From positions 30,693 through 62,692 of the forward strand of contig JASJBI010000026.1 of assembly GCA_030066595.1 (NCBI GenBank): a stretch of DNA of 32,000 nt. The letters are read 5' to 3'. The stretch comes from Alphaproteobacteria bacterium (GTDB lineage: Bacteria; Pseudomonadota; Alphaproteobacteria; JAJFFI01). A model generated the notes under the pieces. That model saw only the letters and a list, made by a program, of their open reading frames with translations, searched no databases and had not been told where the DNA came from. This document shows positions 1 to 32,000 of the stretch, in pieces; within the stretch, counting starts at the first letter, position 1, and every line of letters starts with the position of its first letter. The position numbers and the translations under genes are program-made.

Positions 1-335
1 GTGCGTAGCAGGGTGTTGAGCGGCACGGGAATGATGCCCGCCTTGATCGCACCCCAGAACAGATAGAAGAACGCCGGGCAGTCCTTAACCACCATCAGCA
101 GCCGGTCGCCCGGCGCGATGCCGAGGTCCAGGAGTGCATTTCCTGCGCGGTTCACCTGCGCGGCAAGCGCGCCATAGGTCACGCTCTCTCCCGCGGTCGT
201 TCGGATTGCAACCTTTTCTCCGCGACCCTCGTGCAGGTGCCGGTCGATGAACGGAACGGCCACGTTGAAGATCGGCGGAAAGGCGATGCGTGTCCCGGCC
301 TCGTCCGCGTGCAAGACGACGTGATGGTCGGTCAT
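1..335 (-). CDS. Aryl-CoA ligase (benzoate / 2-aminobenzoate-CoA ligase family). Only the N-terminal 111 codons are present; the 3' part lies beyond the window start.
   Basis: This ORF is not in the ORF track. My own minus-strand translation from ATG 335..333 reads MTDHHVVLHADEAGTRIAFPPIFNVAVPFIDRHLHEGRGEKVAIRTTAGESVTYGALAAQVNRAGNALLDLGIAPGDRLLMVVKDCPAFFYLFWGAIKAGIIPVPLNTLL. That is the typical N-terminus of benzoate-CoA-ligase-type adenylating enzymes. A purine-rich AAGGGGGGA lies upstream. The start is 19 nt after the stop of the preceding same-strand gene. Confidence 0.7.
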   Translation of the reverse strand, partial: MTDHHVVLHADEAGTRIAFPPIFNVAVPFIDRHLHEGRGEKVAIRTTAGESVTYGALAAQVNRAGNALLDLGIAPGDRLLMVVKDCPAFFYLFWGAIKAGIIPVPLNTLLR

Positions 336-354
336 GTGGCGTTCCCCCCTTGCC

Positions 355-2685
355 TCATTCGGCGGCGGCGCGCAGATGGCGCGGCCGGGTTTCCGAAATC
401 AGCTCCCGCTGCCGATCGTTCTCCCGGACGGCCAGCCGTTCGCTCTGCGACTTGGCCGTCAGATACTGCTTCGGCCATGTCTGCGCGCCGTAGCCGTAAT
501 GCGCCGCCGCGTTCAGGGTGAAATGCGGATTGGCGAGATGCGGGCGGGCCAAAGCGCAGAGGTCGGCGCGGCCGGCCGCGATGATGGTGTTGATCTGGTC
601 GGCGGTGGTGATGTTGCCGACCGCGATCGTTGGAATGCCGGCCTCCTGGCGGATCTGGTCGCTGAACGGCACTTGGAACATGCGGCCATAGACGGGCCTG
701 GCCTCGGTAGTGGTCTGCCCCGCGGAGACGTCGATGATGTCGCAGCCATGGGCTTTCAGAAGGCGGGCGACCTCGACCGCGTCGTCGCCGGTAAGCCCTC
801 CGTCCGCCACCCAATCGGTCGCCGAAATGCGCACCGAAATCGGCTTTTCCTCCGGCCAGGACGCGCGCACCCCGTCGAACACCTCGAGCGGGAAACGCAT
901 CCGGTTCGCCACTGCGCCCCCGTATTCGTCCGTGCGGACATTGGTCAGCGGCGAGATGAAGGAGGACAGCAGATAGCCGTGCGCCATGTGCAGCTCGAGG
1001 ATGTCGAAGCCGGCCTCGGCCGCCATCGCCGCCGCCCGCGCAAAGTCGTCCCGCACTTTGTCCATGTCGGCGCGGTCCATCTCCTTGGGCACCTGGCTGT
1101 GCGGCAGGAAGGGCAGGGGAGAGGCCGAGATCAGCGGCCAGTTGCCGTCCGGCAGGGGCTCGTCCATGCCCTCCCAGGCCAGGCGGGTCGAGCCCTTGCG
1201 TCCGGCATGGGCGAGCTGCATGCCGATCTTGGCGGACGTGTGGGCGTGCACGAAATCGACGATCCGCCGCCAGGCGGTCACGTGCTCGTCCTTGTACATC
1301 CCGGCACAGCCGGGAGTGATGCGCCCCTCACGGCTGACATCCGTCATCTCGCAGAACACCAGACCGGCGCCGCCGCGGGCGAGACTACCCAGATGCGCCA
1401 GATGCCAGTCGCCGACCGTGCCGTCCTCGGCCGAGTATTGGCACATGGGCGAGACGACGACGCGGTTTGACAGCACCAGATTTCGCAGGCGGAGGGGCGT
1501 GAACATCGGCGGCGGCGGATCTTCGGGAACGTCGAAGCCCTGCGCCTCTGCCGCCTGTCCGGCGAACCAGCGGTCGACCCCGGCGATATAGTCCGGGTCG
1601 CGCAGGCGCAGGTTCTCGTAGGTCACGCCCTTGGTGCGCGAAAGAAAGCTGAAGACGTATTGCTGCGGCTCGAAGCCGTTATAGCGTCGGGCGTTCTCGT
1701 ACCATTTCAGACTGACGTATGCCGAACTCTGCAGCGCGCCGACCTCGTCCCGGCGCTTCGCCTCATAGGCCGCCAGGGCCTCGGGCACGTTCGCGTGGCT
1801 GTCGAGCGCGCCGGCCAGCGCGGCGGCCCCTTCCATCGCGATCTTGGTGCCCGAGCCGATCGAGAACTGTGCGGTGTGTGCGGCGTCGCCCAGCAGCACC
1901 ACATTGTCGAAATGCCAGCGCGCGTTCGAGATCATCGGGAAGTTACGCCAGATCGAGCGGTTGGACAGCAGCGGATGCCCGTCCAGTTCGGGCGCATACA
2001 TTTCCTCGAAATAGGCCAGCGTGTCGGCTTCGCTCGCGCCCTCGAAGCCCGCCTTGCGCCAGGTGTCCTCGTGGCATTCGACGATCCAGGTGGTGGCGTT
2101 CTTGGCGTACTGGTAGGCGTGCACATAGAACCAGCCGTGCTCGTTCGGCCGGAAAATGAAGGTGAAGGGGCCGAAGGTCTTGGTCGTCCCGAGCCAGACG
2201 AACTTGGTCTTGCGCTGATCGATGGAGGGCGCGAACCGGTCCTGATAGGTCTCGCGCACCAGGCTGTTCACGCCGTCCGCGCCGACCAGCAAATCGCAGT
2301 CCCGGCGCAGCGCCTCGAGATCCGAGACTTCGGTCTCGAATTGCATGCGGACGCCCAGCTCGGCACAGCGGGCCTGCAGGATATGCAGAAGCTGCTTGCG
2401 GGCGATGCCACAGAAGCCGTGCCCGCCCGATCGGATCGCCTGATCCCGATAACGGACCTCGATGGTGTCCCAATAGGCGAACGAATCGGTGATCGCTTGG
2501 AAGCTCTCGTCATCGAACCCCAGGAAGTGGCCCAGTGTCTCGTCGGAGAAGACGACGCCGAAGCCGAAGGTGTCGTCCGGCCGGTTGCGCTCGTAGATGA
2601 CCACATCATGGACGGGGTCGGCCTTCTTCATCAGAAGACCGAGATAGAGCCCGGCCGGCCCACCGCCGACTATGGAGATCTTCAT
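355..2685 (-). CDS. Bifunctional aryl-CoA monooxygenase/reductase (2-aminobenzoyl-CoA monooxygenase/reductase or salicylyl-CoA 5-hydroxylase family).
   Basis: The 776-aa ORF has an N-terminal FAD monooxygenase half ([16 protein letters not shown] dinucleotide fold; [15 protein letters not shown]). It is fused to a C-terminal Old-Yellow-Enzyme-type NADH:flavin oxidoreductase half ([16 protein letters not shown]; HAGRKGS; [16 protein letters not shown]). It sits next to an aryl-CoA ligase. Confidence 0.85.
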
Positions 2686-2753
2686 TGCGATGCCCTCCCA
2701 GGCTTGCCAGGCTCATCTCAGGCCGGGCTTGCCGCCTCTTGCCGCTATTTTAA

Positions 2754-2780
2754 TTGCAAATGGAAAAATTGCAATTGCAA
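2754..2780. promoter_or_regulatory. Candidate operator: a TTGCAA half-site plus the perfect 12-bp palindrome TTGCAATTGCAA in an AT-rich patch.
   Basis: TTGCAA lies at 2754..2759 and TTGCAATTGCAA, its own reverse complement, at 2769..2780. Both sit in the 118-nt gap between the MarR gene stop and the monooxygenase start. This is the only AT-rich patch in an otherwise roughly 70% GC region. Confidence 0.4.
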
Positions 2781-2803
2781 ATATAAATTTCGCGGAAACG
2801 CCG

Positions 2804-3313
2804 TTAACTCCGGCGCGCGCTCGTGCGGGCCGAGCGCCGGGTTGGCGCCGCAGGCGCCGGCGACTCCTCCGCCCCATCGAACCGTTCCATGCTTTCGTAC
2901 ACCCGGACGAGCATGCTCTTGAGGAGGGCGCTCTCCTTCTTGGTGAAGCCGGTCAACATGGTCGATTCGTAGTCGAGCGCAATCGGAATCAGTTTCTCCG
3001 TGATGCGGCGGCCCTTGGCGGACAGGGCGATGGTCACGGTCCGCCCGTCGCCCCCGGACCTGCGACGGCGCGCCAGACCCCGCCTCTCGAGCCCGCCAAT
3101 CAGTCGAGACAGTGTCGACACCTCTAGGCTGGTCATCTGCGCGAGCGCGCCGAGACTTTGGTTCGGCTGGTGCCAGAGGGCGGCAAGGACGCGCCATTTC
3201 TGGATTGTGAGGTCGTGGACCATCAGCTCGCGGCCGAAAGCCCGCGCAACGCGGGTGCCGGCGCGATTGAGCAGGTACGGAAGAAACGTCGCGAGATCGA
3301 ACATGACGGCCAT
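2804..3313 (-). CDS. MarR-family transcriptional regulator.
   Basis: The track ORF is 2804..3478. I place the start at ATG 3313 (MAVMFDLATFLPYLLNRAG...). It has a winged-helix MarR core: LTIQKWRVLAALWHQPNQSLGALAQMTSLEVSTLSRLIGGLERRGLARRRRSGGDGRTVTIALSAKG. It is on the same strand as the aryl-CoA genes and directly upstream of them. Confidence 0.85.
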   Translation of the reverse strand: MAVMFDLATFLPYLLNRAGTRVARAFGRELMVHDLTIQKWRVLAALWHQPNQSLGALAQMTSLEVSTLSRLIGGLERRGLARRRRSGGDGRTVTIALSAKGRRITEKLIPIALDYESTMLTGFTKKESALLKSMLVRVYESMERFDGAEESPAPAAPTRRSARTSARRS

Positions 3314-3733
3314 ATGCGTTCGGGTCGGATCAAATGCCACCGGGCCTAAGGGACTGTCCGGAAGAGTGAATCCCAGTAACCGGATTGGGGGCGCAGTCTC
3401 AATGCAGCCTGTATGCTCCGCAATACCCACTAAAGTGCTATCAGTGGAGTCCTTTCGAGCCGTCTCCGCGCGACCCAAGGCACGAAGACGGAGTCTCGAT
3501 TGAAGCCCGCGCAGGAATAGATGGCTCGGTCGGAAATCTCATCACCGGCTAATGCGACTTGTCCTTTGTTCCCTGAATAGATCGCCAAGACAGGCTGAGC
3601 ATCATTCAAGTTGTGAACCTTGACCGGTGCTTAAATCCTGCACCGGCCCCACCTATGCGTTCATCTTTTCTTAACCAGCCCTGTTTACTTCTTGTAAACC
3701 ATATTGGACTGCTTGTTGCAGAGGCGATATCAG

Positions 3734-4765
3734 ATGCTAAACCAGCGGCACAAAGTGCTCCTTGTCGAAGGCAAAGAGGAGCAGGCGGGCGATGTCGGAT
3801 CACGGCTGGAGCAAAAGTCCGGGGACCTTGGCGGTGTGGCGCACGCCGACTCAGGGTTCGAGGACGCATCCCGGATGGCCTCCGATATCCGCATCACGGA
3901 GACCGGATGGTCTGGCGCGACGCCTTATCTGGTGGCCCTCGGGAAAATCACCGCCTGCGTCCATCTTGAGCGCGGCGCGCGCATCGCGAGGCAGGCCGCA
4001 GATCAGTCGAGTCAGATCGCGTCTCAGTTCCTGGCCAATGTGAGCCACGAATTGCGGACGCCGCTCAACTCGATCATCGGCTTCTCCGATCTCATGCTGG
4101 CCGGCCTGCGCAGCGACGTTCGGGACGACGAGCAGCGCGAGTATCTGCGGTACATCCGCTCAAGCGGCGCGCATCTGCTCGAGCTGATCAACGGTATTTT
4201 GGATCTGTCCAAGGCGGAAGCGGGCCAGCTCGAGTTGGCGGTCGAGAAATGCGACGTGCGGGAGCTCTTGGATGTCACGGTCCGCGCGCTCGAGACGCAA
4301 GCCGCGGCCAAGTCCATCCGGATTCAGAGACAGCCCGTGGCCCGCGGCCTCGCGGTCATGGCCGACAAGATCAAGATCGGGCAGGTTCTCCTGAACCTGG
4401 CCTCAAACGCGGTCAAATTCACGGATGAGGGCGGGGAAGTCACGATCGCCGCCATCCGCATGACCAGCGGCGAGGTCCGGTTCACGGTTAGCGACACCGG
4501 CGTCGGCATGCCCGCCAGCATGATCCCCAAGGCCTTCGCCGCCTTCTCCCGGGCCGGCAACGCCTATACCACGCGCAGGAAAGCCGAGGGCGTTGGCCTG
4601 GGCCTGGCGCTGGCCAGGCGGCTGACCGAAATACATGGCGGAACCATCGCCATGGAGAGCGAAGAAGGCCGGGGCAGCAAAGTCACGGTGATGTTGCCGC
4701 CCGAGCGGACGACGGATCTGCCGTACCCCGAATCAAGCCCCGGACGGCGCGCCGACGCCAACTGA
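3734..4765 (+). CDS. Soluble sensor histidine kinase (HisKA + HATPase_c) with a short degenerate receiver-like N-terminus.
   Basis: Motifs present: H-box FLANVSHELRTPLNSIIGFSDLM, N-box LLNLASNAVKFT, G1 DTGVGM, G2 GVGLGLALARRL. I see no hydrophobic TM segment. I chose the start at ATG 3734 (MLNQRHKVLLVEGKEE), which is in frame within track ORF 3704..4765. Confidence 0.85.
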   Translation: MLNQRHKVLLVEGKEEQAGDVGSRLEQKSGDLGGVAHADSGFEDASRMASDIRITETGWSGATPYLVALGKITACVHLERGARIARQAADQSSQIASQFLANVSHELRTPLNSIIGFSDLMLAGLRSDVRDDEQREYLRYIRSSGAHLLELINGILDLSKAEAGQLELAVEKCDVRELLDVTVRALETQAAAKSIRIQRQPVARGLAVMADKIKIGQVLLNLASNAVKFTDEGGEVTIAAIRMTSGEVRFTVSDTGVGMPASMIPKAFAAFSRAGNAYTTRRKAEGVGLGLALARRLTEIHGGTIAMESEEGRGSKVTVMLPPERTTDLPYPESSPGRRADAN

Positions 4766-4785
4766 GAGGGCCGCCGATCGTCCGC

Positions 4786-4824
4786 CCGAACGGGCCCATC
4801 GGCTGCCCGTTCGGCGCTCGTTTC
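4786..4824 (+). terminator. Candidate intrinsic terminator after the first kinase gene.
   Basis: A perfect 10-bp stem pairs CCGAACGGGC (4786..4795) with GCCCGTTCGG (4805..4814) around a 9-nt loop. It is followed by CGCTCGTTTCGG and begins 21 nt after the stop codon. The T-tract is weak. Confidence 0.45.
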
Positions 4825-5010
4825 GGAATCGAAACCGCCGTTAAGATTTCGTTAACCAATCCGAATTAGCTAGCTGTTAACTATTGTGGCATTGCGGCTC
4901 GGCCGGCCGGCCGGGCTCGGCATCCGGGAGACCAGCTCGCGTTGCGCATGACGAACAGACCGATCGCGAGTTCTCCCGGGTCCATGTGTCTGCTTGGACA
5001 CGCATAGCCG

Positions 5011-6549
5011 ATGGCGCGGGCGCCCCTGACGGTTCTTGTCGTCGCATCGCATACCGGCCAAGCCGAGCGATTTCAGGCCCTTCTCGAACGCCAGGACCCG
5101 ACGCGGATCCGGCTGCGGAGCTGCAGCCGGGCCAGCCAGGTCTTGGTCGAAACGACCGAGAAACAGGTCGACGCCATGGTCGTCGCCTTGGCGTCCGCCG
5201 ACAAGACCGGCGTCATGGACATCGAACGGGTCTGCGTGCTGGTGCCCGAGACGGCGGTTATCGTGCTGACCGAGGTCGAGGACGAGGACCTAGACCGCCA
5301 GCTGGTCCAAGCCGGGGCCCAGGACGTCATCGCCGCCGCCGCGCTCGACTCCCCGGACCTGGTCGCCCGTATCCGGAACGCCGTCGATCGCCAGCGCCAG
5401 ATGGTCGAGCAGGCCACCCGCCGCCATCATCTGGAGGTCGCCAACCAGCGGTTCCGCAGCCTGATCAGCGACCGGTTCCGCAGCCTGGTCATGGACAACG
5501 CCGACGCCATGCTGGTGCTCGACAAGGGCGGCAACACCTGCTTCATCAACCCGGCCGCGGAGACGCTGCTGCGCGACCAGAGCGGCGACCTGATCGGCAG
5601 CCGGTTTGCCAACCTCTCCGATATCGATGAAGAGACCGAGATCGAGGTGCCGCGTGCCGACGGCTCGGTGCTGGTCGCGGCCATGCGCATCATGGACACG
5701 GTTTGGGAGGGCGAGGACGCCTACATCGTCACCCTGCACGACATCACCGAACGCAAGCGTCTCGAGCGGGCCATGCGGGCCGCCAAGCAGACCGCCGAGC
5801 GGGCGAGCAAGATGAAATCCCTGTTCCTCGCCAATATGAGCCACGAGCTGCGCACGCCGTTGAACGCCATCATCGGCTTTGCCGAGCTCATGGAAGCGCA
5901 GGCGTTCGGTCCGCTTGGGCACAAGAAGTATCTCGAATACGCCCGCCACATCACCCAAAGCGGCGGGCACCTTTTGGAGCTGATCAACGGGCTCCTGGAT
6001 CTCTCGAAGGCGGAGGCGGGCAAGCTCGAACTGCGTCGCGAGGAGTTCGATCTCGGCACGGTGATCCGCGGCACGGTCGAGGTCATGGAGGCCCGCGCCC
6101 GCCGCGGCAAGGTCCGTCTGCGCACGGAGCTGCAAGACGAGCCCTTCCGGGTGATGGCCGACCGGCTCAAGATCCGGCAGATCATGCTCAATCTGTTGTC
6201 GAATGCCGTGAAGTTCACGCCCGAGGGCGGCGAGGTGCGGGTTTCGGTCGCCTGCGGCCGCGACAATCAGATCGAGATCCAGGTGATAGACACCGGGATC
6301 GGCATGCCGAGGGATCAGATCCCCAAGGCGTTCGCGGCCTTCAACCAGGTGGAGAACGCCTGGACCAAAAAGCTGGCCGAGGGCAGCGGCCTGGGCCTGG
6401 CGCTCACCAAACGGTTGGTCGAGCTGCACGGCGGCACGATCAAGCTGACCAGCGAGGTGGGCGTCGGCACGACAGCCACGGTGCTGCTGCCCTGCAAGCC
6501 GCAAAGCGGCGCGAAGTCCGAGAACGAGACCCTGCCGGTCACCGCCTAG
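5011..6549 (+). CDS. Sensor histidine kinase with an N-terminal receiver-like (pseudo-receiver) domain, a PAS-like region, HisKA and HATPase_c.
   Basis: The ORF is 512 aa. Motifs present: H-box FLANMSHELRTPLNAIIGFAELM, N-box LLNLLSNAVKFT, DTGIGM, GSGLGLALTKRL. A PAS-like segment reads FRSLVMDNADAMLVLDKGGNTCFINPAAETLL...ITERKRLE. The N-terminus, LTVLVVASHTG...DAMVVALASADKTG...VIVLTE, resembles CheY but lacks the acidic residues. Confidence 0.85.
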   Translation: MARAPLTVLVVASHTGQAERFQALLERQDPTRIRLRSCSRASQVLVETTEKQVDAMVVALASADKTGVMDIERVCVLVPETAVIVLTEVEDEDLDRQLVQAGAQDVIAAAALDSPDLVARIRNAVDRQRQMVEQATRRHHLEVANQRFRSLISDRFRSLVMDNADAMLVLDKGGNTCFINPAAETLLRDQSGDLIGSRFANLSDIDEETEIEVPRADGSVLVAAMRIMDTVWEGEDAYIVTLHDITERKRLERAMRAAKQTAERASKMKSLFLANMSHELRTPLNAIIGFAELMEAQAFGPLGHKKYLEYARHITQSGGHLLELINGLLDLSKAEAGKLELRREEFDLGTVIRGTVEVMEARARRGKVRLRTELQDEPFRVMADRLKIRQIMLNLLSNAVKFTPEGGEVRVSVACGRDNQIEIQVIDTGIGMPRDQIPKAFAAFNQVENAWTKKLAEGSGLGLALTKRLVELHGGTIKLTSEVGVGTTATVLLPCKPQSGAKSENETLPVTA

Positions 6550-6583
6550 CGGGCTCTGGAAATGCGTCTGAGAGCGGCAGCGA

Positions 6584-6681
6584 CCTCACCCTTCGACAAG
6601 CTCAGGATGAGGTTAGGTTGAGGCCCGTTCTTCAGGATACGCTCACCCTCACACTGAGCCTGTCGAAAGTGCGGGGGTGAG
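6584..6681. repeat. REP/MITE-like imperfect inverted repeat (palindromic intergenic element).
   Basis: Arm 1 is CCTCACCCTTCGACAAGCTCAGGATGAGG (6584..6612). Arm 2 is CCTCACACTGAGCCTGTCGAAAGTGCGGGGGTGAG (6647..6681). The arms pair through TTCGACAAGCTCAGGATGAGG and CCTCACACTGAGCCTGTCGAA. The unit resembles the dispersed TCGACAAGCTCAGGATGAGG-type intergenic repeats seen in many alphaproteobacteria; that comparison is from memory. Confidence 0.5.
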
Positions 6682-6854
6682 CCCGGATCGTCGCTCAGCT
6701 GCCTGATCTAGAGCACTTTCCGACCATATGGCGTCAATTCTGTTGCGGTTTGGGCGCGGCAGCCCGCCAGGCGCCGTCCGAAACGCGATGCAGCGCATCG
6801 GGTGAGGGCGGGAACGCCGCGGATGCCCGCCCAAACGCAACCCAGTCGGGCCGG

Positions 6855-6941
6855 GGCCTTTTTCGCCATGACGTCGTCGATCGCCTTGCCCGTATGACGG
6901 ATACGCTCTGCGGCAACTTCCTAGTCATGGCGAAAAAAGCC
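6855..6941. repeat. An 18-bp inverted repeat (17/18 match) with a 51-nt spacer.
   Basis: GGCCTTTTTCGCCATGAC (6855..6872) pairs with GTCATGGCGAAAAAAGCC (6924..6941), whose reverse complement is GGCTTTTTTCGCCATGAC. It lies in non-coding DNA at the left edge of the lower-GC insert. Confidence 0.5.
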
Positions 6942-7030
6942 TCCGGCAGAATGGATCCATATGGTCGGAAAATGCATTAGGCGCCTCCGGGAATCGAGAG
7001 ATCCGTTTCACAGATCGTTGATCCGCGTCA

Positions 7031-7213
7031 TTGCCGCCCGACGCGGCTGTGGCCACCCTCACGCGGCCGGACGGGAGAGCAGCCTTGCGCGTGCCGAACA
7101 AGAACCTCTGGAAAGACTTCGAAACCTGGCGGCGGATGTCGAGCTATGTGATCGTCGTCCTCATGCTGCTGGCCTTGGCATTCTACGTTGTCGCCGAAAT
7201 CGTGAACGGCTGA
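7031..7213 (+). CDS. Hypothetical small single-pass membrane protein. The start is uncertain.
   Basis: The ORF track gives a 60-aa product ending in a clear hydrophobic helix, SSYVIVVLMLLALAFYVVAEIV. I recognise no family. Internal starts at GTG 7091 or ATG 7136 are possible. Confidence 0.25.
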   Translation: MPPDAAVATLTRPDGRAALRVPNKNLWKDFETWRRMSSYVIVVLMLLALAFYVVAEIVNG

Positions 7214-7273
7214 GACGGGGGTGGCGCCAGTGGCGGCAGTCGTGAATGTCTCGACGATCAAGCTGGCGGGCGT

Positions 7274-9550
7274 CTAGGCGCGCCGCAGATGATAGGCAGG
7301 CGTCGTGCCGAACGCCTTGGGCAAGGTGAGGTTCCCGACATATTCGAGTGCAATCCCGCCTACGTTCTCCGCCGTGGCAACCGCCGCAAAAGACTCGCTG
7401 ACATAGACATTTCCAGGCGGAGTCACGGGTTCGATCCGAGCCGCCCGGTTGACGTAAGCGCCGCAGTACGTGACGCCGCCGGTAACGGGATCCGGCTGCG
7501 CGTGCACCGGCCCACAATCTATGGACAGCCGCAGACCGAGATGACGGGCGAGCCCCACGGCTGCCCAGTCAAGCGCATCGAAGCGATCGCGCAAATCCAA
7601 CCCGAACCGACAAGCCGACCGCACATCGGCCAGCACAAAGAAAAGACCGTCCCCAGTCGTACGACGATGAAGAACCGAAGCATCGTATTTCTGTGCGACT
7701 TCAGCCACGGGCCGCAAGAAGTGAGTCATGAAGTCCGGCAGAAGATGATCCGGGAGATCGCTGTAACCGCTCGTGTCAGCGAACAGCATTGCCCGGATTC
7801 GCCGTGCGCTTGCCAGGTCGCTTTCGGGTTCGAGGCCCGACGTGGCAGATTGCGAGACGTCTGTCTTGGTTGCGTTCGAGCGGTTGCCGATCGGGTGGAC
7901 TTTGCGGCCTTCACGATGCCACAGATCTGGCAACGACGCGGCGGGACCAGGACGGATTTCACCGGCAAGCGAGATCCTTTCTACGACAGTCGAGAGCGAC
8001 CGAGCCCGCAGAGCCGCTAGGCCGTCCGCGTGGAGGTCGGCAAAGTACTGAGCCTCGACCAGGCCCTGCGGTTCGAAATCACACAGGGCCAGAACGCGTG
8101 CCGCATCTGAGACAAGTCGATCGAAGCGCTCGGCCCACTGATTGCCGAGCGCTCGGCGAATCCAGGACTCCTTGAAGACCTCTGCCGGATAGGGGAGCAC
8201 CACATTGATCTCCGCGTCCTGGCGGTTCAGTTCCTCAAGAAAAAGAAGTTCGGCGACGCTTGCCGCCGAAGCATATCCGACGGACGCGCCGAGTCCGTCC
8301 AGACACCTGGCGATCTCATCAGCCAAGGCGCTTTCCGACATGTCCGACTGAGTGATCTCGCCCTCTTGTTCTGCTCTCCACGAGCCAAAGACCACGCAGG
8401 ACGGCGCGGGTATGAGTTCCTCAACACGCAAGTCGATGTCGCCGGTGTGATCCAGGACAAGCGCGGCTTGGCGACGGCTAGCGCCAAGGTCACGGTCCCG
8501 CCGTTGACCACGCGCCGCGCGCGCCGCGAGCCCGTAGTACTTCCTGCTTCGTGCTTCATCCCGCTGGATCAGCGCTGCCTCCCCCAGTGTCGCCAGCGGC
8601 CAGTAGTGGTCCTGATGAGCATCCTCCGCGTTGAGTTGCTCTTCACAAATAACCTCCACCTCCCGAGCAAGACGCTGAGCCAGATCTGCGTCTGCGCTTA
8701 GGAGAGCTGTCATAGCGGCGTTGATGCCGTTGTAGGAGGCGTGGTCCAGCCGACCTTCCTTTCGGGCGTTCTTGTAGGCGCCGAGATAGGCGCTATGCGC
8801 CTTTCTCATCTGGCCGGTACGTTGGTCCTGATCCTGCGCGCTGAGTGCGAGCTCCTTGAACGTGCGACCGAGCAGCCCAAGGGTCTCTCCGTCCCGCAGC
8901 CCTTGTTGGTGCAGACCCGTCAGGATCGCATGCGCGGGCATCAGGGCACCGCACTGGATGAGCGCAAGGCCCATCAACTGATTGAGCCGGAGCGCAAGGT
9001 CCCGTTCGTCTTTGGCGAGCTGATCCAGTCTCGCACCTGCCGGAAAGTGGGCCAGCCCCTCGGCGGCGACGTCATATGCGAACAATGGATCGATCCGCAC
9101 GGCCCGCTCGGTCAGGTCTCGGTACAGACGGGGATGGCTGGACCAAAGATCGTGGTCACGATGCAGCCATACACTTCGCAGGTTCGCCGACGTGGCGCGG
9201 CGAGGATCACTCAGGATCTCAGTGATGTCTTGCGGTTCGGCGCCGGCAGCTGGTAGCCGGTTGCCTTGGCCAGGGTTGATCTCGAAGCCCAACGCGAGAA
9301 CCGCCTTGAGTGTCTCTGACGCGCTTTGCAGATCGTATTCCTTCTCGGAGTCCGGCAGTTCGCTGAACTCGATCAGGTTTGGGTGTGTCTTTTGGTCTTG
9401 GTTGCGATCCGTACCGTGACGCCAACCCTCGGCAAGCCGTCTGGCGGCCCAAACGTCGTGCAAATGGCGCGCCAGCTCCGCAAGCCGCCGCTCCAGGGAT
9501 TCATCGAGCTCAATCTCCGACGTGTCTATCGGTGTCGGACGATAACCCAT
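7274..9550 (-). CDS. Multidomain signalling protein: RyR domain + DUF4071/MAP3K-TRAF-binding-like TPR region + Rossmann/SLOG-like module + class III adenylate/guanylate-type nucleotidyl cyclase.
   Basis: The track ORF is 7274..9661. I place the start at ATG 9550 (MGYRPTPID), because the upstream 37 codons are an Arg/Ser/Pro-rich extension. Domain motifs are listed in the four sub-features that follow. Confidence 0.85.
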   Translation of the reverse strand: MGYRPTPIDTSEIELDESLERRLAELARHLHDVWAARRLAEGWRHGTDRNQDQKTHPNLIEFSELPDSEKEYDLQSASETLKAVLALGFEINPGQGNRLPAAGAEPQDITEILSDPRRATSANLRSVWLHRDHDLWSSHPRLYRDLTERAVRIDPLFAYDVAAEGLAHFPAGARLDQLAKDERDLALRLNQLMGLALIQCGALMPAHAILTGLHQQGLRDGETLGLLGRTFKELALSAQDQDQRTGQMRKAHSAYLGAYKNARKEGRLDHASYNGINAAMTALLSADADLAQRLAREVEVICEEQLNAEDAHQDHYWPLATLGEAALIQRDEARSRKYYGLAARAARGQRRDRDLGASRRQAALVLDHTGDIDLRVEELIPAPSCVVFGSWRAEQEGEITQSDMSESALADEIARCLDGLGASVGYASAASVAELLFLEELNRQDAEINVVLPYPAEVFKESWIRRALGNQWAERFDRLVSDAARVLALCDFEPQGLVEAQYFADLHADGLAALRARSLSTVVERISLAGEIRPGPAASLPDLWHREGRKVHPIGNRSNATKTDVSQSATSGLEPESDLASARRIRAMLFADTSGYSDLPDHLLPDFMTHFLRPVAEVAQKYDASVLHRRTTGDGLFFVLADVRSACRFGLDLRDRFDALDWAAVGLARHLGLRLSIDCGPVHAQPDPVTGGVTYCGAYVNRAARIEPVTPPGNVYVSESFAAVATAENVGGIALEYVGNLTLPKAFGTTPAYHLRRA
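7292..7804 (-). other. Class III nucleotidyl cyclase catalytic domain.
   Basis: The first metal Asp is in MLFADTSGYS (nt 7760..7789). The second metal Asp is in TTGDGLFF (7637..7660). The transition-state Asn/Arg pair is in YVNRAARIE (7430..7456), followed by PGNVYVSESF. Confidence 0.8.
7967..8410 (-). other. Rossmann-like (SLOG/LOG-like?) module.
   Basis: The segment reads CVVFGSWRAEQEG...LGASVGYASAASVAELLFLEELNRQDAEINVVLPYPAEVFKES. It resembles a recurring G-x-A-x-GAD-x-LF-x-E...VVLPF module found upstream of cyclase domains in other bacterial proteins (from memory). Here the GAD is degenerate (SVA). Confidence 0.35.
8417..9214 (-). other. DUF4071 / MAP3K TRAF-binding-like helical (TPR-like) region.
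   Basis: The motifs LGLLGRTFKELA and HASYNGINAAMTALL match the GRxYKD and YYPGINAATL signatures that I recall for this family. The surrounding sequence is helical. Confidence 0.5.
9278..9508 (-). other. RyR (ryanodine-receptor repeat, PF02026-like) domain of the cyclase protein.
   Basis: The segment reads LAELARHLHDVWAARRLAEGWRHGTDRNQDQKTHPNLIEFSELPDSEKEYDLQSASETLKAVLALGFEI. It matches the RyR pattern as I remember it: H-x-x-W, a GW-x-x-G motif, HP-x-L-V/I-x-[FY], and L-x-x-x-EK-x-x-D. Confidence 0.7.
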
Positions 9551-9739
9551 GTGCGAGATCCTTCGAGCAGGGGGAGCAGCATAGCAGATCCCCAAAGGCG
9601 AGCGGGCAGCCGGAACAGGCGAGCTGCTGCGTCGTCGACGGCGACCGGCCTGGCGTCTCACATCCGGCGAAATATATCCCGGAGTGGCAGCACTTATGGG
9701 GGCGAAACCAAGCCAATGTCCGTCCGGGTCCCGAATCTA

Positions 9740-9751
9740 GGAAAATTTTCC
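9740..9751. promoter_or_regulatory. Perfect 12-bp palindrome GGAAAATTTTCC in the divergent promoter region.
   Basis: The sequence is its own reverse complement. It lies in the 357-nt gap between the divergent cyclase and RyR mini-protein genes. Confidence 0.3.
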
Positions 9752-9839
9752 AAATCATGTGGAATCTGGCCTATACGTCTCTCCGTTGATTGCCGCAAGA
9801 AACGGCTCGCTGGCAGAGACGTGTGACTTTCAACACATT

Positions 9840-9855
9840 CATTGGATTTCCAATG
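9840..9855. promoter_or_regulatory. Inverted repeat CATTGGA-TT-TCCAATG upstream of the RyR mini-gene.
   Basis: It has 7-bp arms and a 2-nt centre. It ends 52 nt upstream of ATG 9908. Confidence 0.3.
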
Positions 9856-9907
9856 ACTAGGATTGCAACCATGTCCCACGTCTCAACAGTGCCGACTGGA
9901 TGGATAC

Positions 9908-10201
9908 ATGGCTCCCAAAAGCAAAGACCGCCTCGATACCAATGCGGTCGAACTCAACCAGCAATTCCTGGGATACGTCGAGGTGCTCGCCGCCCATATC
10001 CACCACAATTGGCTCGAGCGACGCGTGGCTGAAGGATGGGGACCTGGCAAGCAGCGGAATGACGACCGTATGACCCATCCGTGCATCAAACCGTACTCGG
10101 CGCTGCCGGAAAGCGAAAAAGAGTACGACCGGGAATCGGCGAGAGAAACGTTGAAAGCCTTGCTGGCCTTGGGATGCCGGATCACCGGCCCGGCCGGCTA
10201 G
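9908..10201 (+). CDS. Stand-alone RyR-domain protein (97 aa).
   Basis: The track ORF 9863..10201 starts at a TTG. I prefer ATG 9908 (MAPKSKDRLD...). The protein reads VEVLAAHIHHNWLERRVAEGWGPGKQRNDDRMTHPCIKPYSALPESEKEYDRESARETLKALLALGCRI, which aligns colinearly with the RyR domain of the neighbouring cyclase protein. Confidence 0.75.
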   Translation: MAPKSKDRLDTNAVELNQQFLGYVEVLAAHIHHNWLERRVAEGWGPGKQRNDDRMTHPCIKPYSALPESEKEYDRESARETLKALLALGCRITGPAG

Positions 10202-10289
10202 CTTCGTGAGCCCGTAGCGGACGCGCTGCCGCCTCCGGGCCGGTCAACTGGCAAGCCGCGACGCCGCGGATTTCAGGGCACGCCGGCAG

Positions 10290-12209
10290 CTATTCGAATA
10301 TCGCGAGGCAGGCGTCAAACAGATGCTCGTCGTGACGATCCAGGGATGGCCGCCGCGAAGCCTGGCCCTTGATACCTTCGAGGACCGACTGAATGAGCTC
10401 CTGGTCGTGGCTGGGCTCCTGAAATGCGTCTTGCATCATCAGCAGAGCGGTCACGCTGTCACGAAGCAGGCTCGGAAAGTGCCGCTCTTGAACGAGACTC
10501 TGGAATTCGGCAAGGGCCCTGTCTGCCAGCTTCTTCCGTTCACGTTCTCCCTGGCAAATGGCCAGTCCCACCAGCGCGGTCGCCTGCGCGTAGCGCAGCT
10601 CAATGGTCCGATGCCGGTCGTTTGAACCGGCCTCCTTCAACCCTTTTCGACAGTAATCCGCCGCCGCTTTGAAGGCTTTCTTCGCGTTCGTAAGGCCGTA
10701 CGCAGCCGCGCCATAGGCCTCGCTCTCCCTGAGCAACACGATTCCCATCAGCAGTTCCGGTGGCCAGGCAACAGCAAGCGCGTCCTTTCTTGTTGCATCG
10801 AGCAATGCCTTGGGAGGTTTTGGAAACTCGGCTGCAGGAGCGTCCTGTTCGAGCACGAGTCGTGTGCACTCGAGCCAGTGATAATAGTCTTCCCAGAGAC
10901 CGTCACCGCTGCGCTCGTCCTTGATATAGCCTTTCGGCGCAGTCTCATGGGCGCTGCGATGGTACGTCTCAGCGAGCTCAAGCGAGTTCTTTCGCTCGAC
11001 TCGCTTGTCGAGGCAGGAATAGACACGCGACAGCTCTCGATGCACGTTCCCCAGGCGCCTGAGAGAAGTTGCCCGTCTCTTGTGATCGTTACCGCGTTCA
11101 GCCAGTGAAGCTGCTCTGTCATAGAAGTTGATCGCAGACTGGAAATGCATTGCGGCGGCGGCGCAATCGTCCGCGAGGAATGAATCCCATCCGAGATCGC
11201 GACTGGCATTGCCGAGGCGCGCCAGAGTGATCTGCTCGCCCCTTCGATTGCCTATTTCCCGCTGGCTTTCCAAAGCCAACCTGTAGATACGGTCGGCCTT
11301 CTGGGCAAAACCACGGTCGCGCAAAAAGCTTGCGATGTTTCCGGGCAGCAACCCTCTGCCCCAGCGCCCATGCCTGAACTCGCTGAAGATCTCTAAGGCT
11401 CTTGAGAAGTTCTTCCGCGCGTCGTCCCACTGACCCAGCTTGCCGGACGCCCGCGCCAGGTCTGCATAGGCCAAGCCCCAATTCGGCCGAATGCTGATCT
11501 GCTCTCGCGGATCCCCATCCTCTTGCTGTTTGTTCCACTCTTCGAATTTCTCTACACCGGAGCAAAAATCATCGAAAGCACCCTTGGTGTCATAGTAGTA
11601 ATCGAGCTTCAGCCATCCGATTTCGTTTTGCCAGAGAGCTTCCTGCCAGTTGGCTCTCTTGCGCTCGTTCCTGACACCTTTAGCGATCTTGAGCGCTTCC
11701 TCCAGGTCCTGTCTTCCGCTGGCAATATCGCCTTGATAAGCCCTGCTCCATCCCAGGTAGCCGCACCACGTGCTCTCCTGTTCTCTCCAGCTTATCAAGT
11801 CGGGGTCCTCTTGCCCGTTTGCCTTGGACCTCTTGCGTGCGATCTTGAGGTACTCTGACGCCTTCTTAGGCCGCCCAACAAACAGGTAGGCGAGGCCAAG
11901 CCCGCCCTGATTGGCAACCTCGGCGGATGACGAGACTGGTTGCGAGCACGTCTCGTCCGCGAGTCTCTCCACAAGCTGGGTTCGCATTTCGATCAGTGCC
12001 TGGAGATAGCCCCAGGAAAGCAGATGGCTTGCGATGTCTTCGAGCGCCTGGCAAGCGCTTCGGCAATCGCCAGCGGACATCCGATGTTGGAACTCACTAA
12101 GCTGAGGCTCGACATCGTCGATGCTGTTCCACGTCTCGGGACTGGTGCGCAGTCTCAAGAAGTATTCCGCGGCAAGGCTCTCCAAGGTCGGCTGATTGTA
12201 GTTAGGCAT
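10290..12209 (-). CDS. All-helical TPR-like repeat protein (639 aa), probably the sensor arm of the upstream STAND NTPase.
   Basis: This is the only long ORF across the span. It contains repeated TPR-like A/G/Y/W-spaced helices, for example GLAYLFVGRPKKASEYLKIA, GLAYADLARASGKLGQWDDARKNFSRALEIF and LARLGNASRDLGWDS...AAAMHFQSAINFY. I see no enzymatic motif. The start is 17 nt after the stop of the NB-ARC gene on the same strand. Confidence 0.75.
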   Translation of the reverse strand: MPNYNQPTLESLAAEYFLRLRTSPETWNSIDDVEPQLSEFQHRMSAGDCRSACQALEDIASHLLSWGYLQALIEMRTQLVERLADETCSQPVSSSAEVANQGGLGLAYLFVGRPKKASEYLKIARKRSKANGQEDPDLISWREQESTWCGYLGWSRAYQGDIASGRQDLEEALKIAKGVRNERKRANWQEALWQNEIGWLKLDYYYDTKGAFDDFCSGVEKFEEWNKQQEDGDPREQISIRPNWGLAYADLARASGKLGQWDDARKNFSRALEIFSEFRHGRWGRGLLPGNIASFLRDRGFAQKADRIYRLALESQREIGNRRGEQITLARLGNASRDLGWDSFLADDCAAAAMHFQSAINFYDRAASLAERGNDHKRRATSLRRLGNVHRELSRVYSCLDKRVERKNSLELAETYHRSAHETAPKGYIKDERSGDGLWEDYYHWLECTRLVLEQDAPAAEFPKPPKALLDATRKDALAVAWPPELLMGIVLLRESEAYGAAAYGLTNAKKAFKAAADYCRKGLKEAGSNDRHRTIELRYAQATALVGLAICQGERERKKLADRALAEFQSLVQERHFPSLLRDSVTALLMMQDAFQEPSHDQELIQSVLEGIKGQASRRPSLDRHDEHLFDACLAIFE

Positions 12210-12226
12210 CGGTCGTTCCCATCGTC

Positions 12227-13843
12227 CTACGCTCTCTGGGGGATTTGGCCATAGGCATACTCCCGGTCGAGCGCGTGCAGGCTGTATTGGCGCGTGGCCG
12301 CGTTCATTTGCACGAAATGGCCGTTGACCAGCCGCCGCAGAGACGCGCGAACGTCCAGAGCGGGCAAGAAGGGCTGGGTCAGATAGGCGATCGCCGTTTC
12401 GTCAACCTGATCGTTAAAGACGGCGAGCGCCTCCATGACGCGTTTCTCGGGTTCTTCGAGGCGTCGGTACCCGGCGGCGACCAGAGGTTCCATAACCCCG
12501 GCGCTGAATACGGCTCTGTCCGCCAAGACTTCAGACAGATCGGTCGTCGGATCCTCGTACAACAGACCCGCGAGGATCTCGAGCGCCCGGGGTATGCCCT
12601 GCGTCAGTTTGGCCGCACGTCGCAGGTCGGCCTCCTTGGCGCTGCGCAGGCCAAGCAATCCCTGCGGATCCAGGTCACGCAACAGCTCGACCGCCTCGTC
12701 CTCGCCGAGCCCCTCGCTCAACGAGATCGTCCGCGTGGTTCGCAAGGCGGCGGCGGGCAGCCTCAGCTTCTCCTGCGACGTCACGATCAGCTTCGCGCCG
12801 CTCGGCTTGGTCACGCACTGCTCGACAAAGGCCCGAAGGCCTTTGTCCCGGATCGTGCCGTCCGCCTCCAGCTCGTCCTCGAAATTGTCCATGAGAAAGA
12901 CGTATGTGCCATCCGCCATGACCTCGATCAGGTATTCGGCCTTGGCGGCCAATGACATGGTCGTGTTGACCCAGCGGGCGGCGAGGCTGTCGGCGACCGG
13001 TCTTTCCAGGATCTTGGCGAGGTCCGAATAAAGCCGCTCCAGGGTTATCCGCGTGTTCTGGGCGCTCAGATAGACAATGCCGTTGATCGGGAGGCTGGCG
13101 CCGTTGCCGCGGACTGACATCTCGCCCTGTTCCAGTTCGGCCAGGAGGCGCGTGGCCAGGGCCGTCTTGCCCATACCCCCTCGGCCCAGAACGCTCACCA
13201 TGTGCACGCCGCCATCCAACAGATAGTCTCGGAGTTCCTCTTGTTCCCTTTCGCGGCCCTTGAACGTGTCCACAACATCCAGCGGCCGGACATTCACAAC
13301 GCCATGGCTGTGATGTTGGCGCCCACCCTGGGTCCCGAAGCGGATCTTGCTTTCCTTGAAGGCATCCAAGGAGCAGTCCAACTGCTCCTGCGTCCACTGC
13401 GCGATCGACGCGACCACCTGTTCCGCGAAATCCTTTTCATCCTTGAAGAAATGAACGACATGCGAATTGCAGAGCTCATGGCGCCACGCCGCAATCTTCT
13501 CGTGCTCCGAACCACGATCCACACATTCGGGATCCCAACGCACTTTCTGATCAAGCATGAAGATGAACCGCGCGAGTCCGGATCGGCATGCCTGCTGGTA
13601 TTCAAGCTCGGTGATGGAGCGTTCTTGGTCGGTCGGAATGTGTCCGTAATGCCAGGCAACGATCCCGATATAGACTTGGCAGGCGGCGACGTCGGCGAGA
13701 CATACGTCGAGCGGCCGCCCATCCTTGGCGGGGTAGTCTTCCATCGCTACGACGTCGTGTCGCATGCTCCTGAGAAAGTCATAGGCGGCCTGGCGATACT
13801 CTTGGAGATCGCTATACGTGGACGAAATGTAGATCTTCGCCAT
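12227..13843 (-). CDS. DUF4062 (TIR-like) + NB-ARC STAND P-loop NTPase (538 aa).
   Basis: The N-terminus is MAKIYISSTYSDLQEYRQAAYDFL...MEDYPA...CQVYIGIVAWHYGH...SITELEYQQA...FIFML, the DUF4062 pattern. Walker A is GRGGMGKT (nt 13163..13186) and Walker B is VFLMDNFED. Also present are LIVTSQ, the GxP motif TQGIPRALEILAG, and the MHD-like YSLHALDREYA 12 residues before the stop. Confidence 0.85.
   Translation of the reverse strand: MAKIYISSTYSDLQEYRQAAYDFLRSMRHDVVAMEDYPAKDGRPLDVCLADVAACQVYIGIVAWHYGHIPTDQERSITELEYQQACRSGLARFIFMLDQKVRWDPECVDRGSEHEKIAAWRHELCNSHVVHFFKDEKDFAEQVVASIAQWTQEQLDCSLDAFKESKIRFGTQGGRQHHSHGVVNVRPLDVVDTFKGREREQEELRDYLLDGGVHMVSVLGRGGMGKTALATRLLAELEQGEMSVRGNGASLPINGIVYLSAQNTRITLERLYSDLAKILERPVADSLAARWVNTTMSLAAKAEYLIEVMADGTYVFLMDNFEDELEADGTIRDKGLRAFVEQCVTKPSGAKLIVTSQEKLRLPAAALRTTRTISLSEGLGEDEAVELLRDLDPQGLLGLRSAKEADLRRAAKLTQGIPRALEILAGLLYEDPTTDLSEVLADRAVFSAGVMEPLVAAGYRRLEEPEKRVMEALAVFNDQVDETAIAYLTQPFLPALDVRASLRRLVNGHFVQMNAATRQYSLHALDREYAYGQIPQRA
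13394..13837 (-). other. DUF4062 / TIR-like putative effector domain of the STAND protein.
   Basis: This covers residues about 3-150 of the 538-aa protein; motifs are given in the parent feature. The assignment of DUF4062 to a TIR-like or nucleoside-deoxyribosyltransferase-like fold is from memory of the comparative-genomics literature. Confidence 0.55.
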
Positions 13844-14355
13844 TCGAGCCAGGCCTGCTTCGCGCTTGGTTCCGCAGGCGACCGGAACGTAGGGACGTCC
13901 GGTCGAAGCGTGTATTCACGCACGCAAGCGGGTTGGTCGCTACTCCTCTTGATTGGGCGGTCGCTCTCAGACTTATGCCCAATCTACCCTGCAATAAGAT
14001 TCAATCCAACTTACGCAATTCTTGCAACGTTAATGTGCGTTTTCTCACGATTCCGCCCGGTAACTCAAAAGCGATGGCCAAAAGACATCGATCGGCTCTT
14101 TGACAGTGTTGCAAGGGCTGAGGCGCGTTAGGCGCAGTCCTTCCTGCGGTCCTCAACTATATTTGGATCAACAGACGCGGCTCGCCCTCTTGCAGCGGGC
14201 GCTCGGCTTCAGCCGAGGGGACGCCGTTGGCGCCAGAGCCCAGGACCGTTCGCCTGGGGCTGTATCTCCGACTCGGTGCCGGCCATGTCTTCACGGCAGC
14301 CTCTGACCTTGAGCCGACATAAGGCGCGCCCAAGCAGACGCTCATCGCAATCAGG

Positions 14356-14997
14356 TTATCGTTCTGCTATCGCCAGTCTGAGCGCGAGGCCGGTGAACAC
14401 GAGCCCCGCCATCCGGTTCAGGATGAGCTGGGCCCGGGACGATGCTCTTAGCTTTTCGCCCAGAAGGCCCGAGAACCACGCGATTGATCCGAACACCAGC
14501 AGGGTGACGACGATAAACACGGCGCCGAAAGCAATGAGCTGCACAGTCAAGGAGCCGCGTGACGGATCAGCAAACTGCGGCAGGAAAGCGAGAAAGAAGA
14601 TCGCAACCTTCGGGTTGGTGATGTTCATAATCACGCCACGCGCATAGAGCTTTCCGCTGTGGATTCCGGCGCCGCCCTCTTCTGGAATTGACGTCGTTCC
14701 TGCCCGGAATGCCTGCCAAGCCAGATACAACAGGTAGGCGGCGCCTACGATCTTCAGCGCGGTGAACGCCAGGGCGGATGTCGCGAATATTGCCGCGACA
14801 CCGAAGGCGACGGCGATCGTGTGAACCAGCAGTCCCGTGGCGAGGCCGATCGTCACGAACAGCCCGGCGAGCCGGCCGTGCAGGGCAGACTGGGTCAGGA
14901 CAAAGATGTTGTCGGGTCCCGGCGCGAACGCCAAGGCAATCGAAGCTGCGGCGAAGACCGTCAAGGTCTCAATGGGAATTTGCAACAGGCTCATCAT
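14356..14997 (-). CDS. LysE/RhtB-family amino-acid efflux translocator.
   Basis: The ORF is 213 aa and polytopic. The N-terminal signature is AAASIALAFAPGPDNIFVLTQSALHGRLAG. The overall pattern of about six hydrophobic segments is typical of LysE/RhtB proteins. Confidence 0.85.
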   Translation of the reverse strand: MMSLLQIPIETLTVFAAASIALAFAPGPDNIFVLTQSALHGRLAGLFVTIGLATGLLVHTIAVAFGVAAIFATSALAFTALKIVGAAYLLYLAWQAFRAGTTSIPEEGGAGIHSGKLYARGVIMNITNPKVAIFFLAFLPQFADPSRGSLTVQLIAFGAVFIVVTLLVFGSIAWFSGLLGEKLRASSRAQLILNRMAGLVFTGLALRLAIAER

Positions 14998-15095
14998 GGG
15001 TGGTTGTCCGTTCCTCGGCGCCGGCGCATTGCCCGAGCTGTGTGAAACGGGAGTCTCCGGAGCTCTGCGTTGGCGATCGCCCGCGGTGTTTAGGC

Positions 15096-15269
15096 CTAGA
15101 GCGAGCGTGCGGAGTCCCGGATGCTTCTCAACACGGTCGGGGTATCGCCTACCCGTTCCGCAAGCAAGAGCGTCAGCTTGGCCAGGAAGAGCTCGGTCTT
15201 GCTCTCGCCGACCTGATCGATGGTCGTGGCCAGGGCCTCATAGACTGATTCAAGTTCTGTGGGCGTCAT
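15096..15269 (-). CDS. DUF2783-family small protein.
   Basis: From ATG 15269 the protein reads MTPTELESVYEALATTIDQVGESKTELFLAKLTLLLAERVGDTPTVLRSIRDSARSL. Its start overlaps the monooxygenase stop as ATGA (15266..15269). This family is typically coupled to MhpA-like FAD monooxygenases (from memory). Confidence 0.65.
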   Translation of the reverse strand: MTPTELESVYEALATTIDQVGESKTELFLAKLTLLLAERVGDTPTVLRSIRDSARSL

Positions 15270-16900
15270 GCTTCCGCTCCGTTGTTGCAGGTCGCCTTCC
15301 GATACGCTGTTATCACGGACGTCGCACGGGCCTGATGCCACCGTGCCGCGACATGGCGGTCGGGCCGGACCAGGTAAGCGGCGGTTCTTGCCGCCCCGAA
15401 GACGTGCGCCGCCTCCGACCGTGCCGGAAGGGAGAGGACCCGAATGTCGTCCTCGGCAGCCAACCGATCTTCGAGTTCCTGCGCGAGATCGGCACCAAAG
15501 CAGATCACGTTGAACCCCGGGCCGAGGTGGTCAGACAGGTAGCCTTGCTGGAGCCGGGCCTCTGGGATGACCTTGCCTGGTTCCGGACCATTCTCGAATG
15601 CGGGATCGTCGGGGCACACGACCGGGCTTTCGCCATAGGTATAGGGGGTCATCTGCCGCGGATTGGCCAACTTCCCCGCGAAATCGTGATCCAACGCCAG
15701 GGAAAGAGCCGCATCGCGCATCACCCGCCAGCCATGACTGGGTGGCGTCATGAAGCGCGCGCTCTTGGTTGCGTTCTCGAAGACATCCAGCGTTGCGCCG
15801 CGCCGCTCGGGGCTGTAGCTGTCCAGGAGGTCCGTCCCGGCCTTGCCCCGCATGACCCAGCCCAGCTTCCAGGCAATGTTCTGCGCATCCGCCAGGCCGT
15901 TATTGAGCCCGCGAACGCCGAAGATCGGCACGATGTGCGCGCTGTCGCCGATGAAAAACACCCGCCCGTCGCGGTAGTCGTCCAGTGCCAGGGTGTTTGC
16001 CGAATAGATGCTCCACCATTCCAGTTCCCAAGGCCCGTCGTGGCCGATCTCGGACAGGACGGCTTCGACGTTCCTTCGCACGACGTCCTCGCGGGTTGCC
16101 TCGTCGGCGTCCTCGTTCTCCGTCAGCTGGTAGTCGATGCGCCAGATGTTGTCGGGCTGCCGGTGGATCAACACCGTGCCGCCCGGCCGGCAGGCCGGAT
16201 CGAAGAGCGCGCGGCGGATCGTCGGGTAGTCGTGGTTCATCTGAACATCCGCGATCACGTAGCGGCCTTCGTGGTTCTCGCCGGCAAGCCGCCGGCCGAG
16301 CATTCCGCGAACCGGGCTGCGCGCGCCGTCGGCGGCCAGCAGCCAGTCGGCCGCAATCGTATACGTGCCGTTCGTATCGCGGATCGTCAGGATGGCGCCG
16401 TCGCTCGTGTTGCGGACGCCGATGACTTCGCTTTGCCAGCGCGTTTCGATCAGATCGCTGTCTGAGACGGCCTGCCAGAGGTACAGCTCTATGTACTGCT
16501 GTTGTATGTTGTACATCGGCCGAAACTTCTCGGACGGGCCGTCGGGCATATTGAATTCGAGGATCTGCTGCCCGCGATAGAACGAGCGTCCTGTTGTCCA
16601 GCCCAACGCTTTCTCCACAAAGGGCGCGACGGCCCCAAGGCGCTCCAGGATGTAGAAGCTCTCGCGTGCGACGCAGATGGCGCGGCTGCCATCGTTGAAT
16701 GTGGATTTGTTGTCGAACAGGACCGACCTGATGCCCTCCCTCGCCAGGGCCAGCGCCGCCGTCATTCCGACCGGGCCGGCACCGACAATCGCGACAGGCG
16801 TCGGTTCGGACAAAGTGGCACCCCGCGCCTTCTCTGGCGCATCGAAACAGGGATAATCGAAATACAGAGAATCCGTCTCTCCACGCCCGGCGGGTCTCAT
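15266..16900 (-). CDS. FAD-dependent aromatic-ring monooxygenase (MhpA / PheA-TfdB-like).
   Basis: The track ORF is 15266..17062. I place the start at ATG 16900, preceded by GGAGGAAC. Motifs present: VAIVGAGPVGMTAALALAREG, LLAADGARSPVR, FFIGDSAHIVPIFGVRGLNNGLADAQNIAWKL. Confidence 0.85.
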   Translation of the reverse strand: MRPAGRGETDSLYFDYPCFDAPEKARGATLSEPTPVAIVGAGPVGMTAALALAREGIRSVLFDNKSTFNDGSRAICVARESFYILERLGAVAPFVEKALGWTTGRSFYRGQQILEFNMPDGPSEKFRPMYNIQQQYIELYLWQAVSDSDLIETRWQSEVIGVRNTSDGAILTIRDTNGTYTIAADWLLAADGARSPVRGMLGRRLAGENHEGRYVIADVQMNHDYPTIRRALFDPACRPGGTVLIHRQPDNIWRIDYQLTENEDADEATREDVVRRNVEAVLSEIGHDGPWELEWWSIYSANTLALDDYRDGRVFFIGDSAHIVPIFGVRGLNNGLADAQNIAWKLGWVMRGKAGTDLLDSYSPERRGATLDVFENATKSARFMTPPSHGWRVMRDAALSLALDHDFAGKLANPRQMTPYTYGESPVVCPDDPAFENGPEPGKVIPEARLQQGYLSDHLGPGFNVICFGADLAQELEDRLAAEDDIRVLSLPARSEAAHVFGAARTAAYLVRPDRHVAARWHQARATSVITAYRKATCNNGAEA

Positions 16901-17000
16901 TGGCGGGTTCCTCCAAAATCCACTCGTTCTCTTCTGTCTCAGGCTAGTCTTGCAGGCTACCGCCGTCTGTCCACTCCTTGAGGGGACAAGGAGTTGCTGC

Positions 17001-17693
17001 GTGAACGCCATGTTGAAGCAGATCGACCAATGCCTTTCGCTGCTCGGAACGGACGAATTCATTCATCCGTTCCTGACGCTGGCACAGCGACTTGGTGCAG
17101 CGCAGGTGATGATCTTCTCCTACTCGGACACGAAGGCAACCTGTCTCGCGTCGCGCAATTTCGCGCGGGACCGGTTGGGAAAACAGCTTGCCGCCCTGTA
17201 TCTCGACGGTTGGTTCCGCAAGGACCCGCTGCTGGCGGAGGTCCAGGCGATGCAGGAAGGCGAGGTGATCGTGCGCGATATGGAAGAGCTGATCGACCGG
17301 ATGCCGGAGGATTATCGCCGCATCTTCTTCGACGAGCCCGGATTGCGGCGAAAATCAGCGATTCTGAGCCGCGGCAGCCGGTGTCGCCTCGTGGTCAATC
17401 TCTATCAGGGACCGGAAGATCGACTGGTTGCCGACGAAGGACTGCTTCCGCTGCTGGGTCGGCTCGCTCATCTGCATTTCGACCGGACGCCGAGTTTCAA
17501 CTATCCGCCGCCGCTCACCGTCCTTTCCCAACAGGAAAGAGCGGTCTGCCTGGGCGTTCTCGAAGGCAAGAAGACCGAGACGATCGCGGGCGACATGGAC
17601 ATCGCTCCGTCCAGCGTCACGACGTACCGGCGTCGCGCCTACGAAAAGCTTGGGATTTCCTCGCGGGGATCCTTGTTTCAATTGTGCAAGTGA
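17001..17693 (+). CDS. LuxR-family transcriptional regulator (C-terminal HTH).
   Basis: The C-terminus is LSQQERAVCLGVLEGKKTETIAGDMDIAPSSVTTYRRRAYEKLGISSRGSLFQL. The start is uncertain: GTG 17001 lies 7 nt after AAGGAG, and ATG 17010 is the alternative. The gene is divergent from the FAD monooxygenase. Confidence 0.8.
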   Translation: MNAMLKQIDQCLSLLGTDEFIHPFLTLAQRLGAAQVMIFSYSDTKATCLASRNFARDRLGKQLAALYLDGWFRKDPLLAEVQAMQEGEVIVRDMEELIDRMPEDYRRIFFDEPGLRRKSAILSRGSRCRLVVNLYQGPEDRLVADEGLLPLLGRLAHLHFDRTPSFNYPPPLTVLSQQERAVCLGVLEGKKTETIAGDMDIAPSSVTTYRRRAYEKLGISSRGSLFQLCK

Positions 17694-17919
17694 AGCGCGA
17701 CCCACCCCTATCCCGTTCGTCCGGGCTCATCGATCGGCCGCCACTGCGGCGCTCCGTCTCGCGTGCGCCCCTCGTGGATGTTCTCACGTGAGAGATTGGG
17801 GAGAGCTCGAATTCGGGGACACACACCATTTGGCGGTAGGGTTGGCACCGCCGGTCATGGATGGTCTCGCCATCCCGTGGTCCCCGCCCGCAAGCCTGCG
17901 AAGCCTTGGCGAAGCAGCG

Positions 17920-18006
17920 TGGTGCGGGTGGGGAGACTCGAACTCCCACTTCCTTGCGGAAACCAGATTTTGAGTCTGGCGCGTCTACCAATTCCGCCAC
18001 ACCCGC
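17920..18006 (-). tRNA. tRNA-Leu (anticodon CAA), class II with a long variable arm and encoded CCA.
   Basis: The minus strand reads GCGGGTGTGGCGGAATTGGTAGACGCGCCAGACTCAAAATCTGGTTTCCGCAAGGAAGTGGGAGTTCGAGTCTCCCCACCCGCACCA. The acceptor stem pairs GCGGGTG with CACCCGC. The anticodon stem-loop is CCAGA-CTCAAAA-TCTGG. The T-arm contains GGGAGTTCGAGTCTCCC. Confidence 0.9.
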
Positions 18007-18236
18007 ATGCGCCGAGATCTGCGGCGGCCGCCTGAACAGGCGGCAGGATCGTCCGCATCATAGTCGCGGCCCCTGGCCGGTCAACCGAGCAGGCGGCCAT
18101 GCGTTTGCCGGGCAGATTTGGCGTTGGGAGTCGGTGCGATCGGCTCCCCTGACGCCCGCGGCGGCGCGATTGCGGCGCTGCGCCCGGGCGCAAAACATGC
18201 GACACTCATGGCGGTCGGACGGCGGGACATCCAGGC

Positions 18237-18821
18237 ATGGACCTGCATCGACGATTTTGCTGGAAACGCCTTCTCGTCTTGCTGCCGGTGCTGTGGCTCT
18301 GTGCGGCGCCGCCGGTCGGCGCCGCGGAGGCCGAGCCGCAAGACCCGGTCGCCCGCGCCTATCTGCTGTGGCGGCAGGGCACGGCCCTCCACCTGCTCGG
18401 CCAGTACGAACTGGCCGCCGAGCTGTTCCGCAAGTCGATCGCGGCGCACGCCACCCCAGAGGGGCACACATTTTTGGGCTGGTCGTTGAGCCATCTCGAT
18501 CGCCATGAGGAGGCCATCGCCGAGTGCAAGAAGGCCATCGCGCTCGATGCGGACTACGGCAATCCCTACAACGATATCGGCGTCTACCTCATCGACCTGG
18601 GCCGGCCGGAGGAGGCGGTCCCCTGGCTGAAGAAGGCGATGAAGGCGCGGCGCTACTGCTGCTACCAGTTCCCGCATTTCAACATGGGGCGGGTCCTGCT
18701 GATGCAGGGGCGGGAGGCCGAGGCCAAGCGCAGCTTCGAGCGCTCGCTCTCCTACGACCCGCAATACGAGCCGGCCCGGCAGGGGCTCGCCTACCTCAAG
18801 CGGCTGGGCGAACCGCTTTAG
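18237..18821 (+). CDS. Secreted TPR-repeat protein.
   Basis: The signal-like N-terminus is RLLVLLPVLWLCAAPPVGAAEA. TPR units include YELAAELFRKSIAA, EEAIAECKKAIALDADYGNPYNDIGVYL and EAKRSFERSLSYDPQYEPA. Confidence 0.75.
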   Translation: MDLHRRFCWKRLLVLLPVLWLCAAPPVGAAEAEPQDPVARAYLLWRQGTALHLLGQYELAAELFRKSIAAHATPEGHTFLGWSLSHLDRHEEAIAECKKAIALDADYGNPYNDIGVYLIDLGRPEEAVPWLKKAMKARRYCCYQFPHFNMGRVLLMQGREAEAKRSFERSLSYDPQYEPARQGLAYLKRLGEPL

Positions 18822-18890
18822 CCCCGCTGGCGGGCCGTCCGCCTGGACTTCGCCGTTGTCGCCCGCGCTGCTGGCTGTTACACCCCCGCG

Positions 18891-19472
18891 ATGCTGCGCG
18901 CCCTCTACGATTGGACCATGGATCTGGCGGCGCGGAAGAACGCCGTCTGGGTGCTGGCGGCGGTCTCTTTCGTGGAAAGCTCTGTCTTCCCGATCCCGCC
19001 GGACGTGCTGATCGTGCCCATGGTGCTGGCCGACCGAGCGCGGGCCTGGCTGATCGCGGCGGTCGCGACCGTGTCGTCGGTGCTGGGCGGGCTCGCGGGC
19101 TATGCCATCGGCCTGTTCCTGTTCGAGGCGGTCGGCCGGCCCGTGCTCGAGCTCTATGGCATGATGGAGCGCTTCGGCGATTTCCAGGAAATGTACAACG
19201 CCTGGGGGGCCTGGATCGTCGCCGGCGCGGGGCTGACGCCCTTCCCCTACAAGGTGATCACCATCGCCAGCGGCGTGACCCAGCTCGACCTCGCGACCTT
19301 CATGATCGCCTCCGCGCTGTCCCGCGGGCTGCGGTTCTTCGTCGAGGCGGCGCTGCTCTATTATATCGGCCCGCCGGTGCGCAGCTTCGTCGAGCAGCGC
19401 CTCGGGCTGGTCACCGCGGTGTTCTTCATCCTTTTGGTCGGCGGCTTCGCGGTCATACGTTTCGTCTTTTGA
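18891..19472 (+). CDS. YqaA/DedA-like (SNARE-associated) inner-membrane protein.
   Basis: The motif VSFVESSVFPIPPDVLIVPMVL and the later GLTPFPYKVITIASG are typical of the YqaA family. The protein has multiple TM segments. Confidence 0.8.
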   Translation: MLRALYDWTMDLAARKNAVWVLAAVSFVESSVFPIPPDVLIVPMVLADRARAWLIAAVATVSSVLGGLAGYAIGLFLFEAVGRPVLELYGMMERFGDFQEMYNAWGAWIVAGAGLTPFPYKVITIASGVTQLDLATFMIASALSRGLRFFVEAALLYYIGPPVRSFVEQRLGLVTAVFFILLVGGFAVIRFVF

Positions 19473-19495
19473 GCTTTGCGAACTAGATTAACATC

Positions 19496-19987
19496 ATGAC
19501 CATCGACCAGCGCACCGTTCCGGCCGTCATCCTGGCGGCCAGTATCGCCGTCCTCGGCACGGCCTTCGCCTTTCAATACATCGGCGGCCTGCAGCCCTGC
19601 GTGCTGTGCATCTGGCAGCGCTGGCCCTACGTCGTGACCATAGCCTTGGCAGCCCTCGCGCTGGCGCTGGCCGGGCGCCGTGCGGCCGGCTGGGCGATCC
19701 TGGCCTCGGGGCTGGTCTTTCTCGCGGGCGCGGGCATCGCGGGCTTCCATGTCGGGGTCGAGCAGCACTGGTGGGAGGGCACCGCGGGCTGCACCGGCGC
19801 CATCGACCTGGATGCCAGCGCCGAGGAGCTGGGCAAGGCGCTGCTTGCCGCGCCGGTCGTGCGCTGCGACGAGGTGCCCTGGTCGGTCTTCGGCATCTCC
19901 ATGGCGGGATACAATCTCATCCTGTCGCTAGCCCTCGCGGCGGGCTCGCTCTACGCCGGCCGGCGGCTGCTTAGGGGAGGCAAGTGA
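19496..19987 (+). CDS. dsbB: Disulfide bond formation protein B family.
   Basis: The ORF is 163 aa with four hydrophobic segments. The first Cys pair is QPCVLCIWQRWPY. The second is in the loop GCTGAIDLD...VVRCDEV. Confidence 0.75.
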   Translation: MTIDQRTVPAVILAASIAVLGTAFAFQYIGGLQPCVLCIWQRWPYVVTIALAALALALAGRRAAGWAILASGLVFLAGAGIAGFHVGVEQHWWEGTAGCTGAIDLDASAEELGKALLAAPVVRCDEVPWSVFGISMAGYNLILSLALAAGSLYAGRRLLRGGK

Positions 19988-20598
19988 TGGGCGCCAAAAA
20001 GAAGGCGCGCCCCAAGCGGACCGGCGAAGATCTCTTGCCCGGCGATCCCTCGCGGGAGGAGCTGATCGCCCGCATGATCCGGGTCGACCATGCCGGCGAG
20101 TACGGCGCGGTGCGGATCTACGAGGGGCAGCTCGCGGTGCTCAACCGCAAGCCGGGGCCGGGCCGCTATGGCACCATGCGCGGCACGCCAGCGGTTGCGG
20201 CGATCAAGGAGATGGCGGAGCAGGAGCAGCGCCATCTCGATGCGTTCGACCAGCTGCTCGTCGAGCGCCGGGTGCGCCCAACGGTGCTGTCGCCTATCTG
20301 GCATGCGGCCGGCTATGCGCTCGGCGCGGCGACGGCGATGCTGGGCGAGCGCGCGGCCATGGCCTGCACCGTCGCGGTCGAGGAGGTGATCGACGAGCAT
20401 TACGCCGCCCAGGCCGAGCGTCTGGGCGACGACGAGGCCGAGCTGCGCGCGATGATCGAGGAGTTCCGCGCCGACGAGGGCGCGCACCGGGACACCGCCA
20501 TCGCCCACGAGGCCGAAGCGGCGCCGGCCTACCCGCTGCTCACGGCGGCGGTCAAGACGGGCTCGCGGCTGGCCATCTGGCTCTCGACGCGGGTTTGA
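19987..20598 (+). CDS. coq7: Demethoxyubiquinone hydroxylase (Coq7 family, di-iron carboxylate).
   Basis: Motifs present: RVDHAGEYGAVRIYEGQ, EQEQRHL, VAVEEVIDEHY, FRADEGAHRD. ATG 19987 lies 6 nt after GGAGG and overlaps the dsbB stop. The track starts the ORF one codon earlier at GTG 19984. Confidence 0.85.
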   Translation: MGAKKKARPKRTGEDLLPGDPSREELIARMIRVDHAGEYGAVRIYEGQLAVLNRKPGPGRYGTMRGTPAVAAIKEMAEQEQRHLDAFDQLLVERRVRPTVLSPIWHAAGYALGAATAMLGERAAMACTVAVEEVIDEHYAAQAERLGDDEAELRAMIEEFRADEGAHRDTAIAHEAEAAPAYPLLTAAVKTGSRLAIWLSTRV

Positions 20599-20648
20599 CG
20601 AATCTCAGGCCAAGCTGGCGACAGTCGCCGGTTCTGCCGCAAACGTCC

Positions 20649-21836
20649 CTATGACCTGATGATGGCGTCGGCGAGTTGATTGACTGCCGCGTCCAGCTTG
20701 GCGCGCGTGCAGCCGATGTTGAGCCTGGCAAAGCCCGCGCCCTCCTGCCCGAACGCAATCCCAGAGGTTACCGCCCACTTGGCCTTTTCTCTGAGGAACG
20801 CGGTCAGATCTTCGGGCTCCAGGCCCAGCTCCCGGAAATCCAACCACAGCAAGAAGGTTCCTTCCGGCTCGATCATCTCGACACCGGGAACGCGCCCCAG
20901 ACGATCTCTGACCAGATCAACGTTGCCCTCGAGATAGGCGAGAACGGCATCCAGCCAGGACGCGCCGTTTCTGTAGGCCGCTTCCATGGCGACATTGGCG
21001 AACGCGTTGTTCTTGTTGACCGTGAGCCGGCTGTTCTCAGCCTGAAAGGCGTTGCGTCTGTCATCGTCCGAGATGACGGTGAAGGCCGAGCAACAGGAGG
21101 CGATGTTGAAGCTCTTGGCCGGGGACAGACAGGTGATGCAGTTCGCATCATAGTCCGGTCCGAGCGAGGAGAACGGTGTGTATTTGCTGCCGGTGAACAC
21201 GAGATCGCCATGCATCTCGTCTGACACGACCAGCACGTCGTGACGCGCACAGATATCACCCAAGCTCCGGAGTTCTTCCTCGCGCCAGACCCTGCCCACC
21301 GGATTATGGGGATTGCACAAATAGATCATTTTGGTGCGGGGATCGGAGGCCTTTCGTTCAAGGTCGCTGAAGTCCATGCGGTAATGGCCGTTTTCGAGGA
21401 TCAGCGGATTGGCGATCAGAGAGCGGTTGTTCTCGCGCAGAATATCGAAGAAGTCGAAGAACACCGGCGGCTGGACGATGACGCCCTCACCATCCCTCGT
21501 GAACAGCGAGGCGGCGATGGCGAGCGCATTCAGGATGTTCGGAGCGCGAAGGATGTGCCGCTCGGCAACGCGCCAGCCATGACGAGACTCCAGCCATCGG
21601 CGCAGCGCGGGCATTAAACCATCGGGCACCGTTTCGTAACCGAAAACACCATGGTCGAGCCGCCGCTGCATGGCTTCGAGGACGGCGGTCGGCGCTTTGA
21701 AATCCATGTCTGCCACACCGCCGGCAAACAGGTCGCCGCCATCGGGCCCCAGCACGTTGGGATGAACCTTCAGGGCCGGAACCGCACGTCGATCGATGTC
21801 CTCGTCAAGCGCAAATGGCGCGCAGGTGCTGGTCAC
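20649..21836 (-). CDS. PatB/MalY-family PLP-dependent C-S lyase (class I/II aminotransferase fold).
   Basis: The ORF is 395 aa. Motifs present: MDFKAPTAVLEAMQRRLDHGVFGY, LCNPHNPVGRVW, VVSDEMHGDLVF, SPAKSFNIA (PLP-Lys region). Confidence 0.8.
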   Translation of the reverse strand: MTSTCAPFALDEDIDRRAVPALKVHPNVLGPDGGDLFAGGVADMDFKAPTAVLEAMQRRLDHGVFGYETVPDGLMPALRRWLESRHGWRVAERHILRAPNILNALAIAASLFTRDGEGVIVQPPVFFDFFDILRENNRSLIANPLILENGHYRMDFSDLERKASDPRTKMIYLCNPHNPVGRVWREEELRSLGDICARHDVLVVSDEMHGDLVFTGSKYTPFSSLGPDYDANCITCLSPAKSFNIASCCSAFTVISDDDRRNAFQAENSRLTVNKNNAFANVAMEAAYRNGASWLDAVLAYLEGNVDLVRDRLGRVPGVEMIEPEGTFLLWLDFRELGLEPEDLTAFLREKAKWAVTSGIAFGQEGAGFARLNIGCTRAKLDAAVNQLADAIIRS

Positions 21837-22173
21837 GAACCTTCTCCTCCGTGGACGCGATGTATTCCGGGTCCCACTCCCAACTCGCTCAAGAAGGCTA
21901 CCGGATCGGCGCGTCCCCGGCGACCCACATGAGCAAGCGTGCTCCGAAAGGAAGGCATTTCGGTCGGCGACACGCGAAGATGACCGGCAGAAATCATCCC
22001 CTGGAGAGGTGCGGCCGGGTGCATGGTCTTCCTATTTCCTCTGATCGGCTTCGCAGGTCGCGCGGGACCACGCCAGACCCGCGCTGATGGCGCGTGGACG
22101 GTTTTGGGGTATACTTTGGATGGCTGCGGTCCGGCCGGGTCGCAGGCGTGCGGCACGGAGGGGAGGAGCTCCG

Positions 22174-22500
22174 ATGATCCAGTCCCTTGGCGGCAAACCC
22201 CCGGCTGAAAACGGTTTTTTCGGCGGCGGGCAGTCCGACCTCAAGGTCGGGCTCGCCATCCTGATCGGCGTCGTCGCCATTTCGGCCCTGGTGGCTGTCT
22301 GCGCGGCGGCGGGCGCGTTCGGCATCGGACCGCGGATGGAGCCGGTCGCCTACCTATTCATCGAGATTTCGGCGGTCATGCTGTTGGTCAGCTTCCTGAT
22401 CACCTTCGTTCGCGACCAGATCCGGGCGGGTCTCTACCTCGCGGCCTTCTGGGCGCTCGCCATGATGGGCGTGTTCGCGGTGTTCAAATACGCCGGGTGA
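22174..22500 (+). CDS. Hypothetical small membrane protein (three hydrophobic segments).
   Basis: ATG 22174 lies 5 nt after GGGAGGAG. The product is MIQSLGGKPP...VGLAILIGVVAISALVAVCAAAG...AYLFIEISAVMLLVSFLITF...LYLAAFWALAMMGVFAVF. I recognise no family. Confidence 0.5.
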   Translation: MIQSLGGKPPAENGFFGGGQSDLKVGLAILIGVVAISALVAVCAAAGAFGIGPRMEPVAYLFIEISAVMLLVSFLITFVRDQIRAGLYLAAFWALAMMGVFAVFKYAG

Positions 22501-22583
22501 GCCTAAGCGCTTCGTTCCAGTCGTTCCAAATGCCGGCCTCAGGAAATTCGGGCATACGGGCTGGGGGCCGTCCTTTATGAGTC

Positions 22584-22623
22584 AGAAAAGGCGAGAGGCC
22601 GGGGAGCGCACACCCCCCGGCCT
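22584..22623 (-). terminator. Candidate intrinsic terminator between convergent genes.
   Basis: A 9-bp perfect stem pairs AGGCCGGGG (22596..22604) with CCCCGGCCT (22615..22623). On the minus strand it is followed by CTCGCCTTTTCTGA. It lies 25 nt downstream of the YHS-gene stop. Confidence 0.5.
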
Positions 22624-22647
22624 TCGCTTCCTTGCCGACTTCTCGGA

Positions 22648-23136
22648 CTACAGCTCGCGTGCGGCGGTGTGCTCGATCTTCTGCCAGTTCTTGTCGGCCT
22701 TGAGCACATTGCCGTCAATGTCCTTGAGGAAGGTCTGATAGATCTCCTCGTTCAGGTTCAGATAGAGCCTGCCACCGTCGATCTTCCAGAGCAGCGGGTC
22801 GCCATCGAACTTCTTGCCCACAGACACGCCGAAGGCACAGAAGCCGCCATACTCGGGCAGATAGCGCTCCGGGTTCTGCTTGAAGCTGTCCAGGTGCGCC
22901 TGGCTGCTGAAACGATAGGCGACGCCCTGGTGGACGTGCACCAGCGTGTCCGAACCGCGGACCGGCCCGCCCTTGGTGAAGTAGGCCACCGGATCGTAGC
23001 CGTGGAGTGCGAGGGGCGCGCCGGCAATCGAGAAGCCGGGCACGGCGTTGATTTCGTCTGCGGCCTGCGCCGGCACCACCGCGCTCAACAGGGCGGAGGA
23101 CATCAGCGCGGCCAACAGGAGCTTTGAGACAGTCAT
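22648..23136 (-). CDS. Periplasmic YHS-domain protein.
   Basis: The signal peptide is MTVSKLLLAALMSSALLSAVVPAQA. Motifs LHGYDPVAYF, VAYRFSSQAHLDSFKQNPERYLPEYGGFCAFGV and GGRLYLN are typical of this family. Confidence 0.75.
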   Translation of the reverse strand: MTVSKLLLAALMSSALLSAVVPAQAADEINAVPGFSIAGAPLALHGYDPVAYFTKGGPVRGSDTLVHVHQGVAYRFSSQAHLDSFKQNPERYLPEYGGFCAFGVSVGKKFDGDPLLWKIDGGRLYLNLNEEIYQTFLKDIDGNVLKADKNWQKIEHTAAREL

Positions 23137-23284
23137 GGTCGCTCTCCCAAGAGGTTTCCAGTTGTGCCCGGGCAGGATGCGCCGGACAGCATGTCATCTT
23201 GGGATTGCAGGTCGATCAAACAAGAATATGGCCAGAATCTCGTATTCTTAGCACAGTGTTCTGGACGATCTGCAATGTATGGCC

Positions 23285-24214
23285 TTACGCGGCGGCGCGA
23301 CGGACCTCCCGCGGGCTGCGGCCGTAGCGGCTGGCGAAGGCGCGCGAGAAGGCGGCCGGCGAGCGATAACCGACGCGCGCGGCAACCGACTGGATCGGCT
23401 CGCTGGTCTCGGCCAGAAGCGTCATCGCCGTCTGCAGCCGCAGATCCGACAAATAGCTCATCGGGGCGCTGCCGATCAGCGCCTGGAACTGATCCGCGAA
23501 CCGGCTGCGCGACATGCCCACCTCCCGGGCGACGCGGTCGAGCGTCCAGTCCTGTTCGTAGCCGCGATGCATCAGGCTGAGGGCCCGACCGATCCGCGGG
23601 TCGCCCATCGCCGAGATGACCTTGGCCAGGGTCTCGTCCTGGTCGGCGCAGGTCCGCACCACCTCGATGAACAGCGCCTCCGAGAGGCGGATGACCGAGG
23701 CCTTCATCCCCGGCGCCTCGGCGAACATCTGGCGCGTGATCAGCCGCATCAGCTCGTCGAGCCAGGGTGCGCGCGCCCGCAGCTCGGCGCTTACCAGGAG
23801 ATAGTCCGGCAGCGCCCGCAACAGGGGATGGTCCGCGCCGTCCGCGAAGTTGAGGTGGCCGCAGATGAGTTTGGTGTCGGCTTGGGGATTGGGCGCGCCG
23901 CCATAGGCCAGCACCCCCTCGCCGGTATAGCCGGACCGCTCCAGCACGTCCTCGAGCGGCGCGGCCCTCGTCTCGGGCTGGTCGCACAGGACGTGCGCGG
24001 CGCCATTCGGAATGACGATCAGGTCGCCCGCGTTGAGCAGCACGTCATGCTTGTCCGCGACCCGCACATGGCAGCGCCCCTGGACAGCCAGATGAAAGCG
24101 CGCGGCCCGGCCATAGGCGGGGACCGCCACCGACCAAGGCGGCGAGAACGCCGTGCGGAAGTACAGGGTGCCGCGTAGCTGCAAGAGGTCGAGAATGTCG
24201 CTCAACACATCCAT
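23285..24214 (-). CDS. AraC-family transcriptional regulator with an N-terminal cupin-type sensor domain.
   Basis: The N-terminus is MDVLSDILDLLQLRGTLYFRTAFSPPWSV. The C-terminal double HTH reads WTLDRVAREVGMSRSRFADQFQALIGSAPMSYLSDLRLQTAMTLL...IQSVAARVGYRSPAAFSRAFASRYGRSP. Confidence 0.85.
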   Translation of the reverse strand: MDVLSDILDLLQLRGTLYFRTAFSPPWSVAVPAYGRAARFHLAVQGRCHVRVADKHDVLLNAGDLIVIPNGAAHVLCDQPETRAAPLEDVLERSGYTGEGVLAYGGAPNPQADTKLICGHLNFADGADHPLLRALPDYLLVSAELRARAPWLDELMRLITRQMFAEAPGMKASVIRLSEALFIEVVRTCADQDETLAKVISAMGDPRIGRALSLMHRGYEQDWTLDRVAREVGMSRSRFADQFQALIGSAPMSYLSDLRLQTAMTLLAETSEPIQSVAARVGYRSPAAFSRAFASRYGRSPREVRRAAA

Positions 24215-24289
24215 ATTGCAGATCGTCCTATTTCATCAGACGATGAGATAAGGATTGAAGATCCGTTTGTCGAGACTTAGGTAGGCCGG

Positions 24290-24646
24290 ATGCTGCGCAT
24301 CAAACGCGTATACGATCCGCCCGCGGTCGATGACGGGTTCCGTATCCTGGTCGACCGTCTGTGGCCGCGGGGGCTCTCCAAGGAGGCCGCCGCCGTCGAT
24401 CTCTGGCTCAAGGAGATCGCGCCCTCGGCCGAGCTGCGCACCTGGTTCGGGCATGACCCGGACCGTTGGCCCGAGTTCCAGCGCCGCTATCGGGACGAGC
24501 TCGAGGCGCCGGAGCGCGCCGCGGCGCTTGACCGCCTGAGACGGGCCCAGCGCGAGCACGGCACCGTCACGTTGCTGTTCGGCGCCCGGAACGCGCGCCA
24601 CAACCATGCGGTTATGCTGTGCGAGCTGTTGGAGGAGCGGCAGTGA
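24290..24646 (+). CDS. DUF488-family protein (YeaO-like).
   Basis: The protein reads MLRIKRVYDPPAVDDGFRILVDRLWPRGLSKEAAAVDLWLKEIAPSAELRTWFGHDPDRWPEFQRRY...TLLFGARN. Confidence 0.8.
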   Translation: MLRIKRVYDPPAVDDGFRILVDRLWPRGLSKEAAAVDLWLKEIAPSAELRTWFGHDPDRWPEFQRRYRDELEAPERAAALDRLRRAQREHGTVTLLFGARNARHNHAVMLCELLEERQ

Positions 24647-24658
24647 GGCCGTAGCGAA

Positions 24659-25216
24659 CTAGGAGGTTTCCAGTTCGCTGTCCCAGTAGAGAAAGTCGCG
24701 CCAGCTTTCGTGCAGATAGTTCGGCGGGAAGGCCCGGCCGTTACGCTGAAGCAGCGCGGTGGTCGGCTCGACCGGCGCGTGCAGCAGACGGAAGCCGCAT
24801 TCCCGCAACAGCTTCTGGCCCTTGTGCAGATTGCAGGTGCTGCAGGCGGTGACCACATTGGTCCAGGTCGTCCGGCCGCCGCGCGAGCGGGGCACCACAT
24901 GGTCGAAGGTCAAGAGCTCGGCCGCCAGCCGGTCGGCGCAATACTGGCAGACGAAGGAGTCCCGCAGGAACACGTTGAACCGGGTGAAGGCCGGCCGGCG
25001 AGCGATCGGGACGTACTGCTTGAGGGAGATGACGCTGGGCAGACGCATCTCCAGGCTGGGCGAGCGGACGACCTCGTCATACTCCGAGACGATGTTCACT
25101 CGGCCGAGAAAGACCGCCTTGATCGCATCCTGCCAGGCCCAGAGCGACAGCGGAAAGTAGCTCAGGGGCCGGAAATCCGCGTTCAGGACAAGAGCCGGTG
25201 CGTTCTCCGGTGCCAT
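24659..25216 (-). CDS. HNH endonuclease-domain protein.
   Basis: The HNH core is CQYCADRLAAELLTFDHVVPRSRGGRTTWTNVVTACSTCNLHKG. The ORF is 185 aa. Confidence 0.8.
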   Translation of the reverse strand: MAPENAPALVLNADFRPLSYFPLSLWAWQDAIKAVFLGRVNIVSEYDEVVRSPSLEMRLPSVISLKQYVPIARRPAFTRFNVFLRDSFVCQYCADRLAAELLTFDHVVPRSRGGRTTWTNVVTACSTCNLHKGQKLLRECGFRLLHAPVEPTTALLQRNGRAFPPNYLHESWRDFLYWDSELETS

Positions 25217-25357
25217 GGGGTCGCCGTTCTAGCCTCGATTCGTGACGAAACTGTTAACCCACTGTTATCTATATGTTGCGGTCCGGGCCGCAAGCGCCGC
25301 CACTATAGCGGCTCGACTTTGACGGGGCTACGGGCAATCGCGGCAGCCCGACCCGGC

Positions 25358-26047
25358 TCAAGACGACGTGTTTTGCGCGGCTGCGGGCGTCAGCCCGAAC
25401 GAGCTGGTGAGGAACGCGCCGCCGAGCCGCAGGCCCTCCTCGTCGATGCCGTGGCCGAGGCCGGGACGCAGATGGGAGTCCACCTGGATGCCGGCGGCGG
25501 CCAGACCATCGGCGGCATGGGGCAGGGCCGAGGCCGCGACGATCGGGTCGGCCTCGCCGTGGATCAGCATCACGGGCGGACGGGACTTGATCTCCTGGGG
25601 CAGCTCTTCGCCACCGAACAACGCGCCGGAATAGCCCAGCACGCAGGCGCAGGCCCGGTCACGCCGCGGCGCCACGAACAGGGACATCATGGTCCCCTGG
25701 GAAAAGCCTACGAGCGCGAGCCGGTCGGCGTCCAATCCGTGCTGCGCCAGCGCCCCGTCCAAGAATCGGTTCAGGATCGGCGCCGCGGTCTCGACGCCGG
25801 CGCGCATGACATGGGGGCGGCGGTCCTCCAGGCTGAACCACTGCCGGCCCATGCCGATGTCGCAGACAAAGGGCGCGTGCGGCGACAGGAACAGCGCGTC
25901 GGGCAGGAGGTCCGCCCAGATCGGCGCCAGGCCGATCAGGTCGTTGCCGTCTGCGCCCCAGCCATGCAGCAGAACCACCAGCCGGCCGGGACTGCCGCCC
26001 GCGGCCGGCCCAAAGATTGGTCCGGTAATCTCCTGGCTGTCGCTCAT
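25358..26047 (-). CDS. Alpha/beta hydrolase of the phospholipase/carboxylesterase family.
   Basis: Motifs present: LVVLLHGWGADGNDL, nucleophile elbow GFSQGTMM, IHGEADPIV, and a later GLGHGI. Confidence 0.8.
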   Translation of the reverse strand: MSDSQEITGPIFGPAAGGSPGRLVVLLHGWGADGNDLIGLAPIWADLLPDALFLSPHAPFVCDIGMGRQWFSLEDRRPHVMRAGVETAAPILNRFLDGALAQHGLDADRLALVGFSQGTMMSLFVAPRRDRACACVLGYSGALFGGEELPQEIKSRPPVMLIHGEADPIVAASALPHAADGLAAAGIQVDSHLRPGLGHGIDEEGLRLGGAFLTSSFGLTPAAAQNTSS

Positions 26048-26093
26048 CTGGTTTCGTCCCCTTTGTCCGGTTGGTCGGCACCGGATCAGATGT

Positions 26094-26729
26094 TCACTGC
26101 CAGGTGCCCGGCGGCACCTTGCGATAGAAATGCCACATCATCAGCGCAGCCGCGCTGCGCCAGGGCCGCCAGGGTGCCGCGATCTCGGCCATCGCCTTGC
26201 GGTCCGGCCGCTCCGGCAGGCGCTTTAGTCGTTGCGTCGCGACCACCACGGCGAGGTCGTCCACCGGCCAGATGTCCGCCCGGCGCAAGGCAAACAGAAG
26301 ATAGATCTCGGCCGTCCACCGGCCGATGCCGGTGACCTGGACCAGGGAGTCGATCGCCGCCTCGTCGTCCATCCTGGGGAGCGCCCGAAAGTCGAGCCGC
26401 CCTTCGGCGACCGCCATCGCCAGCTCCTTGGCGTAGCGCTGCTTCTGCCGGCTCAACCCGATCGTCCGGCAGGCCGCATCGTCCAGCGCCAGCACGCCTT
26501 CCGGCGTCAGCGGGTCGACCGCGGCCGCGAGCCGGTCCCAGATCGCCCGCGCCGAGGCGATCGAGAGCTGCTGGCCCATGATGGTCTGCAAGAGCGCGGC
26601 AAAGCCGCCGGGACGACGGCGCAGGGGCGGCGAACCGGCGATCTCGAGCGCCCGGGCCATGTCCGCGTCCACGGCCGCCAGCGCCTCGCAGGCGCGGCTC
26701 AGATCGGCCTTGGTGCTCAGGAGCGTCAT
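26094..26729 (-). CDS. DNA-3-methyladenine glycosylase II-type (HhH-GPD superfamily) base-excision repair protein.
   Basis: Motifs present: IMGQQLSIASARAIWDRL, the HhH element LVQVTGIGRWTAEIYLLFAL, and the catalytic Asp region WPVDDLAV. Confidence 0.75.
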   Translation of the reverse strand: MTLLSTKADLSRACEALAAVDADMARALEIAGSPPLRRRPGGFAALLQTIMGQQLSIASARAIWDRLAAAVDPLTPEGVLALDDAACRTIGLSRQKQRYAKELAMAVAEGRLDFRALPRMDDEAAIDSLVQVTGIGRWTAEIYLLFALRRADIWPVDDLAVVVATQRLKRLPERPDRKAMAEIAAPWRPWRSAAALMMWHFYRKVPPGTWQ

Positions 26730-26808
26730 GGCGGGGCGGAGTAAAGCACGCCCGCCGCGCGCGCGGCAACGTCTGGCGGACGTCGAGCGCCGGCCCTATG
26801 TTTCGGCC

Positions 26809-27669
26809 ATGTCCGATCGCGAACCCGCCGTCATGGTGACCCGCTTTGCGCCCAGCCCGACAGGGCTGTTGCATGTCGGGCACGCCTTTTCGGCGCTCTT
26901 TGCCTGGCGGGCGGCCGCGCGCGCGGGCGGCCGGTTCCTACTGCGTATCGAGGATATCGACCGGGGCCGCTGTCGCCCCGCCTTCGAGGACGCCATCCTC
27001 GAGGATCTCGCCTGGCTCGGCCTCGACTGGGCGCCCGAAGTGCGACGGCAGTCCGCGTATATGGCGGACTACCAGGGCGCGTTGGCGCGGCTCGCCGAGA
27101 TGGAGCTGCTCTACCCCTGCTTCTGCAGCCGCAAGGAGATCCAGGCGGAGATCTCCGCCTCCGGCCGCGCCCCCCATGGCCCCGACGGTCCGCTCTATCC
27201 CGGCACCTGCAGACAGCTGGATCCGGGCCAACGCGCGGACCGCCTTGCAGCGGGCGCGCCCCATGCCCTGCGTCTGGACATGGCGGCGGCCAGCGCGATC
27301 GCGGGGACCCTGGTCTGGCGGGACCGGGGCCGGGGCGAGACCACCGCCCGGCCCGAGCGGCACGGTGACGTGGTACTGGCGCGCAAGGACGTGCCGACCA
27401 GCTATCATCTGGCCGTGACCGTGGACGATCACCTGCAGGGGGTGAGCCTGGTCACCCGCGGCGAGGATCTGTTCGATGCGACCCATGTGCACCGGCTGTT
27501 GCAGGCGCTGCTCTGCCTCGACGTGCCGGACTACCACCACCATCCGCTGGTGCGGGATGCGGAGGGCCAACGGCTGGCCAAGCGGGCCGACGCGTTGACC
27601 ATCCGCGCGTTGCGCGAGGCCGGCCGCACGGTCGCGGACGTCCGCGCCATGGCCACCGCGCGGCATTGA
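26809..27669 (+). CDS. gluQ: Glutamyl-Q tRNA(Asp) synthetase (GluQRS / YadB-like).
   Basis: I place the start at ATG 26809, inside track ORF 26578..27669. Motifs present: TRFAPSPTGLLHVGHAFSAL, LLRIEDID, the zinc-site motif (LYPCFCSRKE...YPGTCR), SYHLAVTVDDHLQGVSLVTRGEDL, and LAKR in place of KMSKS. Confidence 0.85.
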   Translation: MSDREPAVMVTRFAPSPTGLLHVGHAFSALFAWRAAARAGGRFLLRIEDIDRGRCRPAFEDAILEDLAWLGLDWAPEVRRQSAYMADYQGALARLAEMELLYPCFCSRKEIQAEISASGRAPHGPDGPLYPGTCRQLDPGQRADRLAAGAPHALRLDMAAASAIAGTLVWRDRGRGETTARPERHGDVVLARKDVPTSYHLAVTVDDHLQGVSLVTRGEDLFDATHVHRLLQALLCLDVPDYHHHPLVRDAEGQRLAKRADALTIRALREAGRTVADVRAMATARH

Positions 27670-27722
27670 CGCGCTGCATCCGCCGCCTCAGTTTAGCGAA
27701 GACTGTGGCGAGGAGGTAACGC

Positions 27723-28145
27723 ATGACCGAGACCCGACCGTTCCAACTGAACCATCTGGACCATGTGGTGTTGCGCGTGCGGGACGTGGACGCCGTGCAG
27801 CGGTTTTATTGCGACACGCTCGGCTGCACGGTCGAGAAGGTGCAGAATGATCTGGGGCTGGTTCAGCTCCGCGCCGGAACGGCGCTGATCGACCTGGTCG
27901 ACGTCGCCGGCAAGATCGGACGCACGGGAGGCGCCGCGCCCGGCGCCGAGGGCCGCAACATGGATCATCTTTGCCTGCGCGTGGCGCCGTTCGACGGGGC
28001 CGCGATCCAGGACTATCTGCGGTCGCAAGGGGCCGAGCCGGGCGATGTCTCGCGCCGCTATGGCGCCGACGGCTACGGGCCCTCGATCTACCTCGCCGAT
28101 CCCGAGGGCAATGTGGTCGAGCTCAAGGGACCGCCGGAAGGCTGA
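27723..28145 (+). CDS. VOC-family (glyoxalase / bleomycin-resistance / dioxygenase fold) protein.
   Basis: Motifs present: LNHLDHVVLRVRDVDAVQRFYCDTLGC, NMDHLCLRV, GPSIYLADPEGNVVELKG. Confidence 0.8.
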   Translation: MTETRPFQLNHLDHVVLRVRDVDAVQRFYCDTLGCTVEKVQNDLGLVQLRAGTALIDLVDVAGKIGRTGGAAPGAEGRNMDHLCLRVAPFDGAAIQDYLRSQGAEPGDVSRRYGADGYGPSIYLADPEGNVVELKGPPEG

Positions 28146-28178
28146 CCGCGCGGCGCAACAAGTCCAGCCTCGCTCGGC

Positions 28179-28523
28179 TCAAGAGGCCTTGCCGCCGTCG
28201 TCTCCGTTTGCCCTCTCGGCGTCTTCGTCGCCCGCTTCGGTTCGGACGATCTCGACCCTGAAGTTGGCGACCAGCGCCGCCATGGCGCCGAGGGCGGCCA
28301 GAACCGGGGTGAACAGCACCAGCGCGCCCGCCACCGCGGCGCTGTGCATGACGGGGACTTCGAGCAGCGTCTGGCCTTCGGCATTGCGCACGATCACCCG
28401 CGTCACCGAGGCGTCCTCGATATATTCCTTGATAAGGCCCACGAGATCGTCGGAGGCGACTTCGATCTCTTCCGTCCACGTCCTTTCCGTCTTGGCGGGC
28501 TCCTTCTTCTCGACCATCGTCAT
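28179..28523 (-). CDS. DUF4342-like small protein with a C-terminal hydrophobic segment.
   Basis: The protein reads TEEIEVASDDLVGLIKEYIEDASVTRVIVRNAEGQTLLEVPVMHSAAVAGALVLFTPVLAALGAMAALVANFRVEIVR. The family assignment is from memory. Confidence 0.55.
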   Translation of the reverse strand: MTMVEKKEPAKTERTWTEEIEVASDDLVGLIKEYIEDASVTRVIVRNAEGQTLLEVPVMHSAAVAGALVLFTPVLAALGAMAALVANFRVEIVRTEAGDEDAERANGDDGGKAS

Positions 28524-28629
28524 CCCCCTTCTGTTGCCGCGTTCTCTTTGAGATCATGGGCGCGCGCCGGCAGCGTGACAAGCTGGCGGCGCCGGATCGA
28601 TCAAGCGAGACACCGACACGGAGGGACGA

Positions 28630-28962
28630 ATGGCGTGGGTCTATCTGATCTTGGCGGGCATCTTCGAGTGGGGCTGGCCGGTGGGCCTCAAATTCGGCTG
28701 GACCGAGGCCGGGCTCAAGGCCGGCCCGCTGGCTCTTGCCGTCATCTCCATGGCCGCGAGCGGGGCATTGCTGTTGCTTTCGCTGCGCGAGATCCCGATC
28801 GGAACCGCATACGCGGTCTGGACCGGCATCGGCGCCGTCGGAACCTTTCTTCTCGGTATCCTGTTCTTCGGCGATCCGTCGACGCTCGGACGCTACGTTT
28901 TCGTCGCCTTCATCCTGGTCGGGATCATCGGCCTGAAGCTGGTGTCTGCGCCGACTCCTTAA
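28630..28962 (+). CDS. sugE: SMR-family small multidrug/guanidinium exporter (SugE/Gdx-like).
   Basis: The ORF is 110 aa with four TM segments: MAWVYLILAGIFEWGWPVGLK (the membrane Glu is conserved) and IGTAYAVWTGIGAVGTFLLGILFFGD. Confidence 0.85.
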   Translation: MAWVYLILAGIFEWGWPVGLKFGWTEAGLKAGPLALAVISMAASGALLLLSLREIPIGTAYAVWTGIGAVGTFLLGILFFGDPSTLGRYVFVAFILVGIIGLKLVSAPTP

Positions 28963-28994
28963 GGCAGAATGGGTCGATATGACCAGATCATGAT

Positions 28995-29360
28995 TTAGCC
29001 CGGCGTCTCGCCACCCTCCGGGCCATACATGATCACCCAGGTTTCGAAGTCGTCGCTGAAGTCCTCGAAGCGATGTACTGCGCCAGCCGGCGCGAAGATC
29101 GCGTCGCCCGGACCGAATGGGATGCGCTTCAGCGCCTCCTCGCTGGGACCGACGGCGAAGGCGCCGGTGCCGCGAACCACGACATAGACCTCGTCCTGCT
29201 CGTGCGGGGGCTGCTTGTCTTCGCCGCGCGGCCGATAGAAGTAGAGTTTCATCGTTCCGTGCGCGAACGGTTGCGCAGCGGGCAGGCCCATGGGGGCGGT
29301 CCCGGCTTCGAGCGCCTGTGTCACCGCGTCGCGTGCCTGGGAAAGCGTAAACCGGTCCAT
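28995..29360 (-). CDS. Cupin-domain protein.
   Basis: The ORF is 121 aa. The cupin motifs are PHEQDEVYVVVRGTG and GDAIFAPAGAVHRFEDFS. Confidence 0.7.
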   Translation of the reverse strand: MDRFTLSQARDAVTQALEAGTAPMGLPAAQPFAHGTMKLYFYRPRGEDKQPPHEQDEVYVVVRGTGAFAVGPSEEALKRIPFGPGDAIFAPAGAVHRFEDFSDDFETWVIMYGPEGGETPG

Positions 29361-29409
29361 CTCTGATCCTCCTGCTCTGGCCGACGGACGCCCCTCTCCC
29401 CCAGGGGAC

Positions 29410-30309
29410 TTAGGTCGATGAATGCTCTGTGGGACCTGCGGCGATTGAGCGCAGCTTTTCGGGATTGCGCACGATATAGAAGGCGGCGATGCGACCGTTC
29501 TGGACGTCGATGCTCAAGGTCTGGTCGAGCGCGCCGTCGACATGCACGATGAACCCCGGCGCGCCGTTGATCTTGGCGAGGGCGAAACTGCTGGTGCCAC
29601 CACGGGCCCGGTGCTTGCGGACCAGGCCGATGAAGAACCGCGCCACGTTTTCGGCACCTCGGATCGGCTTGCGCGCCGCGATCTTGACGCCGCCGCCGTC
29701 CGAGTAGGCGACCACATCCGCGGCCAACAACGCCTCCAGACGGCTTGGGTCGCCGGTGGTGATGGCCTCCGCGAACTTTGCAAGCAGCGTCTCATGGGCC
29801 TCGGGTGGTGCCGGGCGGGCCGGCCGCTCACTCCGCACGGCTTTGCGCGCCCGTGCCGCAAGCTGGCGGCAGGCCGCTTCGCTCTTGCCGAGCGCGTCCG
29901 CCACCTGCGCATAGGGCGCGTCGAACACGTCGTGCAGCAGGAACGCCGCGCGCTCCGGCGCCGAGAGCTTTTCCAAGGTGAGCAAGAGCGCGAAGGACAG
30001 GTCGTCGGCGATCTCGGCGGCGCTGTCCGGGGACAATCCCTCCGTATCGAGGACGGGTTCCGGCAGCCAGGGGCCCACATAGACCTCGCGCCGGGCCCTG
30101 GCGCTCTTGAGCTGGTCGAGGCACAGCCGGGTCACGGTGGTGAACAGGAACGCTTCCGGGTTCCGAATGGCGCGTTGGTCGGCCTCGGTGACCCGCAGAT
30201 AGGCGTCCTGCAGCACGTCCTCTGCGTCGGCGCGGCTCCCCAGCATGCGGTAGGCAAGCCCCTGGAGCCGGCCGTGGCAGGCCGCGAAGGTGGTCTCGAG
30301 GTCGGTCAC
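29410..30309 (-). CDS. ECF sigma-70 factor with a C-terminal SnoaL/NTF2-like extension (ECF41 / SigJ type).
   Basis: I place the start at GTG 30309 (VTDLETTFAACHGRLQGLAYRMLGSRADAEDVLQDAYLR), preceded by AAGGAGG. It overlaps the upstream stop as GTGA. Region 4 reads ERAAFLLHDVFDAPYAQVADALGKSEAACRQLAARARK. About 110 extra C-terminal residues follow. Confidence 0.8.
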   Translation of the reverse strand: MTDLETTFAACHGRLQGLAYRMLGSRADAEDVLQDAYLRVTEADQRAIRNPEAFLFTTVTRLCLDQLKSARARREVYVGPWLPEPVLDTEGLSPDSAAEIADDLSFALLLTLEKLSAPERAAFLLHDVFDAPYAQVADALGKSEAACRQLAARARKAVRSERPARPAPPEAHETLLAKFAEAITTGDPSRLEALLAADVVAYSDGGGVKIAARKPIRGAENVARFFIGLVRKHRARGGTSSFALAKINGAPGFIVHVDGALDQTLSIDVQNGRIAAFYIVRNPEKLRSIAAGPTEHSST

Positions 30310-30851
30310 GCGGCCTCCTTGACGACATCGACCGGATGATCGTCGATCTGGACGCGCTGGCAGGACTTGGCAAATCCCAGCCCCGCCTTGACCATGGGGA
30401 AGACCCGGCCGATCTGCGTCCCGAGAGTCAGGTCGATCACGGCCGCCTCGCCCCATTGCGCGCGGACCACATCGCGCGCGTCATCCAGGTCCGGTGTCCG
30501 CCCCACGAGCGCCTCGGCAAAGCGAAAGCCCAACGCCGTGTCCACATCCATTTTGGCGAAATTGCGCGTCAGCACCCCTTCGATGGATCCGGGCGAAAGG
30601 CCAGCCTCCCGCGCCATATCGACGACCAGCTGCACGCAGGGCCCGCAATCCTCGGCCAACGCGCCGACCAGCTTGGCCGCGTAGAAGGCTTCCGTGGGCG
30701 CGGCCTCGCGATGCTGGGCGAGCTCGGTCAGCCCGGCGAACTTGAAGAACGCGTCCGGGGACACGTCCAACATGTGTTCCATGTAAGTCACGTCATAGTC
30801 GTAGCGATCGCTGAACGCCTTGAGCTGACGCTTTGCAAATGATTTCCGCAT
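30306..30851 (-). CDS. Carboxymuconolactone-decarboxylase (AhpD-like) family protein with a CxxC motif.
   Basis: The ORF is 181 aa and helical, with the motif AEDCGPCVQLVVDMA. It lies immediately upstream of the ECF41-type sigma gene and is translationally coupled to it, which is the known genomic partnership. Confidence 0.6.
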   Translation of the reverse strand: MRKSFAKRQLKAFSDRYDYDVTYMEHMLDVSPDAFFKFAGLTELAQHREAAPTEAFYAAKLVGALAEDCGPCVQLVVDMAREAGLSPGSIEGVLTRNFAKMDVDTALGFRFAEALVGRTPDLDDARDVVRAQWGEAAVIDLTLGTQIGRVFPMVKAGLGFAKSCQRVQIDDHPVDVVKEAA

Positions 30852-31130
30852 GGGGTTCTCCGTCTTTCAAACTGTCCGCGGCAGGAGGGCCGGCGCCGGA
30901 GACCCGGCTTGGATCCGGCCGTATCCCTGACGCGCCCGTCTGCCACCCTAGACGAGACAGCCGGGCCGTTTGTGACAAGGGAGCGCGGATTTCTTCGCCA
31001 AAGGGTGCGCCGGCCGGCAGATCTTCATGCTGCGTCGATGATGTCCGATGACCGCTTCCGCGACTGCGCTGTGGGATCCTGCAGACCGCTGATGCAAGAG
31101 CAACGCGGGAACCGGTTCAGATTCCCCTGA

Positions 31131-32000
31131 TCAGTGCAGCTTCTGCGCCTCGGCCAATAGCGATTCTCCGATACCGCCTGCCCGCCGGACATACCAGTCG
31201 TAGACCGGCTTGGATGCTTCGCGCCAAGCGGCGCGCTGCTCGGCATTCAGTTCGTGAACCTTCATGGATGTGTTGGCGGAGATCCACTCGAGCGTCCGCT
31301 GATGGGTTCGGCGATAGGACTGGCGAAGATCCTTTTCGACCCGGACTGCCGCCTCGGAGAGGATGGCACGGTCGGTGCGCGGCAGGCTGCGCCACAGCGC
31401 ATCGTTGATCACGACGACGAATTCGGCCGCCGTATGCTTGGTGTTGACGAGATAGCCCATGACCTCGTGAAGCTTTCGGCTCTCAACCGACGTCACGCCG
31501 GTCATGCCGAAATCGACCGCGCCCTCTTTGTAGGCGTCACGCTGCTGAGACCCCGACAGCGGAACGGGTTCGCCGCCCATGGCGTTCACGAACGCGCCCA
31601 TCGTTTCGCCGAAGACCCGAACCTTCCTGCCTTGCAAGTCGGCCGGACGCAGCGGCGCTTTGGTCCTGCCGAGCATGACGGTCAGGCCGAATGGCTGCCA
31701 CCACAGCGGCCGTACGCCGATGCTTCGGAGCTCCCGATCCAGCCCATCGCGAATGGGATGGCCCGGCGACGTGGCCTGGGCGACGTCCTCGTAGGTCCGG
31801 AACAGGAACGGCAAGCCGAACAGGTTGGCGGCCGGTATCGGGCTCGCAAAGCGCGTGACGGAAGCAACGCCCATCTCGATGGCGCCGGAAGCGACCGCCT
31901 CAGGCACCTCATTGTCCTTGTAGAGCTTGGCCGAGGGGTAGAGCTCGATCTTGATGCCGCCGCCGCTCTCGCGCTCGACGATCTCCTTGAACGCCGAGAC
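31131..32000 (-). CDS. TRAP-transporter substrate-binding protein (DctP family). The 5' end lies beyond the window end.
   Basis: The frame stays open from 31907 to 32000. My translation there is VSAFKEIVERESGGGIKIELYPSAKLYKDNEVPEAVASGAIEMGVASVTRF. Further on come LFGLPFLFRTYEDV and GLTVMLGRTKAPLRPADLQGRKVRVFGE, which are typical DctP sequence. Confidence 0.8.
   Translation of the reverse strand, partial: VSAFKEIVERESGGGIKIELYPSAKLYKDNEVPEAVASGAIEMGVASVTRFASPIPAANLFGLPFLFRTYEDVAQATSPGHPIRDGLDRELRSIGVRPLWWQPFGLTVMLGRTKAPLRPADLQGRKVRVFGETMGAFVNAMGGEPVPLSGSQQRDAYKEGAVDFGMTGVTSVESRKLHEVMGYLVNTKHTAAEFVVVINDALWRSLPRTDRAILSEAAVRVEKDLRQSYRRTHQRTLEWISANTSMKVHELNAEQRAAWREASKPVYDWYVRRAGGIGESLLAEAQKLH

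Follow-up and report, generated by a model that had tools for sequence, protein, structure and literature searches.

A RyR, TPR-S, SLOG and cyclase protein beside a split NIR-NLR pair: a possible Thoeris-like relay in an alphaproteobacterial gene block

In a 32,000-nucleotide stretch of an alphaproteobacterial genome (contig JASJBI010000026.1; hereafter the window), a gene for a nucleotide cyclase with a RyR domain lies next to genes for a free RyR protein and for a TIR-like NLR split in two. Do these four genes encode one signaling unit, or two systems that have come to lie side by side?

Four genes in a low-GC block

The ORF listing places four genes, here called A, B, C and D, in positions 7274-13843 of the window (Table 1). 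D and C, both on the minus strand, are separated by 17 nt. B is convergent with C, at a distance of 88 nt, divergent from A, and antisense to the direction of D-C read-through. With B on the plus strand, the block comprises three transcription units. The A-B intergenic region presumably holds the promoters of A and B; a sigma-70 consensus scan and an Rfam search of this region gave no match.

Table 1 Features of the block, in positions of the window
Feature	Coordinates	Strand	Description	Evidence
A	7274..9550	minus	758 aa; RyR - TPR-S/DUF4071-like helical array - SLOG-fold - class III nucleotide cyclase	ORF, Pfam, AlphaFold2
A, RyR	9275..9544	minus	R12-type single repeat, residues 3-92	PF02026, E=1.6e-29
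A, TPR-S	8441..9235	minus	TPR-S/DUF4071-like all-helical region, residues ~106-370	PF20308, E=3.6e-13, residues 175-280
A, SLOG fold	7886..8413	minus	SLOG-fold domain, residues ~380-555	Foldseek on model
A, cyclase	7277..7807	minus	Class III cyclase domain, residues 582-758	Foldseek, phmmer alignment
A-B intergenic region	9551..9907		357 nt, divergent	Coordinates
B	9908..10201	plus	97 aa; free single RyR repeat	ORF, PF02026
C	10290..12209	minus	639 aa; TPR array, detached sensor arm of D	TPR_12, TPR_2, TPR_1
D	12227..13843	minus	538 aa; DUF4062 (NIR, TIR-like NADase family) + NB-ARC STAND NTPase	Pfam
D, DUF4062/NIR	13589..13837	minus	DUF4062/NIR domain, residues 3-85	PF13271, E=3e-26
D, NTPase	12551..13264	minus	NB-ARC/AAA_16 NTPase, residues ~194-431	PF00931, PF13191, PF05729

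The block has a GC content of 60.4%, against 65.2% for the remainder of the window. It is the lowest-GC stretch of the window and contains all four genes, and the contrast is moderate. GC at third codon positions ranges from 0.68 to 0.77 in the block genes and from 0.75 to 0.90 in the flanking genes. These values bear out the compositionally distinct block of four adjacent genes described in an earlier, sequence-only reading of this DNA. The flanks are of housekeeping character, with histidine kinases, LysE, an FAD monooxygenase, DsbB and COQ7.

No PADLOC model covers the locus. The only match of D is PDC-S27 (E=0.004), that of C a generic TPR model; no Avs, Thoeris or PycC model was matched. 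D is the only TIR-like protein of the 32 kb, by virtue of its DUF4062 part, and the domain scan of the window gave no TIR_2 or ThsB_TIR match. No cNMP receptor and no adjacent cNMP-binding effector was found in the window.

Domains and conserved residues of the four proteins

All the domains named in the sequence-only reading were recovered, by Pfam or, for the SLOG fold and the cyclase, by AlphaFold2 modeling and Foldseek. D also matches NACHT in Pfam. Its Glu79, within the motif SITELEY, is conserved in 64 of the 74 domains in the alignment and does not vary among 24 close homologs. The Walker A motif G220-x-G-G-x-G-K226-T227 (GMGKT) and D319 are invariant, so that both Walker A and Walker B are present. 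A total of 244 homologs of D were found, the nearest 64% identical. Some relatives are D-C-type fusions of 920-940 aa; others are split. As C is a separate gene, the C-terminal repeat sensor is not on the D polypeptide; its sensor function is presumably kept despite the split.

Experiments have shown that DUF4062, also called NIR, is a TIR-like NADase domain that splits NAD+ into ADP-ribose and nicotinamide and serves Avs2 and other NLR-like proteins as their effector (bioRxiv 10.64898/2026.09.04.749371; 10.64898/2026.05.01.722283). In the NIR domains described so far, NAD+ depletion is the killing step and not the generation of a signal, and NIR-Avs2, Vulcan and Swarozyc act alone in this way (same references). 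Judged from its sequence, D+C is a split member of this NIR-NLR class, a kind shown to be anti-phage in 2026. The earlier proposal of an uncharacterized system thus does not hold for D+C, whose class is known.

The ORF of A extends to a GTG at 9661. The deposited protein P0001 matches, with 100% identity, the 758-aa form that begins at the ATG at 9550, and this start agrees with those of the homologs. The AlphaFold2 model of A has a pLDDT of 89.4 and a pTM of 0.81. The profile of its RyR domain matches Repeat12 of RyR1-3 and the bacterial RyR structures 3nrt and 6uag. Its pocket residues His31, Trp34, His56 and Asp73 have the same spacing as H75, W78, H100 and D117 of RyDEP (PMC13232231). The TPR-S region forms a continuous helical array in the model; homologs of A also match DUF4071/MAP3K_TRAF_bd (PF13281). 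The middle domain gave no Pfam match and no PDB sequence match. Its modeled SLOG fold best matches YpsA (2nx2; Foldseek E=6e-6, TM 0.56-0.59), with weaker matches to DprA, ShosA and LOG. The family motifs GHMID, AACGSD and GDGPGGTAS are missing from A in the motif table, and its SLOG pocket is degenerate.

The cyclase domain of A scores below the gathering cut-off of Pfam Guanylate_cyc (E=0.0025; 17.9 bits against 21.9). Foldseek relates it to CyaB (3r5g, E=2e-8) and Rv1900c, with target TM-scores of 0.75-0.83, and phmmer aligned it to 3mr7 and 3r5g. The metal-binding residues are Asp592 and Asp634, and the transition-state pair is Asn701 and Arg705; Asp592, Asp634 and Arg705 are invariant throughout the A family. 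Where the substrate-specifying lysine canonically stands, A has Arg and the family has Asn, which leaves the sequence silent on the product of the cyclase.

The ORF of B (9863..10201) opens at a TTG at 9863; the deposited 97-aa form, P0193, begins at 9908. B matches PF02026 with E=2e-26, and its pocket (His47, Trp50, His72 and Asp89 in 112-aa numbering) has RyDEP-like spacing. Its RyR is 51% identical to that of A. Relatives of B occur in 94 phage records, all at 45% identity or less, and B is nearer to cellular RyR domains (51-58%). It lies in the chromosome, in an islet between core genes, a position at odds with a phage-encoded evasion role.

Gene neighborhoods and competing readings

The A family counts 481 genomic relatives, and its TPR-S-SLOG core 1,941 clusters. 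The nearest homolog of A is 39% identical, and the family is patchily distributed across phyla at 33-39% identity. The slot held by RyR in A is filled elsewhere by cNMP_binding, GAF or HD+RyR, and fusions of family members to nSTAND1 and to NB-ARC exist. We found no paper describing the RyR - TPR-S - SLOG - class III cyclase architecture. The family is large and apparently undescribed, in keeping with the earlier statement that no system was known with a RyR, DUF4071 and cyclase architecture next to a DUF4062-NB-ARC.

Neighbors were surveyed at 80 species-level genomic loci of the 481 relatives. TIR_2 is present in 35 of 149 ORFs flanking A homologs but in at most 2 of 127 ORFs situated 6-10 kb away (Fisher p ≤1.6e-8); ThsB_TIR was found in 16 and DUF4062 in 7 of the flanking ORFs. 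Together with the proven NADase activity of DUF4062, this enrichment supports the conflict or defense role assumed earlier. At 42 of the 80 loci a TIR-cluster or nSTAND1-TPR gene lies within two genes of the A homolog; by cluster labels, the other 38 have no TIR or STAND neighbor. By record titles, both Acidobacteriota and Gemmatimonadales repeatedly show the gene order A / TIR_2+DUF4062 / nSTAND1-TPR; Desulfobacterota supply TIR-TPR partners and Bipolaricaulia a TIR-nSTAND1 fusion. When the DUF4062-like part of the TIR_2+DUF4062 partners was made into an HMM, the profile matched residues 3-96 of D (E=6.6e-9). That the A family so often lies beside TIR immune genes may point to a novel relay in signaling against phages.

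The closest relatives of A, among them those at loci L089, L092, L043 and L051, belong to the degenerate-SLOG subgroup. In L089, the closest of all, an operon with overlapping gene starts encodes, in this order, TIR+FGE-sulfatase, TIR+TPR, A and TIR+NACHT+FGE-sulfatase, and adjoins a type I restriction-modification system. In L092, a 145-aa cNMP-binding protein follows A with an 8-nt overlap, and an MshEN+TIR gene adjoins. In L043 and L051, the gene that begins 48 nt after A encodes an ABC exporter that includes a cNMP-binding domain.

None of the 80 genomic loci holds a homolog of C or D or a free RyR; the co-occurrence of the RyR mini-protein with a DUF4062-NB-ARC/TPR pair, for which the sequence-only reading had proposed a test, is not seen there. 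The one separate RyR near an A relative (L066) is a split-off of the homolog's own domain. The presence of RyR is not correlated with that of a TIR neighbor (27/70 versus 2/10, p=0.31). A free RyR beside DUF4062 recurs independently in L086, on the same strand with a 23-nt gap.

The relatives of D were surveyed at 80 metagenomic loci, 39 of which have several kb of flank. A C-like TPR protein is encoded directly downstream of the D homolog, or fused to it, at 69 of them. RyR, TPR-S, SLOG and A-like cyclase are absent from all 80, and the sole cyclase found there is one fused to NB-ARC. This pairing, with no RyR, TPR-S or SLOG nearby, indicates that D+C behaves as a self-sufficient NLR-like system. 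In the NB-ARC clade of D, a cyclase takes the N-terminal effector position in P0100-P0106, and EAD7 is found on other relatives. A 60%-identical homolog of D (L081) has cyclase genes on its flanks (n=2). The first refuting condition set out in the sequence-only reading, an adjacency without conserved linkage, thus applies by half: for orthologs the adjacency is unique, with 0/80 at the A loci and 0/80 at the D loci, and linkage is conserved at the domain level only, between the A family and TIR-like, STAND and TPR genes.

How might the four proteins work? We tentatively prefer a reading that we hold to be quite possible, if short of probable: the block is a horizontally acquired defense islet in which the TIR-like NLR and the nucleotide-relay protein A cooperate in the manner of Thoeris. 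The TPR array of C would recognize an invader cue and the NB-ARC of D would then oligomerize, following NLR and Avs precedent. The DUF4062/NIR domain, by means of Glu79, might break down NAD+, yielding ADP-ribose or a similar molecule, an activity known for the domain family. This product may be bound in the RyR pocket of A (His31/Trp34/His56/Asp73). In most of the family the SLOG pocket would be another candidate receptor; in the lineage of A it is degenerate. Ligand binding would turn on the class III cyclase of A, an obligate dimer, to make a cyclic mononucleotide whose receiver would be encoded outside the window. B could soak up or cleave the ligand, setting a threshold or ending the signal, or it could pair with the RyR of A. 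The proposal is built on computed domain identities, conserved residues and the statistical tie between the A family and genes for TIR, STAND and TPR proteins; from these we infer the ligand, the direction of the signal and the output.

Several observations speak against such a relay: the absence of A-like genes from the D-relative loci and of D or C orthologs from the A loci, the three transcription units, killing by NAD+ depletion in NIR domains, the degenerate SLOG of A, the absence of a cNMP receptor from the window and the uncorrelated RyR and TIR neighbors. With neither A nor B near relatives of D, three transcription units and a degenerate SLOG, two stacked systems are a strong rival, to which we nonetheless give clearly less than an even chance. 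D+C would be a complete split NIR-NLR that responds to a phage protein and kills through NAD+ depletion, A (with B) a separate cNMP signaler whose usual TIR partner is lost or elsewhere in the genome, and their adjacency an instance of defense-gene clustering. The 69 loci where D and C pair or fuse without an A-like or RyR gene fit this explanation, as do the autonomy of NIR-Avs2, Vulcan and Swarozyc, the three transcription units for four genes and the 38 A loci that lack a TIR or STAND neighbor. Nearest-homolog identities of 39% for A and 64% for D also suggest separate histories. Against stacking stand the tie of the A family to TIR-like genes, far above background, with D the only such protein in 32 kb, and the partners of A homologs whose DUF4062 is homologous to that of D. 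The renewed adjacency of DUF4062 and a free RyR in L086, the cyclase genes beside the close D homolog in L081 and the inclusion of all four genes in one low-GC block point the same way.

The order of events could also be reversed, which we consider improbable. A would then be the primary sensor through TPR-S, with RyR and SLOG as feedback sites, and its cNMP would work as in Pycsar by switching on effectors, TIR/NIR or others; the TIR-like proteins would be executioners that deplete NAD+. Characterized NIR domains are indeed such effectors, Pfam labels TPR-S a "sensor", and a cyclase stands at the effector position in P0100-P0106. In L092, TIR is fused to MshEN, which binds cyclic nucleotides, and translation of the cNMP-binding protein is coupled to that of A. 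Apart from this MshEN-TIR, however, no scanned partner has a recognizable cNMP-binding domain. The TIR partners have sensor-type modules of their own (TPR, STAND+TPR, FGE-sulfatase), and D already has a STAND switch and a TPR arm. The three differently equipped TIRs around one A in L089 look like many sensors with one receiver, and RyR and SLOG are known receptors of TIR products. Far less likely still, and disfavored here, is housekeeping cAMP/cGMP signaling that lies by chance beside an NLR-like gene, with RyR, TPR-S and SLOG as metabolic sensors. Common signal-transduction proteins combine a class III cyclase with GAF, cNMP-binding or receiver domains, some A-family members carry such domains, and the flanks of the block encode histidine kinases and metabolic enzymes. 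Against it stand the patchy distribution across phyla, the low GC and third-position GC of the block and the strong enrichment of TIR genes. Furthermore, relatives of A have a restriction-modification system or an integrase as neighbors, and the genomic loci show no conserved housekeeping neighborhood.

Comparison with known systems

The NTP-dependent conflict systems described by Kaur, Burroughs, Iyer and Aravind (eLife 2020 PMC7159879; eLife 2021 PMC8195603), which include effector-associated domains (EADs), share the domain vocabulary of these loci: nSTAND1, TIR, signal generation by a cNMP cyclase, FGS/FGE-sulfatase sensors and, on relatives of D, EAD7. They occur in the same lineages, of soil and "multicellular" groups. 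The two papers do not mention RyR, DUF4071/TPR-S or DUF4062, and the architecture of A and its linkage to TIR are absent from them.

D+C has in common with NIR-Avs2 and NLR-like proteins (Rousset lab, 10.64898/2026.09.04.749371) and with Swarozyc (10.64898/2026.05.01.722283) an N-terminal DUF4062 with its Glu, a STAND NTPase and C-terminal TPRs. Effector swapping within one NB-ARC clade, a hallmark of the NIR-NLR class, is also seen in the clade of D. Unlike NIR-Avs2 and NLR-like proteins, D+C is split into an NTPase with its effector and a TPR arm, has an NB-ARC-type NTPase and gave no PADLOC Avs match. It also adjoins RyR and cyclase genes, which the described NIR systems lack.

The likeness to Pycsar is a cyclase in a defense context, with a cNMP-binding protein encoded directly after the cyclase gene in L092, L043 and L051. 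However, the cyclase of A stands behind three regulatory domains, and the window has neither a cNMP-binding effector nor a PADLOC PycC match. CBASS and Pycsar, the analogies drawn in the sequence-only reading, are weaker than Thoeris, because SLOG and RyR, both present in A, are known to bind TIR-derived ADP-ribose signals.

Thoeris consists of ThsB TIR sensors and the SLOG-SIR2 effector ThsA, in which SLOG is the cADPR receptor. In the A family, too, TIR-family proteins adjoin a SLOG-fold protein, with several TIR genes around one receiver in L089. The putative receptor domains of A, SLOG and RyR, are of types known to bind cADPR isomers. Yet the output of A is a class III cyclase in place of a SIR2, transmembrane or Macro domain, and A has a TPR-S array and a RyR in addition. 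In the window, the partner is a NIR-STAND protein rather than ThsB, and the SLOG of A retains the fold and has lost the motifs.

The RyDEP proteins are phage-encoded RyR-domain glycosidases and sponges that counteract Thoeris. They and their homologs bind 2'cADPR/3'cADPR at nanomolar affinity or cleave it to ADP-ribose, with H75/W78/H100/D117 (PMC13232231). B and the N-terminus of A are likewise single PF02026 repeats with the full H/W/H/D pocket, and B is small and stands alone. In contrast to RyDEP, B belongs to a chromosomal islet and not to a phage; a host-side role as receptor, buffer or off-switch may be presumed. More generally, cellular RyR and SLOG domains might be the native host receptors of TIR/NIR ADP-ribose signals, which the RyR-TPR-S-SLOG-cyclase family would pass on as cNMP, with B-like mini-proteins as buffers or off-switches. 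We offer this as a rather doubtful generalization. If true, bacterial immunity would include a two-tier nucleotide cascade, and phages would have stolen RyDEP from their hosts, as a copy of the receptor used there.

Four genes in a low-GC block

The window is a 64% GC part of a 100.9-kb contig from an alphaproteobacterial metagenome-assembled genome. Genes A to D are located between a histidine-kinase gene ending at 6549 and a LysE gene (14356-14997). The GC content of this block is 60.4%, versus 65.2% elsewhere in the window, and its third-codon-position GC is clearly below that of the adjoining genes. The remainder of the window is made up of housekeeping genes, and a domain scan found no TIR-like, RyR or cyclase domains outside the block within the window. 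D and C, with 17 nt between them, must be co-transcribed. B runs toward C and away from A, from which it is separated by 357 nt. The block thus contains three transcription units, an arrangement absent from the sequence-only reading.

Genes of the block
Gene	Position	Strand	Length	Domains
A	7274-9550	minus	758 aa	RyR, TPR-S, SLOG fold, class III cyclase
B	9908-10201 (ORF opens at 9863)	plus	97 aa	single RyR repeat
C	10290-12209	minus	639 aa	TPR array
D	12227-13843	minus	538 aa	DUF4062 (NIR), NB-ARC

Several features were observed around the block. The 725-nt gap from the histidine-kinase gene to gene A contains a 24-nt inverted repeat (6708-6980, 88% complementary, arms 225 nt apart) in which a 31-nt inverted repeat (6842-6954) is nested. 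This pair could represent a MITE-like element or form a hairpin with a regulatory role. An imperfect 25-nt inverted repeat (6557-6581 and 13957-13981, 76% complementary) brackets the low-GC block nearly exactly and may be due to chance or be the relic of an insertion event. A tRNA-Leu(CAA) gene is found ca 4 kb past the block (17920-18006, minus strand), and no integrase was seen within the window. Long ORFs at 14837-16465 (plus) and 5290-6504 (minus) run antisense to the gene of the FAD monooxygenase and that of the histidine kinase, respectively. They have no Pfam match and are probably shadow ORFs, as is common in high-GC DNA. Consensus scans for promoters and terminators performed no better than on shuffled sequences, and an Rfam search gave no match.

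The domains proposed for the four proteins from sequence alone were all verified, using Pfam and, for the cyclase and SLOG domains of A, AlphaFold2 and Foldseek. In A, Pfam identifies RyR (E=1.6e-29) and TPR-S (E=3.6e-13) domains; relatives of A also match DUF4071/MAP3K_TRAF_bd. The Pfam match of the cyclase is weak. The confident AlphaFold2 model of A (pLDDT 89.4) matches class III cyclases with target TM-scores of 0.75-0.83. Both aspartates that bind metal are kept, as are Asn701 and Arg705. At the canonical substrate-specifying lysine position, an arginine is found in A and an asparagine in the family, so that the cyclase product is not predictable. The middle domain had no match in PDB and Pfam using sequence profiles, and a profile of the whole alignment A1 (49 A-family proteins) retrieved only eukaryotic RyR entries from the PDB. 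The middle domain was identified only by modeling it alone and submitting the model to Foldseek. YpsA, a SLOG protein, is the best match (E=6e-6), ahead of DprA, ShosA and LOG. The names TPR-S and SLOG reportedly stem from Burroughs et al. 2015 (NAR), their likely source. B is a bare RyR repeat and C a TPR array (Pfam).

The A family and its TIR neighbors

A is a member of a large and apparently undescribed family that is tied to TIR genes. A word-indexed search returned 72 clusters having the architecture of A, at 33-39% identity, and 481 relatives were identified among the 185,579 species genomes scanned. According to record titles, these span Acidobacteriota, Verrucomicrobiota, Gemmatimonadota, Desulfobacterota, Cyanobacteria, Poribacteria, Planctomycetota, Bipolaricaulia and others. 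Annotation of the family is at present limited to 'class 3 adenylate cyclase/TPR'. An exhaustive segment search (E <= 0.001) found the TPR-S-SLOG core in 1,941 clusters at 50% identity. Among the best 145 representatives of these clusters, the core is accompanied by a cyclase in 120; the architecture is TPR-S-SLOG-cyclase in 80 cases and the same with an added N-terminal RyR in 39. In other members, the RyR position is occupied by cNMP_binding, GAF or HD+RyR, and fusions with nSTAND1 and NB-ARC also exist. This slot is thus filled by ligand sensors or STAND NTPases. Deposited proteins with other N-terminal domains on the core, nSTAND1 and cyclase+NB-ARC included, are P0223, P0255, P0297, P0307, P0290 and P0239; one of them has a receiver domain instead of the cyclase.

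The sequence-only reading had placed A in a module with a RyR mini-protein and a DUF4062-NB-ARC/TPR pair. No such co-occurrence is observed at the orthologue level: in the best 80 of the 481 genomic loci, C or D homologues and separate RyR genes are absent. The only exception is a locus (L066) where the separate RyR is a split-off of the A homologue's own RyR domain. Neighbor clusters were named by Pfam. The recurring partners of A relatives are ca 500-residue TIR_2+DUF4062 proteins, 640-820-residue ThsB-like TIR proteins, TIR-TPR and nSTAND1-TPR proteins, which often make up a three-gene set with A. TIR_2 is found in 35 of the 149 ORFs immediately flanking A homologues versus at most 2 of 127 ORFs lying at a distance of 6-10 kb within these loci (Fisher p <= 1.6e-8). 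This distant control set contains mostly SecDF, dehydrogenases and similar proteins. Linkage of the A family to TIR genes is thus strong at the domain level. Moreover, an HMM built from the DUF4062-like region of the partners matches the N-terminus of D (E=6.6e-9). The presence of RyR was rejected as a predictor of a TIR neighbor (27/70 vs 2/10, p=0.31).

The closest A homologue (L089, 5275-13117) belongs to a four-gene operon encoding TIR+FGE-sulfatase, TIR+TPR, A and TIR+NACHT+FGE-sulfatase proteins. Gene starts overlap and the operon directly adjoins type I restriction-modification genes. Loci of other close relatives of A show further associations. In L090, an integrase and a D5 primase lie beside the A homologue. 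In L092 (113-4259), an 8-nt overlap couples translation of the A homologue to that of a 145-aa cNMP-binding protein, and genes for a MshEN+TIR_2 fusion and an M48 peptidase converge on the A homologue. In two Verrucomicrobiota genomes (L043 and L051, 12304-15378), the A homologue is followed after 48 nt by an ABC exporter that has a cNMP-binding domain at its C-terminus.

RyR pockets and the D-C pair

ThsA of Thoeris uses its SLOG domain as cADPR receptor. Phage RyR-domain anti-Thoeris proteins (RyDEP) either sequester 2'cADPR and 3'cADPR or convert them to ADP-ribose by cleavage, using a pocket formed by H75, W78, H100 and D117 that is conserved across PF02026 (PMC13232231). These residues are present with the exact RyDEP spacing in A (His31, Trp34, His56, Asp73) and in B (His47, Trp50, His72, Asp89). 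Because RyR and SLOG bind TIR products in RyDEP and ThsA, respectively, A carries two domain types that are TIR-product receptors. Both pockets are intact in the majority of the A family, as judged from A1. Of the 49 sequences, 18 are without the RyR H/W/H/D set and keep the SLOG motifs, this loss corresponding to a Pyrinomonadaceae-rich group. Six, including A of the window, keep the RyR set and are without the SLOG motifs; a double loss is never found (0/49). This apparently complementary loss is suggestive but not statistically solid. Only about two double losses would be expected and the lineages are related, so we did not use it as evidence.

B is 51% identical to the RyR of A, 54-56% to other free RyRs and at most 45% to phage copies. 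Other free RyR mini-proteins share up to 58% identity with RyR domains of A homologues, and B-like ones are also found in other cellular operons. L086 (4287-6294) is an independent DUF4062 + RyR pairing, with a 563-aa DUF4062 protein followed on the same strand, after a 23-nt gap, by a 97-aa free RyR. In L087 (4082-6040), a 652-aa protein encoded 3' of a free RyR gene has a divergent RyR-like segment at residues 548-615, and a TIR_2 protein is encoded 5.7 kb downstream. Seemingly tandem RyR-RyR members, which would favor pairing of B with A, proved artefactual, as each has just one RyR with a deletion inside it.

D is composed of a DUF4062 domain (E=3e-26), with a family-conserved Glu79, and an NB-ARC/AAA_16 domain with the Walker A motif GMGKT. 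DUF4062, also named NIR, is a TIR-like NADase with an essential catalytic glutamate, and is the effector of Avs2, other NLR-like proteins, Swarozyc, Vulcan and Vesta (10.64898/2026.09.04.749371; 10.64898/2026.05.01.722283). The 244 detectable D relatives have two forms, one of ca 540 residues ending after the NTPase and one of 920-940 residues continuing into TPRs. In the NB-ARC clade of D, the N-terminal domain varies, being DUF4062, class III cyclase, EAD7, trypsin or TIR. Such effector swapping is a signature of conflict systems. A C-like TPR region is located 3' of the D relative, or fused to it, in 69 of 80 metagenomic loci; RyR, TPR-S and SLOG are found in none of the 80. D and C are therefore a self-standing unit. 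The sole cyclase in these loci is fused to the NB-ARC protein itself. The D-C pair is a new, split member of the known NIR-NLR class; no PADLOC model recognized it.

Cyclases were also observed in and beside D relatives. In P0100-P0106 (552 aa, 54-62% identity to D over the NTPase, one from Kiloniellales), a class III cyclase is the N-terminal domain. In L081, two cyclase genes flank a 60%-identical homologue of D; the small ORF after its D-C homologues turned out to be the end of a further cyclase rather than the anticipated B-like RyR. P0290 was rejected as a Rosetta-stone link of D's own NB-ARC clade to the A core. Its NB-ARC shares only the P-loop with D, so the fusion argument holds only at the superfamily level.

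Possible signaling scheme and known systems

We tentatively propose that the layout of TIR-family genes, A and its cyclase works like Thoeris, with a direction of signaling that we infer. TIR-family proteins with their own sensor modules would detect infection, and the RyR and/or SLOG domain of A would sense their NAD+-derived product. A second, cyclic-nucleotide messenger would then be emitted by the cyclase, for which the adjacent cNMP-binding protein seen in a few loci would be the receiver. In the window, the TIR-like partner would be the D-C pair and the receptor the RyR pocket of A. B may act as a signal buffer, end the signal, or form a pair with the single RyR repeat of A.

Several observations argue against this coupling. 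The family of D does not need A, characterized NIR domains kill via NAD+ depletion rather than signaling, and the block is made of three transcription units without a cNMP receiver. Alternatively, two independent systems may be stacked in one islet, which we consider only somewhat less likely than the coupled scheme. It is improbable that the order is reversed, A being the sensor and its cNMP activating the effectors, and housekeeping cNMP signaling is very improbable. The sequence-only reading of an uncharacterised defense system is thus partly supported: the family's TIR linkage and the domains favor it, while the missing orthologue-level linkage and the known class of D-C go against it. Evidence at the level of the family is stronger and cleaner than in the block, an atypical instance in three respects: the four genes do not form an operon, A has a degenerate SLOG pocket, and its partner is an NLR that suffices by itself.

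To our knowledge, bacterial RyR domains have so far lacked a host-side function, the only one reported being phage evasion of Thoeris (May 2026). A RyR-TIR link would provide the domain with a role on the side of the host and would hint at the origin of the phage copies. If the Thoeris-like coupling holds, the cyclase would be an added output of TIR signaling, tying NAD+-derived to cNMP messengers. The A family is also a large set to annotate and offers cleaner loci than the window, such as L089, with three TIR genes and A, and L092 for the cyclase output. The family and the four-gene block are candidate models for defense-system finders, which now miss all four genes: PADLOC, proposed earlier as a check, gave no useful match for the four proteins, and NCBIfam nothing useful.

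Full-text literature searches retrieved no account of the RyR-TPR-S-SLOG-cyclase architecture. Surveys of NTP-dependent conflict systems by the Aravind lab use the same vocabulary (nSTAND1, TIR, cNMP cyclase, FGS, effector-associated domains) without mention of RyR, DUF4071/TPR-S or DUF4062 (PMC7159879; PMC8195603). Unlike Thoeris, the window has no ThsB and no SIR2 or transmembrane output; unlike Pycsar, it has no cNMP effector. The whole locus is neither Thoeris, Pycsar nor CBASS. By sequence, B and the N-terminus of A qualify as RyDEP-type RyR domains, but here the host encodes them, and D-C falls within the NIR-NLR class. Thus, the parts and the logic are familiar; what is new is their combination, in which TIR-product receptors would drive a cyclase.

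Follow-up and report, generated by a model that had tools for sequence, protein, structure and literature searches.

Among the described systems closest to the locus studied here are the Thoeris anti-phage systems, where the SLOG domain of ThsA binds 3′cADPR and the type VIII effector ThsI is activated by cADPR. The TPR of ThsI is the one that Aravind et al. predicted for TIR signalling, and we infer that it corresponds to the TPR-S domain. RyR domains were reported in 2026 as binders of 2′cADPR, 3′cADPR and cADPR: the phage proteins RyDEP and RyR Tad bind these molecules at nM to <1 µM, and mutants in a tetrad of contact residues have activity or binding lost or much reduced (PMC13232231; 10.64898/2026.06.04.730250). 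The RyR Repeat12 domain of the animal channels binds ATP and ADP (10.64898/2026.06.04.730250). DUF4062 is a TIR-like NADase with an anti-phage role in Swarozyc, its product so far being linear ADPR and no cyclic isomer, and the DUF4062-STAND layout was noted for the eukaryotic TEP1 and NWD1 (10.64898/2026.05.01.722283). In the cytidylate cyclase EaPycC, the residue R142, located four residues before the metal Asp D146, is a specificity residue (PMC11224242).

The window, by which we mean the whole 32,000-nucleotide stretch of DNA analysed, harbours on its minus strand a gene listed as an open reading frame at 7274..9550 (ATG start at 9550, stop codon 7274-7276) and preceded by AAGGA about 8-13 nt 5′ of the ATG. 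The 758-aa product is identical over its full length (100%) to P0001, named 'MAG: RyR domain-containing protein [Alphaproteobacteria bacterium]', and its AlphaFold2 model had a pLDDT of 90.6 and a pTM of 0.82. From the N- to the C-terminus its domains are RyR (residues 3-92), a TPR-S/DUF4071-type solenoid (~105-370), SLOG (~380-555) and a class III cyclase (582-758). This four-domain order had been proposed in an earlier note on the same DNA and is borne out by Pfam for RyR and TPR-S, by Foldseek for SLOG and by a family profile for the cyclase. The whole protein had no match among the PADLOC (2.0) or NCBIfam models.

The N-terminal RyR domain is of the Repeat12 type (9275..9544, minus strand; Pfam PF02026, E = 1.6e-29, 102 bits) and also matches the PDB entries of RyR1-3 Repeat12 and of a B. 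thetaiotaomicron RyR-like protein. Along with the family match, the protein has the His/Trp/His/Asp contact residues, here a putative ligand tetrad made up of H31 (9458-9460), W34 (9449-9451), H56 (9383-9385) and D73 (9332-9334), with all codons verified on the minus strand. The spacing of 3/22/17 residues (H-x2-W-x21-H-x16-D) is the same as that of H75/W78/H100/D117 in RyDEP and identical to that of H129/W132/H154/D171 in RyR Tad, the equivalence being judged by residue spacing and not by direct alignment to RyDEP. The tetrad was intact in 53 of 80 genome-encoded relatives, and intactness was weakly linked to the presence of a TIR neighbour (33 of the 53 intact loci versus 11 of the 27 non-intact ones). 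Since RyR is missing from roughly 15-20% of the family members, it cannot be the sole sensor.

RyR is followed by an all-helical TPR solenoid (8441..9238, minus strand) with 14 helices in the AlphaFold2 model, the core of which is TPR-S (PF20308; residues 175-280, 8711-9028, minus strand; E = 3.6e-13, 50.4 bits against a cutoff of 27.6). The earlier description of this region as DUF4071-like is fair because PF13281 (DUF4071/MAP3K_TRAF_bd), which had no match to the 758-aa protein itself at E < 0.1, matched the same region in homologues with 43.3 (P0004), 34.8 and 37.1 bits (cutoff 24.1).

What had been called a Rossmann-like module is indeed a Rossmannoid fold, and on the basis of structural models it is more exactly identified as a degenerate SLOG domain (7886..8413, minus strand). 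The models show beta-alpha alternation across residues 384-554 (domain model pLDDT 85), and a Foldseek search with the domain model returned YpsA 2nx2 as the best match (E = 2e-5; TM 0.54 query-normalised and 0.61 target-normalised), followed by DprA, ShosA and LOG. The region had no Pfam match in the 758-aa protein or in ten homologues, and the domain profile had no sequence match in the PDB. The SLOG family motifs GHMxD..R..R, G-S-D and GDGPGGT, which are found in most relatives, are replaced in the 758-aa protein: 119 of 152 relatives keep the residues G390, H391, D394, R398, R402, G432 and D434 (GHDRRGD), for which the 758-aa protein has S, W, E, E, S, V and E (SWEESVE), and the Gly-rich and acidic ligand-site motifs, including the GDGPGGT strand, are lost. 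In most relatives SLOG is probably a further ligand site. For each of RyR, TPR-S and SLOG, sensing of NAD-derived signals is known or predicted, so the statement in the earlier note that the protein has no known ligand-binding sensor does not hold.

The C-terminal class III nucleotidyl cyclase domain (7277..7807, minus strand) was assigned by comparing the family profile with the PDB and by Foldseek. The Pfam model Guanylate_cyc (PF00211) gave 17.9 bits for the 758-aa protein, which is below the cutoff of 21.9 and covers residues 642-726 only, whereas homologues scored above the cutoff at 27-30 bits. The family profile matched solved class III cyclases at E values from 1e-12 to 1e-6. Foldseek on the AlphaFold2 model recovered the cyclase homology-domain fold with CyaB 3r5g at E = 1e-8, and target-normalised TM values of 0.75-0.85 were obtained for many class III cyclases, among them CyaB, Rv1900c, Ma1120 and RhGC. 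In the HMM alignment, D592 (FADTSGYS; 7775-7777) and D634 (RTTGDG; 7649-7651) were placed opposite the metal Asp residues of 3mr7, 3et6 and 3r5g. The transition-state pair N701 (7448-7450) and R705 (7436-7438) is present in YVNRAARIE, as are R674, the canonical Arg of RIGxHxG, and K745, the Lys of KGxG. Translation and alignment of D592, D634, N701 and R705 thus confirm an intact catalytic set, as had been claimed. Each of the metal Asp residues was kept in 69 of 70 relatives, and D592, D634, R674, R705 and K745 were near-invariant in about 150 relatives, with ~98% retention of the metal Asp pair, R674, R705, E707 and K745 in roughly 150 sequences, which argues for selection for catalysis. R705 was kept in 67 of 69 relatives. 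At the Asn701 position 55 of 69 have Ser, and the closest relatives have Ile or Val.

At the position of the purine-specifying Lys the protein has R630 (7661-7663), which aligns with the Lys of KTTGDG in 3mr7 and others, and the second specificity position, seven residues N-terminal of N701, is T694 (7469-7471). Both residues had been pointed out before and both stand in the alignment. A purine-specifying pair (Lys/Asp or Lys/Thr for ATP; Glu/Cys-type for GTP) is absent, and the product base is not assignable because Arg630 and Thr694 fit neither the adenylyl nor the guanylyl code. Class IIIb adenylyl cyclases normally have Thr at the second specificity position, and only Arg630, not Thr694, is truly unusual. 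The Arg is no family trait, which qualifies the earlier emphasis on a non-canonical specificity residue: the Lys position was Asn in 59 of 70 relatives, the majority pair of the family is Asn/Asn, and Arg630 was confined to a small subgroup around the 758-aa protein. Near-canonical K/R/H...D specificity pairs were found in the closest relatives (e.g. K...D in P0003). With the Lys position mostly Asn and the Asn701 position mostly Ser in the family, the 758-aa protein is an atypical and more canonical-looking member. The caution in the earlier note against assuming cAMP as the product is sound, and R142 of EaPycC is a precedent (PMC11224242).

Next to the cyclase gene and divergent from it is a stand-alone RyR ORF (9863..10201, plus strand; 112 aa from a TTG, an internal ATG being possible), which matches Pfam RyR at E = 2.1e-26 and a local RyR HMM at E = 4.5e-30. 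It carries the H-x2-W...H...D tetrad (H47-x-x-W50, His at +22, Asp at +17) and its candidate roles are signal sponge, glycosidase or partner. Loci with a second RyR gene are rare in the family (5 of 90). Further along are a gene for a 639-aa TPR protein (10290..12209, minus strand; Pfam TPR_12, TPR_2 and TPR_1; PADLOC 'TPR' PDLC01169, E = 3e-9) and, 17 nt upstream of it on the same strand, a gene for a 538-aa protein (12227..13843) that combines DUF4062 (Pfam, E = 3e-26, full-length profile) with a STAND/NB-ARC-type NTPase matching AAA_16, NB-ARC and NACHT. This DUF4062-STAND gene, two genes from the cyclase gene, is the nearest TIR-type candidate in the window; its product is a candidate infection sensor and source of an NAD-derived signal, and the TPR protein is probably its sensor or partner. 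The DUF4062-STAND, TPR and RyR genes all fall within 4.3 kb, and the GC content of this stretch is lower (0.58-0.63) than further out (mostly 0.64-0.68). The cyclase gene does not share an operon with the DUF4062-STAND/TPR pair, from which it is split by the oppositely oriented RyR gene. Two histidine kinase genes are located just upstream in the window.

The cyclase family comprises at least 558 genome matches distributed in a patchy manner across Acidobacteriota, Cyanobacteria, Verrucomicrobiota, Planctomycetota and other phyla. Its members are currently named 'TRAFs-binding domain-containing protein' or 'class 3 adenylate cyclase'. A census of 92 closely spaced same-strand neighbours at 80 genome loci showed TIR-type proteins to be by far the commonest neighbours, with TIR_2 (n = 29), ThsB_TIR (n = 13) and TIR (n = 6) found together with AAA_16 (n = 6), DUF4062 (n = 5, in one case fused to TIR_2) and nSTAND1 (n = 5). 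A TIR-like gene was detected by a locally built TIR HMM at most 7 kb away in 44 of the 80 loci and was not found within 7 kb in the other 36, some of which are on truncated contigs; three loci without it (L002, L006 and L007) had ordinary or mobile-element neighbours. At individual loci TIR+TPR, TIR+NACHT and ThsB_TIR genes directly adjoin the cyclase gene, and some loci are situated among RM, TA, transposase and integrase genes. The conflict-system context suggested for this protein in the earlier note is strongly supported by these neighbourhoods. When the TPR-S+SLOG module was used as a query, the best 120 matches contained cyclase fusions only and none of the effector swapping that is typical of sensor-effector families.

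The family usually adjoins TIR immune genes and therefore probably represents a new output module of TIR-based anti-phage signalling. More specifically, we give an even chance to the 758-aa protein being a signal-regulated class III cyclase that acts as the receiver and output of TIR-type (Thoeris-like) anti-phage signalling. The ligand, the direction of signalling, the mechanism of activation, the product and the defence function that we infer may be depicted as follows: Infection would switch on a neighbouring TIR-family NADase, which in the window would be the DUF4062-STAND protein with its TPR partner and in most relatives a TIR protein with TPR, Sel1 or WD40 sensor repeats. The NADase would give off ADP-ribose or a cyclic ADPR isomer, and the cyclase protein would bind this ADPR-type molecule through its N-terminal RyR, its TPR-S solenoid or both. 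Binding might rearrange or dimerise the protein in such a way that two C-terminal cyclase domains make active sites and convert NTP into a 3′,5′-cNMP, the outcome being either a second-tier messenger or a toxic NTP depletion. A threshold may be set by the divergent small RyR gene through buffering or degradation of the signal. The fullest form of this model, a two-tier cascade from an NADase-made ADPR-type signal through RyR and/or TPR-S and the fused cyclase to a second, possibly non-purine cNMP or to NTP collapse, would add to Thoeris a new type whose effector is a cyclase and is put forward tentatively. Weighing against the receiver model are the loci that lack a TIR-like gene within 7 kb, the separation of the cyclase gene from the DUF4062-STAND/TPR pair in the window, the weak link of tetrad intactness with TIR neighbours, the family members that have no RyR, the lack of effector swapping among the best 120 matches, the linear ADPR made by DUF4062 and the missing PADLOC and NCBIfam matches.

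Signalling might also run in the reverse, Pycsar- or Pucsar-like direction, with the multi-domain protein sensing infection via TPR or RyR and its cNMP activating the TIR/DUF4062 effectors. Such a route is established from PycC to PycTIR in Pycsar (PMC11224242) and from cGMP to PucTIR in Pucsar (10.64898/2026.08.12.744502); TIR adjacency is equally compatible with it, and the specificity Arg of EaPycC likewise sits four residues before the second metal Asp (PMC11224242). A cNMP-binding domain was, however, absent from the ten TIR neighbours examined and from the neighbours in the window, and the 25 commonest neighbour families did not include cNMP_binding. The TIR neighbours bear TPR, Sel1, WD40 or CHASE2 repeats or STAND NTPases instead, which fits a role of TIR as sensor and producer and not as receiver. 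The PADLOC Pycsar models gave no match, and the cyclase is fused to precisely the kinds of domain for which binding of TIR products is known or predicted, so we consider the reverse direction unlikely. For the receiver model, the downstream step is left unexplained because no cNMP receptor is conserved nearby.

That the protein is an ordinary regulatory adenylyl or guanylyl cyclase, using TPR and RyR for protein-protein contacts or ATP/ADP sensing and having no role in phage defence, appears quite unlikely in view of the very strong enrichment of TIR, DUF4062 and STAND genes beside family members, the loci among RM, TA, transposase and integrase genes and the patchy occurrence across phyla. 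Such a cyclase would be in keeping with the large regulatory N-termini common in class III cyclases, the two histidine kinases upstream, the near-canonical pairs of the closest relatives such as P0003, the housekeeping neighbours at several loci and the binding of ATP and ADP by the animal-channel Repeat12 (10.64898/2026.06.04.730250).

RyR itself might be enzymatic, a RyDEP-like glycosidase, and the protein together with the stand-alone RyR would then be a host off-switch destroying gcADPR, with the cyclase reporting this or coupling it to cNMP levels. The catalytic dyad H75/D117 of RyDEP matches, by spacing, H31/D73 and the corresponding pair of the ORF at 9863-10201. Yet none of eight RyDEP homologues cleaved the signals and six bound them without cleaving despite conserved residues (PMC13232231), and an off-switch leaves the conserved catalytic cyclase unexplained; this reading is improbable. 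Very improbable is a pseudo-enzyme, in which the cyclase-like domain serves as a scaffold for nucleotide binding or dimerisation and toxicity or signalling is carried out by another part or a partner: inactive cyclase domains are known from related conflict systems (PMC7159879), and the specificity residues are non-canonical and the transition-state Asn is replaced in most of the family, but the other catalytic residues are retained as given above and the 758-aa protein has the complete Asn/Arg pair.

If the receiver model is true, TIR/NAD-derived and cyclic-mononucleotide signalling, so far the separate branches of Thoeris and Pycsar, would be wired together in one polypeptide, and a large family would gain a function. 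In the host RyR domains the phage RyR sponges and glycosidases would have their cellular equivalents, which would offer a tractable bacterial model of ligand control via the Repeat12 domain. With Arg/Thr here and Asn/Asn in most relatives, the family would also be a candidate source of non-canonical cNMPs.

Compared with known systems, the 758-aa protein resembles ThsA (SIR2-SLOG, type I) and ThsI (CMP-hydrolase-TPR, type VIII) in joining a putative sensor module for a TIR-derived ADPR signal (SLOG, or a TPR predicted to sense TIR products) and a nucleotide-acting enzyme in one polypeptide, and the family resembles Thoeris effectors in being encoded beside ThsB-like TIR genes. It differs from the effectors ThsA-ThsL in having a class III cyclase as output and an extra RyR; the text and available supplements of the survey of Thoeris types I-XI contain no cyclase or RyR effector. 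Unlike in ThsA, SLOG is degenerate in the 758-aa protein, and unlike in Thoeris the candidate producer in the window is a DUF4062-STAND protein and no classical TIR. With the phage anti-Thoeris RyDEP glycosidase and RyR Tad sponge it shares PF02026 and the H-x2-W...H...D contact-residue spacing. Those are small viral counter-defence proteins, whereas the RyR domain described here is part of a host protein that joins it to TPR-S, SLOG and a cyclase; this would suggest a sensing or regulating role and not evasion.

PycC and PucC of Pycsar and Pucsar have in common with the protein described here the class III fold, non-canonical residues at the base-specifying positions and a defence context in which TIR proteins take part, and EaPycC has the Arg at the same distance from the second metal Asp (PMC11224242). 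Pycsar effectors carry the cNMP-binding domain that the neighbours surveyed here lack, and our protein, without a PADLOC match, has its cyclase C-terminal to three sensor-type domains. The best structural matches are the canonical adenylyl cyclases P. aeruginosa CyaB (3r5g), M. tuberculosis Rv1900c (1ybt) and M. avium Ma1120 (4wp8), with which the metal Asp pair, the Asn/Arg pair, the RIGxHxG Arg and the KGxG Lys are common; the differences are Arg in place of Lys, Thr in place of Asp, an unrelated regulatory architecture and the defence-island context. As in the Swarozyc and NLR-like STAND systems, a neighbouring gene has a complete N-terminal DUF4062 on a STAND NTPase. KpSwz, however, has a different auxiliary domain and acts alone via NAD+ depletion, whereas the window has TPR, RyR and cyclase genes alongside its DUF4062-STAND gene.

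The cyclase gene of the window (7274..9550, minus strand) is an ORF that starts with an ATG at 9550, carries AAGGA 8-13 nt 5′ of this ATG and encodes 758 aa. A protein search found the same sequence in an Alphaproteobacteria MAG database protein (P0001), the sole annotation of which is 'RyR domain-containing protein'. Pfam placed RyR at residues 3-92 (E 1.6e-29) and TPR-S (PF20308) at residues 175-280 (E 3.6e-13), and Guanylate_cyc matched residues 642-726 with a sub-threshold score (17.9 bits; Pfam cutoff 21.9). The protein had no matches in PADLOC or NCBIfam. The AlphaFold2 model, made from 72 homologues (pLDDT 90.6, pTM 0.82), displayed from N to C a helical RyR unit, 14 helices across residues 105-370, an alternating beta-alpha domain (384-554) and a C-terminal alpha/beta domain (584-757). 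By Pfam and the model, the four-domain order claimed in the earlier note was correct. The helical region is TPR-S; it had been called DUF4071-like, which agrees with the overlap of MAP3K_TRAF_bd and TPR-S in homologues (Pfam scan of ten representatives of the 72 first-round sequences), but the window protein itself had no DUF4071/MAP3K_TRAF_bd match.

The C-terminal domain is a class III cyclase fold. A 20-sequence profile of this domain matched solved class III cyclases (E 1e-12 to 1e-6), the model superposed on CyaB, Rv1900c, Ma1120, RhGC and others with a target-normalised TM of 0.75-0.85, and homologues among the ten scanned representatives passed the Guanylate_cyc threshold (27-30 bits). 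HMM alignment assigned D592 and D634 to the metal-binding Asp positions, N701 and R705 to the transition-state Asn and Arg, R674 to the Arg of RIGxHxG and K745 to the Lys of KGxG. R630 stands where 'KTTGD' has Lys, and T694, seven residues before the Asn, takes the position that is Asp in adenylyl cyclases. The codons of all these residues were verified against the DNA sequence, and the Arg and Thr pointed out in the earlier note are real. D592, D634, R674, R705 and K745 were essentially invariant in about 150 relatives, which argues for a working enzyme in this family.

The remaining positions varied. Position 630 was Asn in 59 of 70 relatives, followed by Glu (n = 5), Arg (n = 4) and Lys (n = 1); among 69 relatives, position 694 was Asn (n = 44), Thr (n = 7) or Asp (n = 5) and position 701 was Ser in 55. 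Arg630 thus marks a small divergent subgroup rather than the family, which overall departs even further from the canonical residues. The D-R-D-R-T-N-R-K combination of the window protein was found once among 152 sequences, and its closest relatives (P0002, P0003, P0006 and P0035) combined an R/K/H...D specificity pair with Ile or Val in place of the Asn. A precedent for the Arg is the cytidylate cyclase EaPycC, in which D102 and D146 are the metal Asp residues and F100, R142 and Q144 set the specificity (PMC11224242). Its R142 lies four residues ahead of the second metal Asp, as does R630, but T632 stands where EaPycC has Q144, so that the likeness is partial.

The Rossmann-like module had no Pfam match in the window protein or the ten homologues, and a 20-sequence profile of it gave no matches to PDB sequences even at E 10. 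Its identity therefore comes from fold comparison only. The model of this domain alone (pLDDT 85) matched YpsA (2nx2, E 2e-5), DprA, ShosA and the LOG protein YvdD best, which points to a SLOG-superfamily fold. Papers from the Aravind laboratory (NAR 2015; J Bacteriol 2020) reportedly define SLOG and TPR-S. Most relatives contained the motifs GHMxD-x-PGR...PRFP, GYASAACGSD, VVLPY and VWDG..GDGPGGTAS, the last resembling the PGGxGT motif of LOG. The window protein and the four relatives closest to it have lost these motifs by replacement or deletion; at seven key positions the window protein reads SWEESVE, as opposed to GHDRRGD in 119 of 152 relatives.

The first search returned 71 homologues of 32-39% identity with the architecture of the window protein, and a pattern scan of species-representative genomes raised the family to at least 558 confirmed relatives. 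The taxa among the matches listed were Acidobacteriota (many of them Pyrinomonadaceae), filamentous Cyanobacteria, Verrucomicrobiota, Planctomycetota, Poribacteria and others. With a profile of the TPR-S and SLOG module, the best 120 of 439 matches were all cyclase fusions, and RyR was present in most of these and missing from roughly a fifth. The family is thus built on a TPR-S-SLOG-cyclase core with RyR as a frequent N-terminal addition, and swapping of effectors on the module found no support in these best matches. One member, P0070 (1212 aa), has on the N-terminal side of the core a further, canonical cyclase domain together with a STAND NTPase of the AAA_16/NACHT type, and so contains two cyclase domains.

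The statement in the earlier note that the protein has no known ligand-binding sensor is outdated, since ligand data from elsewhere make RyR, TPR-S and SLOG three candidate sensors for NAD-derived signals. Two 2026 preprints report phage RyR-domain proteins that bind cyclic-ADPR isomers, and one of these proteins also cleaves them (PMC13232231; 10.64898/2026.06.04.730250). In RyDEP the 3′cADPR contacts are H75, W78, H100 and D117, of which H75 and D117 form the glycosidase dyad (PMC13232231). RyR Tad binds 3′cADPR at 43 nM and both 2′cADPR and cADPR below 1 uM, through H129/W132, H154/K147 and K170/D171 (10.64898/2026.06.04.730250). The spacing in both, H-x2-W-x21-H-x16-D, is exactly that of H31, W34, H56 and D73 in the window protein; judged by this spacing rather than by direct alignment, the tetrad is probably equivalent to that of RyDEP. 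ThsI, the type VIII Thoeris effector, is a CMP hydrolase with a TPR and is activated by canonical cADPR; Yirmiya et al. describe this TPR as the one that Aravind and colleagues predicted for TIR signalling, and ThsA binds 3′cADPR by its SLOG domain (10.64898/2025.12.03.692087). The TPR of ThsI is probably TPR-S.

A tblastn search of a phage collection with the window RyR domain gave matches in Pseudomonas, Arthrobacter and other phages; DyoEdafos, the source of RyDEP (gp78), was absent from them. Many were Pseudomonas F116/H66-like phages, in which several matches fall under 'alanyl-tRNA synthetase' or 'Anti-CRISPR protein' annotations and are probably misannotated RyR-domain anti-Thoeris genes.

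TIR genes were common beside the relatives. P0002 lies between genes for TIR+FGE-sulfatase, TIR+TPR and TIR+NACHT+FGE-sulfatase proteins, with a type I RM system adjoining (locus L001). Downstream of P0005 (L004) come genes for a RyR protein of 907 aa and for a TIR+TPR protein. P0024 (L005) and P0045 (L008) precede O-methyltransferase and ThsB_TIR genes, and P0048 (L009) precedes TIR and nSTAND1+TPR genes, with transposases and a HepT/MNT pair around. No TIR was found among the neighbours of P0006 (L002), P0013 (L006), P0020 (L007) and P0035 (L003). In a Pfam scan of 92 same-strand neighbours (<400 nt from the adjacent gene) from 80 genome loci, TIR_2 occurred in 29, ThsB_TIR in 13, TIR and AAA_16 in 6 each, DUF4062 and nSTAND1 in 5 each and several TPR families in 5-7 each. 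With a TIR HMM built locally from the neighbours, 44 of the 80 loci proved to have a TIR-like gene no farther than 7 kb away, many of the remaining 36 being truncated contigs. Loci with an intact RyR tetrad had a TIR neighbour more often (33/53) than loci without it (11/27), but this trend was weak and was set aside as evidence.

Some single loci displayed further arrangements. The gene next downstream of the family member in a Bipolaricaulia MAG (L010:9299-11062, +) encodes LSDAT_prok SLOG fused to SLATT and DUF4231 membrane-effector domains and is followed by TIR-bearing genes, so that the locus looks like a multi-effector TIR system. A cyanobacterial neighbour (L055:9604-12861, -) has three tandem TIR_2 and a CHASE2 domain. 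At L039:9435-10910 (+), TIR_2 (residues 8-103) and DUF4062 (residues 199-275) share one polypeptide, which favours the view that the two can replace each other in these systems.

DUF4062 is a TIR-like NADase and makes up the Swarozyc defence system (10.64898/2026.05.01.722283). In the window, a 538-aa DUF4062-STAND NTPase (12227..13843, -) lies 17 nt upstream of the gene of a 639-aa TPR protein (10290..12209, -), an NLR-like pair that resembles the TIR and nSTAND1-TPR pair beside P0048; the cyclase gene is near this pair, yet not co-operonic with it. Between them and divergent from the cyclase gene is a stand-alone RyR ORF of 112 aa (9863..10201, +). It has the H-x2-W...H...D residues of the phage gcADPR sponges and glycosidase, with the spacing H-x2-W-x21-H-x16-D; as a possible host counterpart of RyDEP, its product may buffer the signal or switch it off. 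As a core component of the family a second RyR gene was rejected (5/90 loci only). Upstream of P0013, a 192-aa frame uncalled in the source annotation (L006:1244-1819, +) matches RyR strongly at its N terminus (E 1e-32).

Over about 9000-15000 the GC content is lower (0.58-0.63) than farther out (mostly 0.64-0.68), which suggests that this part is an island gained by horizontal transfer. Neither an integrase nor a tRNA gene marks its borders, the sole tRNA being tRNA-Leu at 17920-18006, and a scan for promoters and terminators across 6.5-14.4 kb gave counts at shuffle expectation. The outer flanks encode histidine kinases, a MarR regulator, a LysE exporter and oxidoreductases. Two of the kinases (3704-4765, + and 5011-6549, +) lie immediately upstream of the 3′ end of the cyclase gene, and one of them is a REC-PAS-HisKA-HATPase hybrid; the analysis found nothing that links them to the cyclase.

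The evidence fits best with a Thoeris-like arrangement in which the cyclase is the receiver, and we give its specific mechanism roughly an even chance. Infection would be detected by a TIR-family NADase through repeats or a STAND module of its own, and this enzyme would make an ADPR-type molecule, which would be bound by RyR and/or TPR-S, and by SLOG in most relatives. The C-terminal cyclase domains, which need dimerisation, would then be activated. Their output could be a second messenger or NTP depletion; no conserved cNMP receptor was found near the family members. Single-repeat RyR proteins form back-to-back dimers (PMC13232231; 10.64898/2026.06.04.730250), and by analogy such dimers could be a natural means by which a bound ligand brings two cyclase domains together.

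The main competing model runs the other way, as in Pycsar and Pucsar: the signal would come from the cyclase, and TIR would be the effector that responds to it. This model is less favoured in view of the TIR partners, which come with sensors of their own and without cNMP-binding domains: the ten TIR neighbours inspected singly carried TPR, Sel1, WD40, CHASE2 or DUF4062 modules, and none a cNMP-binding domain. Nor was a cNMP-binding family among the 25 commonest neighbour families. A housekeeping cyclase, an enzymatic RyR off-switch and a pseudo-cyclase, the last at odds with the near-invariant catalytic positions, are lesser alternatives.

Each single domain is already known, and the family is in the databases under generic names. 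The available text of the survey of Thoeris I-XI (10.64898/2025.12.03.692087) includes no cyclase or RyR effector. The Aravind-laboratory papers may have catalogued the architecture. If the receiver mechanism holds, what is new here relative to the known Thoeris systems is TIR-based signalling with a cyclase-type receiver.

Follow-up and report, generated by a model that had tools for sequence, protein, structure and literature searches.

A free-standing RyR protein and a RyR-bearing cyclase protein encoded head-to-head in a bacterial island that resembles Thoeris

In the window (the whole stretch of DNA that was analyzed, 32,000 nucleotides), two RyR domains are encoded by divergent genes: one makes up nearly all of a small protein (the mini-protein), and the other opens a much larger protein (the large protein) that ends in a class III cyclase domain. 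Judged from their sequences, the two domains are copies of the RyR/R12 nucleotide-binding module that separated long ago, not recent duplicates, and each has retained the whole ligand site described for phage RyDEP; probably both respond to an NAD-derived alarm molecule from a neighboring TIR-like enzyme. We tentatively favor, as a possibility still short of probable, a mini-protein that is the trans-acting RyR subunit of a Thoeris-like island, that is, one that pairs with the fused RyR domain and tunes activation of the cyclase.

The handling of TIR-made cyclic ADP-ribose signals by RyR domains was first shown in 2026, for phage proteins only. The locus and its relatives suggest two uses on the host side, namely RyR as the input part of an effector associated with TIR (RyR + TPR-S + SLOG + cyclase) and small free RyR proteins that recur beside RyR-bearing partners. 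If this is true, Thoeris-like signaling gains a receptor type and a cyclase output, the compact four-gene island becomes a genetic test bed for a free RyR protein as partner or brake, and the locus bears on the old dispute about how cADPR is linked to the RyR repeats in animal channels; a split receptor, if real, would be a new sensor class in Thoeris-like immunity and a prokaryotic precursor of the tandem RyR repeats in animal calcium channels.

The island and its domains

Table 1. Features of the island, in window coordinates.
Feature	Position	Strand	Basis
Large protein gene, 758 aa (RyR + TPR-S + SLOG + class III cyclase)	7274..9550	-	
RyR domain, large-protein N-terminus, residues 1-93	9272..9550	-	Pfam RyR, own RyR HMM, alignment
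All-helical TPR-S / MAP3K-TRAF-binding-like region, residues ~106-369	8444..9235	-	Pfam, AF2
SLOG-fold Rossmann-like domain, residues ~372-562	7865..8437	-	Alignment, AF2 (pLDDT 87), Foldseek
Class III nucleotidyl cyclase domain, residues ~584-757	7280..7801	-	Pfam (borderline), Foldseek, conserved residues
Intergenic region separating the two divergent RyR genes, 357 bp	9551..9907	.	Sequence
Mini-gene, stand-alone RyR (R12-type) domain, 97 aa	9908..10201	+	Pfam RyR, 93.1 bits
TPR protein, 639 aa, convergent with the mini-gene and 88 bp from it	10290..12209	-	Pfam TPR_12, TPR_2
DUF4062 + STAND NTPase, 538 aa	12227..13843	-	Pfam DUF4062, AAA_16, NB-ARC, NACHT
DUF4062 (TIR-like NADase) domain	13589..13837	-	Pfam, E 3e-26
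STAND NTPase part (NB-ARC/NACHT)	~12551..13264	-	Pfam

Both RyR domains score far above the curated gathering threshold of PF02026 (Pfam RyR; 27.4 bits): the mini-protein, essentially a single domain of this family, matches at 93.1 bits and the large protein at 102.4 bits over residues 3-92, which bears out the original prediction of a protein that is little more than a RyR domain, encoded head-to-head with a cyclase protein that starts with one. The NCBI annotation contains the same 97-aa protein with identical sequence. The mini-protein also matches repeat 1 of RyR3 (i-E 4e-14) and PDB 3NRT (E 2.9e-19); PADLOC and NCBIfam gave no match for either RyR protein. The two RyR genes diverge without co-transcription, and the mini-gene is transcribed apart from both of its neighbors. 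Close upstream of it, the intergenic region carries a 12-nt inverted repeat (9816-9827 / 9873-9884; repeat search); a scan of this region gave no match to a sigma-70-like promoter or an intrinsic terminator.

Homologues of the large protein open with MxYxPxPIDT, so its true start is placed at the ATG at 9550. Behind the RyR domain, the AF2 model has helices H106-H369 with high pLDDT, and the Pfam TPR-S match covers residues 175-280 (8711..9028; E 3.6e-13). The middle domain was recognized as SLOG solely via the fold search, in which the top Foldseek match is YpsA (2nx2; E 4.9e-07, TM 0.63-0.68), followed by DprA and LOG; its sequence profile found no match among PDB sequences, and alignment with homologues shows that the window copy has degenerate versions of the motifs GHMIDxPGR, AACGSD and PGDGPGGTAS of the family. 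(A faint Pfam DACNH match to the large protein, E 0.14, was set aside.) The C-terminal domain falls just under the cut-off of Pfam Guanylate_cyc (17.9-21.5 bits; cut-off 21.9); in Foldseek it matches CyaB (3r5g; E 1.5e-08, TMt 0.73) and many further cyclases, with TMt 0.73-0.81 against CyaB, Rv1900c and Ma1120. D592, D634 and R674 are invariant and R705 is nearly invariant among 22 homologues of the large protein, so that, with residue roles assigned by eye, the domain appears to have the fold, the two metal Asp and the Asn/Arg transition-state residues of a class III cyclase.

On the other side of the mini-gene, the 538-aa protein has the composition of STAND conflict systems, that is, a P-loop module (conserved Walker A motif GRGGMGKT), C-terminal repeats and an exchangeable N-terminal domain; its homologues (50-64% identity) carry swapped N-terminal heads (DUF4062, cyclase, TIR_2, trypsin, PF19960/PF20689). 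The 639-aa TPR protein is the split-off repeat (sensor) part of this STAND module, and at 71 of 79 loci with a STAND relative, sequence like it is fused to that relative or adjoins it. Within the DUF4062 head, E79 and E81 are invariant. DUF4062 has been described as a TIR-like NADase, the DUF4062-NACHT architecture has been described for eukaryotic NWD1 and TEP1, and Swarozyc has been described as an NAD+ depleter that is activated by portal, with no downstream receptor described (bioRxiv 10.64898/2026.05.01.722283). The DUF4062 with which the window STAND protein opens is shared with Swarozyc and other DUF4062 NADase defense proteins; unlike in Swarozyc, however, the NADase head is placed on a STAND-TPR sensor near two RyR genes, and this proximity suggests that the DUF4062 product may be read as a signal. 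The window contains no canonical TIR gene; the TIR-like DUF4062 is encoded 2.7 kb from the effector gene, in another operon.

Relationship between the two RyR domains

BLASTP aligns the mini-protein with the N-terminus of the large protein without gaps, with 43 of 84 positions identical (51%; E 6e-26). As originally described, the alignment includes the motifs AEGW, THP, SEKEYD and ETLKAxLALG; the count given then, 39 of 69 (57%), holds for a core subset and not for the full alignment. This identity had been taken as far closer than expected for unrelated RyR domains, and that judgment did not survive comparison with the family. When 132 RyR domains were aligned under HMM guidance, the neighbor came 9th of 131 in identity to the mini-protein, and in the reverse ranking the mini-protein came 27th; the median identity of free-to-free RyR pairs is 51%. 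In an exhaustive phmmer search with the mini-protein (1.84 billion cluster representatives), the neighbor RyR is found at about the 120th rank (80.5 bits, 51%), and dozens of unrelated RyR domains share 45-56% identity with the mini-protein, with many unrelated single-domain RyR proteins at 45-55%. The identity is that of the family background, an outcome that the original prediction had itself named as counting against it.

A recent local duplication, or similarity kept by co-evolution or gene conversion that would make the two an unusually close homotypic pair, was the explanation first proposed; the gap-free 51% identity and the common motifs speak for it, and we now regard it as extremely improbable. 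Besides the background-level identity, the same codon is used at only 12 of the 43 shared identical residues (nucleotide identity, 56%), and in a neighbor-joining tree the mini and fused RyR domains are not sisters, their common ancestor spanning 109 of 132 leaves. When the window is compared with L182, a diverged contig with the same three-gene layout, the orthologues are 56-57% identical and are therefore closer across genomes than the pairs within a genome (51% in the window, 35% in L182). The motifs named in the original description include the four ligand-contact residues of RyDEP (H/W/H/D), and these residues, within H..W, THP and EKEYD, are family-wide. Thus, by ranks, by codons and by the comparison of orthologues with paralogues, the test for a recent tandem or inverted duplicate failed.

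Ligand site and gene neighborhoods

The function of bacterial and phage RyR domains, first described to us as essentially unknown, has since been addressed: phage RyDEP (RyR-domain proteins) bind 2'cADPR and 3'cADPR or hydrolyze them (PMC13232231), cyclic ADP-ribose signals that come from TIR enzymes (bioRxiv 2026, PMC13232231). RyDEP is a homodimer, RyR modules acting as two-fold dimers; its homologues have nanomolar affinity for the 2'/3'cADPR signals, and most of those tested that have the same residues bind only, without cleavage (PMC13232231). The tetrad H32, W35, H57 and D74 of the mini-protein aligns with H75, W78, H100 and D117 of the DyoEdafos RyDEP (gp78) with identical spacing, and H31, W34, H56 and D73 of the large protein occupy the same columns; the tetrad is invariant in gp78, in both window domains and in five other free RyR proteins, so both window proteins carry RyDEP-type residues.

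The mini-protein resembles gp78 in being small and free-standing with the same PF02026 domain and the four residues aligned, and for both, the expectation is a two-fold dimer that binds nucleotides of the ADP-ribose type. However, the mini-protein is only ~23% identical to gp78 and lacks the N-terminal extension, its gene is chromosomal and bacterial and lies among defense-type genes, not in a phage, and its putative role is host-side (sensor subunit or regulator), not immune evasion. For ryanodine-receptor Repeat12/Repeat34 and the Bacteroides thetaiotaomicron RyR-like protein (PDB 3NRT, 6UHI), the functional unit is likewise a two-fold pair of RyR repeats; in the animal receptor, however, the repeats are in one calcium-channel chain, whereas here two divergent genes encode them, as parts of a soluble signaling protein.

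The genome neighborhoods of the large-protein family often contain TIR genes, which lie beside 50 of 80 homologues: at 44 of the 64 RyR-bearing loci, mostly <250 bp away, and at 6 of the 16 RyR-less loci. (The link between RyR presence and a TIR neighbor, 44/64 vs 6/16, is weak, Fisher p = 0.04, and we do not rely on it.) Neither a second RyR or RyR-like domain, in 1.42 Mb, nor any counterpart of the STAND or TPR protein of the window was found around these 80 homologues, and no RyR domain was found in 0.74 Mb around 79 STAND relatives, even with filters off, many of these contigs being short. Because these flanks contain no second RyR domain, the adjacency of the mini-gene to the large RyR gene is more than chance. 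The survey proposed at the outset, whether the mini-gene regularly accompanies homologues of the large protein, gave a negative answer: it is absent at all 80 genomic loci and beside the closest full-length homologue (P0006, which has an integrase beside it and no TIR); therefore, the effector works without a free RyR protein.

The layout of the window recurs in L182, that is, large-RyR (-), mini (+) and TPR (-), with identities of 51%, 57% and 37%, respectively (TPR over 391 aa). In both loci the mini-gene has the large RyR gene as its divergent neighbor upstream, and only ~90-300 bp separate it from where the TPR gene ends. With no free RyR in comparable flanks totaling 2.16 Mb, the shared layout implies that the arrangement is not an accident. 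Among nine other free RyR proteins whose contigs were examined, six have an adjacent or nearby large protein with a RyR-like domain at its C-terminal end, and these domains retain H..W / H / D; in one case (L081) the free RyR gene and the partner gene overlap by 4 bp. Free RyR genes are also found in operons with TIR, SIR2 or DUF4062 and STAND NTPases (L084, L085/86, L092-95, L179-181 and L183), L084 resembling the window in having DUF4062 together with a free RyR protein and another protein that bears a RyR domain; others are paired with SLATT_1 alone.

Candidate roles of the free RyR protein

The island looks like Thoeris-type signaling, with a DUF4062-headed STAND protein, a split TPR sensor and a RyR-cyclase effector. 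Thoeris combines a TIR producer with a sensor-domain effector; the large-protein family often adjoins TIR genes (50 of 80 loci), and the large protein has sensor-type domains (SLOG by its YpsA match, TPR-S and RyR); a SLOG domain is also present in the type I Thoeris protein ThsA (SIR2-SLOG). It differs from Thoeris in its class III cyclase output and extra N-terminal RyR domain, in the eroded motifs of its SLOG domain, and in the DUF4062-STAND protein that the window has in place of a canonical TIR. TPR-S has reportedly been predicted by Aravind's group to act in TIR signaling; the searchable literature yielded no paper on TPR-S together with TIR. In type VIII Thoeris, ThsI consists of TPR and a CMP hydrolase, and TPR-S occurs there; the accessible part of the tables of that source contains no RyR or class III cyclase effector (10.64898/2025.12.03.692087). 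The description of ThsI sets the large protein apart from it, since the latter has no CMP-hydrolase/NDT match, SLOG after the TPR region and a cyclase output.

We infer the following ligand, sequence of steps and mini/fused heterodimer. The STAND/TPR pair would sense the invader and oligomerize, turning on the NADase, which would make an ADP-ribose-type product; this product would be bound by the RyR domain of the large protein (in most relatives, SLOG may bind it too), and binding would turn on the dimeric cyclase. The mini-protein would act in trans on ligand binding by the fused RyR, in the leading version as one half of an R12-like two-fold split receptor that tunes activation. A trans-acting partner or competitor was also part of the original prediction, and the idea is retained on other evidence than was offered for it: the L182 layout, the six RyR-like partners and the dimers formed by RyR modules (PMC13232231). 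The same reasoning would make host free RyR proteins in general the trans half of a split R12-like receptor for ADP-ribose signals from TIR, SIR2 or DUF4062, paired with a RyR or RyR-like domain of an effector (the cyclase protein here, 650-850-aa proteins elsewhere, possibly SLATT pores); we offer this generalization as possible, with considerable doubt. Several observations weigh against a split receptor: the effector works without a free RyR at the 80 genomic loci and at the P0006 locus; the STAND relatives have no nearby RyR, although many of their contigs are short; the window lacks a canonical TIR, and the only activity demonstrated to date for DUF4062 is hydrolysis of NAD+ to ADPR, not synthesis of a cyclic signal; class III cyclases and RyDEP homodimerize, so the fused RyR may pair with itself; and the two RyR genes are divergent.

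In the best reading, the mini-protein either dimerizes with the fused RyR or buffers the ligand. As a buffer or off-switch, it would sequester or hydrolyze the ADP-ribose-type signal without ever contacting the large protein; such a sponge or glycosidase of the RyDEP kind would determine the threshold for activation or terminate the response. Free phage RyR proteins do exactly this, by nanomolar binding or by cleavage of the glycosidic bond; the mini-protein keeps both the catalytic dyad (H32, D74) and the binding residues (W35, H57), its separate transcription fits, and an effector family that normally works without the mini-gene is what would be expected of an accessory regulator. Stand-alone CARF ring nucleases act in type III CRISPR systems and provide an analogy, in that the sensor domain of the effector also exists as a separate protein, encoded beside the effector, which could remove the signal; the mini-protein, however, is of unrelated fold and ligand, and its hydrolysis is putative. 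Buffering leaves unexplained why free RyR genes lie beside genes for proteins with RyR-like domains, sometimes overlapping them, or beside bare SLATT pores, patterns that look like sensor subunits and not brakes; moreover, hydrolysis is not readable from sequence, given the RyDEP homologues that bind only. We consider buffering possible, with considerable doubt.

The mini-protein could instead serve the DUF4062-STAND/TPR pair, or an unlinked effector, as a free sensor subunit (cf. RyR + SLATT), its nearness to the RyR-cyclase gene reflecting only a shared defense island. The operons that join free RyR genes to TIR, SIR2, DUF4062 and STAND NTPases, the pairs with SLATT_1 alone and the short distance to the TPR gene are all consistent with this role, which we nevertheless judge unlikely: a RyR domain occurs at 0 of the 79 loci of STAND relatives, the mini-gene runs toward the STAND/TPR operon and lies outside it, and in both syntenic loci it has the RyR-bearing large gene as its divergent upstream neighbor. 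A further alternative, that the mini-gene is an anti-defense gene (a true RyDEP) left by a phage or mobile element and unrelated to its neighbors, is very unlikely. In its favor, experimental characterization of free RyR proteins exists only for anti-Thoeris factors of phages (PMC13232231), and the G+C content of the 6.6-kb island (0.58-0.63) is below that of its flanks (0.64-0.72). However, no phage or integrase genes surround the island within the window, the flanks encoding histidine kinases, LysE and an FAD monooxygenase, so the mini-gene does not have the phage or prophage setting of an anti-defense RyDEP; phage RyR proteins are more distant from the mini-protein (<=45% identity, mostly partial matches), and synteny with the same two defense-type neighbors is kept in L182.

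Similarity of the free-standing and fused RyR domains

The free-standing and fused RyR domains are encoded by divergent genes in a four-gene island (G+C content 0.58–0.63 vs 0.64–0.72 in its flanks). BLASTP aligns residues 9–92 of the mini-protein with residues 8–91 of the large protein without gaps (43 of 84 positions identical, 51%; E 6e-26). The original prediction had described the pair correctly, with every motif that it listed present in the alignment; its value of 57% identity holds for a 69-position core but not for the full BLASTP alignment.

Features of the island and its surroundings (window positions)
Feature	Position	Strand	Remarks
Histidine kinase gene	3704..4765	+	
Second histidine kinase gene	5011..6549	+	N-terminal receiver domain and PAS domain
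Large protein, 758 aa	7274..9550	-	RyR residues 3–92 (Pfam 102.4 bits), TPR-S, weak class III cyclase match
SLOG domain of the large protein	7865..8437	-	residues ~372–562
Inverted repeat	9816-9827 / 9873-9884		GAGACGTGTGAC / GTCCCACGTCTC
Mini-protein, 97 aa	9908..10201	+	single RyR domain, Pfam 93.1 bits
TPR protein, 639 aa	10290..12209	-	
STAND protein, 538 aa	12227..13843	-	Pfam DUF4062, then NB-ARC/NACHT-type STAND NTPase
tRNA-Leu(CAA)	17920..18006	-	

The pair had also been taken as far closer than unrelated RyR domains and, so, as the result of local duplication or co-evolution; neither claim survives comparison with the family. We constructed an RyR HMM with 26 free-standing proteins as input and aligned a set of 132 non-identical domains that included both free and fused forms. 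Ranked by closeness to the mini-protein in this alignment, the fused domain comes ninth; in the reverse ranking, the mini-protein comes 27th. The median identities are 51% (free-to-free) and 44% (free-to-fused). The two are not sisters in a neighbor-joining tree, that is, their last common node covers 109 of the 132 leaves. We also searched 1.84 billion cluster representatives exhaustively with phmmer, which returned 3,514 relatives (E ≤ 1e-3); the fused domain ranks ~120th among these (80.5 bits, 51%), and identities of 45–55% are reached by dozens of unrelated single-domain RyR proteins. Of the 43 identical residues, only 12 are specified by the same codon in both genes (nucleotide identity 56%). 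The rank, tree, and codon data point to neither recent duplication nor gene conversion, so a recent duplication as the source of the pair is highly improbable.

The free RyR protein closest to the mini-protein (P0245, 57% identical) is encoded on a 2.8-kb contig (L182) with the same gene order as the window: a divergent upstream gene for a large RyR protein (its first 168 residues, the RyR domain and the start of TPR-S, match the large protein at 51% identity), the mini-gene, and a convergent downstream gene for a TPR protein (37% identical to the 639-aa TPR protein over 391 residues). The orthologues are 56.8% (free) and 55.9% (fused) identical, and the cross pairs between the two loci are 42–44% identical; within a genome, the free and fused domains are 51.2% (window) and 35.2% (L182) identical. 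Because the orthologues are closer than the within-genome pairs, the free and fused domains must have separated before the two genomes diverged; the within-genome values indicate that the copies have not been kept similar. The adjacency is not due to chance: comparable flanks totaling 2.16 Mb contain no free RyR gene, and L182 conserves the synteny. Thus, the pair is a real feature although the similarity argument is wrong, and its interest rests on other grounds than those originally given.

Ligand residues and architecture of the large protein

The interest of the pair goes beyond domain duplication. Its RyR domains match a family whose biochemical role, previously described as essentially unknown in bacteria and phages, has just been established for phages. 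RyDEPs (phage RyR-domain anti-Thoeris proteins) are homodimers that bind 2′cADPR and 3′cADPR, the signals from Thoeris TIR enzymes, and some cleave them (PMC13232231). The ligand contacts are H75, W78, H100, and D117, with H75 and D117 forming the catalytic dyad; most of the tested homologues with the same four residues bind only (PMC13232231). In an alignment of the RyDEP DyoEdafos gp78 (MN234187.1) with both window domains and five other free RyR proteins, these four columns are invariant (mini-protein, H32/W35/H57/D74; large protein, H31/W34/H56/D73). All four residues lie within three of the motifs common to the pair (H..W, THP, and EKEYD); judged by this alignment, the motifs are family-wide features and not evidence of a special relationship. 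Hydrolysis by the window domains, as opposed to binding alone, is not readable from sequence. In L182, the fused domain (2–532, minus strand) has HDFR in place of H..W, with the adenine-stacking W replaced by R; the L182 mini-protein keeps the full tetrad.

The architecture of the large protein is common to 72 database homologues. In an AF2 model built from 22 homologues (pLDDT 84.7), Foldseek matches the C-terminal domain to the class III cyclase fold (CyaB, 3r5g; E 1.5e-08, TMt 0.73) and also to a Pycsar-type uridylate cyclase; D592, D634, and R674 are invariant and R705 is nearly invariant in the 22 homologues. The middle domain has no match in Pfam or PDB sequences; modeled on its own (pLDDT 87), it has the SLOG fold (Foldseek: YpsA, 2nx2, E 4.9e-07, TM 0.63–0.68; then DprA, LOG, and ShosA). 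Together with the RyR and TPR-S domains, these matches identify the family as RyR + TPR-S + SLOG + cyclase. The SLOG motifs GHMIDxPGR, AACGSD, and PGDGPGGTAS, present in most family members, are eroded in the window protein (SWRAEQEGE, AASVAE, and RPGPAAS, respectively) and lost also in its nearest relatives (P0002, P0003, and P0006), not in most other homologues; given this loss, the RyR domain may be the only working sensor of the window protein. SLOG is the cADPR sensor of ThsA, so the family and type I Thoeris ThsA have this domain in common. The TPR-S domain also occurs in the type VIII Thoeris effector, whose TPR is the one for which Aravind's group predicted a role in TIR signaling (10.64898/2025.12.03.692087).

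Genome neighborhoods of the RyR and STAND families

We scanned 80 genomic loci of large-protein homologues (L001–L080; 1.42 Mb total), 64 of which keep the N-terminal RyR domain. None of the 80 encodes a second RyR or RyR-like domain, including with the HMMER filters off, and homologues of the STAND and TPR proteins of the window are absent from all 80. The original prediction had asked whether a mini-gene always accompanies the large protein; it does so in 0/80 loci and is absent beside the closest full-length homologue, P0006. In L184 (12478–18742), the P0006 gene adjoins genes for a phage-type integrase and a D5_N primase-like protein, and may be at the edge of a mobile element.

The dominant neighbor is a TIR-domain gene (44/64 RyR-bearing and 6/16 RyR-less loci, 50/80 overall), usually <250 bp away and often on the same strand; many encode TIR-nSTAND1-TPR/WD40 proteins. 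On this evidence, the large-protein family resembles the effector component of a two-gene system of the Thoeris type, a candidate system with a cyclase output. A TIR-flanked RyR + TPR-S + SLOG + cyclase system was not found in the accessible literature, and the accessible part of the Sorek-lab tables (10.64898/2025.12.03.692087) contains no RyR or class III cyclase effector.

The window STAND protein has a DUF4062 head, a TIR-like NADase domain whose product is ADPR (10.64898/2026.05.01.722283); E79 and E81 are invariant here. The NTPase module has 50–64% identical relatives with swapped N-terminal heads (DUF4062, class III cyclase, TIR_2, trypsin, PF19960/PF20689) and TPR repeats that are fused or split off; this exchangeability is typical of STAND conflict systems. 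Sequence like that of the 639-aa TPR protein is fused or adjacent to the STAND relative in 71 of 79 metagenomic loci. In P0126 and P0128–P0132 (54–62% identity over the NTPase), a class III cyclase head replaces DUF4062, so in this gene pool the cyclase domain is both a STAND head and the output of an RyR protein.

Ten other free RyR proteins were looked up, nine for context and the tenth being P0245. Six of the nine have a nearby 650–850-aa protein that ends in a divergent RyR-like domain retaining H..W / H / D, two adjoin a bare SLATT_1 pore domain, and one contig is too short to judge. The free RyR and partner genes overlap by 4 bp in L081, and the partner is ~850 bp downstream in L089; L083_734, L084_663, and L092_851 are mutually homologous partners, as are L085_652 and L089_649. 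Further along, these operons encode an M48 peptidase and zinc-ribbon proteins, as well as TIR_2 or SIR2_2 together with an nSTAND1 NTPase. One locus (L084) has the same combination as the window, that is, a DUF4062 protein, a free RyR, and an RyR-bearing protein. A second RyR-type domain typically accompanies a free RyR gene, and the neighboring genes mark the free RyR as a regular component of NADase/STAND conflict systems.

The recurrent pair (L081–L087, L089–L095, L179–L181, and L183) consists of a free RyR (85–140 aa) and then the partner, in which an RCK/TrkA_N-like or nucleotidyltransferase-like part accompanies the RyR-like domain; it often leads into the same series of genes, with an nSTAND1-LRR/WD40 NTPase. 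Downstream of the free RyR, the otherwise syntenic L179 and L180 (12631–14031 / 9323–10534) have SIR2_2 in one and TIR_2 in the other, which fits NAD+-consuming enzymes that can replace one another. The cADPR-dependent type VII Thoeris system uses SLATT as its effector; the position of the SLATT_1 gene suggests that a free RyR could be the sensor for a bare SLATT pore. A 146–148-aa SLATT_1/DUF4231 protein is directly beside the free RyR in L176 (1495–2273), L177 (1005–1928), and L178.

Possible roles of the mini-protein

The locus looks like a variant of TIR/Thoeris-type signaling. In the most economical reading, both window RyR domains would read an ADP-ribose-type product of the TIR-like NADase, and the mini-protein would influence, in trans, how the cyclase protein is activated through RyR; the ligand, the order of events, the cyclase output, and any protein contact are inferred.

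We tentatively favor pairing of the mini-protein with the fused RyR domain as a split module like R12 (an RyR-repeat pair), because free RyR genes elsewhere accompany proteins that bear RyR-like domains and the functional form of the fold is a two-fold dimer. A role at the level of the ligand alone, as a buffer or glycosidase, is a possibility nearly as likely as pairing and fits the 80 homologous effectors that manage without a free RyR. It is unlikely that the mini-protein functions independently with the STAND/TPR pair or another effector; the 79 metagenomic loci of STAND relatives (0.74 Mb) encode no RyR domain or large-protein homologue. We consider it very unlikely that the mini-gene is a phage-derived anti-defence gene; within the window, the island flanks contain no phage or integrase genes, and the flanking genes are ordinary chromosomal ones (two histidine kinases, LysE, FAD monooxygenase, aminotransferase, sigma factor, and AraC regulator) on a 100,943-bp contig of an alphaproteobacterial MAG.

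The histidine kinase genes, immediately upstream of the island, are adjacent paralogues (phmmer E 2.4e-80). The tRNA gene, the sole RNA gene detected in the window, is ~3.6 kb past the island with no integrase nearby. Just upstream of the mini-gene start, the 12-nt inverted repeat (11/12 complementary, arms 45 nt apart) could function as an operator or form a hairpin in RNA.

Follow-up and report, generated by a model that had tools for sequence, protein, structure and literature searches.

Two genes lie one behind the other on the minus strand of the window, the whole 32,000-nt stretch of DNA analysed here. Gene A (12227..13843) encodes a 538-residue protein with a DUF4062 effector domain (NIR, TIR-like NADase) followed by an NB-ARC-type NOD (NBD-HD1-WHD). 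Its C-terminus, ...RQYSLHALDREYAYGQIPQRA, is closed by a TAG stop codon at 12229..12227. Gene B (10290..12209) encodes a TPR solenoid of 639 residues from an ATG at 12207..12209, the first start codon in its open frame. Between the TAG of A and the ATG of B is a 17-nt spacer (12210..12226, minus strand; gacgatgggaacgaccg), which carries a Shine-Dalgarno-like GGGA (12220..12217, minus strand) ending 7 nt ahead of the B start. As the first bases of the stop and start codons are 20 nt apart, B is in the -1 frame relative to A. A sequence-only reading of this DNA had named the same stop codon, TAG 12229..12227, and a 639-residue TPR ORF starting at ATG 12209, 17 nt downstream on the same strand in another frame; the ORF coordinates agree on both counts. 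No terminator-like site was found in the 17-nt gap. Given the short gap, the Shine-Dalgarno-like motif and the lack of a terminator between the genes, translational coupling of A and B is plausible. An ENA metagenome assembly and a Logan assembly of the same organism gave identical calls, with 538-aa and 639-aa genes 17 nt apart, and the junction in the ENA assembly is identical to that of the window over 151 nt.

By Pfam, protein A matches DUF4062 together with AAA_16, NB-ARC and NACHT. The DUF4062/NIR domain (PF13271; residues 3-85, 13589..13837, minus strand) reaches E=3e-26 and 91.9 bits (cut-off 24.7), and the match runs over the whole profile, 1-82. In a single-chain Avs2 that has a TPR arm, the NADase effector was shown to be DUF4062 (bioRxiv 10.64898/2026.09.04.749371). 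When A is aligned to KpSwz from the PDB, its SITE motif, which ends in E79 (13607..13609, minus strand), falls opposite SFTE and places E79 opposite the KpSwz active-site glutamate, a correspondence that is approximate because the residue numbers of the PDB construct had themselves to be deduced. E79 is invariant in 16 homologues. The KpSwz active site is E97 (bioRxiv 10.64898/2026.05.01.722283); that of PsAvs2, bracketed with it, is E108. The Walker A P-loop, GRGGMGKT, spans residues 220-227 (13163..13186, minus strand), and its residues G220, G222, G223, G225, K226 and T227 are invariant in the same set (alignment A1, 16 homologues). Judged by sequence, both the predicted catalytic glutamate and the P-loop of A are intact.

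The AlphaFold2 (AF2) model of A has a pLDDT of 82.6 and comprises an α/β NBD (198-375), a helical region (381-460) and a WHD (464-532) with a β-hairpin. The MHD-like motif LHALD (residues 522-526; 12266..12280, minus strand) is found at the end of this winged-helix hairpin, and L522, H523 and L525 are kept in at least 90 % of aligned sequences. In the model, H523, a candidate counterpart of the nucleotide-contacting MHD histidine of plant NLRs and Apaf-1, follows directly after the hairpin (strands 511-514 and 519-522), leading into a helix at 524-532. The protein ends 6 residues beyond this last WHD helix, with no repeat arm. The sequence-only reading had counted 12 residues from YSLHALDREYA to the stop; that count is right from LHALD (D526), and only 8 residues follow the longer string. 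By Foldseek, the best PDB matches of the model are the plant TIR-NLR RPP1, NRC3/4, Roq1, CED-4 and Apaf-1, with E-values from 1e-15 to 1e-9. A repeat sensor (TPR, WD40 or LRR) on the same chain is a typical STAND feature; A lacks one, and the TPR arm is ORF B. The separate arm sets the gene pair apart as a variant of the STAND/NB-ARC architecture.

Protein B matches TPR_12 (E=4e-14), TPR_2 and TPR_1 in Pfam. Its AF2 model (pLDDT 83.5, pTM 0.84) has 27 helices, and its Foldseek matches are generic TPR superhelices, LGN and OGT among them. Residues 111-639 (10290..11879, minus strand) form a TPR-like all-α solenoid, the presumed ligand-sensing arm. Residues 1-110 (11880..12209, minus strand), a linker and proposed docking segment, have their homologue in the stretch just after the WHD of fused relatives; the first 30 are of low confidence when B is modelled alone. 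By tblastn, residues 1-110 align in frame right after YSLHxLDxxYAY in about 45 fused loci, which bears out the earlier suggestion that the N-terminus of B resembles the linker of a fused protein. This linker segment occurs at the very N-terminus in 24 stand-alone arm clusters and about 323 aa past the P-loop in 50 clusters, so that stand-alone arms make up 24 of the 74 complete arm-bearing clusters. The split position is exactly the WHD/arm linker. Full-length relatives of B are rare: a set of 1.84 billion representative proteins contains only 3. Members of the B family have 639-662 aa and are alignable over their whole length, with 43 % identity in the N-terminal 110 residues against 40-41 % for the rest, no clear excess of conservation.

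Two loci, L001 and L003, carry the same gene pair, with A 59-60 % and B 40-41 % identical to the window. Aligning the junctions showed that both are split at the same place as the window, without gaps, each with a TAG, a 17-nt spacer and ATG-CCT-RAY-TAC. GGGGGAG / AGGAGA stands in this alignment at the place of the Shine-Dalgarno-like motif. In the window and L003 the B frame is open across the junction; in L001 a TGA in that frame stands immediately 5′ of the B ATG. Because the same split is found in distant relatives, we take it to be a real design and not an accident of sequencing or mutation.

Across the family, short forms, in which the NTPase chain has no arm, account for 36 of 105 related NTPase modules. 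The view that such proteins normally carry everything on one chain thus holds for about two-thirds of the family and fails for these 36 modules and for the 24 of 74 arm clusters that stand alone. Fused homologues of A are 55-57 % identical to it (for example P0010, P0012 and P0005). In a neighbour-joining tree of the family on about 350 columns, A belongs to a clade with 100 % bootstrap support that consists of short forms only, cyclase-NTPase forms among them. Two further all-short clades have 100 % support each, the outgroups are all fused, and monophyly of all short forms has 0 % support. On this phylogeny, fission at the WHD/arm linker is recurrent, having occurred in at least two to three independent clades, a number that is approximate given the tree method and the alignment length.

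The N-terminal effectors of the short forms include DUF4062, cyclase, EAD7/bDLD1 and trypsin domains; a sister split clade has EAD7 and bDLD1 at the N-terminus, and in the sister clade NTPase a cyclase domain takes the place of DUF4062. All 11 distinct short-form loci examined, spanning at least 4 effector types and several phyla, have a downstream arm gene on the same strand that starts with the linker segment. Between NTPase and arm there is at one extreme a 4-nt overlap (GTGA) and at the other a gap of about 100 nt, and in L091 the arm is in the frame of the NTPase, with a stop and one codon between them. Two Anaerolineae genomes (L015 and L017) have a single NTPase gene flanked by 4-5 paralogous arm genes. 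These paralogs are 65-71 % identical in their first 45 residues against 36-42 % elsewhere, a pattern that suggests a shared docking module at the start of the arms.

We consider it likely that A and B make up a bacterial NLR-like (STAND) receptor that evolution has kept in two-gene form; the two proteins would bind each other to form a non-covalent two-subunit sensor. The genes would share a transcript, on which translation of B would start at a Shine-Dalgarno-like motif and ATG of its own, 17 nt past the A stop. The N-terminal segment of B would dock non-covalently on the WHD/NBD of A and so restore the receptor in its ADP-bound, autoinhibited state. Inhibition would be lifted once the TPR arm binds its ligand, probably a phage protein; A would then exchange nucleotide and oligomerise, bringing the NADase domains together and depleting NAD+ (abortive infection). 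Splitting would turn the arm into an exchangeable module, and in some relatives several paralogous arms may serve one NTPase. The arm evolves faster than A (40 % vs 60 % identity).

Ahead of its ATG, B has an open frame over 65 codons, so that deleting 1 nt from the tail of A, near 12230-12245, would fuse the two genes. Taken by itself, the window would therefore be compatible with a truly single-chain NIR-STAND-TPR gene that was recently frameshifted, has become a pseudogene or was misread in sequencing or assembly; it is the comparison with relatives alone that excludes this. Fused proteins make up about 60 % of the family, and the closeness of the short form P0006 to the fused P0005 (distance 0.16) implies that recent breaks may occur in the family. 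For the pair in the window, however, the probability of such a break is practically negligible: both ORFs are intact and full length and recur in the other assemblies, L001 and L003, for all their divergence, share with it the stop codon, the spacer of 17 nt, a Shine-Dalgarno-like motif and the ATG, the fully supported clade of A is entirely short, and the TGA before the B ATG of L001 means that no simple indel would fuse the genes there. The idea that L001, L003 and the window share one recently broken allele was rejected on their roughly 40-60 % divergence. The sequence-only reading had wavered between a genuine two-subunit NLR and a recent frameshift; the conserved junction and the all-short clade at 100 % bootstrap support the former, while the latter is not borne out in relatives as distant as L001 and L003. 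Where it had reckoned with close homologues that were uniformly single-chain, we found a clade made up wholly of short forms. Programmed -1 ribosomal frameshifting or stop-codon readthrough, yielding a fused A-B chain that functions as a single chain, would fit the -1 position of B, its open frame across the junction in the window and L003, and the in-frame arm of L091. Yet the tail of A (ggc caa atc ccc cag aga gcg tag) lacks an X XXY YYZ slippery heptamer, and a frameshifted ribosome in L001 would meet the TGA directly before the ATG and be unable to enter B. Other split clades have different junctions (a GTGA overlap; gaps of 23-100 nt), and the conserved ATG, with a Shine-Dalgarno-like motif at conserved spacing, favours independent initiation. 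We regard recoding as extremely unlikely.

The two proteins might also be neighbours that act independently, A as a sensor-less NOD-effector (as in bNACHT clade 14 and plant TN proteins) and B as a TPR scaffold for others, such as the RyR/TPR-S/cyclase proteins encoded nearby. Short NOD proteins without repeat arms do exist and can defend alone (bNACHT01), and a cyclase gene adjoins the pair in the window, L001 and L003. In the window this gene (7274..9661, minus strand) encodes a 795-aa RyR - TPR-S - class III nucleotide cyclase protein by Pfam, possibly associated with the pair, and between it and B lies a small stand-alone RyR-domain gene (9863..10201, plus strand; Pfam RyR E=2e-26), whose product shares 51 % identity with that domain of the 795-aa protein. 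The neighbouring cyclase genes, however, differ among the loci in orientation, architecture and relatedness (23-46 % identity). B opens with precisely the stretch that fused homologues carry covalently attached to their WHD, the order of NTPase then arm on one strand holds in 11/11 distinct short-form loci, and where one NTPase is surrounded by several paralogous arms, these have diverged much less over the first 45 residues than further on; independence of A and B is thus rather improbable. It is unlikely, if less strikingly so, that B is a dissociable inhibitor or guard, which an invader titrates, degrades or modifies so that A is freed to oligomerise. The arm autoinhibits the NOD in single-chain STAND proteins (Apaf-1, Avs7), a non-covalent arm could in principle leave, and B, taken alone, is predicted to be disordered over its first 30 residues; but arrays of diversified arms accord better with a set of specific binders than with inhibitors that are redundant.

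If A and B do form a two-subunit receptor, the Anaerolineae arrays may be its expanded form. We tentatively propose that one NOD-effector chassis takes interchangeable TPR arms in trans via a conserved docking segment of ~45-110 residues, the window having the minimal form (one chassis, one arm), and that such loci could constitute a combinatorial innate-immune receptor repertoire in bacteria. Were this so, the modular logic of chassis and arm would resemble that of sensor/helper NLR networks, with sensors that have no NOD. The arrays suggest a route of receptor diversification by duplication of the sensor gene only.

In bacteria, plants and animals alike, NLR and STAND receptors are seen as single-chain proteins whose covalently attached repeat arm serves both to autoinhibit the nucleotide switch and to sense the ligand. 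Plant TIR-NB-ARC-LRR proteins (RPP1, Roq1) share the combination of a TIR-like domain with NB-ARC and are the best structural matches of the A model, but the arm of the bacterial pair is TPR and not LRR and its effector is DUF4062 and not a canonical TIR; the likeness is one of fold and logic, with no close ancestry. Plants also have TIR-NBS (TN) proteins without a repeat arm, whereas the arm missing from A is supplied by the next gene, starting exactly at the linker. Sensor/helper pairs (NAIP-NLRC4; plant sensor NLRs with NRC helpers) divide recognition and execution between two proteins, and one executor can serve several sensors, as may the NTPases of L015 and L017; in those pairs, however, both partners are complete NLRs with a NOD, and B is a sensor without any. 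In EAD (effector-associated domain) STAND systems the effector is detached and docks by paired adaptor domains (Kaur et al., eLife 2021, PMC8195603). They resemble A/B in spreading receptor functions over adjacent genes, with non-covalent assembly that would also apply to A/B; unlike in those systems, the detached part is here the sensor arm, and the proposed docking element is the native WHD-arm linker. Closest in composition are NIR (DUF4062)-Avs2 and other single-chain DUF4062-STAND-TPR proteins (bioRxiv 10.64898/2026.09.04.749371; 10.64898/2026.05.01.722283), which have the same modules in the same order and the conserved catalytic glutamate. A and B differ from NIR-Avs2 in having the arm as a separate polypeptide encoded 17 nt downstream, in the rarity of the arm type of B and in lacking a PADLOC Avs match.

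A natural, conserved and recurrent split implies that covalent linkage of the arm is not required in this STAND family. The pair offers an experimental handle on inhibition and activation by an arm in trans, on the residues of the docking interface, and on arm swaps that re-target an NADase effector. Surveys that demand a long C-terminal sensor on the same protein miss split systems; a 2026 Nature survey left out STAND clades without sensors of at least 400 aa.

The pair has no obvious defence island around it in the window, its neighbours including histidine kinases, a MarR regulator, oxidoreductases and a LysE exporter. The PADLOC profiles for Avs1-5 gave no significant match to A, which hit only PDC-S27, weakly (E=0.004), and B and the fused or split relatives matched generic TPR models only, or nothing. 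The cyclase form P0031 also matches the PycC cyclase models of PADLOC. A cyclase-NTPase and arm pair of the sister clade sits among phage capsid and connector genes.

ORF A, which encodes the DUF4062 and NB-ARC-type NTPase, lies on the minus strand from 13843 to 12227 and comprises 538 residues ending in ...RQYSLHALDREYAYGQIPQRA, followed by a TAG stop at 12229..12227. Across a 17-nt spacer on the same strand, gacgatgggaacgaccg, ORF B runs from 12209 to 10290 and encodes the 639-residue TPR arm, with the N-terminal start MPNYNQPTLESLAAEYFLRL; ATG 12209 is the earliest possible start codon in its open frame. The A stop and the B start are 20 nt apart, which places B in the −1 frame relative to A. 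Re-reading of the ORFs and the sequence agreed with the coordinates and different frames assigned by the sequence-only reading; its count of 12 residues between motif and stop holds from ...LHALD, but the stop is only 8 residues past the string it quoted, YSLHALDREYA. By Pfam, A matched DUF4062 (E=3e-26) as well as AAA_16, NB-ARC and NACHT, and B matched several TPR families. Two other assemblies of the organism (one ENA, one Logan) yield identical gene calls with the same 17-nt gap between them, and the ENA junction is identical to that of the window. The genes surrounding the pair are ordinary. Promoter and terminator scans are informative here solely on the A–B gap, where nothing terminator-like occurred; the scans returned one promoter-like site (1.1 expected from shuffles) and three terminator-like sites (4.3 expected), no excess in either case.

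The AlphaFold2 (AF2) model of A (pLDDT 82.6) comprises, in order, a TIR-like alpha/beta domain, a long helix, a disordered linker and an NBD-HD1-WHD module (NOD), with the last helix of the winged-helix domain (WHD) ending at residue 532, six residues short of the stop. The top PDB matches were the plant TIR-NLR RPP1, the NRC3/4 resistosomes, Roq1, CED-4 and Apaf-1. Judging from the modelled contents and these matches, A is a complete effector and NOD, with nothing beyond. B is predicted to form a 27-helix solenoid (pLDDT 83.5, pTM 0.84), with low confidence solely in the first ~30 residues. A Foldseek search of the PDB with B returned generic TPR superhelices only; no Avs sensor of solved structure was among them, and the hits gave no hint of the ligand.

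A homologue search with A recovered many relatives of ~530–550 residues whose C-terminus falls at the same place, together with relatives of ~920–940 residues that run on into TPR repeats. In the fused proteins P0005, P0010 and P0012, which carry NTPase and arm on one chain, the sequence reads ...YSLHPLDxxYAYxQxP...(Y)NRRNLELRAADFYxxxRxPExEWKTxDDLxPQLxEFEHR..., and by sequence comparison the N-terminus of B is clearly homologous to the stretch after the YAY motif, in line with its earlier likening to the linker of a fused protein. Using the last 120 residues of A and the first 110 of B as tblastn queries against 80 genome loci, we found both segments adjacent in one frame, that is fused, in ~45, and an intervening stop with the arm in another frame in a minority. 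In an independent count, segments resembling the B N-terminus were found 0–10 residues past the initiator methionine of a stand-alone ~440–650-residue protein in 24 clusters and ~323 residues past a P-loop in 50; the other 29 clusters were mostly fragments.

The split had been offered two explanations, a genuine two-subunit NLR or a recent frameshift, and the conservation of the junction bears on both. Full-length relatives of B are few: a word-indexed search found only one, P0122 (40 % identity), and an exhaustive search of 1.84 billion representatives found three. P0122 shares a contig with P0004, a 540-residue relative of A (59 % identity); the NTPase gene there extends to 2243, and 2261 is the first position of the arm gene. 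Similarly, the gene after P0003 (541 residues, 60 % identical to A) encodes a 653-residue TPR protein that starts 17 nt past the stop. Alignment of the junction with close homologues, a check proposed by the sequence-only reading, showed that the two closest split loci, L001 and L003, are divided at the same place as the window. The three junctions align without gaps and share the WHD tail, the TAG stop and the 17-nt spacer, each spacer carrying an equally spaced, purine-rich, Shine-Dalgarno-like motif (GGGA, GGGGGAG or AGGAGA) ahead of the start context ATG CCT RAY TAC (M-P-N/D-Y). Since A is 59–60 % and B 40–41 % identical across the three, the arrangement is old and maintained; at the 40–60 % protein identity that separates the window from L001 and L003, synonymous sites are saturated for dN/dS.

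A recent frameshift or a sequencing error is rejected, on this comparative evidence, as extremely improbable: the split is kept gap-free in diverged relatives, and the same genes appear in other assemblies of the organism. In L001, moreover, a TGA in the frame of B directly precedes the ATG, so neither a simple indel nor a −1 frameshift could fuse the chains there. Programmed frameshifting or readthrough, which would yield one chain from the two frames, is rejected on the same TGA, the lack of a slippery site and the variation of junctions between clades. The conserved junction strongly favours the two-subunit reading, and A and B probably form a genuine two-subunit NLR.

The split recurs across the NTPase family. 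In 36 of 105 related NTPase modules whose C-terminus is complete, the chain terminates no more than 20 residues past the motif (short forms), and 60 continue into an arm longer than 100 residues. In a neighbour-joining tree of the modules, outgroup clades are all fused; apart from singletons, the short forms gather in three clades free of fused members, every one at 100 % bootstrap. Clade W holds the window protein, P0002-4, P0017 and cyclase-NTPase forms; clade D holds other DUF4062 forms; and clade E holds EAD7/bDLD1-NTPase forms. A single clade uniting W, D and E received 0 % bootstrap support; linker fission thus occurred at least two or three times. The N-terminal effectors on the split chassis likewise differ (DUF4062, nucleotide cyclase, EAD7/bDLD1 or trypsin). 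A same-strand arm gene with the linker segment at its start lay immediately downstream in 11 of 11 distinct short-form loci inspected (window, L001, L003, L015-19, L084, L087, L088, L091, L092 and L093; L084 and L086 represent one locus in two assemblies); at the junctions, the extremes were a GTGA overlap and a gap of ~100 nt. The short P0006 (551 residues) and the fused P0005 (827 residues) are very close, at an NTPase-module distance of 0.16; on that account the family, unlike the window's clade, may include short forms that arose by a recent break or through misassembly.

Arm arrays suggest what splitting could offer. Two Anaerolineae loci each combine one EAD7/bDLD1-NTPase gene with a set of flanking stand-alone TPR arms that are paralogues of one another and encoded on its strand, four in L015 (4061..12280) and five in L017 (2956..12394). 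Within each array the arms are 65–71 % identical over the first 45 residues (consensus YTRRxLELRAAEYYASIRKPExEWKxIEDL...) and only 36–42 % elsewhere. The simplest reading of these sequences is that the arm N-terminus would be a docking module, held constant by the shared single NTPase while the TPR body diversifies. This pattern is the strongest available pointer to an arm that acts in trans; the benefit of splitting would be a set of diversifiable arms on one NTPase, a reading of high interest if true. The window has one arm only.

DUF4062 is a TIR-like NADase, named Swarozyc in one study and renamed NIR in another, and it forms the effector at the N-terminus of an Avs2 whose TPR sensor is on the same chain (bioRxiv 10.64898/2026.09.04.749371). 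In A, the Walker A motif is intact and E79 is invariant, aligning with the active-site glutamate of KpSwz, a DUF4062 protein of known structure. These retained residues and the NADase precedent lead us to propose a non-covalent A:B receptor. From the parts and their conservation, which are observed, we infer the binding, trigger and output: B would dock onto the WHD/NBD of A and hold it off, ligand binding by the TPR arm would release A, and A would oligomerise so that its NADase domains deplete NAD+.

No named defence family was specifically matched in PADLOC or NCBIfam, and none of the PADLOC Avs profiles hit the system. Its nearest known counterparts, the DUF4062/NIR-STAND-TPR proteins, are single chains, whereas here the sensor is detached. 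STAND modules typically lie on one polypeptide, and the EAD-adaptor STAND systems provide an effector in trans (PMC8195603), in contrast to the sensor in trans here. According to published work, bacterial NACHT genes are seldom in operons. The Avs7/Dsr1 paper mentions 'split proteins' in passing, in its methods section only, and a large 2026 survey left out clades without sensors of at least 400 residues. In the openly searchable literature, we found no earlier account of a conserved split between NOD and arm, nor of a conserved sensor in trans. As a natural experiment on NLR sensors that act in trans, the A/B split is solid and testable.

A nucleotide-cyclase gene adjoins the pair in all three closest loci: an RyR-TPR-S-cyclase in the window (7274..9661, minus strand), a cyclase fragment in L001 (4360..4950, minus) and a cyclase-TPR protein in L003 (3893..5674, plus). 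The window also carries a small stand-alone RyR gene (9863..10201, plus), 51 % identical to the RyR domain of the RyR-TPR-S-cyclase. NTPases of the sister clade bear a cyclase domain in place of DUF4062, and the L003 neighbour is 44–46 % identical to that fused domain. The cyclase may be functionally linked to this NOD family; we dropped it as an obligatory third component, as orientation, architecture and similarity all vary.

Several other loci depart from the simple pair. In Kiloniellales recovered from the metagenome sample that also gave the window organism (L084/L085, 1761..13355), the sister cyclase-NTPase and arm pair sits amid phage-like structural genes, namely Phage_capsid_2, Phage_Bbp19 and a head-tail connector, and may be prophage cargo. 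In L087 (8675..12272), the 549-residue DUF4062-NTPase P0021 is followed 3′ by a 151-residue linker-only ORF, a 430-residue TPR ORF and a 593-residue second complete arm, again with the linker at its start; the first arm may have been disrupted or undergone a further split. L091 (1389..5471) encodes a 744-residue trypsin-NTPase, with a Trypco1 gene upstream, and a 487-residue arm in the same reading frame, separated by just a stop and one codon (acg), which may mark a nonsense-mutation product or a readthrough candidate. An Anaerolineae contig (L004, 5854..12251) carries two fused family paralogues in tandem; stop to stop, their open frames span 1164 and 962 codons. Finally, in L092 (1057..3444), a split DUF4062-NTPase (604 residues) and arm (437 residues) are immediately preceded by the gene for a protein kinase that carries EAD7, and the kinase may be an EAD-recruited second effector.
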